Positions 1 through 64,000 of a stretch of 64,000 nucleotides of DNA are shown here, in pieces. A program made the translations under genes and the position numbers. The notes beneath the pieces were generated by a model, which searched no databases, was not told the DNA's origin, and was given only the letters and a program-made list of their open reading frames with translations. Source of the stretch: Owenia fusiformis (Eukaryota); NCBI GenBank assembly GCA_903813345.2, contig CAIIXF020000001.1:3472001-3536000 (forward strand). The letters run 5' to 3'. The stretch's first letter is position 1; each line of letters begins with the position of its first letter.

Positions 1-2
1 AA

Positions 3-101
3 GCACCTGCATACAATGCCAATGCTTCTGTACCACAGACCCAAGCTGCTGATGACACACCTCCCCAATATGAAGAGAAACCAAACCTGAATAATCAATG
101 A
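3..101 (+). CDS. 3' end of an unknown protein-coding gene (APAYNANASVPQTQAADDTPPQYEEKPNLNNQ*), antisense inside a FAF2 intron
   Basis: Open frame from the window edge to TGA at 99-101, protein-like composition, PPxY motif near the C-terminus, AATAAA at 125-130. Confidence 0.55.
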   Translation, partial: APAYNANASVPQTQAADDTPPQYEEKPNLNNQ

Positions 102-807
102 ACTCAATCATTGAAGACACCAACAATAAATGTTCCCAACCAAATCAAATTGCATCAAATTGTTGAAAAATGACCGTGGTCAATTAAATGATGAGAATAT
201 ATATCCAGGAGATACAGATATTAAAAATGACATTTCAACAATCAAAAGTAAATATCATCATAAGCTTACTGTATAACATATGCCATAACATTCATATAGA
301 AAATTCACTGTGATCCATTGTATTAAATGAATAATAAGAATAAATTTTGAAATTAATCAATTTGATGAATATGTTTGAGGTAGAACTATTATAACATTGG
401 GATGGGAACATTGAGCCTTCATGTAAATGTGGTGACAAGAACAAACAAATAAATATTACACGTTTTATTGAAAAATTCCAAATTACTGCCAAGTAATTTA
501 CCCAGCATGCACAAGACCCAATTAGATCTTGGCACTTTTCTGCTCTGGCATCTGTAAAAAAATCAAGTTCAACAGGTACAAGGTTTTCTTTGAAATGAGT
601 AATACAACACCAACTCACTCTGACGGATCGATGTCCGATTGAATACAAGAACGGACAGCTTCTTCATATCCCTACCCAACTTGTTTCAGTTGGATAAAAA
701 TATAACTCATATTTGGTAGAACTGTGACATTGAGAAAAAGTCAGAAACAAAACTGGAACCAAGAGATGGACTCTTCAAAAATCAAAGATCGAAAAAATGT
801 AAATTAC

Positions 808-3800
808 CTCTATATCCCTCTGGACTATTTGTATTGCACGCCCAAAACAGCATGTGGCTGTTTATAAACTCTATCACCTCTGCATTACCAAGGCATTCCC
901 TGAAAAACAAAACATTTATTTAAAGATTTCAAAGCATAGCGGCAAAAGGTTCACTACAACTTTGATTTCTCAGCTATCTCAAGTCAGCTATTACATTTTA
1001 AGAATAACCTTTTTACAAAACAACCCTTGAAGCCTCAGTAGAGTACAGATGTTGAACAAAATATAGTGTTTTTAACATTAGTTCAATTAATTTAATAAAT
1101 GTATGTTCACATTTGTAACTTTAAAATTATGTACAAAGAAGGGGTTATTTACACTTTGCAAACATTGGTCTTTCAAAAATGTTCTGTTACACTATTTTGG
1201 GATGAAAGAAGTCAATCTGTTATGAATTAACATTTTGAAACATTGAAATATTGACTTTGTTCTTATACCTTGCAAATGTTGCAGTATCTTGGTGGTTATC
1301 TCCATGGAGGTAAACTAGGAGAAACTTCAGCTCTTTTTTGGCATCATTGAGGGCCTGGAAAACAGTAAATCAAATTCAATAATTAATTGATTAAATTGAA
1401 TCCATCTTGGATTAAGTATCCTAAAGGAAATATATATTTTTCTTATTCATAATTAACTAGTATACAAATAGTGACTGCCATTGAGGGCAATAGGGTAAAT
1501 TATTTCCCCGAGGGAATATCCTCTAAAATGTACTATTCCCGAAGCTACAGGGAAATCATTTACACTATTGCTCGAAATTAGGCAGTCACTATTTGTTTTA
1601 TTATATACCCTATACTGACTCTTGTCCCGTTTCCTCAGCGAAGGCCAAAAGGGCTTACAAAGCCCCCTCCCCAGGTCCATTGTTAGCATTATAAGCTGTG
1701 ACGTCAAAATATACTCTTGAAATTTTTTCCTAAGAAATTTCCGAGACTCTCACTTGACAAATTCAATTGCGTTAAACACTTGAAATTACACAGACGTATT
1801 GAGCTTAGGGAACTTTATCCACGTTGCTTATATTGTATTGTTCACGCACCTATCATGGTGAACGGAGTTGATTTGTGTTTGTGCTTATCCTCAATTTATC
1901 TTTTTTTCATCTGCGCAGTGATGATGCGCAGACGTTTCCAAGGGTAATAGAAGTTGCAACTTTGACGTCAGCGGGCATAGTTCAAATGTATATTCCTGCT
2001 TCTTTCATTTGAGGGAATATAACTTTCGAAGGGAAATAGTAAATCTATTTCGGGACAAGTGACTAGGTATTGACCAATCAGGATGTTACATATTGGGTAT
2101 ATAATACAGCGCTTGCATTAGGTTAGAATTATTTGTGAGTCCCAAGGACGTAATTTTTTTTAAAAAGTGTGTCCTTTGAAAAAAAAGTGTGTCCCCTATT
2201 TCTAGCCTGTTTTGAGGTATACCTTTATTTTAAAAGCATTTTTTACCAAAACACCTTGAAGTTAATTTTGTCACATGATTGTCTTTGCTTCAACACAACA
2301 CATAAATATGTAATGTGTATTTTCTTGTATCATCAATTGACAAGGTACATGAAACTATAATTTAGAGTCAGGCTTACTTGACTGTATGATCCTTGGTAAA
2401 AGGTTGGGTGGTTTTCACCATACTGTTCATTATAATTGCGTATAAATGATATAACATCTCCTACTGGATCTGTGACATCTGGAATGAATATATTATGCGC
2501 TCAATAAAAGTTAAACATTTAGTTTCTTTTAACAGTGTTTTGTACAAGATTTTTTCTCATATCACTTTTGATTGAAATTCTCACTTATCAGTCCCAGTCA
2601 AATTAGGTCAAATCGTGCCAATATTTCTTTTTTTAGTTTTGAGTAAGTGCTACTGGGTTTATAAGTGATTTGGCAAAATCATTACATAAACATATTTAAA
2701 TCTTGGATATGATTTTCACAATGCATAAAATACAAGTGCATAAATTCAACTTACTCCGCCTTGGGTCTGGCCTTAGTAGTCTAACTGAAAATATGAAAAC
2801 ACAAATAATTAGCATGACAGTCAGTGTACATACATAGTACCCCGGACAGGTTGAATGATGCAGTTGTGTTTTTACTCTATATTTCCAAAAGAACAGCCTT
2901 TCTTAATGAAATTTTTGTATTCGATTCTGGAGAAATATTTTAACAAAATTCCAAATTCTATGATTTTTATCAGTTTATTTCAAAAAGATGTCACTGTCAA
3001 TAAAATACAGGTTTTTTCTTGAACAATTGAACTTTTAACATCATTTCAAAGATTGTCAAGCTATTGCACTTTTGACCGCCTAAAGTCTTTCCAGATGTAT
3101 TTGATGCCACATTAATTACGGCTGATTATTGTTATTCATTTTTGTCATATTCAATAGGCCTAATGTTATTACAGTGCATTAGGCCAATGAAAAACATGTC
3201 ACTCTGGGTCAAGTTTCCTCGGATAACACACCTTTTTCGCCACTGGGTTTTTCCGCCGCTGTCACTCAGCATGCAACCCTGTGGCACGTAAGTAGTACCA
3301 TGCTTTGAATATGTCAGGTTTCCCTGACAATTTCATGAATGTGACACAGCTATATTAACATCTCTGAAAGATCTAATGCCAGAAACACTTGAAGTTGGAG
3401 ATTTGTAATGTTTTACCTCATTTTGGACAGTATTGAACAGTTCGATCAGGTTGAACTCCTGTCCATTGACAAGAAGATTGACCTCCTCTATCTGGGCCTT
3501 ATCTACGGAATGCTTCACAAAATGAGACCAAGAGCAACAAGTTTTTTATTGGTCTAATGCACTGTAATAATACTGAATATGACTAAAATGAATAACAACA
3601 ATCAGCCATAACCAGAACAACGGCAACGCCAAAGCGTAGCGAATCCCATCGAACAGAAATGGCTGGCATTTTACAAACGAAATAAATAGCAAATATCATA
3701 AAACAACACACCAGAAAGGCCACCATTTTCAAAATGGTTAGCCAAGTTGTCATCAGAAGAAATAATATGCTTTTAGTAGCCATCTATAAAATTTTTGAAA

Positions 3801-6800
3801 AATCGCACACATGTACTTGTGAAATAAGTAAAAAATGTAAAAATGACAGCCATTTTTTAAAATGGCTGCCTACTATCCAAGTGTCATGAGACAGTGTGCA
3901 AGGCTCGTGAGTATTCACATATCAAATATGAACAAAATCGCTTCACTACTTTTCAAGTTATAGTAAAAACGTAAAAATGGTGGTCATTTTTCAAAATGGC
4001 CGCCTACTACCCAAAGTGTCATTAGACAATGTGCCATGCTAATAGTATTCACATATAAAATATGAAACATACCAAATATGAACAAAATCGCTGAACTACT
4101 TTTCGAGTTATAGTAAAATACGTTAAAATGGCAGCCATTTTTCAAAATGGCCACCTTCTACCAAAAGTGTCATTAGACAATGTGACATGCTTATAGTATT
4201 CACATACCAAATATGAACAAAATTGCTTCACTACTTTTCGAGTTATTGTAAAATACGTTAAAATGGCGGCCATTTTTCAAAATGGCTGCCTTCTACCAAA
4301 AGTGTCATAGGACAGTGTGCCATGCTTATAGTATTCACATACCAAATATGAACAAAATTGCTTCCCTACTTTTCGAGTTATAGTAAAATACGTTAAAATG
4401 GCGGCCATTTTGAAAAATGGCCGCCTTCTACCAAAAGTGTCATAGGACAGTGTGCCATGCTTATAGTATTCACATACCAAATATGAACAAAATCGCTCCA
4501 CTACTTTTCGAGTTATAGTAAAATATGTCAAAATGGCGGCCATTTTTCAAATTTTTTTTCAAAATGGCCGCCTTCTACCAAAAGTGTCACAGGACAGTGT
4601 GCCATGCTTATAGTATTCACATACCAAATATGAACAAAATCGCTCCACTACTTTTCGAGTTACAGCAAAAATCGTAAAATAACGAGTAAAGGCCGCCATT
4701 TTTCAAGATGGCTGCCATGTGCTTTTTTTAATATCTACATTTGTAGCTTTATTAATGTCCTTTATAATTTTTTTACACTTAAAACATATTGCTATTACAG
4801 TTTTACATATTGTACCTAAATTACTGTAAAATCGGCACTAAAATGGCCGCCATTTTAAAATGAGCGGCCATTTTGAAAATCGGCTTTCGAGCAGAACTTC
4901 TACCCCCATAGGGTATATGTGTACAAAATATGAAGAAAATCGGGCCAACGGTATTTGAGTTATTGCCCGGACGGACGGACAGACGGACGGACGGACGTAC
5001 GTACGGACGGACGTACGTACGGACGGACGTACGTACGGACGGACGGACGGACGGACGGACGGAGGCGTTCCCTATATCCCTCCGAACTTCGTTCGATGGG
5101 ATAATTATTACTATGGCAACAAATATATCTGGAAAGACTTTAGGCAGCCGAAAAGTCTATAGCCAGACAATATTTAGAATGATGTTATAGGTTCAATTAT
5201 TCAAGCAAAAACCTGTATTTTATTGACAGTGGCATCTTTTTGAAAAAGCTGATAAAAATCATAAAATTAAGAAATTCGTTAAAATATTTATTTTCCATGT
5301 TGGAAATTGTCTCTAGAACAAATCTTTAAAATTTCAATAAGAATGGTTGTTCCATTGCAAATAAAGAGTAAAAACACGACTGCATCATTCAACCTGTAGG
5401 GGGTACTATTTTAGTTGATAAACCAGAGATTAGCTCTGTAAACATGATGCTAAACACACAGATTTCCAAAGACTATATTTTATGTAGATGTTGAGGTATT
5501 AACCAATAGGAAATATTGCTCATGTTTCTAGCATTATTTTTGATAAGAACTTCATGCATGTTAGTAAATTAAAAATCTCAATACTGGTACCTGTATATGA
5601 AATGTTAATAAATATGAAAAACAGATTTCCATGGAGTATATCTAAGTAGATGATGGGGCATTAAACAATTGGAAATATTAGTTTTAATTGAATTCCTTGC
5701 ATTATTTTCATGCATGTCAGCCGTCAGGACATTAAAACAGCCTCAAAAGTTTACTCTTGTAAAAAAGTTGACGTACTTTTAAAAAATTAATTTCTTTGTG
5801 TTTCCTACCGATTAAATTCACCATATTTTATAAGATGTTTATTTTCAATGTTATAAGAATTCATTAGTACGAAAAATATGAAATAATTCGTAGGAACTGT
5901 TAGAAATAAGTGAATACTTATAGGACTTCTTTGCAAGGACCTTTTGCGATCAGAAATTGTTCATTACACCTTTGTTATGCAGTTCGATTCCACCAATTCT
6001 AAATCAAAAGTGCCCTATACCAAATTCCATGGCGATCTATGATGTAAGAAGAGAGGGCCATGGTATTCCATGATGTCAGTACTGTTGGTACTTGTTAATA
6101 AATACGAAATCATCTTTATCTCTAATTGTAGACATAAAATGTGTATACTTACATATGAAATTAAATATATCAAAGAAAGTAATGTACACAAATCTAAATG
6201 GGAAGAGGATTATATGTGTGCCCCATCCTAAGAGGCCTTGAGGTTGGCGACGGTTGGTGATTATAATTCTGAAATAAAATCAAAAAAGAATATTCAATAA
6301 ATGGTTGTATCACAACATAAGTCCAACCTAAAATATAAATTCTTAAATCCTGAATGTTAGTTGTAAATTCCCAGTATTGAAGAATGTGTTAAATTATTGC
6401 ATCCACAAAAAGACTAGAATCCACAAAAAGATCAGACATAATGGGTCTGCAATTGGAGGATTTAAAAGATGATAGAAAAGATGGGGTTAACATACCTTTG
6501 GTCTGATGGGTTCATATTTACAGGTGGTGTGGGGGGTTCTACCCTCTCTGGTTGGTCTTGTACTATGCGGTCTCTTCCCTCCTCTTCATTAAATGTATCT
6601 TGAACAGCCATCTACAAGACAGCAAACTCACATAATTCAATAACAGGAACACAATTACAAAGCTTGATTAACAGATGACCAGTACGATTCAGGAAAATTC
6701 CACAGCACCTCATGGCCAAATGGCTCTCTATTTATACAATTGAGAAATGTTTCCAGCAACCCACTTTGAAAAAATATGTGAAAAAGCCTGAGTTTAACTC

Positions 6801-9800
6801 ATGAGTATTATTTTTATATCATATCAAAAATGATCTATTCTAAAGGTGAAAGTCAGGAGAACATATACCTCAATATCCCAATTGCATCTTTCTAAGCGCT
6901 CACGACATCTTTCCATGTCTTCAATTCCAGTCAAATCCTGAAGATAAAATGAAAATAATATAAATTCAACATTTTAAATGCACATACTATTCCACAATGC
7001 TTTGATTTCATCTATTTTTTTGGAATTCTGCAATCAATTAAATCATGATGGTTCAATTGATTTGTGAAAGCCCAAGATTACATCAAGTCACAGAATTTAA
7101 TCTACCTGATTACAGTCAAAATCATTCAAATCGTGTTTGAACCCAAAAAAATGCGCTCATACTCATTTAGAGCAATATATTGGGCACAATTTACTGATGT
7201 TTCTGAATTCAAAATGTTCTGTTTCGTGACATTTCCGAAAGAAAACTTTTTATTATTTTTCTGTCACAATCCCGGCAAGACCTTCTTTTCTTTTAGTGAG
7301 CCTAATTTATTTTGACAAAAATTGATTCAACTTCCATCAAAATTGTCCTACAAGCTTCAATTAAAAAATCTTTTAAAGCTCTTTTCTTGTTCTATCTAAT
7401 GGGTCGCCGATATATACAGTTAGGGGAGGGGATGCGTTCGCCCCCGTCGCTCTCTACCCTTGCTACGCCAAGGCACAGGAGAAATATCTCATTGGAATAT
7501 ATCACTGTTTACTTTGCGTTTGGTAGCTCTCTCATGCGAGATGGAATCGTGGCAATTAACTAAGGGAGCCAAATGCAACTTCCATCAAAAATTGTGCTAT
7601 AAGCTTCAAATAAAAAACATTCTAGCTATTTTCTTCTATCTAATGGGTAGCAAACACCCCTTTCTACGCCTGATCGGCTCATGAGAAATATCCTGTCTGT
7701 TTAGAATATATATAGCCGTTTACTCTGCATAAATAGCTCTCTCACGTCTTACTTGTTCATGTTTTTTATTGCGTTTTCAACATTTACTACCATTCCCTGT
7801 TCCCGGGCTACCATTTTTTGACTGGGTTTGGTAATCCCCGGGTAACCGGGGCTAATGCCCTCCCCGGGTTTTGCACTTGTTCCCAAAATATCCGTATGAT
7901 ATCTGAAATATCCTCCCGCCTATTGCGCCTGCGCCAGAAAATTCGAAAATCAAAAATATTATTTGTCGGTCCTCTAGTGTGTAAACACAGCATATCTCCC
8001 GTACCGACAATTTATTTGTCGGTCCTCTAGCGTGCCACCACATCAGAGTCTAGAGTACCGACACTCTACCGGTACTCTAGCCTTTACGTTAAAAATTGAA
8101 CCCTTCAAAGACTGTATCCCAACCCACATACGACATACCTGGGTATGAGGTACAAGGTTTCTTATACAAAACCAAGTGATGTGGGTAAAAATACCAAGCA
8201 GCTTTAGAATCATGTTAAATAAATTTAACGACCCATTAGACAGATAGATTTTCTTGTATATTCACACTTCAGAGTTATTTTCGCTGAAAGTAATTTGATT
8301 GGTCACTACAATCACAAAATTAGTAATGAAACAGCCGGGGGATTGGAGACTTCTTCGTTGGTAAGTAGATAGGTGAATATGTGGGAAAACTCAATATGCA
8401 AAAAAATTCCAGAGGGTCTTGATTGTGCCACAGATATTGGATATATCACTGTTTACTTTGCGTTTGGTAGCTCTCTCATGCGAGATGGAATCGTGGCAAT
8501 TAACTAAGGGAGCCAAATGCAACTTCCATCAAAAATTGTGCTATAAGCTTCAAATAAAAAACATTCTAGCTATTTTCTTCTATCTAATGGGTAGCAAACA
8601 CCCCTTTCTACGCCTGATCGGCTCATGAGAAATATCCTGTCTGTTTAGAATATATATAGCCGTTTACTCTGCATAAATAGCTCTCTCACGTCTTACTTGT
8701 TCATGTTTTTTATTGCGTTTTCAACATTTACTACCATTCCCTGTTCCCGGGCTACCATTTTTTGACTGGGTTTGGTAATCCCCGGGTAACCGGGGCTAAT
8801 GCCCTCCCCGGGTTTTGCACTTGTTCCCAAAATATCCGTATGATATCTGAAATATCCTCCCGCCTATTGCGCCTGCGCCAGAAAATTCGAAAATCAAAAA
8901 TATTATTTGTCGGTCCTCTAGTGTGTAAACACAGCATATCTCCCGTACAGACAATTTATTTGTCGGTCCTCTAGCGTGCCACCACATCAGAGTCTAGAGT
9001 ACCGACACTCTACCGGTACTCTAGCCTTTACGTTAAAAATTGAACCCTTCAAAGACTGTATCCCAACCCACATACGACATACCTGGGTATAAGGTACAAG
9101 GTTTCTTATACAAAACCAAGTGATGTGGGTAAAAATACCAAGCAGCTTTAGAATCATGTTAAATAAATTTAACGACCCATTAGACAGATAGATTTTCTTG
9201 TATATTCACACTTCAGAGTTATTTTCGCTGAAAGTAATTTGATTGGTCACTACAATCACAAAATTAGTAATGAAACGGCCGGGGGATTGGAGACTTCTTC
9301 GTTGGTAAGTAGATAGGTGAATATGTGGGAAAACTCAATATGCAAAAAAATTCCAGAGGGTCTTGATTGTGCCACAGATATTGGCCAGATCGTTTTGTAG
9401 TACAGTAAAATTTCAAATGTTAGGTCCTACTTTGAATTAACAAAATAAGCAATCAAATGACTATATTGCAACAGTATATAAAAAAATAGAAACATATGTA
9501 CTTGTCCTAACTTTTGTATATTTCAGATAGTTATGTAAAATGTGCAGTAAAGCTGTGGCCTTTTGTAATTTAGGGAGTTTCAGCCATGTTAATTTTTCCG
9601 AAAATGACATGGCGGAGAAGCATCAAAATATGAGAGAGCACAGACATGATAGCTAAACTACAAAACAAACTAAAATATACAAAAGTTAGGACATGTATAA
9701 ATGTTCCTATTTTTACATATACTGCTTCAATATGGTTCTTTGATTGCTTATTTTTCAAATTCAAAGTAGTTACTAACATTTAAAATTTAACTGTAGGATC

Positions 9801-12800
9801 TCATAGGCTCAAAGAATAATTCACAAGATACGACACTAAATTGGAAAATTTCAAAAAAATATGACCACCTTTTAAAAATGTCCTTATACAAAATGGTACC
9901 TGCTTCCCCATGACAGATTTTGCACTTATAGCTGAGATCTTCATCTTTCTATTTCTACTTGTTTGGTTCGAGTAAATAACCTATGGATGCAGTTATTTGA
10001 CTTTTAATACGGCGAATATGTTTCACGAGATCCGGACTCTTGCGTGTCCAAATATCATTGTAATGATGACGTCACATTTCTGGAACCACGGGAGCACCAT
10101 TCAGATTTGGACAGACAAGAGTCCGACGATAAATTATCACTGTTTTGGCCTCTTATCAACGCAGCATTGCTTGAATAACGGTCATTGATGATAAAAAAGT
10201 TAAAGAATAACAAGATGCTTCGAATGAGGTATGATTTGTCTCATATTTTTCAGAAATGGCTCCATAATCGTCATTTTAAAATTTGAAATTTTCATCTAGA
10301 TGGATATAATTTCATAAACAAACTGAGGTGTCTCATCTTGAGGAATATTTATTGAGCTACTGATCCAACTACAAAAGAATCTGGCCGGGATCTATGGATT
10401 GTGCTTTCCTAGAGGCACAGGCTGGTATCGAAAAATGTGTCCGCTGTGACGGAGCGTGCTATTTTGCATAGAAACACTAAGAAACCCAGACAATTTATTT
10501 TTTTACTCATATGTTTCGCTATTCCAAAGAAAATTTCTTACTCCATGCAATGGGTATATCATTTGTGGGTAACTTTAACTTTTGTTTGAAGTCCAACAAC
10601 GCTAAGAGTAAAAGCTATTGAAAACGGCGCCGGGGTATCATACTCCAAAATGTACCATTTCTTTTATTTCTTTTTAATGGTACAATATATTGATACAATA
10701 ATATTTACATATGTTTTCAGCATAACTCTGAAGGTATTAATGATATCTTGATGTATTGGGTATTTTTAATATTTTTTATAAAAAAATAATGTTTACATTT
10801 TTTGTCTGCTGTGACGGAGCAGCTTTAACTGTGAACTACGTTAAGAATTTAAGATTCAAATTATATCTTTTAAAAGTACCCTTAGAAGAGAGAACGTCGC
10901 AAATCACTTTCCTAAATTATGACAAGTAGCCTCTTGGAGATCTGGGGTAATGTAAATCTGAGATATAAAAACGACCACGGAGGTTTGTACTGAAATCAAC
11001 ATGGTGTAAACTCAACATAATATTTCTAATACGTTTTCGCCAAGACGTCTTGAAATGTCACGTGTAGTGTAAATAGGGCTAATATGAATTTATTCGAAAT
11101 AGCGCACAGACATCATGCATTCCGACAGATGTTTAACCTTTTACCACATAATATTACTGTATATAAGATGATCCCAATACAGATGTGATTTGTAATTATT
11201 TGAGATTCATGAAATTCATCGTTTTGCATAGACTAAAATTATAAAATAAAAAGTCTTGGTAAACGTGCTGTACTGTAAAGCCTGTATCAATGAATATCTT
11301 TCTCTAGTGAACACCTCTTCTTATCAAATATTTCTCTGACTTCTGTATGAAATTGCCTGTATGGAGTAAACAAGACCAACTGGAAACACATTTTTGGGCT
11401 CCATATGTGTCCACTATACACATGTTTTACTGTAGTTGCATCAGATAGCCATAACTCTTATTCAAATAAAGAACGATCATAAAATCAAATTTTGCATTTT
11501 CGCATTTCAAGATACACTCAACTTAGCTTTTGGAACAACTAAAGAGGGTAGAACAATCTACAGCCCATATCATCATATGTATTTAGCCTCATATTCAGCA
11601 AATCATTTTACTTCAAATAATCAAGTTACCGTAAAAAATGACCATGTCAGGCCGATGGATCCACGGAAGCCACTACGAAAGGCAAATACCCGATACTGAA
11701 ATGAAGTTGACTATCATTTTCATGATCACCATGCATAAGTTGGATTGCAGTACAAACTGAGAAAAGAAGCTTAAAGAGTGGTCGTATATACATCTCAGAA
11801 TTTGAATTGTGTACTTTTATTACTTTTCATTTTTAGAATACTTTACGAGATTTGACACGCTCGCTCCTCTAAAGTGTAGTTGTAAAGAGATATATTATAA
11901 ATCTAAATTCTTAAGGTGACATTTAAGATAATCAAAAGTACAAAAACATGGGAGCCATATTTTTTTGATAAAGTCAGAAGATTTTGTATACTGTTTTCCT
12001 TGTATGTGAATGCATTTCCTGACTTAAGAGACACATAAAAGAAAACCTCACATTTAAACGCATTTTTCATAACTATGAATTGGAGGTGTATGGCTCCCAA
12101 AAGCTAGCATGAAGAGTGCGAAGTGAGGCTATTTTTTGAAAGTTTCAAGGAGTAGCCTTGCAACAGTCACACATTTGCAAGAATTCAAAATTTCCAGATA
12201 TAGTCTTACCTTACCAAGGAACAACGAAGGAGCACGAAAATGTGCACTTCTTGCATTGTTAGAGTATAATAAAGCTCAAACCATTGTGAATCCTAAATAT
12301 TTCATGTCCACCACTTTGTTTCCTGGAACTATTTTTTAGTCCAGAGTTATCTTCATTCATGTTTCCATTGTTTATCATTCATAAAGCCTCTATCATGTAT
12401 CTATCATGATAATTACACTGTAATAGATAAAACATACAAGTGATAATCCATGCCACTTGGTGTAGTCACAAAACTTGCATGAGGATTAATCAGGAAGTCT
12501 AGAAGTAGTTCCGGCAAACAAAATGTGGACAGAAATATTTAGAATTTACAATGGTTTGAGCTTTATTATACTCTAACAATGCAAGAAGTGCACATTTTCA
12601 TGCTCCTTCGTTGTTCCTGGGAAAGTTAAGATGATTTGTGGAAATTTTAGACTCTTGCAAATGTGTGACTGTTGCAAGGCTACTCCTTGAAACTTTCAAA
12701 AATTAGCCTCACTTCGCACTCTTCATGCTAGCTTTGGGGATCCATGCACCTCCAATTCATAGTTTGGAAAAATGCGTTTATGTGTGATGTTAACTTTGAC

Positions 12801-14288
12801 ATGTTTCATTTGTCAAGATACACAATTCATATACAAGGTAAACAGATTTTAAAAACATCAAAAAAATATGGCAGTCATTTTTTGTACTTTTTATTTAATA
12901 TAGCGTCGCCTTAATGTATTTCAGATTTGAAACTGCTCCGTCACAGCGGACAAAAAAATTTAATTATTATTTTTTATCAAAAAAATTAAAAATACCCAAT
13001 ACATAAAGATCTCATTAAGGTGCTATGGAACTTAACAGGAAATGACAAAACAGGAAGTGACAATTTTTTTTGCATTTTTAGATATTTTTTGAATAAAGAT
13101 AACAGAGTTCTGGTTTGACCTCCAGTCAATTTAACTATTTCCACATATCATTTACATGACCAGGATCACAATGTGCATGGTCAGAATGACCCTAAACATG
13201 ATGAAATAACCTTTTTAGCCCTTTGAAAGTGTGACTGAAAAAAAGCTAAAAGTAGGAGCGTAGGGAAGGTCACTGAACAGAATCTTTTGAATTTTTCAGA
13301 AAATGTGCCCAATATATTGCTCTAAATGATACAATCTTTGAAAATTTGATATCATTCATAGAAAAAGAAAAAAAATGAAAAAACTGATTTGAAAAGCGAT
13401 CTATTTTCCTTTTTATGACTGCCATTTTTGTTTAAGACAATTTTCCAAAATTTCAAAGATTGTACTAGTAAGAGCATTATATTGGGCACATTTTCTGAAA
13501 AATTCAAAAGATTCTGTTCAGTGACTATCCCTACGCTCCTACTTTTAGCTTTTTTTCAGTCACACTTTCAAAGGGCTAAAAAGGTTATTTCATCATGTTT
13601 AGGGTCATTCTGACCATGCACATTGTGATCCTGGTCATGTAAATGATATGTGGAAATAGTTAAATTGACTGGAGGTCAAACCAGAACTCTGTTATTTTTA
13701 TTCAAAAAATATCTAAAAATGCAAAAAAAATTGTCACTTCCTGTTTTGTCATTTCCTGTTAACTTCCATAGCACCTTAATACCTTCAGAGCTCCGACGCC
13801 GTTTTCAATAGCTTTTACTCTTAGCATTGTTGGACTTCAAACAGAAGTTAAAGTTACCCGCAAATGATATATTCATTGCATGAAGTCAGTAATTTTCTTT
13901 GATAGACTAGTCTATAGCAAAACATATGAGTAAAAAATAAATTGTGTGGATTTCCTAGTGTTTCTATGCAAAATAGCACGCTCCGTCACAGCGGACAAAT
14001 TTTTCGATACCAGCCTGTGAGAGGCTCATTAAACATTTAGGTCGCTGACTCAAAAAACGAAAAAGTTCAAGACTGGAGAACGAATTAGACTAGATCTAGT
14101 CTAGTTCTTACACATTTGTCATTCTTTCTGAACAAACAATTGATCAAAAAGATCAAAACTTTGCGTAAACATTTCAACCATATTTAATTTAAGGAATTCG
14201 GAAGAAAACACGATTAGCTAATGTTTACCTGGAAATGCAGGAGCTTTTCAGTCTGTTCCGAGGTAATTTCAGTGTCGTTGTCCGCCAT
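808..14288 (-). CDS. FAF2: FAS-associated factor 2 / UBXD8, 5' part; gene continues past the left edge
   Basis: Phase-consistent GT-AG exons 14229-14288, 6869-6937, 6496-6611, 6153-6268, 2755-2784, 2378-2478, 1269-1354, 808-899. They give MADNDTEITSEQTEKLLHFQDLTGIEDMERCRERLERCNWDIE...QPQGLLGWG...FPFRF...RPDPRR.VTDPVGDV...HPTFYQGSYSQALNDAKKELKFLLVYLHGD...MLFWACNTNSPEGYR, matching the FAF2 UBA, membrane hairpin and UAS regions. Coiled coil and UBX domain are not in the window. Confidence 0.95.
1460..2106. mobile_element. Non-autonomous DNA element with two adjacent inverted-repeat pairs, class uncertain
   Basis: ACAAATAGTGACTGCC 1464-1479 inverts GGCAGTCACTATTTGT 1581-1596; TATTATATACCC 1599-1610 inverts GGGTATATAATA 2095-2106. 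Confidence 0.5.
2837..5406. mobile_element. Foldback/MITE with long diverged arms, right arm split by a HINE
   Basis: Left arm ~2837-3196 inverts ~3540-3609 plus ~5105-5406; termini TA-GTACCCC...GGGGTAC-TA. Confidence 0.75.
3609..5104 (-). mobile_element. Helentron-associated non-autonomous element (HINE/DINE-1/pearl-like) with internal tandem array
   Basis: Subterminal inverted repeats ATCCCATCGAAC (~3643) and GTTCGATGGGAT (~5091); (ACGG)n microsatellite ~4968-5062; about six ~135-bp tandem units at 3850-4690; TT/AA boundaries. A short copy lies at 40515-40853 and a fragment at ~21305-21388. Confidence 0.8.
7497..9384. repeat. 944-bp near-identical direct tandem duplication in FAF2 intron 1
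   Basis: 7497-8440 matches 8441-9384 with about three substitutions seen by eye; the ORF track repeats at offset 944. Confidence 0.95.
9373..10396. mobile_element. hAT-like MITE
   Basis: Termini CACAGAT...ATCTATG with imperfect TIR; 8-bp TSD GATTGTGC at 9365-9372 and 10397-10404; deleted relative at 49987-50102. Confidence 0.85.
9403..9793. mobile_element. Tc1/mariner-type MITE nested in the hAT-like element
   Basis: TA-CAGT...ACTG-TA with long imperfect TIRs; empty site GCAGTAGGATC seen in the related copy near 50011-50021. Confidence 0.8.
11915..12910. mobile_element. Kolobok-like foldback MITE (TTAA TSD, GG...CC ends)
   Basis: TTAA at 11911-11914 and 12911-12914; ~420-bp inverted arms; the empty site is preserved in the host's opposite arm (~10840). 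Confidence 0.8.
13019..13775. mobile_element. Kolobok-like foldback MITE, near-perfect palindrome
   Basis: TTAA-GGTGCTATGGAA...TTCCATAGCACC-TTAA; ~310-bp almost identical arms; empty site GTATTAATGA in the host's left arm (~10735). Confidence 0.85.
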
Positions 14289-14293
14289 GTTGG
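14281..14293 (-). promoter_or_regulatory. YY1-like / Kozak motif over the FAF2 start codon
   Basis: CAACATGGCGGA on the minus strand, resembling the YY1 consensus. Confidence 0.4.
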
Positions 14294-14884
14294 AAATTTT
14301 CAATAGAGGCATCACTCCGCTAATTTTACAAAACTTAGATTTCATCAACATCAACATACTTGATTCGGTGGCAGAACTCTGCTTCAACAGTCGCCTTGCA
14401 GATTTTTTTAGTATGATTGCTAATTGCTTTGTTGTCTACCCTTGCTTTGTTCTTGAGAATCTGACCAAAGTTTTTATTGTCATGACTTTAGTATGAATGA
14501 AGTGTCCCTAAGTGTTATGGTCCCGAATTGTGATAATGGTACTTCTATGGTTGGGAGGGGTTATATTAAACCTTGTTTCTTTTCACTTTGATCATGGTTT
14601 TGGATAATTGGGGTTCGTTTTTCATATGACTGGACTCTTAAATGCTTTTTCTTGCTGTGTGTTTGTAATAATTCTAGTCCTTTCCTTTTGGCACTAGTGC
14701 ATACATATTTTTCCTTTTGACTCTGGTTTTATTTTGGCAGGGTGCCATGGTATTATATCATATGGCATAGGCTAAACTGCCCCATATTTATGTAGATTAT
14801 GATTCCCCTTTAACAAATGTCTACCCTTACATTGTTTTTGAGCTTTTTACTAAAGTTTATATTTTCCATTTCTATCTTAATCTT

Positions 14885-15290
14885 GAAGCCATATAGAACA
14901 AATTTAAGTTTTGTCAAAATCTCAGAAATATCAGAAATATCATCATGAAGATCACTATTTTACCTTGATACTAGGATAATCTCAACTCATATAACTGTAG
15001 GATACTGGAGATTTTTCATTTTGAAACCTAAATATCAGTTCTGATAATTCATCATCCAAATTCAGAATTGTGAACTGACTTTGATGACATCATCAAAAAG
15101 TGTGTACAATTCCTTCACTGGTTTACATTGAGAGGACAAAGCCTCAATCTGATATATAGATCACATGATCTCTAAATGGAAGTTCCAACACAATGCAGAT
15201 TATTCAAACCCTTGTAGTTGAACACCTTTGCCTGGGGAGTTAATATCTCAGCTATGTAAGTAATATTTTAGATGTTCTATATGGCTTTAA
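14885..15290. mobile_element. Older MITE, probably TTAA-type
   Basis: AAGCCATATAGAACA (~14886) inverts TGTTCTATATGGCTT followed by TAA (~15273-15290). Confidence 0.55.
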
Positions 15291-15302
15291 AGTGACTTTT
15301 AA

Positions 15303-15904
15303 AGGAATATTCCTTGCCAAATCATCTCTCTCCTAATATGGTAGCTATAACCATATATATGCTTGCCATGTTTATCAAAACACGCAAAAATGTTTTGATA
15401 TGGTCAAATTTGATCACTTAGAAATGTGATGCTCAATTCCAGTAAGCTGCCATCTTTTAAAATTTCACACAGGAAGTGATGTCATCGACTCTCAACTTTG
15501 CATATAGCATTAGGTGAGGAGCTATTAAGAATTACAAAACCAGCTAAATATTCTTTTTCAACTTTGTATCTTATTTAATCCTTCTGAAAATCTCTTCTTT
15601 TATTCTAAGTTGACAAGCCCTGAAAATATTTTTGCATAGAAAGTAATGATCACTTGTCTAGAAGTGATTTTGTGCTACTTTCCTATACTGTTATGGGCAA
15701 GGTTATAGAAGTTGAGAGTTGATGACATCACTTCCTGCAAGAAATCTTATAAGATGGCAGCTCACTGGAAATAAGCACTCGATTTTTAAATGATCAATAT
15801 TGACCATATTAAAACATTTTCCCATGTTTTGCTAAATATGGAAACTATATATATGATTATAGCTACCATATCAAGAGAGAAAGGGTCTGGCAAGGAATAT
15901 TCCT
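15303..15904. mobile_element. Kolobok-like foldback MITE
   Basis: TTAA-AGGAATATTCCTTGCC...GGCAAGGAATATTCCT-TTAA; ~200-bp inverted arms. Confidence 0.8.
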
Positions 15905-16097
15905 TTAAAGACATAGAGGCTAAAATGAGGGATTAAAAGAAATACTCCTCAAGAAAACAGTCTTACTTTTCTATTAGGATGAGTTCAGGAGCCAAAAACA
16001 GCTGATTTATGGATATATATCATTATGAAAATTGGAAGCAAGAAAACCTTTTTTTGAGGCCATGTTTTTTTACTGTCATAACAGGAAATAGATTATC

Positions 16098-16887
16098 TAT
16101 GTCTATGTCAATAATCTGCAAAAGGCTAATAAGCCCATATAAAGCAGATATATAATTTAACAGTGATAGAATTTGAATAGAATATAATTTAAAACCTTAA
16201 CATTTAAAAATAGATCTATGGTTTACAACTCATTTTACCTGGGGAGACTGTCAGGCTACCGCGTTGACATCACCCCTCTTTACCAGTAGTGCAGGCTTGT
16301 TGCTGTGCACTGGGGACCCTTTACATTAAAACATAGATCTATATTAAAAACACACCTATTTAATTGCAGTTATTGACATAGGCATAGTATGATGATTTAA
16401 AACTACTTAGACTGTCACAGTCTAAGATGTCACCAGGTAGAGTGTTCCATTTAGCTATTGTCCTAGGGAAATAGCTAAATTTGTATGCATCCGTTCTAGT
16501 TGATGGTTGTATGAACTTAGAAGGATGATACAACCTAGTGTTGGTATTGATCTGTTGGCAGAAGTATGGAGGCACGTCGATGGCTGCTAGGTTCTGCTTT
16601 CCTTTGTAGAAAAGGAAAACTCTAGCAGCCTCTCGACGCTCCTTCAGTGGCTCCCACTGTAGGTCTTGAAGAGCTTTGGTGACGCAGCCTGGTTCCCTTG
16701 AGTGACATTTGGTTACAAACCTGGCTGCTCTTCTCTGAACCTGTTCCAACATATCAATATCTTTTTGTCGGTAAGGATCCCATGCCGAGCTGGCATACTC
16801 TAAATTAGGCCGGACTAGTGACTTATACGCCTGAGCCTTCACTTTTTCAGGGCATTGATGGAGGTTGCGCCTGAGAAATCCAAGCAC
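16098..16887 (-). mobile_element. 5'-truncated LINE (CR1/L2-group): ORF2 C-terminus plus 3' UTR
   Basis: ORF 16360-16887 LGFLRRNL...[19 protein letters not shown]...[12 protein letters not shown]...[15 protein letters not shown] is the typical post-RT region. The 3' UTR is shared with 48525-48905. Confidence 0.9.
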
Positions 16888-17059
16888 CTTATTATATCAA
16901 AACGAAATCTTAATTAACATCATTAATTCTGAATTTGGCAAAGAATACTTACTCAGTTATGTATTCTCATATTTTTAGTATAATTATGGACTATTTTTTA
17001 ATAATTGCACTGTTGTGGATAAAAAATATTTTCAAAAATTGACAATCTGACAAGCTGAG

Positions 17060-17129
17060 GCCGTGGCCAAGTGGTTAAAGCATCAGATTTGTGGATACAC
17101 TTTTCCAGGTTCGAATTCCGGCCATGGCA
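17060..17129 (+). pseudogene. tRNA-His-like pseudogene or SINE head
   Basis: Acceptor stem GCCGTGG/CCATGGC, A-box TGGCCAAGTGG, TTGTGG loop, B-box GGTTCGAATTCC, downstream T-run; the anticodon stem does not pair. Confidence 0.6.
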
Positions 17130-17800
17130 AATCTTTTTCTTTTTTCTTTATTTCATAGCCTGAGCCACTATATATTTTTTATCTCATTTTAATTTAACAG
17201 TGTCATATTTATTACTTTTTAGGGGTTTTGTAATATAGGTGAAATGTCTGTGTGTGCCTTTAATTGATCTCTCCATGAATGATAGTCTTCCGAAAATATT
17301 TTTAACCCTTGCAAAATTTTTACATTCTTTACTTTGTTACAAATTAAACCACTTTTAACCACTTTTAAATTAAAGAATGTCTCAATCTTAGAGTATACCA
17401 GTCATAAGGAAAACAAACCCCATCTATCCCTAATCATAATCCCCGGGTCATAATCCAACGTAAAAAGAAATATTTTCAACTATCCCCTTCCCAACCATTC
17501 AAGCACCTATTTCACAATTTTAGACCATGAGACCATAAGACATGATCTCTAATTATTCATATTCCATAGCCGGGATCAACTTTAAACGGTGCCAATTGAA
17601 AAAATCGTCAGTTCGGTGAAAGAGAAATATAAATAAACAAAGATGGATTACCATGCCATTTCTATTTCTATCGACTCTAGCCTATGATCATACAGGAGGA
17701 GGGGTGTATATTTTGGAGGAGGCAGGAAGGTCGCTCGTAATTTAAGGGATCTTTCCCACTTCTTTAATTTAGTGTTCAGATACCATCCGGAAATTCTAGG

Positions 17801-17846
17801 ACGCATGCGCATAGCAATTTTTGCAAATCGAGCGCCAGAGTTCGAA
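17801..17846 (+). promoter_or_regulatory. Putative STIL promoter: NRF1-like site plus CDE/E2F-CHR tandem
   Basis: CGCATGCGCA ~17802-17811; GCGCC (17832-17836), 4-nt gap, TTCGAA (17841-17846); candidate first-exon donor AAG|GTACGT at ~17914. Confidence 0.5.
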
Positions 17847-18047
17847 TCTTTATTTACCTGATCGTTTATCATTGTACGCTTTAGCGTGATCAAAGTTGAA
17901 CTCATTAATGCAAGGTACGTACAAATTCGTTTACATTTAGCCCATTTTCCCTGGATTACTAATTAGAACAAGATGTGATTTCGTTCATCATTTCACGATT
18001 CTGAATGAATGTGACAGGTCAAGTGTTCAATTTTGCACAAGTTGAAC

Positions 18048-19176
18048 CATAGGCTGAGGTTAAGTACTATTGTAAACCATATAAGAATTAACAGGTCAAC
18101 AATTGGGATTGAAAAATTTTCAAAAAACTTGCCGTCTTCAGGCCTGTCAACTGTCCCGCAATTTGCGTATTTGTCACGCATTTGCTGAAGAATTTGAAGT
18201 CACGCCAGTTATTTTTGCGTGACAGAAAATGTCACGCAAATACGCATTTTACCTGGTAATTGTCAAGCAAAAATGTTTCTGTAGAAAAATTTCTAAAGAT
18301 CGTCTTAACAGCAAAAATACGAACGCCGGAAAAAAATGTACGCATTTCGTTCGGACTTTTCACGCGAATTGCGTATATGTCACGCATTCCGTTCGAAATT
18401 TTTTCGTACCATGTAATAAAATTGAAACCAAGGTGTTCAAAAATTGGATGAAGGTGTTCAGATTTGGACAAAGGTGTCCACATTTTGAGGGGAGGTGTTC
18501 AACATTTCCAAGTCACTCATGTTAGGTGTTCCCAAGTTGACAGGCCTGCGTCTTGGTACGAGTTCTCCTTACTGGTATCGAGTCGTACCACCAAATCTCC
18601 CAAGAATCTTCTCCAAAGTGTTTTCGAAACGTATATTTTTGAATATTTCAAATCTATATCCTAACTCTTCGATAATGGTTGTAATTAGAAGTTTAAAATT
18701 CCAAGAAAAATGTTAATTTCACCATTTAAATTGGGTTTAAAAAGATATTATATGAAACAGATGTTTTGATAAATAATTATTAAGTACACCTTTTATAGTT
18801 TTGTACACTTTAATTGATTGTTATTTCTAGAATATGAATTACATTTTAGAGAACCAGATAGGTGTCACTGGCGGCGGTTAGCAGGAACCAATCAAATTCC
18901 TTGTTTCAAACTTCCATTTAACACGGAAATCCGGGTAACTTGTAGGTTTTCAGAATATCTCGCCTCAAGACGGCTTTATTCACTCTATATCACTTGAATG
19001 GGGTTGATTCATAGGTAAGAATTGCGAACTATCAATTTTGGATCAACTCTGCATTGTTTTTTGAAAAATTATACACAAATAATGTTAAAATCGCCATGTT
19101 AACAAGTGGCCTAAATCCTAGTTGTTGACCTGTTAATTCTTATATGGTTTACTATAGTACTTAACCTCAGCCTATG
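18048..19176. mobile_element. hAT-like MITE, copy 1
   Basis: ~60-bp TIR CATAGGCTGAGGTTAAGTAC...; 8-bp TSD AGTTGAAC at 18040-18047 and 19177-19184; interior shared (inverted) with 50563-51393. Confidence 0.9.
18139..18548. mobile_element. MITE nested in hAT-like copy 1, 14-bp TIR, 6-bp TSD
   Basis: CAGGCCTGTCAACT...AGTTGACAGGCCTG flanked by CGTCTT; empty site at ~51298-51313; related fragment at ~43900-44125. Confidence 0.85.
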
Positions 19177-20231
19177 AGTTGAACACACTAAAATTAGCCT
19201 ACAGACAGTGAGTGCAGGGCCGGATCAGGGAACCAACAAGGGGGGCAAACTTCTGGTCTGAGAAAAAACTTTGTGAAAAAAAATTTTGGGTACCTAAAAC
19301 CATAAAGTGGGCCCAACTTTTGAAATTTTGAGGCCCATTTTCTTTAAAATTTGGCCGAAAACAATAAGTTATATCTGTGAAATCCTAAAACCAACTAATG
19401 ATATATGAATGGGTAGGCACGCATCTAGTGATGTAGGATACCAGGAGAGGATATGGGGGCAGGGATGGGCGTCCTACCATGGGCTTTCACATCTAGTTAG
19501 GGGGAGGGGTTGTTAATTCATTTGTGTGAGGGGTAGCCCAAGAGGGGGTTGCTTTTTAAAAATTGCCAAAAGGTAAAATAGTTCGGTACAACAGCTCTTA
19601 TTTCTGATTTAGGTTGAAGCCATCTTTTCATCAAGCATGGATCAAGATCTCACAAGATTTTTATTTTTTCAAAATCAACTATGGCCTACCCTTTGCCCTA
19701 CCTTCTTCTAAGGCCTCCACTTCTATATTGCGGCCTTACGCTAACAAATAATCCTCGAGTAAGTCTATTCCACTTTCAAGATGACAAAATTATAATATAT
19801 AGTTTTGGTTCATTGGTTCCTTGGTAATCACAACGTCACGGCAACCATAGGATTCTTATGTAAACAAATAACAAAACATCTCGGCATTATGACGTCATGA
19901 TTTAATGGACCAAAATGGGCCACGTTGGGACCAGTGAGAGATCGCGTGGGGGCCATTAACTTCACAACCAATACGAATATTGCTTATTAAACAGCTATAA
20001 CGATCGTTAGAGTGAAATAATTTTCAAAATACTGATGAACATTTATTAAGAAATTATATGGATTCCTTTAGGTAAAACATACCATTTCATATCTGCTTTA
20101 AAGATGAGAGCAATAATTAGAAATAGTCTCTCATGGGAAAACATGCATTTTTCTTAATATAGGTGATTGAGTGTTGAAATAGATGATTATATTGCCTTTT
20201 GTGTTGCTGCAGGTAGCTAGAGTGCTGCACT

Positions 20232-23200
20232 ATGGCAGCAACCCTGAAGTTCCCAGTGAGCAGGGTGGCACTGTGGGACCATTGTAGCAAGGGAGCAGCC
20301 TCATACAGTCATCTTGCATATTATAGGTAGGTGCATGGGTTGAAAAATAAACTACATTGAAACATGTATATCCGAACACCTTTCTAATTGGAACACCTTC
20401 CAATCTGAACACTTTTTTCATGTCTCATTTTTTCCTCCCATGGACTTTCATGTTTAAAAATCTTGAAATCTGAGCACCTCTTAATTCGAACAATAAACAG
20501 TCATATTTGAAAAATTAATCGTGATAAATCTTGCTATCCTATTTACATGCTATTATTGTGCATTCAGTCAAATATAAACTGGAAACAATCATGATTAACC
20601 AATATGTTGTGGTAGGAGCTCGGACACTTTTAGCTAGTCCCATTGGTATTCTGTTTAGACAGGTTTTACTGTTATGAGGGTAGCTAATTGTCTTGTCATT
20701 ACTGCATGTTGTAATACATAACATGGACTTTAGTTACAGATGGATTTGTTAATCTCTGTAATACCATGAGCTATTCGCTAACATGGACAAATATTGACAT
20801 TTCCAATGTAGAAATCAATTTCATATTGTTCAATAGGATGTTCTGCCACTGAAACTATTGTTTAGTTTTTTTTATTTTATTTTGTTGATTTTCAGAAACC
20901 CAACAATCCTATTGGAAGAAAAGGCACTAAGATTAGCGCATAGATATGCCCAAGATTCTGGTGATGACAGCTTCAGGTGTCTCTTGATAGGGAACATTAA
21001 CATCACATCAGGTACATATTTTCTAATGTCTAGTTTGTTTGTTTGTTATATTTGAGAGTAATCTTCATTGATGCATCAATGATACTGTAATGTCCCCAAA
21101 ATTGGACCAAGTGGATGCTGCAACCACTTAAGATTATAAGGCTTATAGGCTTGTATTTTGTACTCACTTGAAAACCCATTTGCACCCACTTTCCAATTTG
21201 CACCCACTTTGAAATCCAGACAAATTGTGAACTTGGCCACAGATGTTAAAATGAGAGATTGCAATTTTGTGTACTACACCTTCTATTTCTAAGTTTTGCT
21301 ATTTGAAAAATGGCCGTCATTTTTACATTTTTTCCAAAAGTAGTGTTCGATGGGATTTCCTACGCTTTGGCATTGCTGTTGTCTAGTTAGTCATAAGTTC
21401 GCCTACTTTGCCTTACAGATGGTGAGGGAGTGATTGTCACTCTAGACCAGTTCAAGCCATTAGAAGGTCCAGTCAGCTTCGAGGCTCAATTAATGCCAGG
21501 GGAGATCAGGTCTCCATGTGAGGTGAGTGGTCTGGTCAATGAGTCGTTTCAATATTGGTAAATTACAACAGTGAAGTAGTTTATTATCCTGTTAACAAAA
21601 TAACTGTTGCGATTCCTATTGTTCAGCAGTGTTTGAGTTTCTAAAAAAAGGTTAAATGTTTCTAATGTTAACAAGATTTTGTTATTCATATACATATACA
21701 TATACAGGTGTTTGTTATTATTTCCAGTTAAACAACAACCAAACCCATGGAAAGATAGAAAAACCTCTCGATTCATATGAAATGGCATTAAAGGTATGTT
21801 CTTTGTTAAAAGCTTTGTTAAAATCATCTCATCCTAAAATGAAATACCTGTGCAATTTTTTCGTTCAAAATAAATACTGTACTAGGTGTCCTCTGAAATT
21901 TTTTTTTGATGTTGACAATACAAATGTTCAGATGACCCAATTTTTGATCATTTAGCCCCAGCACCATTGCATAAAAAATATATGCAAGCCGTTTTGCCAT
22001 AAATATATGTCTCTGTACAAGTACCATTGTTTCTAAATCCAGAGTGAACATGTTATGCTAAGAAGTTTAGGGATGTGCCACCGTTATTATCAAAATCTGT
22101 GATTACCGGTATATTAAATTATGACATGATAACATCTTTTTGTTTCGTTGTATAGTAAAGTATTTATTTTATAAACTGAAGGCCTTGTTTTGTAAAACAT
22201 AAATGAAATGATGTGGCCATTTTGCATGTACTGGAATTGTTATAGAAAACAATAATGTCAAAAAGTTCACTTTACTCAAATTAATTATAACTCTCAGTTT
22301 ACATTCAAATATGAGAGATACTGTACAAAGTTCATTGATTTGATTTTAGCTTCTTACACAGCAATGCAGCTCAACCAGACTTGACATGAATGATGCTGTG
22401 TGTCTACAAGCCTGTATCTCATATACCCAGGAGAAGCACACAATAAACCTGGACATTGACTTGGACCTAATGACATTCAGCACACAGTTACAAGCTGTTC
22501 CAGTCTCTCCTGTGCCCATTATACAAACTGCATTGTCCAAAAATCTTGCTAGTGGACAGAGCATGAGTGCTCTACAAGGTCAACCAAAGGCTGGGTATGT
22601 TCTGTGTATGCTTTCTCTACTAGCTATACATAAATCTATTTACTTTGACATATCTTAACTGACTGATATCTTATGTTCCACACTCTAATATTACAGTAAA
22701 ACCTGTTTATTCGAACACCTCGATCTCTAATCCAAACACCTCTCAATGACTGTGAACACTTTTCCTCTGTGTTCCAATTTTCCAGTGGTGTTCGGATAAG
22801 ACAGGATTAACTGTATATATTAAGTCAGGTAGTAACCATTGTGTTTTGTATTAAGTATGATACGGTAAGTACCCATTCGTGTAATGTATGCTCAATACGT
22901 AAACTTATATCTAATGAAATTATTGACTTGCAGATATTTGACACTGGACCAAACCAGGAAGCTGCTACTAGTTTTAGAATCAGACCCTAAAGTCTCCACT
23001 CTTCCCCTGGTTGGAGTGTAAGTAGTGTTGAATATATAACAGTTCATTTATTCATTATATGAGTTTTATAGTAAGACACATTATTTCATATTAAAATATT
23101 TACAGTTCAGCAATATTGCGATCCGGTAAACAGTAATTGTTCAGATTTCGTATGGAAGTCATTTGTAATTTGAAATAAATTAATTTTTGTCATTGTTTGA

Positions 23201-26200
23201 TATTAATATCATATTAAACTTTGCATGAATTTAATGTTTCTCTATATTCTAGATGGTTGAGTGGAGTGTCATATGTCTATGATCCATTTGTGTGGACAAT
23301 GTGTTTGAAGTATCTCTACAGCTCTGTCATACAAGACAGGTAGGTAGTCATACATAAGGTCTCTTTCTGCACATTACATATCTGTTGATTCATATTTTTC
23401 TCAAGATCAGAGGCACAGTATAATGTCCAGTGTACTGTCAAATAGTTGAGGTAGAATGTAACACTCAAAGCTAAAAAAATAAGATATTTGTAATACTATA
23501 TGAGCTAACCTTGGGAGATATAGCATATCACTAAAGTTTATGATAAATGATACTGAATAATTGTATAACTGAACCAATTATTTTATACTATATAAAGAAT
23601 AAAAAAAAATTAATGATTGAGCCCATGCCCATGTGCAAAATAAAGTGAAATATAAATATCTATGATGTCTACATTTCCAGAGTGTGTAAATCTAAAGAGC
23701 CGTTCCTAGTTGTATTGTACAGTAACCTACATCCAAAGCCAGAGTTCTATGAATGCATACCTACTGGCAATAATACTTGCTTGGATTACTCACTCTACAC
23801 TTGCTTTGAGAAAGTAGAGATATATAAGGTAATGTATTCTTTGGTTCAATGTCAAATGAATGTCATCAGACAAATCCTAAAATATATTTCTCCATGACAA
23901 AAAGAATATAACCAAAAAATGATGATATACTACAGAGGGATATCCTTTATACTTTTTATTTTAATCATGAAAGAAATGAAAAAAATGATCAAGAAACTGA
24001 AAGTAAAATTGCTCAGACTTTGGATTGATTGATTGATTTACCAATTATTGTAGTGGTATATTCAGGTTTGAACGACGTTAAAATATATCCATTTTGCTAT
24101 TGCAGGGTCAGTCTGATCAGAGATCAAACCTCATAGAGCTGGAAGTCATCAAAGTAGAACAAGGACCAAAACTGGAGAAATTCAATGAAGCCAAACAGCT
24201 TATAAAAGATACCCCTGTGTTGCCGAAGTAAGCAATTCTCTATTTTTAAGTATTCAATACATAAACAGCTGTGTATTGTTGTTATATAGTGAAACCTTGT
24301 GATTACAACTGTTACTATATTTACAATTCACCTTCATTTATTTGGGTACAAATAATGATTTTGATTTTTTTTTGTTTTCTGTTTGTCCATGTATGTGGCC
24401 TATATGAGTATATGACTATCTTTGTGAGATGGTAAAAATAAGAAATTGAAATTGTGAGAATACATGTATTATCAACATTTACTTGGCATGTAAAACTTCA
24501 CTTGTAGTATATGTTTCCTTTGTTTCATTTAGCATTTATTTGAGACAAAAGCTCTTTTATTTCAAGGAGAATTCCCAAGTTGAAGCATACCCCTGTTAGG
24601 CCAAGTAGAAAAGAGGATCTTGACATGACCCCCAGAGCCTCCCCCTCCCCACACCAGACCAAGGTACTGTACACTACACCAAGTATTCAATTTTGATAAC
24701 TGGCAATAAATATTACTGTTATGTGTCTTAGGCAGATGAGCACCTAACTTCTGAGATTTTAAAAATAGACTTGCAGTTGTCTCAAAATGAGAAAATTTGG
24801 CTTCATATTTTGAACAACTGTGTTCAGAAATGTTAATTGAGAAATCCTGGGAAGATCAATTATTCGTGCATATTTTTTTATTCTTAGGTTCCTGTAATTC
24901 AGCCATCTGTTCCTGATGTATCATTAATATTCGAGGATGAAAATTTAAACTGTATGGATATCAACAAAAATACCCCCGAGAACATGAATATTCCAAGCAG
25001 GCCACCATTACAGGTTGTTAACAGGGTGCTCCAGGCCCCTGGGGTGCCCACACATACACATACTAGGCTAAGTGGAGGGAAACCAGGAATGCTGGAACAC
25101 ATGTATAAACCTATGGTGACAAAATCAGGTGGTAAGGTATCCCCACATTTACAAAAGGAAAACCAACCTGATGATGGGACTCCGAGAGCCCCTGTTCACC
25201 AAAGACCCCAACATCCTGAGGCTCACCATGGTACATCACAACATGGCCCTGGGTATAACGCACACCAGCATGGTCCAAGTGGAGGTGTTAGGGCACACCA
25301 TACAAGAGCTACACCACCCGCTATGTCCCCACAATGGGACTACACCACAGCACATAGACAAATGTATAGGGGTTATCCACCAAATCAAATGAGCCCCATG
25401 CCTGTTAATATGAACTACCCACCATATCCAGGTATGTACGCAAGTCCACCTTTTATGCAAACAATGCCAATGCATCCCTATTATGATCCCCGTCTCAGTC
25501 CTCAATATCCTGGCATATCTCAAGGCTACATTTATGGACAACCCTCCTCAGGACCAAGGCAACTTTCTGACAATGAAGATATACACCGCAATCAAAGGAG
25601 AAAAAGAACATCCGTTAAATCAACTGGTGTTCAACCAAATAACTCCTCCGCTGCTACCAAACAGGTCACATCCGTTGCAAGTGATCAAATAAAATCAGGA
25701 GATACTAAGAGTGGTGCGTTAACTGAGATTTCTGAGCAGTCTGTTTCACCAAATTCACATAGGAATGCACAACCACCAGGCCCATCAGCTGAGGAGCCAA
25801 ATTTAAAACCACATTCGAAATCTAACCCTGCAAGTCCAGAAAACAATGGTGCCCTTGGTGTTGTTTCCACACAATCAATCTCCAACTCAAATCCTGCCAC
25901 CCCTACAATATCTATCTCAAACCCTACTACCCCTGTATTTGGAAGCACAAACCCTACCACCCCTGCAATGTCTGATCAGAATTCACAAGTTGCATTCTCG
26001 AGCCCCGCACTATCTGAAGTGAGTGCCATGACAACCCCAGAAGTTTATAAGCTACTCATGCACCAAGATTCCCAGCTCAGATTACTACAAAATCAAATAC
26101 AACAGCTGTTATCTGTCACCAATGCCTCCCCATCACAACCAGCTCTTCCCAGCATGCATGATAACAAACCTTCCCAACCGACAGAGGAGGTCATTACCCA

Positions 26201-28723
26201 AGCATGTCTCAACACAACTCAGGACACAAACCCGAAACAACCACCTGAAAATGCTCAAGCTATGGTAACACAAGAAATCACTGTTGCCAGCAGCCCTATA
26301 GCTCAAGATGAGGCTTCCGTTACTCCAAGGGAGGATGTATCCCCATTCTCAGCTGATACATCAAGTGATGACACATTATGCTCCACAGATGATGACCCCC
26401 AGCCAAGGCTTCCTGGGGACATCACCATGGAGAGTATGATGTCACAGATGATAGTTGACATCCCCAGCTACCAATCTACCCCTGAAAGGTAAGACACACT
26501 ACACAGCAGTGTAGCAGTGTTTTAAATAACACAAATTGTCAAGTTTGAATTGTACATTGCTATTCCACTTGCTCATGATACCAGTATATTGTATCACATC
26601 ATTGATGAGTATTGTCACAATGACAGCTTGGTCAAAATTTTGACGCCTCTCCACTTGTTAAAAAAAGATCATATTATGTTTCCAGGTATGGTGACCGACA
26701 GGCAGATAGTCCTCCTGTGGAGAGTGTCAGTATGTGTGCAAACATGGCAGACTCCAGTACCAGTTCAGAGTCTGAAGATGAGGATGAAAGGGAATCTGAA
26801 AAGTATCTTGACAACCAGAAGGAGTACTTTCAATCACTACTGGTGAGAAATTATGATCTTGTTACTTCACCAGTAAGAAGTACCGTTTGACATTGCTGTT
26901 TGACATTGTTGTTAGTCAGCATCTGTCACAAATTGTTACACTTTTGTAACAACTCTATCACCATATGGCATTCTGTTGTATAAATGCCTTGTATTGTTCT
27001 TACATATATGATAAGGAACAAATCATATCAAACTTTGAAATCTCACAATACTAATGCCATATCAGTCTTATTGTTGTTTCATCTCTTTCTTTTTTTCTGT
27101 ATTCATTTATTCCACCCAGAGTATTAAATAATGCATATAATACATACAATAATACAGGTCAGTTTAGGTCGTTTCTAGCAATAATCTTCATTAATTTACC
27201 TAACTTCACGGAATGCTTAACATTTGACAGTAAACCTTTAAATTTGAACATGTTCGGTTGTTTAATGAAATATGTGTCTCCAGAGCAAATCATTCTTCTG
27301 CATTAAAATCTCCACTGTTCATTCTCAGATAGTTGCTAATGTGTTGAACTCCTTTGTTCTATAGCATATGATGAGATAATAGCAGCCACATACATGAATA
27401 AATGAATTCCTGCATTTCAGGGTAATGTTCAGCAACTTCTAGCTAAACACGCAGAGGAAAAAGGAAAACAAAACCCCAGGCTATCATTACCTGCTGGGAA
27501 AGTTACCTCCCCTGTTCAGCAAACCAGGCGTCTTTCAGATCTTCATGAGCGACCAAAAGAAAGGCAGCATGACCCACCCCAACATAATGTATTCGATTCC
27601 ACAATGAAGCAGTTGAAGAAGATGGGAGTTGAAGTCTCTCCTGAGAAAGATGCAGCTGAGAGGTGGGTAACATTTGTTAAACTTAAAAGGGCTGTTATAT
27701 CTCTAAAATGTCTCAATTTTTAAAATTCAAACAGCAACCAATTTGAACAGACTTTGATACAAAGCTCCTTTACTGACATAACAAAGGCTTGGAAAATGCT
27801 CATCTAGTGAAGTGTATAGCATATGCAAAAAAATGTTAAGCGGTGCCTATTAATTCACAAAAACTATGGGAGTAATTTTATTTTGATGATCTTTAAAATG
27901 GTGTTTCTTACCATCAGAAATAGGCATTGAGTCCTAAAGTATATTTATCTTCATTTCGGAGTTTGTCTATCACGCACAGTACATGATAATATGCAATGCA
28001 ATTAAGTATTTAGTAATAAAGTCTTAATAAAGTTTATCCCTTTACAGGCTTGGTGAAGGAAGCTTTATGTTTGATCCCGCTTTGTTGCCCAAAGTTAACT
28101 ATGTCTCCATGATGTTAGAGTCAACTGAGACAGATCTTAGTGCAGATGTCAACACTATAGCTATGAAATACCTTAAGGATGACCAGCTCACTGAACTTCA
28201 GAGGTTCTCATCCAAAGCAAGAAAAAATCAGCGTGGCAAATCAGTTATGTTTGAGCATATAGCTGAAAAGACTACAAGTGATATGACTATGTATGCAAAT
28301 AATATGTCATTCGCAACTAAAAAATATATGCAGAGATATGGACTGATGAGTTGGGGAGAGGAATCAACAGATTCTTCTGGGATAGAAATGCAATCACCAG
28401 TAACTGTACAGGAGTCACCAGTGACTATAGGTGAATCACCAGTGACTGTAGGTGATATCATGCAAAAGGTTCATGAAAAACTAAGTCCAGAAAGACCTGA
28501 AAGTGTTTGTGATCAACGTATTAATTCAGATAAGGAAAATAAAAAACTGGACTATGCAGGAGATGTTAGTCTTCCACATAAGGATAACAGGCGATTGACA
28601 AACAGTGAAAAACCAGTCATGATATTTAATAAATCAAACAGAAAATCGTTAGAGACTGGAAAAAAGTCATCTGGGAATATTTTGGATGTTGAAAGATTAA
28701 AACAGTTGCCTAAATTGTTGTGA
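20232..28723 (+). CDS. STIL: SCL/TAL1-interrupting locus protein (centriole duplication factor)
   Basis: Exons 20232-20326, 20896-21011, 21419-21522, 21728-21793, 22350-22594, 22934-23017, 23253-23339, 23681-23828, 24106-24227, 24567-24663, 24888-26488, 26686-26842, 27421-27662, 28048-28723. Hallmarks: FP..R.ALWD...[52 protein letters not shown]-binding PRASPSPH, coiled coil [20 protein letters not shown] motif ([24 protein letters not shown]), C-terminal [14 protein letters not shown]. Confidence 0.96.
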
Positions 28724-29129
28724 ATTGTTGTAAAATGTTGTATTTATTTATATCAGTCTAAAACATGTTCTGCTGTTTGTGCTGTATATATTATTTTTGT
28801 AAAAATGGTAATTGTATTATAATAATGTCACCACCAGAAGTGGTGTTCGGAGATCGGCGTCTGTCACAATTTCCAATAACTTACAAGGTGATGACATTTA
28901 GTCATTTTAATGCCTTGGTTTATGTATTGTAACAGACATGGCATTTAAAATGTGTTTATTGAAATTGGAGGAGGAAGGAAAAATTGATTTGCTAAATATA
29001 TTTTGATAAAATCCCCATTATTAGTATACTCTGAATTAACTATTGATATATTATTGTAGACATAAATCTGAATTCTCTGTAGAATGTATTATTTATTTTT
29101 ATGCTTGTTGTAAATATGCTTATTTATTA

Positions 29130-29560
29130 TTATGTCACCACCACAAGTGGTGACATATTGTTATGGTCTTTGCGGGTGGCAGTTGGCGTCTGTAACAGAT
29201 TCTTACAACCTCCAATAACTTAACAAATACTCCTTAAAATGACTTCAAATTTTTCCAAAATCATCTCCAAGTTCTCAGAAGTTCAAATCTGACTTTAGAT
29301 TTGAGATTTGACCTTCAATGGCCTTCTCAAGGCCAAAATAGTTCAAAAAGGTCTTTTTTCAACCTGCTTCAAATTGACCATGTTTTTTTTTCAAAATCAT
29401 CTACAAGTTCTCAGAAATTCAAATCTGACTTTGAGATTTCATATTCAATGACCTGCTCAGGGTCAAAAAAGGTCTTTTTCAACTTGTTTCTAATTGACCA
29501 ATTTTTTTCAAAATCATCAAGTTCTCAGAAGTTCTAATCTGACTTAATATTGAACTCAAA
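29130..29560 (+). mobile_element. HINE-like element, second family, partial
   Basis: Starts TTATGTCACCACCACAAGTGGTGACATA (hairpin), followed by TTCTCAGAAGTTCAAATCTGAC repeats; inverse copy at ~44150-44880, fragment at ~28824-28895. Confidence 0.65.
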
Positions 29561-30341
29561 ATATTGAGAGCAACAAGGTGGTAACTTGTTAATGCCTTAT
29601 CTAGATCATTGCAAAGGCTCATTAAAAAGGAAGTGCTATAATCAGACACATTGTACTTAGCAGTACTGTAGTAATCTGATCTAATCAATGGCTCCTTCAA
29701 TTATTAACAAAGATTTTGACATATTACATACCATGAAAATAAAAAGCAATAATTATTATGAATTATTAATAATATTTGAAAATGATTTATTGCTATAGCT
29801 GGTTAGTATACATATAGATTTTATGGGATATGCCAAAACAGGATGCCATTTTAGAATATATCACTAATTTACTATTTCAACAAATTTCTCTCAAGTTTTG
29901 AGACTCCTATTACTCTTAGCAAACTAATTCAACTTGGTAATCAACTTAGGAAAATACTTTTATTAAACAAAAATGACCCGAGTCTTACCTCAATATTCCA
30001 GATCCCCTTTATCTATTTCACCACCAGATGTGGGAGGTGTCTAGTTAGGAGAGGTTATGGGAGCTTGTAGCTAGACTATAATGACCACTAAAGGAGGCGT
30101 TTATTAGAGAGAGTTGTTTACTAACACAAGTTTCACTGTATTGTCATTAACATATGGTGTCATAGCATGCTACTAACTGACTGCAGCATTAAGTTCTGTT
30201 TTCAATAACATAAATAACTTTTAATTTTGTTCCCTGTACAACTTACAAAGTATTAATTGTGCTTCAATATTTCTGAGATAAATACACATCAATGGTGCAT
30301 ACTACATAACACCATGTTCAGATGTTAGAGTATTGTTTTGT

Positions 30342-31793
30342 ATTTTTATCGCACTTTGAAAAAGTGCTATATTGTCGTCGTCTTGTGCTGTTGGGCGGGC
30401 GTTTGGGCGTGCGGGCGGGCGGGACATAAACTAAATCTTGTCATCAAATTTCCAGGATAACTGCTTACCTGTTCAACTTGAAATTTTTACAGATGCAAGA
30501 GCAGACTAGTACCAAGATCTGATTAGGTTAAGGGCATGCTGGGTAAACTATGTGGCGGCCATTTTGAATTTTTCAACAAATCTTGTCATCAAAATTCCAG
30601 GAAAACCACTTATCCGTTCAACTTGAAATTTTTACAGATGCAAGAGCAGACTATTGCCAAGATCTGATTAGGTTTTGGGTATGCTGGCTGAATTACATGG
30701 TGGCCATTTTGAATTTTTGAATTTGGCGGCCATTTTGAATTTTTCAACTTGCTCCAAATTGACCAAATTTTTTTTTTTAAAATCTACAAGTTCTCAGAAG
30801 TTCAAATCTTACCTTAGATTTCAGATTTGACCTTTCATTCACCTTCAGTGACCTTGAAAAGGTCAAAAAAGTTGATTTTCTAAATTGATATTTTGGATTT
30901 AAATTTAGGTCAGCTTAATTACAAAACACCTACTGAGGTCTGAAAAAGTGAAATTTTAAAGGTCGAAAGTCAAGGTCATTAAACTAGGTCACAAATGATG
31001 TTATCCAAGTTTCTCAAAGTTTGAGACTACAAATCAATTCTTGTCATCAAAATTCCAAGAAAACCGCTAACCTGTTCAACTTGAAATTTTTACACATGCA
31101 ATAGCAGACTAGTGCCAAGATCTGATTAGGTTAAGGGCATGCTGGGTAAACTACGTGGTGGCCATTTTGAATTTTTCAACAAATCTTGTCATCAAAATTC
31201 CAGGAAAACCACTTATCCGTTCAACTTGAAATTTTTACAGATGCAAGAACAGACTATTGCCAACATCTGATTAGGTTTTGGGTATGCTGGCTGAATTACA
31301 TGGTGGTCATTTTGAATTTTTCAATTTGGCGGCCATTTTGAATTTTTCAACTTGCTCCAAATTTACCCAATTTTTTTTTTAAAAACATCTACAAGTTCTC
31401 AGAAGTTCAAATCTGACCTTAGATTTCAGATTTGACCTTCAGTGGCCTTGAAAAGGTCAAAAATTTAATTTTCTAAATTGATATTTTGGATTTAAATTTA
31501 GGTCAGCTAATTACAAAAGACCTGCTGAGGTCTGAAAAAGTGAAATTTTCAAGGTCGAAGGTCATCAAATTAGGTCACAAACAATGTTATTTAAATTTTC
31601 CCAAAGTTCAAGACTACAAATAAATTCTTGTCATCAAAATTGCAGGAAAACCGCTAACCTTGTCAACTTGAAATGTTTACAGATGGAAGAGCAGACTAGT
31701 GCCAAGGTCTGATTAGGTTTTGGCCATGCTGGGTAAATTGCATGGTGGCCAGTTTGCTCTTCAAAGTGCGATATTTATCACTGTGTGTCTTGT
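30342..31793 (+). mobile_element. HINE/DINE-like element with ~600-bp internal tandem units
   Basis: 5' TATCGCACTTTGAA inverts 3' TTCAAAGTGCGATA (~31760-31773); (GGGC)n microsatellite ~30393-30423; units recur at ~30436, ~31040, ~31627. Confidence 0.75.
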
Positions 31794-32774
31794 TATTGTT
31801 TTGAGTTAAATCATTTTTTTTAAATGCAAATCGGGAATTATTGCTATTAAATTGTACTTAGTGCAAATGTATTTTAATGTGAGGAATTATTAGCAAATTA
31901 TAGGCCTATATGTTTTTATTAGAATCCAGTTAAGATAAGAGTTTTCAAAGTGGTGGATGTCAGTGACTGCATTTTGTAGTTTCCTCTTATTATACTCATT
32001 GGTCGACTAAAAGTGTGAAACTCAACATTCAGTTGGGGGGGTTAAAGTTGGCTCTAGTTACCATAAATACTGTGTTGGACTGTCAGAATAGCTATGGGCC
32101 TACATCAGGTGTTAAGAAAGCCAGAAAAAAAGAAACTTGAAGGTCCCTTCTGGTGCAGATTAAGATAAATTATTGAAAGTGAAATCGACCTCTAACATTT
32201 GGGTGCTAGATTAATAATTTATACTCAGGCTTCCATGCTATAAGACTATCAAGTTCCAACTTGAAAAAGTGTATAAAAACTTTTGATTTATGATGCTAGG
32301 GATTTACTACGCTTATAGTATAGAAATCAGAAGTAGCGGATTGATAAGCCACATCAATAAGTCCTAGTTTTGTTATGACTAAATGAAATCAAAACTAGAA
32401 AAAAAGATTTATGAATCATATCTCTGGCGATCGTTAATTAATTAGAGTATCAGTATATAATTATGGTTTAAAAGACTTACCAAATACTATAACTGATAAC
32501 TCGAAGAAGGATTACTTTGAAAACTGAAGCATTTTGTGCTTTGATGACGCCAGATTAATAAATGAGTTTTAAGTTTTTAGCAAAATTGAACCAGATAACC
32601 TTGAAGGCAACTTTGAAGACAGAAGATTAATGAAGGAGTTAATGAAAGAGAAGTACATTTGTATTTAAAGTGCAAAGTGAAGTTGGTATGCAGAGGACAA
32701 AAAAGAGACTTATTTTGTATGTTGGAACTACTGATAGTAATTCATTAAGATAATTATACAAGTTTTCAGAAATA

Positions 32775-33923
32775 ATGCTTAAACAGTATTTTAACAAGCT
32801 AAATCTTCTATATTGTATCGTCATTTTAATGATAATAATGAATGGAGTTTTATACGGCTTGTATTTAACAGGAAATAATTATAACATTTTGCCAACTGAA
32901 ATAACTTATAATTCATCTAAACAAAACGCTCTTCCAAATTTATTACTTATCATAAATATATCATCGAAGAAGCCTAATCAGTTTGACACAACTGAAATAG
33001 ATGAAAGTATTACAAGAGCATCAGGCAGCATCGTAAGAACAGAGGCTACTTCAAAGGAAATTATGGATATAACAAAAGAGCCAGTGTTAATACAAAATGG
33101 GGGTGACAATTTATCATTAACGCAAACTATAACAGATCTGCCTTTTGAAAATGTATCGTTTGATGTAACAACAACAGGTGGAGCTACACGTATCACAACT
33201 ACTCAAATTCCAAGATCATATCCTGATGTGTTCAAACCAAAGATGACTGACATTGAGAAAAAAATAGTTGTTGAAATGTTAGATACATTTGACAAAATTA
33301 CCAAAACTTACAATTTGACATATTTTATATATGGAGGAACTATGATAGGATCCTGGAGGCATCATGGAATAATACCATGGGACGATGATATAGACCTCAT
33401 GATGAATGCTTCACAGAAGGCACAAGTCTACACAGCATTGTCATCTCAAAATCCACTGTATCAGGTGTGGAGACCACAGGGGAAGATTTTCACACAGGAC
33501 TTCCAGTGGAAATTCTACAGCGAATCATCTAGGACAATACCCCACTATCCTTGGTGGAAATGGCCATTTTTAGACATTTTCTTCTTTAACGAAAATGCAA
33601 CTCATTTATGGGACCATCATTCCAAGAACCATGGTTTTCTGCTCAAGAAGTCTGAAGTGTTTCCATTATCACTTAGACCATTTGAATCACTGTGGCTTGC
33701 TTCTCCCAGACAAATATCAACAGCCTTAGACAAATGGTACAATATGTCGATATGTGCCTCTCCAACATGGGATCATCAAACTGAACGTTATACCACAAGC
33801 CACACAAGCGTTTCTTGTGAAGAACTTTATCCATATTTCCCCTTTGTTACTAGGACAGTAGATTGTATTGAGACATTGAAGCTTGGAGGCCATGTTCTAC
33901 ATTCTAAATATGTACGCTGCTGA
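32775..33923 (+). CDS. LicD/fukutin/FKRP-family phosphotransferase, type II membrane protein, intronless CDS
   Basis: N-terminal transmembrane segment, Thr-rich stem, GGTMIGSWRHHGIIPWDDDIDL motif, WPFLDIFFF, VFPL..RPFE. Confidence 0.9.
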   Translation: MLKQYFNKLNLLYCIVILMIIMNGVLYGLYLTGNNYNILPTEITYNSSKQNALPNLLLIINISSKKPNQFDTTEIDESITRASGSIVRTEATSKEIMDITKEPVLIQNGGDNLSLTQTITDLPFENVSFDVTTTGGATRITTTQIPRSYPDVFKPKMTDIEKKIVVEMLDTFDKITKTYNLTYFIYGGTMIGSWRHHGIIPWDDDIDLMMNASQKAQVYTALSSQNPLYQVWRPQGKIFTQDFQWKFYSESSRTIPHYPWWKWPFLDIFFFNENATHLWDHHSKNHGFLLKKSEVFPLSLRPFESLWLASPRQISTALDKWYNMSICASPTWDHQTERYTTSHTSVSCEELYPYFPFVTRTVDCIETLKLGGHVLHSKYVRC

Positions 33924-35209
33924 GATCCAAGATGGGTATTTAGTATTATTTATGGTGATGTTAGAATAGGAGTATCTATTCTATTTAATGTATTTATAAA
34001 ATATTACATCATGATGTATACTAGGAATATATACTAGGACACAAAAAAGATCTTGTGTTGAAACTCATACATGTAGCTTTTCCTTGCGTCCCTATCAAGT
34101 AATATATCATTGTGTTCCTTATGGACAGTTACATAAAATTGCAAGGTTTCAGAATTCAGTGGTGTCACATGTATCAAAGGATGTTGGTACGGGTCATTTA
34201 AAGGGCAAGTTATGGTCATCACGGCAGAAGAGTTCAGTCCAAATGTCTGTGACAGTTATGCACAAAGGTGTATAGACAGGATTCGTGCAGTGGCTTATAG
34301 GGAGGCCAGGGACCGTTCTACCTTTATCATTAAAAAAAGGTTGGCAGACTTTTTTCGGGAACACCCTTTGTTTCTTAAACTGCAATCTCATGTAACTTTT
34401 CATAATGTACAAAATTATATCATGCTTCATGTAAATGAGTTTGGAGGGGGTGCATATATATGAAACACCCTGTACCATGTGATGTAAGTGTAATATGGAT
34501 TATAGATGATGTGCCTAGTTTAGTTAGAGTGATTTATACTGTTATTAATATTTTAAAAGAATGGATTTATATGATTTCTTGGTATTAGATTGGGGTATCT
34601 GTATGAAAGCTTTCCTTTTGACGTGTTTTATGGATATGTAGATATTTATTTTTTCTAAAGGTTTGCCTAGAAGACGTGATGTTACATCATGTCGTTGTTC
34701 ATTGATATCATTCTTAAATAGGGGGTCAGAATGTTCTCGATAGTGTTTATTGAGTATGAGTCGAATGAAATGTTTTACGGGTAATTAAATCAGAATTTGA
34801 CAGCAAACACTAATAAAAAGAATTTGATATTCTCCGTAACATTGACTTTAAATAGTATTGATACTGAATGTGAGGCTTCAATAAAGTTGATCATATTACT
34901 GTTTGGTTTAAAAAATAATGGTGAAGAAAATTCTTTTGTTGTATGACATTACTAGTAATTGCCTCAACGAAGTGGACATACTGTCATTGTAATGTACAGA
35001 CATGGCATACTCAAGCAAAGTGTAGTTTGGAGTGGAATATGCTAAAATTACAATAAATGAGATTTGTATGAGGATGCCCCGTTTCATTTTGAATACAGTA
35101 CCAAATGCTCTCATAAATGATCAGTTCAAAACACAAAATAAAATATTGAACATAATTTATTTTCACTTTCACCACAAAATCTTCCAAATGTGCTTATAAT
35201 GTCATCAAT

Positions 35210-38200
35210 TTAACTTTTACAATAAGGTTTATATCCCTTAGTATCAAGGTAATATCCACCACGGGCCTTGGTATCTGCATTATATCCCATTGAGGTACAG
35301 CGCAAACCACTGCAATTTCTTGAACACCTTCCCTGAAAGAAATAACAGGTCTGTCTTCAATCTTCTGAACTAAAGAATTTTTAACATTACATCAATATAC
35401 GGATAAAAATACTGTTTAGTGTATATGTGCTCAGACTGTCTAAAACACATATTACCATGTTTTTGGCCAACAAGAAGGCAGTTAATGATATTCAATATTC
35501 TGATTGGTGCACATATTTTACATATCCTTGGACAATTTGAAAATTTTAAACAAAGAGTTTATGTTGATCAGAATTGTTGATCAATTTGGTATTTGCTGAG
35601 AATTGTATAATATTATACATATGTCTGATATATTCTACATATGTCTGATATAACATACAGTTCTCCAATTCCTGTAATCATCACATTTGTTGGCAGTGAA
35701 CTTGCATCTAGAGTTGATTGATTCGGTGAACAGCTCACAAACTCTCATGTGACTGCAGCCAAACACCTTGGCCACTGCAACAATATCATTAATTCATTAA
35801 GTCCAGCAGAATCAATTATAATCTTTTGAGACCATGCCTGGATGGAAAGTCATTATACAGGGTGACACAAAATAAGTGCCACCCACATAATGTTGCATAA
35901 CTTTTTGTCTTATCTGTTTAAATTCTGACTTGTTCCTTTGCACAGTAAGTAAAAAAAAAACAATACTACATGGAGCAACTCCACGAGAAGTTTCAGGATG
36001 ACTAGCTCAACTAGGTGCACTTTTATGACCATTACAAGATGTGCTCTAAATATCGTACATTTCATTGGAAGCACACTTCTGGATTCTATTGGCAAAGTTA
36101 TTGACCACATTCGCCTGCAATAAACTATCCAGATTTTTTATCCAGGTGTGCCTGACAGTCAGAGTACATCTTATAACGCTCATAAAAGTGCATCCAATTG
36201 AGCTAGTCATCTTACACTTCTTGTTGAGTTGCTCCATGGTGCTAAAGAACAAGTCAGAAATCATACAGGCAAAAAAGGTCATGCAACTTGATGTCAGAGC
36301 ACTTTTTGTGTCACAAATAGTAGTATATAAGCGCATCATTGTTTCACACTTTGTATAGAAACTTTTTAGTAAGAATTCAAAAATACTCCAGAGTAGAGAA
36401 TTCCAAAATGAGTGGGCTGCATTTTTGTGACACTCTGTATTCTACTTACAGTCTATGTTTCCCCTCTTTTCTCTGGCACTGTACTGCAGACAACCAGGCT
36501 GTCTGGTGCCACCATTAGGCCAGAAGTCAACATCACCCAGTCTAAGTTTATTGCCAAATTCAGGTAGATTTCCAGCATTTGAGTGAATCACATCAACAAA
36601 ATCGGCATCCCTGGAGTCCAATCTTGCATTCTTTTGAGCCACTGTGAACAAAGGACCAGCTGGGTCTAGACCTATAATGTAATAATGTAACCTATAATGT
36701 ATCAATTCATTCATTTGTCATATTTTAGAAGATTCTACCATATCATTTCCATTCAAAATATGATTTTCTCTAAACTGATTGGATTGATTATGCAACATTT
36801 TTTCTTAAAGGGGTAACAAAAATAGAGAAGAGTTAAAAATTGTCACTACTGCTCACGACATTGCATAATTATGCATATTTTGTTAAAATTCACTCGTTTT
36901 TCAAGATAATCCTTTGATTGTTAATTTCATCTGGCCAACATTTTCACAAAATCTAATAATAAACCTGGAATGGTTTGATTGTTAAATATTACACTACATA
37001 TACCTAACCAAAAGTAATGTAGAAACCTCTTGCATAAATCTCACCTGTAATTCTAGCAAACTTATACCTCTTGCCTGCAAAGCCACATACATGAGAGCCA
37101 AGACTGTGACCAATACAATGCACTTTGCTCCTTGGGACACCCCTTGCCCTAAGCATTTCTGTGAGATGGGCTCCTATCACACGTGTGTTTGATGCACATT
37201 GGTCAAATTTCAAAGGAGACAGAGATGATCCTTTTGACCAATTCACAGTAATTACATTAAAATCACCCTGTAAGGTAAATCAATTCTGTAAGTCTGTGGA
37301 TGAATATTATAAAAAATGGGTACAGAAAACCTCTCTAAGTGGAACACCTTTGGTACCTAAAAAGTGTTCCACTTGAGAGATGTTCCACTTCTAGAGGTTC
37401 ATTTAACAATAAGTCAATAACATAGATGCGAGTAGGAAGTTACCAGTTTCACCACCAGGTGGCTTGTTCGGGTCAGATAACATGGGGGTATAGTAGAAAG
37501 TTCTCTTAACTTAAATTACATCTGTTTTAGTGGTTCAATTTTCATATAGCCCCTATGTATCGAAAAGTTATGTAAATCAAAGTATGTCCAGTAAAAGAAA
37601 ATGGTATATGTCCAAAACAAGAAAAGATATTTCACTTTTTGTGATTTTGTAATATGGGGTCTATGGGGAATCAACCCGAACTAGAAGTCACATTTTCAAA
37701 ACAAATTTAATTTTCAAAGTTAATGAACAATTTTCGAAACCATATTACGAGAAGTACTTTTACATGTAGATTTCAAATATGACATCAGTTTGACTGAATT
37801 TTGAATATTTAATGACGCAAATTAAGATTATTTCTACTCGCACCTAGTCTATTGACCCTGGGACTCTGAAAAGTGTTCAACTAACAGAGGTGTTCCACTT
37901 TACAGGTTTCACTGTATATTTGACCATGTTGACCAATTTCCCAATTTCTAAGATGGGTTTAATGGAGCTGAAAAAAACCTCCCAAATCTTATGCAAGTCC
38001 AGATAACTGTAAAGCAAGTATTCCATTTATTGAACATGCATCTTATTTACCTTTCTCAATAGTTCTTTGACCATATTCAAGATCCAGGGCTCTCTGCTGC
38101 CAGAGTTGAAACCATGAACAATCACCTTTACGTCATTACGAATATTGAATGTTGAGCTGCAGTATATAGATACATGTAGAATAGTGCATGTATAGTACAA

Positions 38201-39003
38201 TTAGTGCCTTTGATTTTGGAGGGGTATATCAGGCATCTTTAAATGCTTCTTCAATATGTCTAAAACAATATTAAGAGAAATATTTTTTGAATGATTACAT
38301 ATTTCTAATTTGCGCTTTTAATCTTGTTTTTGTTTTTTGGGGTGGGATAGGACTTTCTCTTTTCTCCCATTTTAATATGTGGTAGTGTTGACAAGAGTAC
38401 ATATAAAACAATACAATATATGGGGCACTCATACTCCTATAGTCCCCTTCCCAAATTGATTTAAAAATATCATGGAAGGTGGTCTTGTCAATTGTAGACT
38501 TACGGTACAGAACTCTTACTGATGTGACCAGATCCTCTACGAGTGTTAAGTGTGTAAGTTATCCCTGCCTTTGATGGACTCCATGGTAACGGCATGTTAA
38601 GGAATGATCCAAAGTTGTCGAAACATCCAAGCGATCCATGACAAACTCTGAAATGTAAAATATCATATATTTCAAGCATGGGTTCACAATCTCCAGCACA
38701 CAAATAATTGCAATATCAATGCCAAAGATTTTTTTAACACATTTTTCAAAGAAATTAACCTTTCAAAATTGAAAAACAATGACAGCTTTGGTTAAAAAAT
38801 TGCCAAAAATGTCACCCGGGTCTCTCTTTAATTTTGTCCAATATGATACCTCTTATATATTTTGATGGTATGGACCCTCCACATTGAATAAAGGTAAAAA
38901 TATACAAAACCTATTTTTGAACTAAAATAATTTTGAAACCTCACCTGGCAGCCTCGAAAGAAGCAACTTGAGCAAGAATTACTAACAACACTGCTGACCA
39001 CAT
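35210..39003 (-). CDS. Secreted pancreatic-lipase-family protein (330 aa, no PLAT domain)
   Basis: Exons 38945-39003, 38504-38647, 38051-38156, 37045-37267, 36450-36671, 35659-35774, 35210-35332 (993 nt, in frame). Signal peptide, VC...LGCF, IVHGF, GHSLG (Ser), ITGLDPAGP (Asp), [24 protein letters not shown] (His). Confidence 0.93.
35859..36437. mobile_element. Tc1/mariner-type MITE in a lipase intron
   Basis: TA-CAGGGTGACACAAAA...TTTTGTGACACTCTG-TA, with internal inverted segments. Confidence 0.65.
37323..37914. mobile_element. Tigger/pogo-type MITE with a nested insertion (~37422-37850)
   Basis: TA-CAGAAAACCTCTCTAAGTGGAACACC...GGTGTTCCACTTTACAGGTTTCACTG-TA; inner IR TGCGAGTAG/CTACTCGCA. 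Similar short elements at ~11270-11435 and ~22692-22815. Confidence 0.6.
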
Positions 39004-40514
39004 GATACCAGCTGTGCCTTACACTGGGAAGCTGGCAACTAACTGACTGCCAATCTTGTGTAAATGAACGTGTTAAAGGATGGGTTTGTCTGAAGGATGT
39101 CTACTGATAGGGCAGCGGGATGTTATCATTCACATTGACAATGGCTGATAAGATGATAATCATGGTCATGATCAGTTAAATGACTGCAGTAAGGAACTGT
39201 CAAAATGATTGATCCAACACTGAATAGTACACTGTCAGAAAGTTGCCCACTCATTGTTTTTTCAATGTAAAGATGGCACCTGACAGACCCTTCTGTCAGT
39301 ACCCTTTTTGAACACTCATCAACAAGTTGATGACAATTTTAAATGCTATCTTTCAGCAAATGAGAGGAAAGTATTCATCAAAATGAGAGGAAAATTAATC
39401 TTCTATTGTTGTTAAACATGAAACATGAAGCTGATACTTGGAATCCATCAAAAATGATTTGGTGATATACTACATAATTATTATTTATTATAACATAATC
39501 GTATATAAAGAAATCACAGATGCAAAATATAACATTTGAAAATTACATTTATTAAATCACTATGGTGTGGTTGAATACAAATCAAAATAAAGTATTGCCT
39601 TTAGTCCATTAATAAATGATGCCACTTCAGAATATGAGAATTTGTATTATGGTATGAATACAAATATTCACCTGAAAACTAGGTTGGCATTAAAATCACA
39701 GATTAGTAAATGGATGATGCATATATACAGTAAGGTACATTATATAAACAGTTTTAAAAAAGGCCTTAGCATTTACATTTTACATATTCAAAGTCTATAT
39801 AATTTTTAGAACCTGTATGCCTTACAATGCTTACTATTCAAACTTATCAAAATAAATAAGGTAGAAAAAAGTTAATTTCATTAAAAGAGCTACTTTTTGA
39901 AATTTAATGTACTTGATGGGTTTGAATTGAGAGGATATATCCAGGGACAACCCACTTTTACAGAAGTATTATCTACCTTTAGGAACCAGCTGGATATTTC
40001 TACCATTTTTCTACCAGAATTTGACCAAAGTACCCAAAAACTTAATATAAACACCTCCCAATATGTAAAGATTTTACAGACTCCAAGCCATATTCACTTT
40101 AAACAGATTTCACTGTACATGTGTACTAAATATAATGCCTGGTCTTCTGTATAATCAATCTTATATTTGTTCATGTAGATTTTGATGAAAACTTATTTAT
40201 TTACATACCATATATAATATAATACACACAGTTGTAGTATTATTGTAATAATATTCTCTATAAATCACTAAATACAATATTATAGGGCATTTCATGACTC
40301 ATAATGAACCAGAGGAAACCTGTATACATGAAATGCTATAAGGCTATAAGTACCTTGATAGTGTTCCACTTTATTTCTGAGAGGCTTCACAAACAGATGT
40401 TCAAATCAACAGGTTTCTCTGTATGTATATACATTAAGCACCATGTATCACCCTGTATGTCTTATATTTTAAATGTTTCTCTAAACCATAACAACAAATT
40501 GAAGTCCTTTTCAG

Positions 40515-40853
40515 AACTAGACAACAGCAACGCCAAAGCGTAGCAAATCCCATCGAACAGCCATGGCTTGCATATTTACAAATAAAGTATATAGCACAAA
40601 TGGCAGCCATTTTTCAAAATGGCCACCTTCTACCAAAAGTGTCATTAGACAGTGTGCCATGCTTATAGTATTCACATACCAAATATAAACAAGTGGCCAT
40701 TTTGAAAATTGGCTTTCGAGCAGAAGAGGGTATATGTGTGCAAAATATGAACAAAATTGGGCCAACGGTATTTCAGTTATTGCCCGGACGGACAGACGTA
40801 CGAACGGATGGAGGCATTTCCTATATCCCTCCGAACTTCGTCCAATGGGATAA
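40515..40853 (-). mobile_element. Short HINE copy, same family as 3609-5104
   Basis: Same ends (CAACGCCAAAGCGTAGC.AATCCCATCGAAC; CCTATATCCCTCCGAACTTCG...GGGATAA), one partial repeat unit, short microsatellite. Confidence 0.8.
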
Positions 40854-42681
40854 TAAGCTACTTATACCTCAGTGTTCATATACATTTGCCTCAATAAGTT
40901 TGGAGCTGCATGCAAATATCGTATCTGTCTATTACATTAGTGAGCGAAATTTTAGTTTCCAAACTTCAGAGCAGGAGTGTATATGACATGTTAACTAAAA
41001 CTAATCTCATACCAGTGCATAATAAAACTTGAGGTTAATCTCTATATTATTCACTACCCTCTGTACATTGCAAGAAATATTATCAAATACTGTTTATAAG
41101 AAAATAGCTTCTAAGTTGGCATAAAAGAAAACATCCAACTGTCAGAAAAAATCCAGAAATAATATAAAGACACCACAATTTCATGATTTGTACAAAAGAT
41201 GTCATATCACAAAAATTGTTTTAATTTTTATGTGCTATTCTATAACAATTAAATTTCACATGTACATTGTAATTTAAACATTACGTTTGAATAATTGTTA
41301 AACAGTAGACCGTTATCTATTTAACATGTCCTATGATAGAGTTCAGATGCAAAGAACTGAAACTAAGTCCCTGGATCAGGTTTGACATTTTAAAGTCTAT
41401 GATACATGTATACAGGATATCCTAATGGTTTTTGAGGGATATCATTTTTATCAATGGGTTGATATGGTCCACCTCTACTAGTGAGCACAGCGAGATGGAC
41501 ATGATAACCTGAGAAAGTCATAGGATTAGGATATCATATTTATCCCATGGATTTCAATATATAACTCAAGGGTTCTAAAAAAGATCAACAATTTAAATAT
41601 TCCAAAACTCAAAGATTGACTCAAATTGAACAAGTCTTGTGTCAAGTTGTTGCATATATACATTAAAATCATTTTAATAAGCACATAATGGGTCAGAACT
41701 TTATAATGATCAATCAAGTAAGGCTGTTATATCAAACCATTTTAGGTGCAACATTTAAAACTAATAAAAAATTACAATAGAGCCTCCAAAGGGTGATATA
41801 ATGATGGTATCCATCAGATACTAGTGGATGTAACATCAGTTAGTCAGATACAATTTTACTAGCACATACCAAAAGTATCTTGTGTCAGGCTGTTATCCCC
41901 ATATATATTTAGTATCCATGGTATAAATGGAATATATCCAACCCAGGTCTCAGATATGCCATATATTCTCTGGCATATCTTCAAAAAACCCATTCAGGTA
42001 TGGGATAAATGTTTATAAGAACACTAAAACCTGTATACTAGCATTATTAAACATTTCCAGTCCATACACTTGTATTATATATTGTGGTGCCTGTATTAAG
42101 GGACACTACAATATTAACATAATAGACTCTGATGTTATAAAATATCCTCCATTCCTTTAAACAACTCCTCATAAGAAGTTTTATTTAATAGATGTATGAG
42201 ATAATATTGCCAACTGTTAACCTAGGTGCATTTCTCAGATCATTCCGAAAGATGATTCCATAGCAATGTTAAAAACTTTGCTGCCTGATTGCCAATGACA
42301 ACCAGTTTTTTCGCTCTTAGCATTGGGCTCAGAAAACTGGTTGTCTTTTGAACAATGGACTGAATATCAATATGTTTATATGTAATTGGGGCAATCATGT
42401 TTTACCGTAGTCTTGAGCCCTACTAGGACAATGGATTTGAACTTCTTCAAAGGTAAAATTTGAGAAATAGCTCTTGAGCACTATCATAGAAATTATAGAA
42501 ATAAAAATAGGACAAAATATGAATTATATGTACATATTTGGTACCAGAATAACTGATTTACAGTGAAAATTTTACTAAAATAAACCATACGCATGTATTT
42601 TGAGGTTTGACAGACCGTGTGGATTTAGGCATTAATCTAGTGTTCAAAGTAGTTTGAACATTGCATTGCATCCCTTTGGGT

Positions 42682-45600
42682 CTACATATAGCCTGCATTA
42701 AGCAACATTTGTGAGTATGACTGATAGTGAGCTGCCAACTCAGGAGGTATAGCTTGTTGGCCTTGTTGCACTTGGGGAGCAGGTACCTGCACTTGTACCC
42801 CTTGGGGTGGGCCTGTCTGGGGGGAGGGGGAATTAATGGGCATGTGGGTAGGTTGAAGGGTGCTGACTGTAGGTATATACTGCTGGGGGAGGGAGGTGCT
42901 TGGGTGATGAGGGACAAGCATCGTTGGAGGCCCTATCACTTGAGAGGTCTCCATAGTAACCCCAATATCTCCACTCTCCAACACATCACGATGAGGCATT
43001 TCCATGTATGCAGACTCCACCTTCAGTTGATTTAAACTATCATGCTCAACCACTTGTGATTCAGCTTTATGGTCCTCATTATCATTAGCAATTCTAGGTT
43101 TATTTACAAGATACTCTGTTATAACTTTAGGTACAGAGGATTCCTCATCAGGTTTTAATACCTGACTAACATGATTATATGCTCGCTTGCTCTTAATCTC
43201 ATTTTCATTATAATTCACTGGGTTTGAAGAATAGTGTAAGAAAGGTTGCCGCTGACGCTTCCTTGGTTGCGACACAGTAGCTAGCTCACTATGATGTTTC
43301 CTCATATGTTCTGTTAGTTTATCCTTGCGACTGCAGGCAAATTCACATTGCTCACATTTGATTGGTTTATCAGGGAGATGGGTTTTCTCATGTCGAATCA
43401 GATTGCTTTTATCAACAAAGCCCATTCCACATGTTGTGCAGACAAACGAGCGAATTCCAAGATGAAATCTTGTGTGACGATCAAGGAGTGAACGCTTTGG
43501 TGTAGAGTAAGTGCATTCTGGGAAGGCACAGCGGAAAACGTCACCTGGAGAATATTACACCAAGAATATAAATTATGAAAAACTAATCATATTCAGATAC
43601 TGTAAATTGCTTTAATTTGGCAATTTTTGATTTGGCTGATTGGGCAAATTTTGAAATTTTGACTATATTTAATTTGTCAGATTGACTATCAGTACTCATA
43701 TTACTCACTTCAAAGCTCGCCATCAATAACGCAATTTTATCTCTCCTGGTATCAGATTGTTTTATCTAAACCAGAGGGGACTTTGGAAATACATATAGTT
43801 TAAAATTGACATTTTATCCATTTTTCAATCAAGATTTTCACCAAAATTTATCGTGCAAGGTTATACATTGAAAGCGCACTGGACTAAAGTTGGGGGGTAC
43901 AAAAAATTCGAAGCAAACGGGTGACATATACACAAATTTCGTACCAAATGCGTGACATGTATGGAATTTGCGTGAAAAGTCTGGTGTACATTTTTTGAAG
44001 TTCTTCTACAGAAATATTTTTGCTTGAGAATGTTATCAGGTAAAATACGTATTTGCGTTACATATTCTGTCACTAAAAATAATGCGTGACAAATACACAA
44101 ATGGCGGGAAAGTTGGACTCCCTGCACCACCTGGTTGCTCACAATATAACTAGTTCAATCCTAAGTCAGATTTAAATTTATGAGAACTCTGTAGATGATT
44201 TTGAAAAAAATAAATTGGTCAATTTGAAATTTTTTGACCCTGAGAAGGTCATTGAAGGTGAAATCTAAAGTCAGATTTGAACTTCTGAGAACTTGACTTT
44301 GAAAAAAAAATTGGTAAATTTGAAGCAAGTTGAAAAAGACCTTTTTGACCTTGACAAGGTCATTGAAGGTAAATGTTTTTTGACCTTGAGAATGTCACTG
44401 AAGGTCAAATCAATTTGAAAACTTGTAGATGATTTTGAAAAAAATTGGTCAATTTGAAACAAGTTGAAAAAAGACCTTTTTGACCTTTTTATGACCTTGA
44501 GAAGGTCACTGAAGGTCAAATCTTAAATCTTAAGTGAGATTTAAACTTCTGATAATTTGTAGATGATTTTGATAAAAATTTGGTAAATTTAAAGAAAGTT
44601 CAAAAAATACCCTTTTGACATTTTTTTTACCTTTTTTTAACCTTGAAAAGGTCATTGAAGGTCAAATCTTAAATGTAAAGTCAGATTTGAACTTCTGAAA
44701 ACTCTGTAGATGATTTGTAAGAAAATTGATGTCAGTCTAAACAGTATTTCGTAAGTTATTGGAAGTTTTAAGAATTTGTTACAGACACCAACCGCCATCC
44801 GCTGATCGTCAACTACCAATCGCCGCCACAAAAAATGGAGACCATAACAAATAAGTCACTACTTCTTGGTGGTGACATAAAAACTAATGGAGACTTAATT
44901 TGGCAGTTTCTATCAATCTGCCAAATTAAAACGGCCGTCAAATTAAAGCAATTTACAGTAATCTGAAGAATTCCTGAATTAGTAGTGCATCATTTAAATG
45001 ATTTCTCTGGAGAAGGTAACAAGATTTCAGAAAAACTTTATTTCAATTTTACCCAGCATACAGAATAGGGCAAATAATTTGTTATCGTTGTGTTTAATAG
45101 CTGACCTGTATGTATGCGCTTATGTCTCATCATAGTTGTCTGATGCTTGGTCGAAAATCCACAGGAATCACACAGCCACAAGCTCACCTGAATAATATAT
45201 GAAATATGTTCTAATCATAAACATTTTATATGCCCACAGATATATTCAATATATTACTTCATCTTATTTAAATCTCAGCGTCAAGTGCAACCACTCTCCA
45301 GACTGTGGCCTGAACTAAATAAGGGAGAATAACATTGGAATGAATTACAATTATTATGAAATAAAAACTCAATTTAACATTGTTCACACATCCAATTTAG
45401 CCCTAGTCTCTACAGAAAGACGCTCAGTCTAAATTCCAGATGTTAATGATAATGTTCCAATTACCTGGCTGTGCTTCTGACAGTGGGCCTGTAGCTCTTG
45501 TCTGGTATAAAACCTATCCCCGCACTGGTCACATGCATGACTCTTGTCCCCTGGAATAAAGAAAATAAACATTACATTGACATCTAAGCCCATTTAAAGC

Positions 45601-48101
45601 AGATACATAATTGAACACATTACATTAATTATCACATTTTCGATATTTCAAATAAATAACAGAATTAGGAGACTGTTTTATAAGTATATAGAGTTAAATA
45701 TTGCATATTAATACAATATAGAGGGTGGCCCAACAGTAGGTTTGCAATTTACAAAGAGATTGTAGAATAACTGCAAACCTACTATGGGCCACCCAGTATT
45801 CAATAATTGTAAAACTTCTAGCAATCTGTTTGACTCAAGTGATGTAAATACTTAATATATAGAGATTTTTCACACAGTGTGATACAGAATCTGTACACCC
45901 CGACACTACTTCAACTGTTACCTTGTGAAATACATGACAATATTTTCTGTGCTCTACTCTAATCATTGAATACCATATCATCTTGCTAAAGCGGCAGCAA
46001 CTTGCATATTACTTGATGACTGCTTTGAATATTTCACTCTCTATTCTTTGTTGCTACTTTAAATGAGCGTATTCCGGTACAGGTACATGCATTTTACAAT
46101 TATATACAATAACAATTACATACAATAACAATATATACAATACAATATATACCAACCTGAATGCCTTTTCATATGTGTAGTTAAGTTACTGGGTGTCCAA
46201 AAAGAAGCTTGACATAGAGGACACACACACGGTTTCACCCCTGTATGTCTGACCCTGTGATTCAATAGCATGCTGATTTTGTCAGTCGTGTAATCGCAGT
46301 CTTCAATATCACATATAAATGGTGGACCAGTGAAATGGAGCTTGTAGTGTTCATTTAGATCAAGTCGATTACTAAAAGTGTTTGCACAAACTTTACAAGT
46401 ACATGTTATACTTCTATTTTTATTTTTAGAGTCTTCGCTATGACGTGTCTGAACATGCCTTTTCATGTGATCTTTACGACGGGTTTTATATTCACATTCT
46501 GTGCATGATACCAATTGACCAGCCTCTCGAGAACGATGCGCTTTACGATTACTTTTTTCACGCTTCTTTAGTTTTTTAGCCTTTTTTTCTTCAGCAGCTT
46601 CCACTGTGTCATCATTATCTTCATTTACATATTCCTCATCAATTTCAGTTGCAGAGTCATCTGATATAATCGCTCTGGCTTTTTTAACAATTCTGGTTTT
46701 CACTTGCCGTTTTCTTTTTAACTTATAAGCCATCTTCGCAGGCTTTGCTTTTCCTATTTTACTTTCTGTGGCAATTTTCTTTGGTCTGCCTTTCCTAGTA
46801 CGTTTAGTGGAGGATGCTTGTACGTCTTCATTAATATCATAGTCCAAGTCATTTGCATCATCACCATTATTATCATCCTCCACTTCAGTGAACTCAGATT
46901 TAATATCATTTGGGCTATCATCTTTCTCATCATTTTGAGTATTATCTTTCTTGTCATAATATGTGGTGTCTTTATCAATCTTGAGCACTAATTTTTCAAT
47001 TTGTTTTTTGTTCTGCTTTTTTCTTCCCCTTTTCTTCTTCATAGGAGGTTCCTTAACAATCTCTTTACCATCAGACATTGAGGAATCACCTTGATTTTCA
47101 TCTTTGATCTTGATCTTTACCATTCCTTGTTTTTCTTTGGAAACTTGAACTTCTTTCATGCATTGATGATCAGTTTTTTCCTCGATGTCAGGGGCCAAAC
47201 TTTCAATATCATTGTCTAGGTATCCTGCATTAGAAAAGTTCCTTTTGATGAATTCTGTGAGACCTTGTGATAGTTCATTAAAAATGTAAAGTTTGGCCAA
47301 TCTCTGTAATTCAAAGATGTTATCCTCTGTAACAATGACTTGGCCAGAATAGATGTAATCCAAAAGCGCCTCAAATGCAACATGGTCTTCGCAGTCAATA
47401 CTGATCTGTTCAATAGCAATCATTGATGGTGTTTGTTTTAAAATAGCATCAAAGTAAGAGCTGCAAGCTGCTAAAACACAACTATGGGCGGGATACTTTC
47501 TATTCTGTAATACCAACACAACATCGCAAAATCGACTCAATTCCTTCTGTGTTTTGAATTTCTCAAGGAGGGACTTTCCATGGTTTTCATGTTGAACTAT
47601 TGTTGGAATTACAATCCGAGGATTGGCCTTTAATTTTGTCTCCACATCAGAGTTAGGTGGTACATTTTGAGGTGTCACATTGTTGATATGTGAGTGCATA
47701 TCTTCCCTAACACTTGCCTCTTCAGGTTGAACATTACTACTTTGAAAACTTTCTTCTGGGTTGACTTCTGAGGTTTGTTGTCCTTTCTTAGCAAAATCTT
47801 GGGCTTTTGAAGTTTCACCAGTTTTCTGAACTGTTGGTAGAGTTTCACTTGGTTTGTGATATCCATGTAAACTATCTTGCAAAATAGACCCATCTTTGAC
47901 TGCAAATGACGCTGATGTGTTATAAATGTGATCTGTCTGTTCAGATACATGCTGATAGGATGATGGGTTTGATAAATCAAGAGTTTCAGATAATATCCCC
48001 TGCTCAGCACCTTCACTTTTTAGAGGCTGTACAATGTGAACTTCCTGATGGGGAGTATGCTCTATGGCCCGCTCCTTGTCGTCTATGTCTTCACCGTCCA
48101 T
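42682..48101 (-). CDS. BTB/POZ + AT-hook-like + 9x C2H2 zinc-finger protein, paralog A
   Basis: Exons 46157-48101, 45465-45550, 45106-45187, 42682-43544. BTB FCDVVLV...YPAHSCVLAACSSYF...LLDYIYSG; RKGRPKK; nine C2H2 fingers; Q/P-rich tail. Confidence 0.92.
43598..44960. mobile_element. TA-flanked MITE hosting nested MITE and HINE fragments in the last intron of paralog A
   Basis: TACTGTAAATTGCTTTAATTT (43598-43618) inverts AAATTAAAGCAATTTACAGTA (44940-44960); nested pieces at ~43900-44125 and ~44150-44880. Confidence 0.7.
45718..45800. repeat. ~80-bp hairpin mini-MITE, Tc1-like ends
   Basis: GGGTGGCCCAACAGTAGGTTTGCA...TGCAAACCTACTATGGGCCACCC. Confidence 0.65.
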
Positions 48102-48524
48102 TTCGGAATTCAGTCAAATTTATCATAAAATGAACTTAGACTATCTGCAAGTATGGCTATTTGATGTAAACATGATAATTCCACCTATTCTATCCAAATT
48201 TTAGAAGTGATTTGTTCGATTAAAGTTGTTTTATGGACCAGCCCCCATCACAAATATCTACTGCGCATCGCAATTACGCATATGTCGCTAACAATCGTAA
48301 CAAATAATAGATTGTCCACAATACGGGCTTCTGACAGTTCTACAATTCAAACACAAGCGTTCGTATTGCGTTTATAGCACGGGAAAACACGTATACTATT
48401 TTCGTATAGTACACAGGAAATACATCACAAAAAGCCTATCTAATTAAAAAAATCAGATAGGTGTGGTTTTATATTGTCGTCTGTATGCGATTTATAGTAC
48501 TTCCACATCTAAACTAGCTCTCAA

Positions 48525-49203
48525 TGTCTGTCTATGTCACTAATCTGCAAAAGGCTAATGAGCCTCATCGTGGTAAGCCACGCCCTCTCCATCTCTATCC
48601 TTCTGGATAGATGCAATGCGATGTAACAGAGAGAGATACTATGAGTATCAGAATGCCGAATGAGCCCATATAAAGGACTAGGGATTTTAATAGAATTCAA
48701 GTAAACCTTAATATTTAAAAAATAGATGATTTACAACTCATTTTAAACTTGAAAGGAACCTTCTCGGTTGGCCCATGTTGTACCCCCCCCCCAGAAGTCC
48801 CGTTATGTTGAGATACCCTGGGACGACTGTCAGGCTACCGCAAGTGACACCTCGCCCTTCTTTGAGACTAGTAGCGCAGGCTTGTTGCTGTGCACCGTGG
48901 GCCATTTACATTCAAAATGGACGTATAAGATGTTCACGTGGTGTCTGATCTGAGACCAAGACAAAAACTCATTTGGAGAAGAGGCACAACTTCCACAGTG
49001 GCATCTTTGAGTATCCTTGCTGGGATCATCAGGTCTAAAGCTTTATTTGGGTTGACATTCAAAAGAAGCTTCACTATATCCTCTGTCTGAAATGTTATGA
49101 CAGGCGGTATGTCCAGCGATGGACATACCGCTGTAATGTTTCGGGATGGCTGCTTTGATGGGCAGCCATTGGTAAGGACTAGAAGACTTGCTATGTAGGA
49201 CAT
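48525..49203 (-). mobile_element. Degenerate, internally deleted LINE
   Basis: 3' UTR blocks match 16098-16320 (e.g. GACTGTCAGGCTACCGC, GCAGGCTTGTTGCTGTGCAC). ORF 48934-49203 ITF..EDIVKLLLNVNPNKA...IPARILKD resembles the pre-RT region. Confidence 0.7.
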
Positions 49204-49753
49204 TTAGGAACGGATCTGGGAACCAACAATGGGGGGGGGGAAATTTCAGGTCAGAGAAAAAATGTCCCCTTAAACCAAAAAACCAAAATTTGGCCTAAAA
49301 TTAAAAAATAAGACCTTGAATGTAATGTAATGTAGTAATGACCAAAAGGCCCACTTTTTGGGGCATTAAGGCCTTTTTGGCCCAACATTTTTTGGGCCCA
49401 ATTTTTATCTGGGCCCACTTAAGCCCCCCCCCCCCAGATCCGCCAGTGCTATTTGTGTTATGGGAGCTGGTTAGGGCTTTGGAGATCTTCTTCCACAGTT
49501 GTTTTTACAGGGCACATTCTCCCTTCTTCACGCCTAACCATCGACAACGTACAGAGACAAAATGTACAGGTGTACACTTTATAGTTGTTTGAAGCAAGAT
49601 TTGTGATGTAGGTTTTAAAAGTTTTTTTTCTAAGGAATATGATGAAATATTTCGTGTTAAATGTCATGTGCACGCTCTTGGCAAGACTTTTAACTTTTTA
49701 ATTACGTTTACAGATTCTCAATCAGAGCACGAGTTTAAGTAATTCCACCCCGG

Positions 49754-49821
49754 CATAGGCCAAGGGAAAAGTAATGGTAAGCTGAACATACAGCTTACTA
49801 TTACTTTTCCCTTGGCCTATG
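49754..49821. mobile_element. 68-bp hairpin made only of hAT-like TIRs
   Basis: CATAGGCCAAGGGAAAAGTAATGGTAAGCTG-loop-CAGCTTACTATTACTTTTCCCTTGGCCTATG, similar to the 50563 TIR; no clean TSD. Confidence 0.7.
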
Positions 49822-49986
49822 ATTCCACTCATGTCCATGTGAACATTTTATGGTTAGGCGTGTTCTTGTTGGTACTCTTGGATTTCCTGAACTGCCACTG
49901 CTTCTTGCGTATCATCGTAGAAAGCACGAAAAACGATACAAATCTGGTTGTATATCATCTTTTTGGCTTACCTGGGTGGGTGCTGG

Positions 49987-50102
49987 CATAGATGTTGGCC
50001 AGATCGTTTTGCAGTAGGATCTGATAGGCTCAAAGAATAATTCAGGAGGAATATTTATTGAGCCACTGATCCTATTACAAAATAATCTGGCCGGGATCTA
50101 TG
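49987..50102. mobile_element. 116-bp hAT-like mini element, deleted relative of 9373-10396
   Basis: CATAGAT...ATCTATG with perfect 8-bp TSD GGTGCTGG at 49979-49986 and 50103-50110. Confidence 0.85.
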
Positions 50103-50364
50103 GGTGCTGGTAACCAGTTGCACCCCGTGTCTTATTGTATTTGGCAATGTCTAAGCAGCAGGCGCAAGTAATATGCGCACAAATAGTTTGGATCGAAAAT
50201 TCTGAAATATTTACAAAATGGTAAGGTAAAGTTTCGATTATCTTTGATTCTATTTGGTATCTTGAATTGTATAGTACCTTTGTAGCATCTAGAATTTGTC
50301 GAATTAATTTTGTTGTCATTTTAGGTTTGAAATATGGGCTTATGACTGTGAACAAGATCGCTGA

Positions 50365-52074
50365 AATATCGGATTTTTTTAGCGGGACAAAATGATAAAT
50401 CCCTTGCAATTTCGAAAGTGAAAACGTCAATCAGAGTAAAATCTCATGAGTATACTAGGCAACTGACTGTGGTCTATAGCCATATTTGTAGTTTTTCAAT
50501 ATTAGTTCTTACTTGGGTTAGTAACGGTGTATGAAATGTTAGTCCACAGTATCAGTTATGGTCATAGGCTAAGGGTTAAGTAATAGTAAGCTGTATATAG
50601 AAGAGACAGGTGAACAACTAGGATTTAGGCCACTTGTTAACATGGCGATTTTAACATTATTTGTGTATAATTTTCAAAAAACAATGCAGAGTTGATCCAA
50701 AATTGATAGTTCTCAATTCTTACCTATGAATCAACCACATTCAAGTGATATAGAGTGAATAAAGCCGTCTTGAGGTGAGATATTCTGAAAACCTACAATT
50801 GCCTGGCAAGTTACCAGGATTTCCGTGTTGAATCATGAATGGAAGTTTGAAACAAGGAATTTGATTGGTTCCTGCTAACCGCCGCCAGTGACACCTATCT
50901 GGTTCTCTAAAATGTAATTCATTTTCTAGAAATAACAATCAATTAAAGTGTACAAAACTATAAAAGGTTTACTTAATAATTATTTATCAAAACATCTGAT
51001 TCATATAATATCTTTTTAAACCCAATTTAAATGGTGAAATTAACATTTTTCTTGGAATTTTAAACTTCTAATTACAACCAATCAAATCAATCGTTACAAG
51101 ATTCAATCTTTCCATGTGTCCGGAAGTTTCAACTTGCCGGGCAATTGCAGGTTCGTGCAGTTGGTGTTTTTTTATGCTGTCTTATCGAAGAGTTAGGATA
51201 TAGATTTGAAATATTCAACAATCTACGTTTCGAAAACACTTTGGAGAAGATTCTTGGGAGATTTGGTGGTACGACTCGATACCAGTAAGGAGAACTCGTA
51301 CCAAGACGGCAAGTTTTTGAAAAAAATTTCAATCCTAATTGTTTACCTGTCTCTTCTATATACAGCTTACTATTACTTAACCCTTAGCCTATGGTTATGG
51401 TCATATTTCAATATTTCATTTCATCCATGGGAAGAGAGGGGGGGTGACTAATTACTCCATGTGATTTCAACATGCAATCCGGTTAGGTAAATGTGTACGT
51501 TTGGAAATTGTTATGCAATCGTCATTGAAGTCACCTGTTATTTTCAGGAACATGATAACTACTAGCGGATCTAGATGGGGGCAAGGGCGGATCTGGGAAC
51601 CAACATGAGGGGGCCAAATTTCAGGCCAGAGAAAAAAAATATCGGATTTTTTTAGCGGGACAAAATGATAAATCCCTTGCAATTTCGAAAGTGAAAACGT
51701 CAATCAGAGTAAAATCTCATGAGTATACTAGGCAACTGACTGTGGTCTATAGCCATATTTGTAGTTTTTCAATATTAGTTCTTACTTGGGTTAGTAACAG
51801 TGTATGAAATGTTAGTCCACAGTATCAGGTATGGTCATATTTCAATATTTCATTTCATCCATGGGAAGAGAGGGGGGGGGTGACTAATTACTCCATTTGA
51901 TTTCAACATGCAATCCGGTTAAGGTAAATGTGTACGTTTGGAAATTGTTATGCAATCGTCATTGAAGTCACCTGTTATTTTCAGGAACATGATAACTACT
52001 AGCGGATCTAGATGGGGGCAAGGGTGGATCTGGGAACCAACATGAGGGGGCCAAATTTCAGGCCAGAGAAAAAA
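50365..52074. repeat. ~435-bp tandem duplication; first copy interrupted by hAT-like copy 2
   Basis: 50365-50562 plus 51402-51638 matches 51639-52074; empty insertion site at ~51828-51835. Confidence 0.85.
50563..51393. mobile_element. hAT-like MITE, copy 2
   Basis: TIR CATAGGCTAAGGGTTAAGTAATAG...; 8-bp TSD GTTATGGT at 50555-50562 and 51394-51401; interior is the inverse of 18048-19176. Confidence 0.9.
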
Positions 52075-52299
52075 CTTCCGCATTTGTGGGGAAAAAAAAT
52101 TGAGGCCCATTTCCTTCAAAATTTGAACTGAAATTAGAAAATAAGGCCTTACAAGGCCCAGTAATGATCAAAGAAAGGCCCACTTCTAGGGGCCTTTTTT
52201 GGCTCAATTTTTTTGGGCCCAATTTTTTAATTCTGGGCCAATCCAAGGGCCCCGCAGACCCGCCAGTGGGGGGTGTGTATCTCGTTCTTATCTAGTCAA

Positions 52300-52926
52300 G
52301 GAATAAATAATGATAGGCCATTCAATATGGTGAAATTCAGCACGAGTTGGACAGAATGTTGTACAAAGCATGAACTGAAGGTGAGTGCATTTGTAACGAC
52401 CCTTGGGCATGCTCGTCAGGGAGCTGTAGTGTACCGAGCCAGATACTAGACTCGAAAGAGAATGTGCTAAATTCAACGTCTTACGGGAATCGAACCCAGG
52501 ACCTTTCACTCTCAGAGTCAGACGCTCTACCCCTGAGCCATAAAGGCTAGCCACTACAGCTGAGATTGTAGTAGCGACTTGCTATTGAAGTCATTACACC
52601 ATCCCCCCTAGAAGACGACGTCCCGTCGTAACTCATTCACAAGGGCAATCCCACTTCTGACACCAATGTAACGACCCTTGGGTACGCTCGTCAGGGAACT
52701 GTAGTGTACCGAGCCAGATACTAGACTCTCAAGAGAATGTGCTAAATTCAATGCCTTACGGGAATCGAACCCAGGACCTTCTGCTCTCAGAGTCAGATGC
52801 TCTACCCCTGAGCCATAAAGGCTAGCCACTACAGCTGAGACTGTAGTAGCGACTTGACATTTACTGACATTCTGTCCAACAAGTGTAGACTTTCACCATA
52901 TTGAATGGCCTATCATTATTTATTCC
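52300..52926. mobile_element. Inverted-repeat DNA element hosting the TRIM
   Basis: GGAATAAATAATGATAGGCCATTCAATATGGTGAAA...GTTGGACAGAATGT (52300-52359) inverts ~52868-52926. Confidence 0.7.
52392..52856 (-). mobile_element. TRIM (miniature LTR retrotransposon) with tRNA-derived Pol III cassette in each LTR
   Basis: 5' LTR 52667-~52856 (outer end clipped), 3' LTR 52392-52598 (TGTAAT...GTTACA). PBS TGGTGTCAGAAGTGGGATT at 52647-52665, 1 nt after the LTR. PPT AGGGGGGATGG at 52599-52609. Internal region 68 bp. tRNA-like A/B-box cassettes at 52478-52547 and 52753-52822. Confidence 0.85.
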
Positions 52927-53896
52927 GATTCAAACATAAAAAAGAAAACCTTGTTCAGAGAATTGGGGCTTTAGGTCAATGAAATAACCAAACTTGCTGT
53001 TATTTTCGCCATTCCCAGGTGTGACGTCATAATAACACAATACGTGTACATAGATTCCTGGAAGCAGATTGAATAGAGCGCGACCGTGCCTGTATGGAGA
53101 AATAATGAATGTTCATTATTGGCTATGTTGCATTCTGATTGGTTTAGAAATTCAAATAGAGCACGGTCATGTTTGAATTCCAATCACATTCTACGTTTCT
53201 GATCTTTAACGCATACAATACAACCACACATTAGTAATTTAATGTATTTCAAAAGTTGAAAAATAAAGGCGCTAGCTTTGCACATATTTCTTACTTTAAT
53301 CAATTCTAAACACCAGTCTCAACATTCTCTCAAAGCCAAAAAGGTAGCGGCTGTCTCAAATTGCAGAGCTAGAGGTAAACACTTCAATCTTTAAATCAGC
53401 CATTATTTCAAAATGTCCAGCTTTAACTTCAGGAATTGATTTTGAGAACACTACGAGCATAACAGAATGACGAATGAGGTTACATCAGTGTGATCTGGTG
53501 TCTTCGGTAGCCGAGATACAGTAACATCCGGTTTCTTCAATATGATTTATTATGTACCAAAGTGCAACAAACATACATTAGAAAGGCCATAGCTAGTTAT
53601 AAATCATTTTATCCATCACAATTATGTATCAATATAAAGTAAAAAACTCATTTTTCAAAAGTGAGATATCACAAAATTTATGTGTCCTCAATAAAAGCTG
53701 CTTGTCAAATCATTGCTCTTATGCTGTAGCATAGCCATCTATTTCCAGGATTCAATTGATTCGATTTGTTTGCCACTACTAGTATTTTGATATGTTGGCT
53801 AAACTTATGTCTCACATGGTATAATTGCATTCTTTGGTTCTCCTTTCTAGATGCAGGACAAAGCACTGTTTGAAGCTAATTGAGAACAACCTCAAA

Positions 53897-56800
53897 ATGG
53901 ATAAACCAGAAACAATTTCCGGTGTAAGATCTGTCCCAGAGGCGGTCGGTCTGAAACCATGTAAGGATGCTTCACGAGAGGAATTTGAGGCCCAAGATCA
54001 ATTACTCGTTGTGGAAAGAACTCCAACATCTGCTGACACTAATACTGATTCCAATGTTGGCAACATTGTTGTCAATGAAGCCATAGAAAGTGCTGAAAAC
54101 ACAGAAAAATGTGTTGAAATGCCCAACAGTAAATGTATCAATGAAACGGAAGAAAATCTTGCCTCGGTTTCAGAACAATCGAAAAATACTGGCATGTCAT
54201 CACCAGTCAATGAATGTCCAACTTTAGTCGAAAACATAAGTCACCCTGCTGCATTGTTAGATAAATTGAAACTGCAGAAGGAAGCGGGACGATTTTGCGA
54301 TATTGAAATTATTGTTGGTGACAATAAATATCCTGTTCATAAATGTGTTTTCGCAGCGTCTAGTGCATATTTCGATGTACATTTTACAACAAGTTCTGTG
54401 CAACAGTTAAATATCGACTGTGAGGATACTCAGGTGATCGAGGCCCTTATTAATTATGTGTATACTGGGCAAATAATTGTGAATATAAACAATGCTATTG
54501 AGCTTCAACGTCTCGCAAATCTTTACATGCTTGTTGATCTGAGTAAAGGACTGGAGCAGTACATACAACAAACATTTACAGATCAGTTGAGAAAAGATTT
54601 AAACATTACTCCAGATATTTTGCCTGTGGCATCAAAACTCAATAAATCATTAAAGGAGCAGAATTCAAATGTAAAATTGAAGAAAGTGAAATCAGATCAA
54701 GAGCAAACTGGAAAACACAATATCAATACCAATGACTCGGAAGAACATGAACCTGTCATTAAACGGAAACGAGGACGTCCATTTAAGAAAGATAAGGTTA
54801 TAAAGGATGAGGAATCTGTGATACAAAAAGATCTTGAGAATGAAAAATTGGTGGTGAATCCATTGTCAGATGATGAAGACATAATCCAAGAGAAGACTTC
54901 AGTAACAACAAGGTCAAAGAGAACTGCCACCATGATATTGACTCGAAGAAAAGGCAAACCAATGAAACATCCAACATTTGATTTACTTAAATGTGAACAT
55001 TGTGATTTTAAATCACGAAGAACAGACCTTTTGCAACGTCATACACTTATAAAGCACAACATCGGTGAAGGTAACAGTAATTTTACCGCAAAGGTGAAAT
55101 TTACATATAAATGCCAAGAGTGCGAATTTAAGGCAGACTCTAACAAAGATCTTGTAGAACATTATAAAACTCACTTTGATGGACCACCTTACAAATGTGA
55201 TCAGTCTGGGTGCAAGTACAAGAATAACAATGTGAAGTATCTCCTTATGCACAAAGTGCGTCATGGATCAGTGAAGACGCATATATGTTCCATATGTTCT
55301 GCTGGGTTCTGGTCCATGTATGAGTTAAAGACACACATGATTAAACACACTGGTAAGTTATATTTTTGTCATCATAAAAAACTCAAAATGTTGAACAAAC
55401 GTTGCAAAAATAATGTAAAATTGTCAACGATTTTTAAAAGTCTCTATCCCAGCCTCAAGGGGTGTATACACTGGCAGGTGAAATGCTTGAAACGGGGGGC
55501 GAAAAAGCTGAAATTATTGAAATGAAAGATAATGTGATACCAGCTTAGGCGAATTGATTGAAATGCTTGAAACAGCGAAAGCAGCGAAACAGGCGAAAGC
55601 AGCGAAACAGTAATTTTATTTTTGGAGACGTATTGATTGAAATGATTGAAACGGTTGAAAAGCCCCGGCAAAATGCTTGAAACGAAAAACGTGCATGTTC
55701 CTTTTTCTTTTCAATCGTTTCGCCCGTTTCTTCATGAATTGGTCGTATGATTGAAATGCTTGAAACGGCGAAACAGGCGCAAACAGCGAAACTTTAAATT
55801 AATTTCAAAGGCGAATTGATTGAAACGATTGAAATGCTCAAAATGATGTAAGCATTGAAACATAGGAAATAATGCAGACATTGAAACCATTGAATTGATT
55901 GAAACGATTGAACCAATTGAAACGATTGAAAGCTATTTACAGTGTATACAGGGCTTCAGTCTCAGTTTATGAAAGACAGAAATCAAATGTTTTTTTATGG
56001 ATAATGAACGTTCAAAATTCAATCTGAAACAATAACCTGATAATTGCATTGTTTTGTATTAGGAAACAAGGATTTTGCATGTGACCAGTGTGAAAGTAAA
56101 TTCTACACTAGAAATGAACTTAGTCAACACAAGTTTGTCCACAGCAAAGTAAACTCATTCCTGTGTGATGAATGCGGCTTCTCAACTAAACACAAAGCAA
56201 CAATTATAAGACATAGAAAAATCCACACAGGTAAGTACACGATTGTAAATATATGAATATATGAATTATAGAGGCCGGCATTTGAAAAGCACATTCTTGT
56301 TTTTTGTTTGTTATATCAACCACTTTGTGACCACACCAGCGTTGATGTTGACATCTGTTTAAGATATTGTTACAGTCTTGCAATTACTTACCTAATGGTG
56401 TGTATTATTATGTACATGTTGTAAATTAAAAACATTTGTAAGTATATTATATATAGCTTAGGTTATTTATCATACAATCACAAGTAAACGGATCTTATTG
56501 TTGGAGATTTATTTGACATTCATCAATTTAAATTCATATACGTGTAGTGTATCATCTAAAATATATATTTTTGAATCATTTCTAATTCTATTTTAATATC
56601 TTTTGCAGGTGATTTGTTCCATTGTCAATTTCCTTCTTGTAAGTACTCAACGCCACGTCGTACATTGATGGATGCCCACACAAGGTGTCATCTGAACATT
56701 AGATCACACGTCTGTACAACTTGTGGCCAAGCATTTGTAGAGAAGAGTAATCTGAAACGCCATGAGAGAACTCATTTACCATACAAACCATTCCCATGTA

Positions 56801-57780
56801 CCATGTGTGACTTTGCTTGTTTCCGTAAGGACAAATTGAAGGATCACCTCAAGAAGCATCATGGTGTTGAAACGGAAAGTCCACCAAAGGCCAACAATAA
56901 CAACAAAACATTGCCGAGATTCAATCGTTTTGCTGTAAAAAAGTTCAGCTTGTCTCAGAATCAGGGGAAAACTGTTGAAGTAAGTGTCGACAGTGAAGAG
57001 AAAGTTACAAACCAAGTGAGCACACTTGATAGTCAAGAAAATGTAACTCAACAATCAGCTGTAACTGGGCAGACAATAACATCACTTGAGCCCCAACAAA
57101 CAATAGACCAGCCTTCTGCCGTTGACATACCCTCTAATGTGGTCATACCTGTCTCTAACAGCCTTGTGGCCACACAGGGGAACAACATGGAACAAGTGCT
57201 CCAGGGTGAACAATCCATGGGTGAAGATCAACTAATCATTGCCCAGAGTTACTCAGATGAGCACATCTATATAAGTCAGGGTGAAAATATTAATATTGCA
57301 GCCCAAGGAGGTCAAGATTCTCAGAGTCTTCCTATTAAAGGAGACACTGCTACTAATCAGCAAGGCCAACTTGATCAACCAAATCAGATCCTGATAGCTA
57401 CAACACCTGGTTCAACCTCCAACCAGCTACAGGAGTTGGTATCTCAGACTATTGGTACAATTGCTGACAGCCAACAGGAAGATGGTGTCATGAAATGGGA
57501 GATTGTAGCAACAGATGCAAGTCAGGGAGAGCTACAAGAAGGCCAGATTATACAACTACAGAGAGATAATAACGGGGAACAAAGTGAGGGCCACATTATA
57601 CATATACATCAGGAAGAGGGTCTTGCTCAAATTCAGCCAGATCCTAACAACCCACAGCATTTCATACAGGTCCCACTAATTCGCAATGCTGATGGGGTAC
57701 CTGTCACAGATCCTGCCATATATCAACAGCAATATGCCTCATATACACATATGTTACTAAACCCCAACATAATGATGTAA
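53897..57780 (+). CDS. BTB/POZ + AT-hook + 9x C2H2 zinc-finger protein, paralog B
   Basis: Exons 53897-55352, 56063-56230, 56609-57780. BTB FCDIEII...YPVHKCVFAASSAYF...LINYVYTG; KRGRPFK; fingers colinear with paralog A. Start codon inferred (acceptor AG at 53849-53850). Confidence 0.92.
55469..55944. mobile_element. CACT-ended element with many short subterminal repeats (EnSpm/CACTA-like)
   Basis: TA-CACTG...CAGTG-TA; dense TTGAAAC, GATTGAAA and GCGAAA repeats; sits in an intron of paralog B. Confidence 0.55.
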
Positions 57781-60637
57781 GTGTACCTCTTATGAACACC
57801 CCACTCATAAAGTTTGGCAACCCAAGTTTACCCTTATTGGACCATGATGAAGCCTGTTTATATTGGTCAGTTTAAAAATATCATATTTGCTTTTGTTACC
57901 TTATATTGAAATCATAGAAAACTGAATAGGCTTTAACATGCTATTCGATATGGAGTCGGGGGTTTGTCACAATTTTGGAGGGGTTTAGATTCATGTTATT
58001 AAAATCAATGTAAAATGATTAGTTAAAGATGATCAGTATATGTCACATCCAATCCAAGTGAGGATGTTAAAAGGCATTTTCTGTATATTTGTGATTCCAC
58101 ATGTATCTGAGTCGTGCATCTGAAGTAACTAAAATAATGCTATTTCAAATGTGAAATAGCACAAACTGTCCATGATTGTCACAACCACATAATTTTATTT
58201 TGCTTATTGTACAAATGTTGTAATACGCTGTATTTATCTGCTTCAGAAGTGACTTATGGAAGCTCAGTGTTGGGATCGTAACAGTATACATATTTGCCAA
58301 TCATAACAAGCAAAACTTTAAAATGATCCTGCTTTTTCCCCTTAAAACTCCCTAATTCTCTTCAATGTTTTTGAAAAGGCAGTGTCTTGTGTCATACAAC
58401 TATATACAAAAGGTTGGGTGGTATGTATTCTTCTGATGCACATATCACTTTTTGTAAGAAACTTTTGACTTTGTACTTCAATGTGCCATCTAGCATGTCT
58501 AGTAGCCACTCAAATTATTTTGCTAATAAATAATAATGCCATATTTCTGAAAACATGTATCAATAAATTTGAAATCTACATACATGTAATGCTGTATATA
58601 TTATTCAGGGAAAGTACATCATGGTTATAACCCTGTCTATCAGTGTATATAACTCTTATATTTTTCATTATTGAATGTTGGCTCTGTAATCTCTTGGATG
58701 GGGCCCTACTTCCATTGAATACAGGTATTTGTATTCATGGTTTTTGTAAATATGATTTTTGTTGTTGTGAATTGTTGATTACTGTATTTATATAATTACA
58801 AGTAGTATCATCCAAATAAAAGGATGGGTCATTTTTGTGGATGTAAATAATTTAAAGGGAGGCAGCTGGTTAGATTTAACATTATTTTAACCCAGAATAT
58901 TTTTCTGAATGAATACATATGTGTACTATACAGCAACCAACCAGCAATCAATCCAGAAATGAAAAATGATTTTTGATGTCCAGCAAGAATAATGAATGTT
59001 TGTAAAGTTTTTATAAATTCAACACAAGAGATGAAATCTGGGAGTTGGTATATGTTAATTATACTGGAAAACATGAATTACACTTAGCATGTAAAATTAT
59101 CAAGGGATACAAATATACCCAGTGTTTGTTAAAGTGAAAATGCAAGATATTTTTTAAATTTTAAATCTTATTGGCCTCCATTTACTGAAGAATTTTGATT
59201 TGTTTTCCCAAAGGATATTTGCAAGGCGAAGGTGAAAATGATAGATGCTTCTGTCTCTCTGTATCATAGTTTTAAGAATATCCATTAACATTTTGTTTTT
59301 GGCATTCAGCTCTAATAGGTGTTTTGGAAAGGATAGCTGACATGGGATCAGAATGGATAATGTTACTATGACATCTCTTTTGCAAAATGTCAAGCACACT
59401 AGCTCAAAAATGAACAGACATGTGATATTAAAGTTTTTTTTTATGTTGTTCATTAAGAGGCAGTGAACATCGTTTGGCCAAAATTGTATTTAATAGCTGT
59501 ATTTATGTTTATCTCATCTAGTGTACAATCTACTTTAATATACTTGAAATTGATGTCTGTTGTATATAAATTGACCACTGTTTATTCTTACATATGTACA
59601 ATAAACAGATTGTCATATATATTGGGCCTATTGTTTTTTTGTCCTTAAAGATGTACAATAAATAGATTGTTATTATAAATGTATATATTGACCTCCTGTT
59701 TATCCTAAAATATACGGTACAATAAATGGATTGTTATCAATTGTGAGTGAATTATTTCTCTTCATTAGTGGTTTTGGTTCAGGTTATCGGCACTCTTAAT
59801 TTTGCGTATAATCCTTTCAGTTAAGGGAGTAGATGGTATGGAGACGAGTTCAGAATAAGTTTTGAAAAAAATGTCAGTTTTACAATATTTTTTCCTCATC
59901 AATCAATATTCAAGGATATCTCTGTCAAGAAAGGACATGTCCTATTTTCCACTTCTAATGAATTAACTTCAGACTAAAAGGGAAATATGTTTTTTGAAAA
60001 AAATACTTCCAGCATTTTACACTATCTCTTTAAATCTTCCTTAACTATAACAACAAAGCCCTTCTAAAAGAAAATACATCTACATTGAACTTAAATTTGG
60101 AAAAAATGATAGACTTGGAAACAAATCAGTTAACCAGATAAGACTGCCACCAACCCACTCAATGAGACTTTGTTCAGAGTTATGTGTAAAACATTAGATT
60201 GTGCCTTACAAAAGAAACGAGACTACTTAGTATAATAATGGATACACAATACTGTACAGAATATACATTGTACTTTCATTTTATTTAATAATGGCTTTAT
60301 TACTGATTTATTCATATGTACAGGTATGCAAGTATAATGTGAAGAAAATATTTGAAATTATACAGTGCATATACATGTATGTATGGGCATAAATGTCAAC
60401 TAAATGTTGATATATTGATTCAAACTTGTCATTTACTTTTCGTATTGTCTTTCAAGCTAAAGACAGAATGTATGACAACTTATATTTTTGAGTTCTACAT
60501 ATTCAATCTGGATTTGGTTCTGGTTATTAAAAGTATGGTGTTATCAAATGGCAACATTTTGATTTATTCATAGAAGGCAGGATATGCATATGAAAATATG
60601 ATGCAAGTAATTCGATCTCTGTACTTTAAGTTATTGA

Positions 60638-60760
60638 ATGATTTGAAGTGCAATACAGGATATATTTTGCTTGAGAAATTCTGTATTGGAACTAGACAAA
60701 GTCGAGTGCCAATACAGAATATCGAGAGCAGAATATATCCTGTATTACACTTCCAAATCA
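60638..60760. repeat. ~120-bp imperfect palindrome (mini-MITE)
   Basis: TGATTTGAAGTGCAATACAGGATATATT...AATATATCCTGTATTACACTTCCAAATCA. Confidence 0.75.
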
Positions 60761-61096
60761 TTCGACAATGTTTTTATCGTGTGATCCTCTGTACTGCTCC
60801 TGAGAATGTCCCCTCCGTACCAATATTTTCCAATCTGTACCAATCTCAGTAGCAATACAGTCTGGTCAGGACAAGAACTGATCAATCAGAAGGCTTCATT
60901 TTACAGATCATACGATAAAAGCAAGTATGAGATTCTCTTAGATCACCATATGCCTTTGTATCAAATCCATGTTTATGTTTGTCTCGGTATAATATTGGAA
61001 TATGGGTGGTGGAATTAAAGCAAGCTTTTCTCTAAAACAAAATAAATTCACCTGATGACCAAAGTTGATGAATATTCCTTCATCACTTACAGTGTT

Positions 61097-61280
61097 AGGG
61101 AGCATGTCAAAAGATCAATGTCACCAAATAAACTATATATTATCAGTTAGGGGGGGGTGTCTGGAACCAAAAAAATAAGCATCCCCGACATTGATCCAGA
61201 GGGGGATCGAGGGGGGTCTAGGACTTAACTGATAATATATAGCTTTTTGTGCTACATTGAACTTTTTATGTGCTCCCTTA
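61097..61280. mobile_element. Small MITE
   Basis: AGGGAGCA...TGCTCCCT ends and internal IR TATATATTATCAGTTA/TAACTGATAATATATA. Confidence 0.6.
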
Positions 61281-61523
61281 TTTCTTGTTTATTGTTGCAC
61301 ATGTATGTCACAAAAGTAGTACACTGTGTGGTTTATCATAACAGAAAGTGAGTCATGATCATAATTAAACACTCAATAATCTTCATCTGTATTACAATCC
61401 AGGCATTGGGAGAATGAATATTGGAGCCTGAATTCATAATTCTACTGGACGCATCTCAGCTGAATATCTTTTCACCCTACATTTATTGTGGCTTCATATT
61501 ATATGATTCACATCAGGCCAGAA

Positions 61524-63542
61524 TTATATCAGCAACTTAGAAAACATGATTAAGAGTGTAGAAAAAGTTTGCATCGTAGGCATAGTTGCTGTTGATTTGT
61601 TATTGTTGTTCTTGTTTTGTACTTGTGGTGAACGGTATTCTAGATCAATACTACGAACATCCACCCAGAATATTTTTGTTTCTTGGACAAATGTTGCCCT
61701 GAAATAAAGTCAAATTTCAAACATTAAACCATAGTTCCATAAATAGAAATATGTATGTACACGATAAAGAGCCAACAGAAAAATATTAAAATGCGTTACA
61801 AAACAAAGCAAGATGTTGAAACAATCAAGAATCAATCAAATCAATCAACCAGTCAAAAAGAGAACAAACCCCAAATATCCCAAACTATGATCTTAGAGTA
61901 TTATCAAACATGTAATGGGGAACTTCATGATGTTTACATTTTTATGAGTCAACAACTGTTGTCAGATTGATGATCTCAAAAACTACTTTTTTGATAAATA
62001 TAAAAATAAAAACATGTATTAGCATTTGAGATAATGTGTGGGAATATATTATGATTGGTCAGAAAGTGCTGATGCATAATTAGCTATGCACGAATTTGTA
62101 TATTGACCATACCTGAAAAATATGTGATCTTTTAAGCCCTCTGGTGGGTTCCATTGAACTTGTTTTTGAAACTTGTGAACTTTATTTGATTGTGTAACGG
62201 CACTCTGCAAGAGATCAGCGTCATGTATTATTACATTTGCACATTAGTATATAGTCATGGTTAATTTTAATTCATATAGTTTATCAAGCCCTACAATGAT
62301 GAAGTTGTAGTCAATTTTTAAAGATTTGCTCTGGAAAAATTCACACCTATAGAGTGGGCCATAAAATTGGAACATATTTTGGCTATGAGAGCCATGTTTT
62401 ACTTTTGGAGAAAACCTCAAATGCTTTAATCAATGAAATTTGAATCAAGATTATTTGAAGGGTAAACATGGTGATATGAAAAAATGTCTCTAATACACAT
62501 ATACTCAATGCACTAATAATTGCTGATGACAACTCAGAGAAATATACAAATTGTTAATTTATCTTTTTCATTTTCACAAATAATCAGGAGATCTTAATCT
62601 GAATATTTGTAGATTTAGCTCCCTTGATATAATACATTTTTATTTATTAATTGACACCACGTCCTAGTAACATATTACATAAATACATACATGGTATTGT
62701 CATGCTATGAAAATAATTGATATAATGAAGGAAGGTATAATCAATGGAAAAATTGTTCAATATTTGTTGGCCCACCCTGTTTGTGTAAAAGTCTTAACTA
62801 TATTTTATATGAAGATTAGCTATTCTACTTTGCCTACAATTAAATGCCATTAAGCTTACCTCTCGTTTTATACACCTCATTGTTTTCAGCTCATTGTCTG
62901 TCACTGTAAAGTTCCCTAGAGCTTGGTTTTGGTTCAAAGATGGACTTGCCCTCCTGGCTTGAAGGAAAACCCCTTCAAACCATATTTCTGATGTGTTTCG
63001 CATTGTCACTGAAATAAAGATTATAAGGTGAACTTCTGTGTTGCATTTATTTGTCCTCTCCTTCCAGATAAGAGCAGCTCATTTATATTTGAGAAAAATG
63101 TTAGGATCCAAATTCAAAAAGTATATCATCGTGAGTCTAAATTGTTATCGATCTCACAAAAATTGAGAGCTGGATAAATAATCCACAGATGCTCCAAACG
63201 GTCCAGATTGCACATCTTTCTCTGCCTACCTTAATCATTTAAAGATATTGACCAAGTTTACATTATAAACAAGGTATTTGTTATTAATTCTTTAGTTTAC
63301 TTAACCAAAATTAGTTCCTTGTATTTTTTCACTTGTAAATGTATACCTTTTACTGGTTTTCCTGGTGTATAGTACCCTCCTTCATTGATCTCCAACAGAA
63401 ATGGAGCTGCTCCTTTCTGAGCAATCGCAGCATGTCCTGATGGAAACATGTCTACACAAGATCCCTCTGGTGGTCCACCAGGATATGACATCACAATTGG
63501 TAATGCTACCATTAGCATAACTGAGAACGAGGCCAGTGTCAT
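61524..63542 (-). CDS. Reeler-domain secreted protein (defense-protein/FRRS1-N-like), 203 aa
   Basis: Exons 63347-63542, 62860-63008, 62113-62204, 61524-61698 (612 nt, in frame). Signal peptide, YPGGPP..SC.DMFP.GH, FEGVFLQARR, SAVTQ, WNPP, FRATFVQ...FW, hydrophobic C-terminal tail. Confidence 0.9.
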
Positions 63543-64000
63543 CGTGACTTAGCTTTCTCTGTCTGAATATATGAATAATCACATTTTTATGTCATAGTTA
63601 GTGTTAGGGTCAGCCAGCACATGATACATTTAGAGATTTTTGTCAAGGAAGGACATGGTCAATCAGAAGGGTGTGGAGTTCTTAGATTAACAGCCAAATG
63701 TATCCTCCATAATGTCAACACTATCATGATTTACCATGTAGGTCATAACAAGGGGAAAAATTGAACAGGGGAAATGTTCAAACAGGAGCAAAGTTTAAAC
63801 GGGGGGGGAATGTTCAAACAGGGCAACGGGATAGTGTAAACAGAGGGAAAACAAGGGGATTAGTTCAAGAAATTGTGAAGATCAACATTATAAGTCAGAC
63901 TCAAAGCTAAAATGACCTAGTGCCTATTTGTAATCTTAAAAAATAACCTTTTTCCATTCACTTTCACCATCAGCTGTCTGTTTCAAACATGTTTTGTTAA

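Follow-up and report, generated by a model that had tools for sequence, protein, structure and literature searches.

The window analysed here is a 64-kb stretch of the Owenia fusiformis genome. Two genes encoding BTB/POZ proteins with C2H2 zinc fingers stand head to head in it, at positions 42685-48113 (minus strand) and 53825-57777 (plus strand). Their products are 33% identical over the BTB exon and 67% identical over 73 amino acids of the zinc-finger exon, the closest database relatives are at most 39% identical, and the pair is one of old paralogues. The 5.7-kb spacer between these two genes is rich in repeats and is the location of the short element described below. Elsewhere in the window, a single-exon gene (32778-33920, plus strand) encodes a nucleotidyltransferase of the LicD/FKTN/FKRP family (PF04991) with an N-terminal membrane anchor. 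The best relatives of this LicD-like protein are at most 43% identical, and the named ones are molluscan and nemertean. An exon of the STIL gene (Pfam STIL_N) is found at 22350-22655 and is 99% identical to an Owenia fusiformis protein. An open reading frame (ORF) of 178 residues (16363-16896, minus strand) resembles, by eye, the C-terminal region of a non-LTR retrotransposon protein and matches no Pfam family at E-values up to 0.01.

The element within the spacer lies on the minus strand and is 466 bp long, with two long terminal repeats (LTRs) of 191 and 207 bp that enclose an interior of 68 bp. The repeat finder reports direct repeats of 195 nt at 52392-52586 and 52667-52861, 93% identical and with a start-to-start spacing of 275. 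When the region is compared with the whole window by BLASTN, the match spans 190 nt (93.7% identity, E 2e-80), and no third copy of the repeat turns up in the 64 kb. The 3' LTR (52392-52598, minus strand, 207 bp) starts with TGTAATGAC and ends with GTCGTTACA, as delimited by the sequence, the repeat finder, the alignment of the two LTRs and the ends of family reads; its termini make up an imperfect inverted repeat of 9 nt. The 5' LTR (52667-52857, minus strand, 191 bp), delimited by the LTR alignment, the repeat finder and BLASTN, has the same 3' end, GTCGTTACA. The initial annotation had this copy lacking its first ~17 bp. The alignment of the two LTRs reveals instead an internal deletion: the first base (52857) is retained, and it is the next 16 nt, present in the 3' LTR, that are missing. 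Over 190 aligned positions the LTRs differ at 12 (10 transitions and two transversions; Kimura distance 0.067), and six of these 12 differences fall inside the 71-nt tRNA-like module that each LTR carries, which indicates that the copy has decayed freely since its insertion. Two stop-to-stop frames, of 97 and 94 amino acids, extend over the LTRs and match no Pfam family at E-values up to 1, and neither a reverse transcriptase nor an integrase domain occurs among the 33 ORFs of the window that were scanned.

The interior (52599-52666, minus strand, 68 nt) is composed of a primer-binding site (PBS), a short hairpin-forming spacer and a polypurine tract (PPT), with a predicted folding energy of -17.0 kcal/mol. 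The PBS, TGGTGTCAGAAGTGGGATT, is located at 52647-52665 (minus strand), one base (T) after the 5' LTR. The PPT, AGGGGGGATGG, is located at 52599-52609 (minus strand) and abuts the TG of the 3' LTR; both were recognised in the sequence. The PBS 19-mer occurs a single time in the window with up to three mismatches allowed, leaving no second PBS copy in the 64 kb, and none of 100 shuffled windows contains a match to it. A full-text search with 16 letters of the site led to a probe for mouse tRNA-Leu(CAA), and the first 19 nt of this probe, as printed in PMC7997516, are identical to the PBS at all 19 positions. [quoted passage not shown]

The tRNA-like module of the 5' LTR (52752-52822, minus strand) matches the Rfam tRNA model with 34.4 bits (gathering threshold 29) and is the sole Rfam match above threshold in the whole 64-kb window. 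It is also reported by ARAGORN, as a tRNA-??? of unassigned type with a four-base anticodon, and the module of the element is the only tRNA call in the 64 kb. The module of the 3' LTR (52477-52547, minus strand) is more decayed and does not reach the Rfam threshold, its best match being to tRNA-Sec (19 bits, E 0.96); hence one of the two copies passes the threshold. Both LTRs carry the sequence TGGCTCAGGGG, one mismatch away from the A-box consensus, and the sequence GGTTCGATTCC, an exact match to the B-box consensus. The anticodon region folds as a long hairpin and not as a 7-nt loop, that is, as a non-canonical arm. In the layout of the repeat, the tRNA-like head is preceded by ~51 nt, and an unrelated tail of ~85 nt follows the module. 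The module may resemble tRNA-Lys. It is tRNA-derived and is not a working tRNA gene. The presence of a tRNA-derived module in each LTR, as first proposed, is therefore borne out by the Rfam match in the 5' LTR and by the A and B boxes in both. To call each module a Pol III gene, however, went too far, given the non-canonical anticodon arm and the one copy of two that falls below the Rfam threshold.

Public reads inform on both the insertion site and the family. They were placed on 52080-52680, which covers a single LTR together with the interior and 3' flank, at a likeness of at least 85%, and came from a DNA raw-read run (X24), a DNA contig set (X1) and two RNA raw-read runs (X21 and X22); all the family evidence derives from this one placement. 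The element sits in a host foldback (MITE-like) repeat. One arm of this repeat is found at 52300-52359 (inverted repeat of 60 nt, 92% complementary; read depth) and the other at 52867-52926 (inverted repeat, BLASTN and reads), with a loop of ~39 nt, positioned by empty-site reads at 52360-52395. The foldback repeat is high-copy, with a DNA depth of ~430. In 84 RNA reads of X21, 72 RNA reads of X22 and 31 contigs of X1, the sequence runs from 52395 straight into the other foldback arm, and 81 DNA reads of X24 display the matching joint on the opposite strand (52359/52360 to 52395). These uninterrupted foldback copies give the empty site, from which it follows that a 4-bp duplication, AATG on the element strand, flanks the insert. 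Its 5' copy lies at 52858-52861 (minus strand; sequence and inferred empty site) and its 3' copy at 52388-52391 (minus strand; sequence and empty site). The target-site duplication (TSD), which the initial annotation had declared unreadable, can thus be read through the uninterrupted foldback copies. The reading concerns a single locus, and requires the 16-nt deletion in the 5' LTR together with a 2-nt difference in the host repeat, this copy having TA next to the site where the read consensus has TGTA (plus strand).

The footprint of the foldback repeat in the window comprises 52300-52395 and 52864-52942. Other foldback copies have a left arm that is at least 16 nt longer: the loose ends found at 52300 have the sequence ...TTTTTATGTTTGAATC, which mirrors 52927-52942 and indicates that the left arm of the window copy was cut short. 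The foldback repeat is equally abundant in the RNA runs and in the DNA run.

The element belongs to a multi-copy family. In the DNA run X24, the LTR bins have depths of 69-427 reads and the three interior bins 123-142, vs. 0.2-0.3 in two apparently single-copy bins. The LTR-to-interior depth ratio is ~2-3 to 1 once the diverged tRNA-like half is set aside. With 1661 M letters read and an assembly that spans 505.8 Mb according to PMC9977687, the expected cover is ~3.3-fold, which yields a rough copy number of ~40 interiors and, according to the LTR segment considered, ~20-130 LTR equivalents; this estimate has a single-copy level uncalibrated from the reads and counts solo LTRs and full copies together. 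The boundaries of the 3' LTR are visible across the family as loose ends, at 52590 behind and at 52392 before. At the TG end, 111 reads of X24 and 23 contigs of X1 continue with a G followed by TCATTACA and then with mutually unlike sequence, and at the CA end, 36 contigs of X1 become unlike right before 52392, so that the flanks at both LTR ends are heterogeneous among copies. Three contig records of other copies, each 11-12 letters off the window, span the LTR start, the PPT, the interior and the PBS. Furthermore, several joints in X1 lead from the PBS back to 52392-52432, and represent the 5' LTR-PBS junction of other copies. The initial annotation had considered that it would be refuted by other copies being plain tRNA-SINEs with variable tails; the other copies prove to have fixed TG...CA ends and the same PBS-PPT interior.

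The read depth drops over the 3' half of the tRNA-like module, where 159 reads go on with a different yet tRNA-like T arm (loose end at 52476), indicating that a commoner subfamily has a diverged module. In this commoner subfamily, the T arm remains B-box-like at the same loose end and the 3' acceptor strand is different, and ~60% of the reads are changed at 52544, in the 5' acceptor strand. The change at 52544 and the altered 3' acceptor strand could be a compensating pair. The lower depth of the tRNA-like half, compared with the rest of the LTR, also indicates that no abundant SINE shares this head at a likeness of at least 85%. Outside these samples, metagenome contigs gave no match to a pattern of the LTR end plus PBS and none to a pattern of the LTR body with N at two variable places. 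Of the indexed sequencing runs listed as containing the sequence, none is an RNA run, and the best contain at most 0.41 of the sampled words.

The locus might also be read as two tRNA-derived SINE copies lying side by side, with a spacer due to chance and no retrotransposon at all. SINE2 elements and the Owenia element both have a tRNA-like head, equipped with A and B boxes, and an unrelated body behind it, and the tail of ~85 nt conforms to the SINE2 layout. SINE2 elements, however, are mobilised by LINEs, end in LINE-like or A-rich tails and possess no PBS, PPT or LTRs. The Owenia element lacks such tail features, with neither an A-rich nor a simple-repeat tail; its repeat has ~51 nt ahead of the head, and the TG and CA ends are fixed in the family. 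The supposed chance spacer opens, one base after the repeat, with a perfect 19-nt complement of the tRNA-Leu(CAA) 3' end including the CCA, and closes with a purine tract that abuts the next repeat. It is also multi-copy in its own right and is bridged by contigs of other copies, and the tRNA-like half is covered at lower depth than the rest of the LTR. Two adjacent SINEs are hence a highly improbable reading of the locus.

Still less probable is a non-autonomous DNA transposon of the KolobokP type. Such transposons are present in O. fusiformis and, in PMC9587614, are described as LTDR-INT-LTDR units with solo LTDRs and 3-5 bp duplications; their long terminal direct repeats (LTDRs) each have inverted ends, to which the 9-nt imperfect inverted repeat of the Owenia repeat can be likened. 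However, these LTDRs measure ~450 or ~660 bp, with TIRs of 11-18 bp and ends of the form 5'-RR...YY-3', whereas the repeat here is 207 bp long and has TG...CA ends. A DNA transposon would, moreover, have no use for a PBS and a PPT at the very edges of the repeats. Two further kinds of LTR cargo were looked for with Rfam. No 5S rRNA match, as in Cassandra or Ajax, was found at E-values up to 1 in 52000-53300, nor above threshold in the window, and no hammerhead ribozyme, as in the LTRs of retrozymes, was found at E-values up to 1 in 52000-53300.

The order LTR-PBS-PPT-LTR, the TG...CA ends and the multi-copy family agree with the miniature LTR retrotransposon of the initial annotation. The element is very probably an old, damaged, non-coding miniature LTR retrotransposon, both LTRs of which contain a tRNA-derived module. 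The insertion is old and broken, and its effect on the locus is probably none.

A class of such elements, which the initial annotation had mentioned under the name Helenus, is in print (Kojima 2024, Biology 13:119; PMC10886601). Helenus elements are TRIMs with a tRNA-derived sequence in their LTRs, a PBS and a PPT, and a reported length of 311-1263 bp. In animals they have 4-bp TSDs and a PBS common to Gypsy families, autonomous members of which are proposed as their partners, and the boxes TRGCY...YGG (A) and GGTTC (B) are conserved (PMC10886601). The Owenia element displays these features: it is a short, non-coding TRIM with two LTRs, a PBS, a PPT and a 4-bp TSD, it is multi-copy, and its tRNA-like module passes the Rfam threshold in one of two LTRs and has the boxes in both. 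For box A in the Helenus form, TGGCT is present in both LTRs and the YGG part reads GGG, one mismatch. As in Helenus elements such as oyster Helenus-2C_CGi or zebrafish LTR-11_DR, each of the short LTRs includes a tRNA-like module that has kept its A and B boxes and is not a working tRNA. The PBS directed to a tRNA 3' end, the PPT, the 4-bp TSD and a length of 466 bp, inside the 311-1263 bp range, are shared as well, as are a multi-copy family and LTRs that outnumber interiors. Since all the defining features that were tested are present, the Owenia element belongs to the known Helenus kind, to which it is likened by features and not by sequence to named families. It differs from the published members by its host phylum, Annelida.

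Six animal phyla with Helenus are covered in PMC10886601, Annelida being absent from them, and the word "annelid" does not appear in the main text of that paper. The screen of Kojima proceeded from Repbase seeds to related genomes (PMC10886601), which means that annelids were not systematically searched in it, and no report of an annelid Helenus or TRIM was found in the literature searched. An annelid member of Helenus is a new phylum for a published kind, and a seventh animal phylum for TRIMs whose LTRs contain a small-RNA module. In annelid genomes, LTRs of this sort will be picked up by tRNA gene finders. As to primers, Helenus of hymenopterans and vertebrates uses tRNA-Leu, as does the nemertean Ajax, and the primers given for bivalve Helenus are Lys, His, Ile, Pro, Glu and Ser, Leu not being listed among them (PMC10886601).

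Two related lineages are instructive for comparison. The nemertean Ajax is likewise a lophotrochozoan TRIM with a presumed Pol III promoter in its LTRs and a tRNA-Leu PBS (PMC10886601), but its module is a 5S rRNA and its TSD is 5 bp, against a tRNA-derived module and a 4-bp TSD in the Owenia element. Cassandra is also a non-coding TRIM with a small-RNA gene module and an internal Pol III promoter in both LTRs; in contrast to the Owenia element, it is found in plants, contains a 5S module and is 565-860 bp long. Among these lineages, Pol III transcripts have been shown by experiment only for Cassandra (PMC10886601). Owenia fusiformis has a chromosome-scale genome with deep developmental RNA and chromatin data, which makes it a convenient animal in which to test Pol III transcription of such LTRs, the first outside plants.

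It is reasonable to infer that the family is transcribed by RNA polymerase III and mobilised by a Gypsy-type helper. In this scheme, an RNA would start in the 5' LTR and run into the 3' LTR, with no T4 run on the sense strand to stop the polymerase before it gets there. Proteins supplied in trans by an autonomous Gypsy-type element would then package and copy the RNA; such an element would be expected to share the tRNA-Leu primer and to make 4-bp duplications. The first DNA strand would be primed by tRNA-Leu(CAA) at the PBS, and the second by the purine tract. The A and B boxes may well constitute an internal RNA polymerase III promoter for this RNA, a role to which we give close to an even chance.

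It is also quite conceivable that RNA polymerase II, or read-through from host genes, accounts for the transcription of the same TRIM. The module would then be a passenger, left by an old insertion of a SINE or tRNA into an ancestral LTR and devoid of any promoter role; a tRNA-derived SINE inserted into an ancestral LTR is indeed regarded by Kojima as the likely source of the Helenus module (PMC10886601). The RNA data are in part as this possibility would have them. The runs X21 and X22 cover the family on both strands, and in neither do RNA starts or ends pile up, at the tRNA-like head or elsewhere; standard RNA-seq libraries are, however, ill-suited to reveal Pol III starts. Relative to DNA, the RNA depth rises at most ~2-3-fold from the upstream to the downstream side of the tRNA-like head. 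Terminator-like T runs are missing in the element and right after it: the sense strand of the 466 nt is free of runs of four T, and the first T4 comes 250 nt downstream of the element. This absence had been entertained as a sign of a read-through design and was dropped, as 581 of 5000 shuffles are likewise without T4 and it is therefore not significant. Moreover, the Pol III promoter function of Helenus is without experimental validation according to Kojima 2024 (PMC10886601). On the other hand, both LTRs keep intact A and B boxes although six of their 12 differences fall in the 71-nt module, the commoner subfamily of the reads also retains a B-box-like T arm, and the boxes are conserved across Helenus families (Kojima 2024, PMC10886601).

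The strands of the reads provide a further indication. Over the interior, first mates on the plus vs. the minus strand amount to 28.1 vs. 13.2 in X21 and 45.6 vs. 19.0 in X22, compared with 184.7 vs. 217.8 in the DNA run. Provided that these are standard stranded libraries, the lean of first mates to the plus strand corresponds to a 2.1-2.4 to 1 excess of element-sense RNA. Such a lean to the sense strand weakly supports the view that the elements themselves give rise to some transcription, and is silent on the polymerase.

A broader proposal, which we hold to be unlikely, is that the annelid family shares descent with molluscan, brachiopod and nemertean Helenus, being older than the split of the phyla or having moved between them, and that the module is also selected as a working Pol III promoter. 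The hints in this direction are the presumed resemblance of the module to tRNA-Lys, the possible compensating pair in the acceptor strands and the 2.1-2.4 to 1 sense lean. Molluscan Helenus LTRs were aligned by Kojima against tRNA-Lys (Figure 2d legend, PMC10886601).

The remainder of the spacer around the element contains further repeats. A high-copy repeat at 52101-52184 (with 52195-52228 and 49374-49417) adjoins the element and reaches a DNA depth of ~355; its first mates lean to the minus strand in both RNA runs, opposite to what is seen over the element. After this repeat comes a short tandem motif of 15-16 nt, TTTTTGGGCCCAATT, which recurs 2.8 kb away. Farther off, an inverted repeat of 63 nt, 97% complementary, joins 50563-50625 and 51331-51393. 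A near-identical pair of 203 nt (99%) is found at 50364-50566 and 51637-51839, and another pair of ~240 nt (96-100%), with a spacing of 434-437 nt, at 51396-51637 and 51830-52074. These local repeats, between 50364 and 52074, look like recent duplications or nested mobile elements.
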